Source: Candidatus Hermodarchaeota archaeon | GTDB taxonomy: Archaea; Asgardarchaeota; Heimdallarchaeia; Hodarchaeales; Hodarchaeaceae | Reading direction: 5' to 3' | NCBI GenBank assembly: GCA_048886185.1 | Contig: JBHLKY010000064.1 | Coordinates: forward strand, 1 to 5,082 | DNA: 5,082 nucleotides | Shown: positions 1 through 5,082 of the stretch, piece by piece | Layout of the letters: the number at the start of each line of letters is the position of its first letter | Numbering within the stretch: the first letter of the stretch is position 1 | The notes under the pieces: model-generated | Seen by the model: the letters and a program-made list of their open reading frames with translations, nothing else | Told to the model about the DNA's origin: nothing | Database searches by the model: none | Made by a program: the position numbers and the translations under genes

Positions 1-1
1 T

Positions 2-196
2 GACAAAGATTTATTTCTTATTCGACTACATATCACCTTACCTAATGGTAAAGAAATTAAAACAGGATATGGCACAAAAATAAAGAATCGTGGTATAATA
101 GAAATAAAACAAAAACTTGTTGAAACCAAGTTTCACATTGAACTTGCAGAAAATCATGGAAAATGGTTTTTCATAAAGGCAATCAAAAAAATGTAG
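2..196 (+). CDS. 3' end of a hypothetical protein (5'-partial, runs in from the left window edge)
   Basis: Frame starting at nt 2 has 64 sense codons ending at TAG 194-196: DKDLFLIRLHITLPNGKEIKTGYGTKIKNRGIIEIKQKLVETKFHIELAENHGKWFFIKAIKKM*. The alternating hydrophobic/polar pattern looks beta-rich and protein-like. It is absent from the ORF track because its start lies outside the window. Family not recognised. Confidence 0.7.
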   Translation, partial: DKDLFLIRLHITLPNGKEIKTGYGTKIKNRGIIEIKQKLVETKFHIELAENHGKWFFIKAIKKM

Positions 197-198
197 TT

Positions 199-387
199 TC
201 ATATTGGTTTTTTACCAATTGCTAATCTAGCCTTCTGTGAAGTTAAGACTATAATTGATAGTTGAAAATCCTTAAGTAAAACATTCCTAAAATAGCCAAG
301 GCCGACGTTCGAGAATATTTCATTCAAGAAGACTAAAGATAGGGATAAATATTCTTTTAAAACGAAAAATAGGTTGATTACATCCAT
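199..387 (-). CDS. Possible small hypothetical protein (62 aa) directly downstream of the receiver-longin gene
   Basis: ATG at 387-385 lies 2 nt after the TAA (392-390) of the upstream gene (TAA-CC-ATG), an operon-like spacing. The ORF fills the gap and stops at 199, 2 nt from the convergent stop at 196. The track's ATG at 426 overlaps the upstream gene and is less likely. The sequence is hydrophobic with no firm motif, so a chance ORF is possible. Confidence 0.35.
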   Translation of the reverse strand: MDVINLFFVLKEYLSLSLVFLNEIFSNVGLGYFRNVLLKDFQLSIIVLTSQKARLAIGKKPI

Positions 388-389
388 GG

Positions 390-1271
390 TTATGAAGGTC
401 GAATGAACTCTCCAATTCTTTTCCATAATTGTTTTATATCATATTCGTGGATCTCTTTATTCTCTGCTACAAACTCTTCAAGAATTTCTGATATTCTTAA
501 TGATTCAAAATAATTTATTCTTTGCGCGAGTGTTGCAACCATAATTTGACGTTTTCCTCCACGGGCTTCATCGTCATCAACTGTAGAAAAATATAAATAA
601 CTATCCATGTCAATATTAGCAACTCGTAGTAATACCCCTTGAGCAGCATAATAATCAATGGTACCATACATTGGTCCTACAGTCTGGAATAATTGAATAC
701 CGATAGTTTCGACTGAAATTGGTAATTTTGGTTTCTGTGGATAAACATCTTCTAGTTTTGGACCAATCTTATCATCCCAAATTACTAAGAACACAATAAT
801 TGTTTCTTCTTCTTTGATTTTTTTAGAGCTTATTTCTATCTCTTCATTTGCAAATAATTTATCTCTGATCTGTCTACTCAATAAATTATGTCTTTTTCCC
901 CGATTAATTTTCCCAGTTATACTTGCTAGAAGATCCATTTCGTTAATTGGTTTGGCAATGTAATCATCAGCTCCAAGCATCTTCCCAAAGCGAACATCTT
1001 CTGGAGAATTTTTTACAGTAAGAAAAATAAAAGGAATTAGGTTCCAATCAGGATTGTCAATCATTTTTTTGAAAAAATTATAACCATTCATTTTTGGCAT
1101 CATGATGTCGCAGAGAATTAAATCTGGTAGTTGATCATTGGATTCAAGAATCTCTAAAGCCTCAACTCCATTTTTAGCTGTTATGATCTTGTATTCATTA
1201 TTTTCTAAAATTAATTTAGTATGTTCTAGTAATGCCTCATCATCTTCCACTAGAAGGATCAAAGATTTCAT
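390..1271 (-). CDS. Response regulator: N-terminal CheY-like receiver (REC) domain fused to a C-terminal longin/uDENN-like domain (293 aa)
   Basis: REC (~nt 1271-900): LILLVEDD acidic pocket, phosphoacceptor in PDLILCDIMMP (D55), FLT (T85) and YIAKP (K107) are all intact. C-terminal domain (~nt 803-393): IVFLVIWDDKIGPKLEDVYP matches the hydrophobic strand-xD-xx-GP-xxxx-YP opening of uDENN/NPR2-type longins, and YLYFSTVDDDEARGGKRQIMVATL matches the D-xx-ARG-xx-R strand of folliculin/SMCR8-type longins. Start placed at ATG 1271 (MKSLILLVEDD, with AAAGGA ~10 nt upstream) rather than the track's GTG at 1430, because REC homology begins there and the extension overlaps the antisense vapB-like relic. 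Confidence 0.9.
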   Translation of the reverse strand: MKSLILLVEDDEALLEHTKLILENNEYKIITAKNGVEALEILESNDQLPDLILCDIMMPKMNGYNFFKKMIDNPDWNLIPFIFLTVKNSPEDVRFGKMLGADDYIAKPINEMDLLASITGKINRGKRHNLLSRQIRDKLFANEEIEISSKKIKEEETIIVFLVIWDDKIGPKLEDVYPQKPKLPISVETIGIQLFQTVGPMYGTIDYYAAQGVLLRVANIDMDSYLYFSTVDDDEARGGKRQIMVATLAQRINYFESLRISEILEEFVAENKEIHEYDIKQLWKRIGEFIRPS

Positions 1272-1359
1272 TCTGCTGTTTCCTTTTTTAATTATAGCAA
1301 ATTTACTTGAACAGCTGAATCCCTCAAAATGATACTTTATTAAAAATTCCTTTTGATAA

Positions 1360-1500
1360 TATACAATTTTACGGATTTCCAGCTCATTTGGCAACTTTAA
1401 AGATTTTTGGGGCGCAGGAATAAAATCCACGAAGGATTATGAAGCAGAACTTGCAGAAATCAAGCAGAGACGGCTTAACTTTTTTCAAGGACGACAGTGA
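1360..1500 (+). pseudogene. Remnant of a VapB-like antitoxin gene (5' end lost)
   Basis: Start-less frame YTILRISSSFGNFKDFWGAGIKSTKDYEAELAEIKQRRLNFFQGRQ* ends at TGA 1498-1500, 1 nt before the vapC-like ATG at 1502. It resembles the C-terminal half of archaeal VapB antitoxins (ILRL...l.dF.G...e.e.l.eik..R pattern). In-frame stops TGA/TAA at 1354-1359 precede it and there is no in-frame ATG/GTG/TTG. Not in the ORF track. Confidence 0.5.
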
Positions 1501-1501
1501 C

Positions 1502-1696
1502 ATGAAGTTTCTAGATACTTCTTTCCTAATCGATCTCATTCGAAAAAATACATCTCTAAAAGAGCTTTTGAATGAAATCGATAAAGATAGGGCACATGTG
1601 ACAAATACTATTGTTGCTCATGAATTTTTGATTGATGGCTGTGATCCAGAATTAGCAGAAAGTATAATCAATTTCGTCCAAGACACAAGATACTGA
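1502..1696 (+). pseudogene. vapC: Truncated VapC/PIN-domain toxin (64 aa, N-terminal half only)
   Basis: MKFLDTSFLIDLIR is the canonical PIN/VapC N-terminus (conserved Asp in FLDTS), and TNTIVAHEFL carries the second conserved acidic residue. It stops after 64 aa, about half a PIN domain (~130 aa), so the distal catalytic Asp residues are missing. The real start is ATG 1502; the track's start at 1439 adds non-PIN sequence that overlaps the vapB-like frame. Confidence 0.7.
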
Positions 1697-1859
1697 CAAA
1701 GCTAGTATAAAAATGAAGATTATTAATTAATAGGGATTTATATAAATGTTACACTCTTGCTTTAGTATTAATCCAGCCTTTTATGGAATTGGGAAGTTTT
1801 CCTAATATCTGTTTGATAAAGGAAAGGGCAATGTATGAATCAAAGAAAGGTTTATGGAA

Positions 1860-2150
1860 TTAATTCTGACTCTGAATCTCTATCAAAAGCTGATTAAGAT
1901 GCTCTAAATCCGCAACAATTATATCCAATGTAGTTAATCGTGCCATAATCCCATAAAACTCAACTCTTCGAGGATCGTTGTTGGCTTTCAGTTTAATCTC
2001 CCAAAGATTGCGTTTCGCTTTATATTTACCTATTAAATCGAATAATTTTTCTAGAATTATTTGGATTTTATCTTTAAGTTGCTCTGGAATTTCAGATTCG
2101 AGAATACGAAAGGATGGATGTTCATCTTTTACATCATTAACTTTAAACAT
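1860..2150 (-). CDS. Hypothetical protein (96 aa), probably all-helical
   Basis: Intact ATG-to-TAA ORF with charged amphipathic helices (EQLKDKIQIILEKLFDLIGKYK; LDIIVADLEHLNQLLIEIQ). An AT-rich TTTAAA element lies ~20-26 nt upstream. No family motif recognised. Confidence 0.7.
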   Translation of the reverse strand: MFKVNDVKDEHPSFRILESEIPEQLKDKIQIILEKLFDLIGKYKAKRNLWEIKLKANNDPRRVEFYGIMARLTTLDIIVADLEHLNQLLIEIQSQN

Positions 2151-2583
2151 AATTTTTCTACCATTAATAATTTAAATTCGTGGGAATTCCTCAGACACCA
2201 ATATTTAACTTTAGCATCAACTTCTTCTAAATAATCTTGGACAATTTACTTATATATCATTAACTAGTTAGCTTATACGTATATTCGTTAATTATTTATT
2301 CTTCTTTACATTAAAAAACGGATTATAAAGGGATTAAAAGAATATTAACAGGATGATTTCAGATCGTAATTACATTAGCGATTACAAAACTATATATGGA
2401 GTATGAGGATTATCTTGATCTTAAATACAAAGAGGAACGGAACTTTACTTGAATCGTATGAGAATAATGATTAAGTCCATTCTTTAAGATTTATAATGGA
2501 TTTTTTCATTTTTCTATTGAACAAAAAATAAACTTTCTCAAAGTAAAAATATAAATATTCGAATAATGACTACATTTAGTATC

Positions 2584-2630
2584 AAAAGTAATATTTATAA
2601 TAAATGATCTAAAAATAGATGGTGTAAAAA
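2584..2630 (+). promoter_or_regulatory. Putative archaeal promoter (BRE/TATA) and SD-like element of the hydrolase gene
   Basis: Purine-rich AAAAGTAA is followed by TTTATAA (2594-2600), 31-37 nt before ATG 2631. GGTG (2621-2624) lies 6 nt before the ATG. The AT-rich background makes chance matches easy. Confidence 0.4.
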
Positions 2631-3122
2631 ATGCCTGGTTATTCTACTCATTTTTTTGTTGGATTCTTGATTGCAATCCCTTTCTTCCATTGGGATGAAA
2701 AAGATCGGTTAAAAACACTAGTATTAGGGGCTTTTGCAGGGATTATTCCTGATATTGACGGGATTTGGGCTGTAATTACTGTTGAGACAGGAAATCCAAC
2801 ACTGGACTATCTGTTCTCACATCGTGGATTTTGGCATAATCCAATTCTTCCACTTTTATTTGCAATTATTTCAGGTGTATACCTCGCAATTATATTCTTA
2901 CCTCAGCGAAAAATGGCAAAAGATCATTTTTGGTCACTGTCACCTATCGCTCTTGCATGGTTCTCTCATTTAATCCTCGATTTCGGATTTACTACTACAA
3001 ACAATATTCCCGCGTTAATCTTTGAATTACCACTTCTTGCTGTTTATGCGCTAGATCAAATATCAGCATTCGCTATTTCAGCTCTTTTTGGATATATCCT
3101 CTGGAAACGAGCTGGTTGGTGA
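2631..3122 (+). CDS. Metal-dependent membrane-bound hydrolase (YdjM / LexA-binding inner-membrane putative hydrolase family), 163 aa
   Basis: The family motif series is all present: N-terminal TH (YSTHFFVG), G-xx-PDID (AGIIPDIDG), HRGxxH (SHRGFWHN) and SHLxLD (WFSHLILDF), separated by hydrophobic transmembrane segments. Confidence 0.9.
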   Translation: MPGYSTHFFVGFLIAIPFFHWDEKDRLKTLVLGAFAGIIPDIDGIWAVITVETGNPTLDYLFSHRGFWHNPILPLLFAIISGVYLAIIFLPQRKMAKDHFWSLSPIALAWFSHLILDFGFTTTNNIPALIFELPLLAVYALDQISAFAISALFGYILWKRAGW

Positions 3123-3345
3123 TCATTGATAGAATAATATCTTCATTGATTTTTAACAATCATTCTACTGAATTGTCTAGCCACTCTTGATATATAAGTC
3201 GTTAGTATTAGCGCTAATAAGGTAAGAAGGATAATATTTGAAAAAGATCTTCAGGAATCCAGAATCATTACTACGAAGGATGTGTTACCGATTTTCAGTC
3301 ATAAAAGGCTGGATGCCTTATATGAAAACTAGAACTAGTACTTAC

Positions 3346-4260
3346 TCATATAACCAGTAGAATAGCCCCAAATACCATGAGTACCATGCCAAGTAGTCGT
3401 TCTTTGATTTCCTCTTTTAAAAATAGCTTAGCTAGGCTGGCGGTTACAAAAACTGATAATAATGACGCAGGTTCTGCAACTGTTACTTCTAATCCTGCTA
3501 TAGCAATTAAAAGCATTACATATGCCCATCCATTAGATATACCGGCAAAAATGACTGTTTTAAGGTTGTTTTTCAACGCAAGTATGCCATCATTATACCT
3601 TCTGGTATAGATTGCTAGTGTTAAGAATATTAATCCAGCAAAAAAAAGGATTGAGAAAGCATAAACTCTTGAATCTATCGTTCTTATAGCATAAGTATCA
3701 ACTGTTCTCCCAAGTGCTAAAAAGAATGAACCACCAATCATCAATAACGATGCCTTTGATGTTTTTAAATTTTGGACTTTTTCAGTGATCTTTCCAGGAT
3801 ATAAGAAGAAAACCCCAATGAACATAATAATCCCTCCTAATGCTCGAAATACTCCCACATCCTCACCTAGAAAAATTAGACCTAGCACTAATAGCCATAA
3901 TAGTGATGAATTATATAGAGGAGCAATTAGTGAAGCATCCTCTTCTGATAAGGCTTTCACATAGGCAAAAAAACCAAATGTGTAAACAATTGAACTGATA
4001 AATGCGAACGTTAAATCCTCTAATCCAGTAAGAAATGTTTCTTTTGGAATAAACACAAAAATTGGTAATAAGAATAGTGCTCCTGTTAAAAAGAAGATAG
4101 CACTGATTATCAACGAATCATATTCTTCAAGTTGCTTTAAAAAAATTCTTTCAGCACCTAACAAAAAAATTCGAAAAGATAGGGCAATATATGAGATTAT
4201 TACAACATCCAAGTCAAAAACTTCCCTAAAATCATCAATAAACTCATAAAGATTTGACAT
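3346..4260 (-). CDS. EamA/DMT (drug/metabolite transporter) family permease, 304 aa
   Basis: About ten hydrophobic segments in two repeats. Each repeat ends in an EamA-type signature (KALSEEDASLIAPLYNSSLLWLLVLGLIFLGE; IAGLEVTVAEPASLLSVFVTASLAKLFLKE) followed by a G-xx-(I/M)-xx-G terminal helix. Confidence 0.92.
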   Translation of the reverse strand: MSNLYEFIDDFREVFDLDVVIISYIALSFRIFLLGAERIFLKQLEEYDSLIISAIFFLTGALFLLPIFVFIPKETFLTGLEDLTFAFISSIVYTFGFFAYVKALSEEDASLIAPLYNSSLLWLLVLGLIFLGEDVGVFRALGGIIMFIGVFFLYPGKITEKVQNLKTSKASLLMIGGSFFLALGRTVDTYAIRTIDSRVYAFSILFFAGLIFLTLAIYTRRYNDGILALKNNLKTVIFAGISNGWAYVMLLIAIAGLEVTVAEPASLLSVFVTASLAKLFLKEEIKERLLGMVLMVFGAILLVI

Positions 4261-4284
4261 ACTTGGATTTGGAAAAGAAATTCG

Positions 4285-4329
4285 GTTGCATACGCAACTA
4301 TATTATAAAATAGTGGTCAATGTTGACCA
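4285..4329 (-). promoter_or_regulatory. Putative TATA box of the EamA gene flanked by two inverted repeats (candidate operators)
   Basis: The minus strand reads TTTTATAATA at 4310-4301, 41-50 nt before ATG 4260. Upstream inverted repeat: TGGTCAA-tg-TTGACCA (4314-4329). Downstream inverted repeat: GTTGC-atac-GCAAC (4285-4298). Both are GC-richer than the surrounding sequence. Confidence 0.55.
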
Positions 4330-4464
4330 AAGCTTGTTTAAAGGGAATAAGTTCTGATTTGGTAAAAAATAATTATCTACTTGATAATTACTGCCTTTAC
4401 GATCCTATTTGCAATAAAATAAGGGTATAAATTAGGTAAGCTATCAATTAAATATGTGAGTACT

Positions 4465-5082
4465 TCAATTTTCGACTGAACTCTTCTTTAATAGAAGATA
4501 TGGCATTAATGACGTGAATAACTTGTTTTCTGCTTTTCGTAAGGTTTTTTCAACAGCATATCTAGAAACCTTAAATTCGCCTGCTAAATCTTGAGTTCTG
4601 ATTCTTCGTGGAATTTCATAGTAGCCATTTTCAAACGCTCTAATTAGAATTAATAACTGATGTACTGTCAAATTGCTAGTTATTTCTGCTATAGATATCA
4701 TTTGAGAAGGAAATATTCCTTCAGATTCTAATTCTTTTATTGATATAATCTTCGTGTTGGGATATGTCTGTAATACTTGCACTACTGAGGATAAAATGGA
4801 GTTATCTAAGCAAACGATCTGATAATGACTCCATCCTCCCGAATATCTTATCGGATAAATCGATATCCCTCCTTGCTGTTGAATCTGTGAATTAATTGTT
4901 TTATCACAAAGACATTTCATGCTAATATAAGAAATCGTTGTCGGATTACTATCAATCGTCGTAATTTTCCAATCATGAGTATTTGGATAAAGATCGTTGG
5001 CTATTTCCAAATTTTTCCCATTAATTTCACCTGGAATCATTAATATATCAAATTTTGAATTGCAATAACCATAAATCTCTTT
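4465..5082 (-). CDS. Bacterio-opsin activator (Bat)-like HTH_10 transcriptional regulator, probably 5'-partial
   Basis: C-terminal LTVHQLLILIRAFENGYYEIPRRIRTQDLAGEFKVSRYAVEKTLRKAENKL matches the HTH_10 consensus (LT.rQ..al..A...GYy..PR......lA..lgis......LRrAe.kl). The N-terminal part has the PIRYxGGWxxY pattern typical of this archaeal family. The frame stays open upstream of the track's ATG 5040 to the window edge (KEIYGYCNSKFDIL-MIP), so the true start is probably outside the window. Confidence 0.9.
   Translation of the reverse strand, partial: KEIYGYCNSKFDILMIPGEINGKNLEIANDLYPNTHDWKITTIDSNPTTISYISMKCLCDKTINSQIQQQGGISIYPIRYSGGWSHYQIVCLDNSILSSVVQVLQTYPNTKIISIKELESEGIFPSQMISIAEITSNLTVHQLLILIRAFENGYYEIPRRIRTQDLAGEFKVSRYAVEKTLRKAENKLFTSLMPYLLLKKSSVEN

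What the first reader, a model, noticed from the sequence alone, without database searches (positions are those of the whole stretch)
549..572. DEARGGKR motif aligns with the GAP arginine finger of folliculin/SMCR8
Seen in sequence: YFSTVDDDEARGGKRQIMVATL, with Arg237 of the 293-aa protein at codon 563-561. Established knowledge (from memory; verify by alignment): folliculin reads KDSLARGFQRWYSI and SMCR8 reads YDLEARGFVRPFCM, and the Arg of ARG (FLCN R164, SMCR8 R147) is the catalytic arginine finger of these longin-domain GAPs. The pattern D-x-x-A-R-G-x-x-R followed by a hydrophobic strand is reproduced here with the same spacing. Inference: the output domain may be a catalytically equipped GAP, making this protein a candidate phosphorylation-gated GAP and a prokaryotic relative of the FLCN/SMCR8/NPRL2 GAP module.
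Basis: partly seen in the sequence, partly recalled or inferred. Interest (0 to 1): 0.8.

Follow-up and report, generated by a model that had tools for sequence, protein, structure and literature searches.

The report
Receiver-fused GAP-type longin, Asgard archaeon
An Asgard archaeon encodes a two-component response regulator whose output is a longin domain carrying the same arginine loop and GP motif as the eukaryotic GTPase-activating proteins folliculin, SMCR8 and NPRL2. It is therefore a good but untested candidate for a phosphorylation-controlled regulator of a small GTPase, a protein type already sketched in the literature.

Summary
Window 549-572 (-) encodes DEARGGKR, and R237 (561-563) belongs to a 293-aa protein made of a receiver (REC) domain, a long helix and a C-terminal domain.

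AlphaFold gives the C-terminal domain a confident longin fold with R237 in the beta4-beta5 loop. Published work places the SMCR8 R147 / FLCN R164 finger in that loop.

A 99-sequence family profile aligns with human SMCR8 over the whole domain:
- R237 falls on R147, and G170-P171 on the G68-P69 "GP motif".
- The score is 26.4, against 11.9 +/- 2.1 for shuffled SMCR8.

Fold searches rank FLCN, C9orf72, Lst4 and GATOR1 chains among the best matches. R237 is present in 19 of 20 close homologues and 75 of 99 family members.

The window gene is an orphan on a 5-kb contig. Its 40-50% identical relatives mostly lie in operons of small Arf/Rag-like GTPase, histidine kinase and REC-longin. All 17 GTPase-linked copies keep the Arg.

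GAP activity, the substrate and phospho-gating are untested.

The idea is partly published: Asgard NPRL2-like longin fusions to two-component domains (Liu et al. 2020), and Asgard longins with a GP motif and Arg finger (Traffic 2025). I class it as a new member of a known kind with a useful testable operon. The scan had already noted the REC-longin fusion on this window.

The parts
390..1271 (-). Gene for the 293-aa REC-longin response regulator (stop codon at 390-392).
   Evidence: ORF and translation. The start at MKSLILLVEDD is shared by the homologues.
918..1259 (-). Receiver (REC) domain, residues 5-118, with D10, D11, D55 (codon 1107-1109), T85 and K107.
   Evidence: Pfam PF00072 at E 1.1e-25. 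The acceptor and switch residues are conserved in 25 of 25 family members examined.
801..917 (-). Linker, residues 119-157. REC helix alpha5 continues as one long helix to about residue 144, followed by a low-confidence stretch.
   Evidence: AF2 full-length model: helix 111-144, pLDDT below 50 for 139-155.
393..800 (-). Longin domain, residues 158-293, with topology beta-beta-alpha-beta-beta-beta-alpha-alpha.
   Evidence: AF2 domain model: pLDDT 88, pTM 0.82. Fold matches to FLCN, C9orf72, Lst4, SMCR8 and an Asgard longin.
738..779 (-). W165-D166-x3-G170-P171-x6-P178 motif, running from the end of beta1 into beta2. It corresponds to the 'GP motif' of GAP longins and the WD of C9orf72.
   Evidence: Family conservation: W 96, G 95, P171 92 and P178 91 of 99. 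It aligns with SMCR8 G68-P69/P76 and NPRL2 G20-P21/P28. Motifs verified in PDB sequences.
549..575 (-). D233-D-E-A-R237-G-G-K-R241, the beta4-beta5 loop with the candidate arginine finger (R237 = 561-563).
   Evidence: It aligns residue for residue with SMCR8 D143-L-E-A-R147-G-F-V-R151.

Best explanation
The gene encodes a response regulator of an Asgard archaeon; homologue names suggest Hodarchaeales/Heimdallarchaeia. Its output module is a stand-alone longin domain of the FLCN/SMCR8/NPRL2/C9orf72 'GAP longin' type.

Shown:
- The REC domain has all phospho-acceptor residues.
- The fold is longin.
- A W-D-x3-G-P motif sits at beta1/beta2.
- A conserved Arg (R237) sits in the beta4-beta5 loop and aligns with SMCR8 R147 (= FLCN R164).

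Inferred:
- Two longin domains pair into the usual longin-dimer platform and bind an Arf/Rag-like small GTPase.
- R237 of one protomer enters the nucleotide pocket as an arginine finger, while W165/D166 of the other holds the GTPase, as C9orf72 W33/D34 does.
- Phosphorylation of D55 by a histidine kinase controls this, most simply by REC-driven dimerisation through the long linker helix.

In this genome the gene stands alone, so its kinase and GTPase are unknown.
For: Domain identity:
- REC: PF00072 at E 1e-25. D10, D55, T/S85 and K107 are kept in all 25 relatives examined.
- Longin fold: AF2 pLDDT 88, pTM 0.82, topology bbabbbaa, with R237 between b4 (222-232) and b5 (240-249).

Fold searches:
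- VIA-align gives FLCN 6nzd_H Z 11.4 (133 aligned residues, rmsd 2.8), C9orf72 7o2w_A Z 11.0, Lst4 Z 11.7, SMCR8 6lt0_B Z 9.4 and the Lokiarchaeota longin 8yqg Z 12.9.
- The Foldseek top hits are GATOR1/SEAC chains.
- Atlas gives SMCR8 TM 0.72, C9orf72 0.71 and a Heimdall cluster carrying PF11704 0.75.

Sequence alignment:
- Family profile against human SMCR8: 133 columns, P 8.4e-4, score 26.4, versus 11.9 +/- 2.1 and a maximum of 20.95 in 150 shuffles.
- In that alignment R237=R147, D233=D143, G238=G148, R241=R151 and G170-P171=G68-P69.
- NPRL2 aligns in register at the GP motif, and R237 lands one residue from R78.

Literature:
- The finger lies in the bL4-bL5 loop of SMCR8/FLCN and of the Avl9-type GAPs.
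- The GP motif is specific to GAP longins.
- C9orf72 W33/D34 are needed for GAP activity.

Conservation: R237 is present in 19 of 20 close homologues and 75 of 99 family members; W165 96, G170 95 and P171 92 of 99.

Genomic context of relatives (40-52% identical over the full length):
- At least 12 colinear GTPase-HK-REC-longin operons, plus 5 more loci with an adjacent GTPase.
- One locus with two kinases, two REC proteins and five Arf/Rag-type GTPases.
- All 17 GTPase-linked copies keep the Arg.
- The operon GTPase has DxGGQ and an HKxD G4 motif, and matches Pfam Gtr1_RagA and Arf.
- Fusions of the same longin type to an Arf domain and to HK/REC domains keep both motifs.

Co-fold of two copies of the P0022 longin with its operon GTPase, GTP and Mg:
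- Verdict weak support: score 0.54, best control 0.00.
- The mark was reached by 58 of 80 solved complexes and 2 of 110 mismatched pairs.
- At 0.60 or under it was reached by only 7 of those 80 solved complexes and by both mismatched pairs that passed.
- The runs agree in at least 53% of contacts, and the partner pLDDT is at least 77.
- Similar complexes have been solved, so the pass may reflect likeness to them.
Against: - No GAP assay exists for any Asgard longin; none was found in the library.
- Sequence similarity to eukaryotic GAP longins is weak. There is no Pfam hit for this protein, and only 2 of 99 members touch PF11704 at E 0.04. There is no PDB sequence hit. hhalign probability is only 24%.
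- Generic, non-GAP longins score only slightly lower in the fold search: VAMP7 Z 10.0, sedlin and Sec22 Z 9.2.
- 24 of 99 family members lack the Arg.
- The window gene and its close orthologues have no kinase or GTPase next to them. The genome has 40 or more small-GTPase ORFs, none a clear orthologue of the operon GTPase.
- No residue-level 3D superposition was possible, dimerisation was not tested, and the co-fold was run on a homologue and gave only weak support.
Confidence: 0.55

Rival explanations
1. The longin domain does bind a small GTPase, but as an exchange factor, scaffold or effector, as most longin/roadblock platforms do. The conserved Arg and Asp would stabilise the beta4-beta5 hairpin or bind something other than the gamma-phosphate.
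For: Longin and roadblock dimers mainly act as GEF platforms (review text). Non-GAP longins also match the model well. The Arg is missing in 24 of 99 members. D233 and R237 co-vary, which could mean a salt bridge.
Against: The GP motif is reported only in GAP longins. The Arg aligns exactly with a proven catalytic finger. It is kept in all 17 GTPase-linked copies and lost only in copies without an adjacent GTPase. The operon GTPase has a catalytic Gln; no intrinsic arginine was looked for.
Confidence: 0.25
2. In this orphan Hodarchaeales subgroup the longin output no longer acts on a GTPase. It serves some other protein-protein or membrane role under phospho-control.
For: There is no GTPase or kinase near the gene here or in two orthologous loci, and no orthologue of the operon GTPase in the genome.
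Against: All motif residues (W165, D166, G170, P171, P178, D233; R237 and G238 in nearly all) stay conserved among orthologues at 70-88% identity, which argues for an unchanged function. Orphan response regulators with distant partners are common (general knowledge).
Confidence: 0.13
3. The resemblance of DEARGGKR to the FLCN/SMCR8 finger is chance or convergence on a generic longin scaffold, without homology to the GAP longins.
For: The motif is short, and Pfam and PDB sequence searches find nothing.
Against: The whole-domain alignment scores 6.8 sd above shuffles, with both motifs in register. The motif occurs only in longin paralogues in this genome. Fold searches put GAP longins at or near the top.
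Confidence: 0.05

Closest known systems
SMCR8 longin domain (C9orf72-SMCR8-WDR41 ARF/RAB GAP)
   Same: Longin fold. F/W-x-E/D-x-x-G-P...P at beta1/beta2 with identical G-to-P spacing. D-x-E-A-R-G-x-x-R in the beta4-beta5 loop, aligned residue for residue.
   Different: There is no DENN domain, no WDR41 and no separate C9orf72-like partner. The archaeal domain carries both the C9orf72-type WD and the SMCR8-type Arg in one chain, and it is fused to a receiver. Sequence identity is only 17%.
Folliculin / yeast Lst7 (RagC/Gtr2 GAP with FNIP/Lst4)
   Same: G-P after beta1 and D-x-x-A-R-G-x-x-R with R164. Fold match Z 11.4 over 133 residues. Lst7 likewise consists of the longin domain only.
   Different: FLCN has large insertions in its longin domain and a DENN domain, and it needs FNIP. 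No FNIP-like partner was found here.
NPRL2 (GATOR1 RagA GAP, finger R78)
   Same: F-H-P-T-L-G-P-K-I-x4-P against W-D-D-K-I-G-P-K-L-x4-P, aligned without gaps from beta1 to beta3. GATOR1 chains are the top Foldseek hits.
   Different: R237 lands one residue from R78 in the alignment. The NPRL2 C-terminal domain, NPRL3 and DEPDC5 are absent.
Asgard NPRL2-like longin domains fused to two-component domains (Liu et al., bioRxiv 10.1101/2020.10.19.343400, Fig. 5c)
   Same: The same architecture class (REC or HK plus an NPRL2-like longin) in Asgard archaea. This protein is a member.
   Different: The passages retrieved from that paper mention no arginine finger, WD/GP motifs or GTPase-kinase-regulator operon.
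Asgard 'FLCN/SMCR8-type' longins with GP motif and arginine finger (Traffic 2025, PMC12290439)
   Same: [quoted passage not shown]
   Different: That paper does not mention receiver fusions or two-component control. Whether its 15 proteins include this family could not be checked, because no supplement is held.
MglA-MglB-RomR polarity module of Myxococcus (roadblock GAP, receiver-domain partner)
   Same: A prokaryotic small GTPase regulated by a roadblock/longin-superfamily dimer, with a receiver-domain protein in the circuit (abstracts).
   Different: MglB is a roadblock domain, and MglA is predicted to carry an intrinsic Arg finger. The receiver sits on a separate protein. No homology to the GAP-longin motifs is known.

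Membership tests
CheY-like response regulator receiver | Pfam PF00072 match, and the acidic pocket (D10/D11), phospho-acceptor Asp (D55), switch Thr/Ser (T85) and Lys (K107). | tested here: met
   PF00072 at E 1.1e-25, residues 5-118. The residues are present here and in 24 of 24 relatives.
Longin domain superfamily | Fold beta-beta-alpha-beta-beta-beta-alpha-alpha, with no N-terminal helix (unlike roadblock). | tested here: met
   AF2 DSSP elements. VIA-align gives Z 9-13 to many solved longins over 111-135 residues.
GAP-type longins (FLCN / SMCR8 / NPRL2 / C9orf72) | GP motif at the loop before, or at the start of, beta2. | tested here: met
   G170-P171 sit at the start of beta2 and are 95 and 92 of 99 conserved. 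They align with SMCR8 G68-P69 and NPRL2 G20-P21. The feature is defined in PMC12290439.
GAP-type longins (FLCN / SMCR8 / NPRL2 / C9orf72) | Conserved Arg in the beta4-beta5 loop at the position of FLCN R164 / SMCR8 R147 / NPRL2 R78. | tested here: met
   R237 lies between b4 and b5. It aligns with R147 and one residue from NPRL2 R78. The loop assignment comes from Tang et al.. No 3D residue superposition was available.
GAP-type longins (FLCN / SMCR8 / NPRL2 / C9orf72) | Detectable sequence homology to a bona fide member. | tested here: inconclusive
   hhalign against SMCR8 gives P 8e-4 and z about 6.8 against shuffles, but probability is 24%. There is no Pfam PF11704 or PF06218 hit for this protein, and only 2 of 99 members hit weakly.
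GAP-type longins (FLCN / SMCR8 / NPRL2 / C9orf72) | Works as a longin-longin dimer, heterodimeric in eukaryotes. | not tested
No partner longin gene lies next to this one. The 166-aa neighbour in L007 is not related.
GAP-type longins (FLCN / SMCR8 / NPRL2 / C9orf72) | Arg-dependent stimulation of GTP hydrolysis by a small GTPase. | not testable with these tools
   Needs biochemistry.
FLCN / SMCR8 orthologues proper (longin-DENN proteins) | C-terminal DENN domain after the longin domain. | tested here: not met
   The protein ends at residue 293, right after longin helix alpha3. It is therefore a relative of the longin module only, not an orthologue of FLCN or SMCR8.
Asgard NPRL2-like longin / two-component fusions (Liu et al.) | A two-component domain (REC, HisKA/HATPase) fused to an NPRL2-like longin, in an Asgard genome. 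| tested here: met
   Architecture. Homologues are named Hodarchaeales, Heimdallarchaeota or Promethearchaeota. The profile hits 23 of 121 genomes of the phylum.

The most novel reading that the evidence does not exclude
This family may be the undivided ancestor-like form of the eukaryotic longin GAP heterodimers. Each chain carries both the 'holder' WD motif (as in C9orf72) and the arginine finger (as in SMCR8, FLCN and NPRL2). A homodimer assembled by receiver phosphorylation would then be a complete GAP. On this reading a classical histidine-kinase phosphorelay directly switches an Arf/Rag-like GTPase in the closest archaeal relatives of eukaryotes, as a prokaryotic forerunner of GATOR1/folliculin nutrient signalling.
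Probability: 0.3. Interest if true: 0.85.

Novelty: new member of a known kind. Interest (0 to 1): 0.55.

Why it matters
Whether Asgard longin proteins really regulate Asgard small GTPases, and which regulator goes with which GTPase, is open. Tran et al. note that GTPase and longin genes are rarely in operons, which makes matching hard.

This family offers matched sets of GTPase, histidine kinase and REC-longin in one operon, plus clear mutational targets (R237, W165/D166, G170/P171). The question therefore becomes a bench experiment.

If GAP activity and phospho-gating hold, the arginine-finger longin GAP mechanism of FLCN, GATOR1 and C9orf72-SMCR8 would predate eukaryotes and would first have been wired to two-component signalling.

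The concept itself has been proposed before. The gain here is sharper evidence and a testable system, not a new kind of protein.

Tried and rejected
- Sequence searches of the output domain against Pfam, PDB chains and PDB with the family profile gave nothing usable. The only 'hits' (BiP, a phytase, a prenyl synthase) were at E 0.4-2 and are noise.
- A Pfam scan of all 99 family members found PF11704 in only 2, at E 0.04.
- The protein-atlas feature search gave only sub-threshold leads (0.75-0.80), one to an archaeal cluster with PF06218 in 19% of members.
- A residue-level structural superposition on FLCN or SMCR8 could not be made. The fold-search tools return ranges only, and model coordinates are not exposed.
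- The NPRL2 global hhalign failed (P 0.62). Only local alignments are informative.
- The vertebrate-only NPRL2 and SMCR8 sets were too shallow for real profile-profile comparison.
- Search for the substrate in the same genome: 40 or more small-GTPase ORFs, best 99 bits to the operon-GTPase profile, no clear orthologue.
- The 166-aa gene downstream of a REC-longin in L007 was tested as a possible partner longin. Its hhalign score of 14.2 is background.
- The supplement of the Traffic paper, needed to see whether its Asgard longins include this family, is not held.
- Literature searches for experimental GAP activity of Asgard longins found none.
- There are no tRNAs in the window.

Full report
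**1. What is in the sequence**

The finding lies in a minus-strand gene, window 393-1271 (stop codon at 390-392), encoding 293 aa. window:549-572:- translates to DEARGGKR, and R237 is codon 563-561.

The window is a whole 5,082-bp contig (C64) of a 4.84-Mb, 75-contig assembly with about 31% G+C. The nearest homologues are named Hodarchaeales, Hodarchaeota, Heimdallarchaeota and Promethearchaeota, so the host is an Asgard archaeon.

Pfam finds a receiver domain at residues 5-118 (PF00072, E 1e-25) and nothing for residues 140-293. PDB sequence searches find nothing for the C-terminal part.

**2. The output domain is a longin domain**

I predicted the structure twice:
- The full-length protein with 20 homologues gave pLDDT 77.
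- Residues 140-293 with a 99-sequence alignment from an exhaustive HMMER search gave pLDDT 88.1 and pTM 0.82. That search found 147 clusters at E<=1e-3; I selected and aligned the sequences.

Both models show b1 159-166, b2 170-177, a1 187-202, b3 211-217, b4 222-232, b5 240-249, a2 254-270 and a3 279-290. This is the longin topology.

REC helix alpha5 continues as one long helix to about residue 144.

W165-D166 end b1, G170-P171 open b2, and R237 sits in the b4-b5 loop in a high-confidence stretch.

**3. Which longins it resembles**

- Foldseek against the PDB puts GATOR1/SEAC chains first (E 9e-5 to 8e-4). DENND10, Lst4 and the FLCN complexes follow.
- An independent all-against-all VIA-align search gives the Lokiarchaeota Roadblock-Longin longin 8yqg at Z 12.9, Lst4 at 11.7 and FLCN 6nzd_H at 11.4 (133 aligned residues, rmsd 2.8).
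- The same search gives C9orf72 7o2w_A at 11.0 and SMCR8 6lt0_B at 9.4. Non-GAP longins follow only slightly lower: VAMP7 10.0, sedlin and Sec22 9.2.
- I confirmed the identities of chains 6nzd_H, 6lt0_B and 7o2w_A by sequence.
- The ESM Atlas gives TM 0.75 to a Heimdall cluster in which 23% of members carry PF11704 (Folliculin). It also gives 0.72 to SMCR8, 0.71 to C9orf72 and 0.63 to NPRL2.

The fold evidence therefore favours the GAP-longin group but does not on its own separate it from other longins.

**4. Does R237 sit at the finger position?**

*Topology.* Tang et al. place SMCR8 R147 in the bL4-bL5 loop and equate it with FLCN R164. The Avl9 preprint places the fingers of DENN GAPs between b4 and b5 of the longin subdomain. 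R237 is in that loop.

*Motifs.* I checked the comparison sequences against PDB chains instead of trusting memory.
- FLCN: G15-P16, and D160-S-L-A-R164-G-F-Q-R168.
- SMCR8: F63-S-E-Q-V-G68-P69...P76, and D143-L-E-A-R147-G-F-V-R151.
- NPRL2: F15-H-P-T-L-G20-P21-K-I-T-Y-Q-V-P28, and R78.
- C9orf72: W33-D34-N-I-L-G38-P39.
- The archaeal protein: W165-D-D-K-I-G170-P171-K-L-E-D-V-Y-P178, and D233-D-E-A-R237-G-G-K-R241.

*Alignment.* hhalign of the 99-sequence family profile against human SMCR8 residues 45-230 aligns 133 columns across the whole domain.
- G170-P171 fall on G68-P69, and P178 on P76.
- D233 falls on D143, R237 on R147, G238 on G148 and R241 on R151.
- The score is 26.4, P is 8.4e-4 and probability is 24%.
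- 150 shuffles of the SMCR8 segment gave 11.9 +/- 2.1, with a maximum of 20.95.
- Against NPRL2 the N-terminal half aligns without gaps, with GP on GP and P178 on P28. R237 falls one residue before R78.

*Chance.* D..ARG..R occurs only twice in 8,290 ORFs of this genome. Both occurrences are in proteins of this longin family.

A true residue-by-residue 3D superposition could not be made with the tools.

**5. Conservation**

- Among 20 close homologues, W165, G170, P171 and P178 are invariant, and R237 is present in 19. The exception is a PAS-fused protein.
- Across the 99 diverse members the counts are W165 96, D166 77, G170 95, P171 92, P178 91, D233 72, R237 75 and G238 50.
- The GP motif has been reported as specific to GAP longins and absent from non-GAP longins.
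- C9orf72 W33/D34 are required for ARF1 GAP activity.
- The archaeal domain thus combines the 'holder' motif of C9orf72 and the 'finger' of SMCR8/FLCN in one chain.

**6. Genomic evidence for a link to small GTPases**

The window gene itself is an orphan. Its neighbours are a short PIN-like ORF, a YdjM-like protein, an EamA transporter and an HTH_10 regulator. Two orthologous loci likewise show no kinase or GTPase.

Relatives that are 40-52% identical over the full length tell a different story.
- One locus carries a hybrid kinase, the REC-longin, a second REC protein, a REC-PAS kinase and five Arf/Ras/Gtr1_RagA-type GTPase genes in a row.
- A Promethearchaeota contig has GTPase (184 aa), then MASE3-PAS-HisKA-HATPase kinase, then REC-longin, all on one strand with short gaps.
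- The family profile hits 23 of 121 sampled genomes of the phylum. These are concentrated in the host's own family (4 of 4) and in one other family (14 of 15).
- In 24 fetched loci I called ORFs and searched them with the GTPase, kinase, REC and longin queries.
  - 12 loci show the colinear GTPase-kinase-REC-longin operon.
  - 2 more show the same spacing, but the kinase falls below my threshold.
  - 3 have the GTPase directly adjacent.
  - Most of the rest have only a kinase.
- These genomes are close kin, so the counts are not independent.
- The operon GTPase has an Arf-like P-loop (GLDNSGKTS), DxGGQ and a Rag-like HKxD motif. It matches Pfam Gtr1_RagA and Arf.
- All 17 REC-longins with an adjacent GTPase keep the Arg. 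The three that lack it (L046, L051, L052) have a kinase but no GTPase beside them.
- The same longin type, with both motifs, is fused elsewhere to an Arf domain (P0162, apparently longin-Arf-longin), to PAS-HisKA-HATPase-REC, to PAS-HATPase and to TPR repeats.

**7. Co-fold**

I folded two copies of the P0022 longin domain with its operon GTPase, GTP and Mg.
- The verdict was weak support: score 0.54 with best control 0.00.
- The mark was reached by 58 of 80 solved complexes and 2 of 110 mismatched pairs.
- At 0.60 or under it was reached by only 7 of those 80 and by both mismatches that passed.
- The runs agree in at least 53% of contacts, and the partner pLDDT is at least 77.
- No interface was reported.
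- Similar complexes are solved, so the pass may reflect likeness.
- The test was made on a homologue, not on the window protein.

**8. Mechanism proposed**

Shown: an intact receiver, a GAP-type longin with the GP motif and an Arg at the finger position, and genomic coupling of the family to kinases and Arf/Rag-like GTPases.

Inferred: a kinase phosphorylates D55, and receiver dimerisation through the long linker helix brings two longin domains together. The resulting dimer cups the GTPase. R237 of one chain completes the active site while W165/D166 of the other chain holds the GTPase.

I put about 0.55 on the protein being a phospho-controlled GAP. I put about 0.25 on it binding a GTPase in another capacity, and the remainder on a non-GTPase role or chance resemblance.

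**9. What is already known**

- Liu et al. [quoted passage not shown] They proposed that Asgard growth control runs through two-component systems with 'eukaryotic' regulators.
[quoted passage not shown] It does not mention receivers.
- A census of archaeal response regulators did not list this output.
- I found no experimental test of any Asgard longin GAP.
- The protein is thus a new member of a described kind.
- What this analysis adds:
  - the residue-level alignment of R237 with SMCR8 R147;
  - the WD, GP and Arg motifs combined in one chain;
  - the recurrent GTPase-kinase-REC-longin operon;
  - the co-occurrence of the Arg with GTPase linkage.
- The scan had already noted the REC-longin fusion on this same window (e1-5455569) and several other longin/GTPase modules in this genome. 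It had not noted this family on other DNA.

Noticed in passing
L004:5069-8962 (and L030, L033-L036, L038-L040, L042, L043, L048): A recurrent three-gene operon in one Asgard family: an Arf/Rag-like GTPase of about 182 aa (GLDNSGKTS, DxGGQ, HKxD), a PAS histidine kinase, and a REC-longin. It supplies matched GTPase, kinase and regulator sets. I did not find it described in the papers I read.
   Followed up: partly
protein P0162 (719 aa): An Arf-family GTPase domain (149-311) is followed by this longin type, with WDEREGP and STRGG. An NPRL2-like 'FHPKSGPKISLVIP' start at residues 6-26 precedes it. The protein is possibly longin-Arf-longin in one chain.
   Followed up: partly
G000:C16:78168-80084 (-) and G000:C6:93398-94711 (-): Two further paralogues of this longin type in the same genome, 638 aa and 437 aa, with the longin at the N-terminus. 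C16 has WDDISGP...SLRGKER. C6 has FDEEHGP...DPEARGRNR. Neither is fused to a receiver.
   Followed up: partly
window 1439-1696 (+): A short ORF whose residues 24-65 weakly match only the first third of a PIN domain (PF01850, E 0.013). It may be a truncated or decayed VapC-like gene, divergent from the REC-longin gene.
   Followed up: no
window 4465-5040 (-): A regulator with a C-terminal HTH_10 domain (E 9e-16) and a sub-threshold match to HVO_A0563_N. This is a halobacterial-type transcription factor architecture in an Asgard genome.
   Followed up: no
L007:2075-2575 (+): A 166-aa protein with no Pfam hit, encoded directly after a kinase-REC-longin pair. It is not detectably related to the longin family (hhalign score 14, background). 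Its function is unknown.
   Followed up: partly
window 1860-2150 (-), 2631-3122 (+), 3346-4260 (-): A 96-aa ORF without any family match, a YdjM-like membrane protein and an EamA-family transporter. None has an evident link to the regulator.
   Followed up: no
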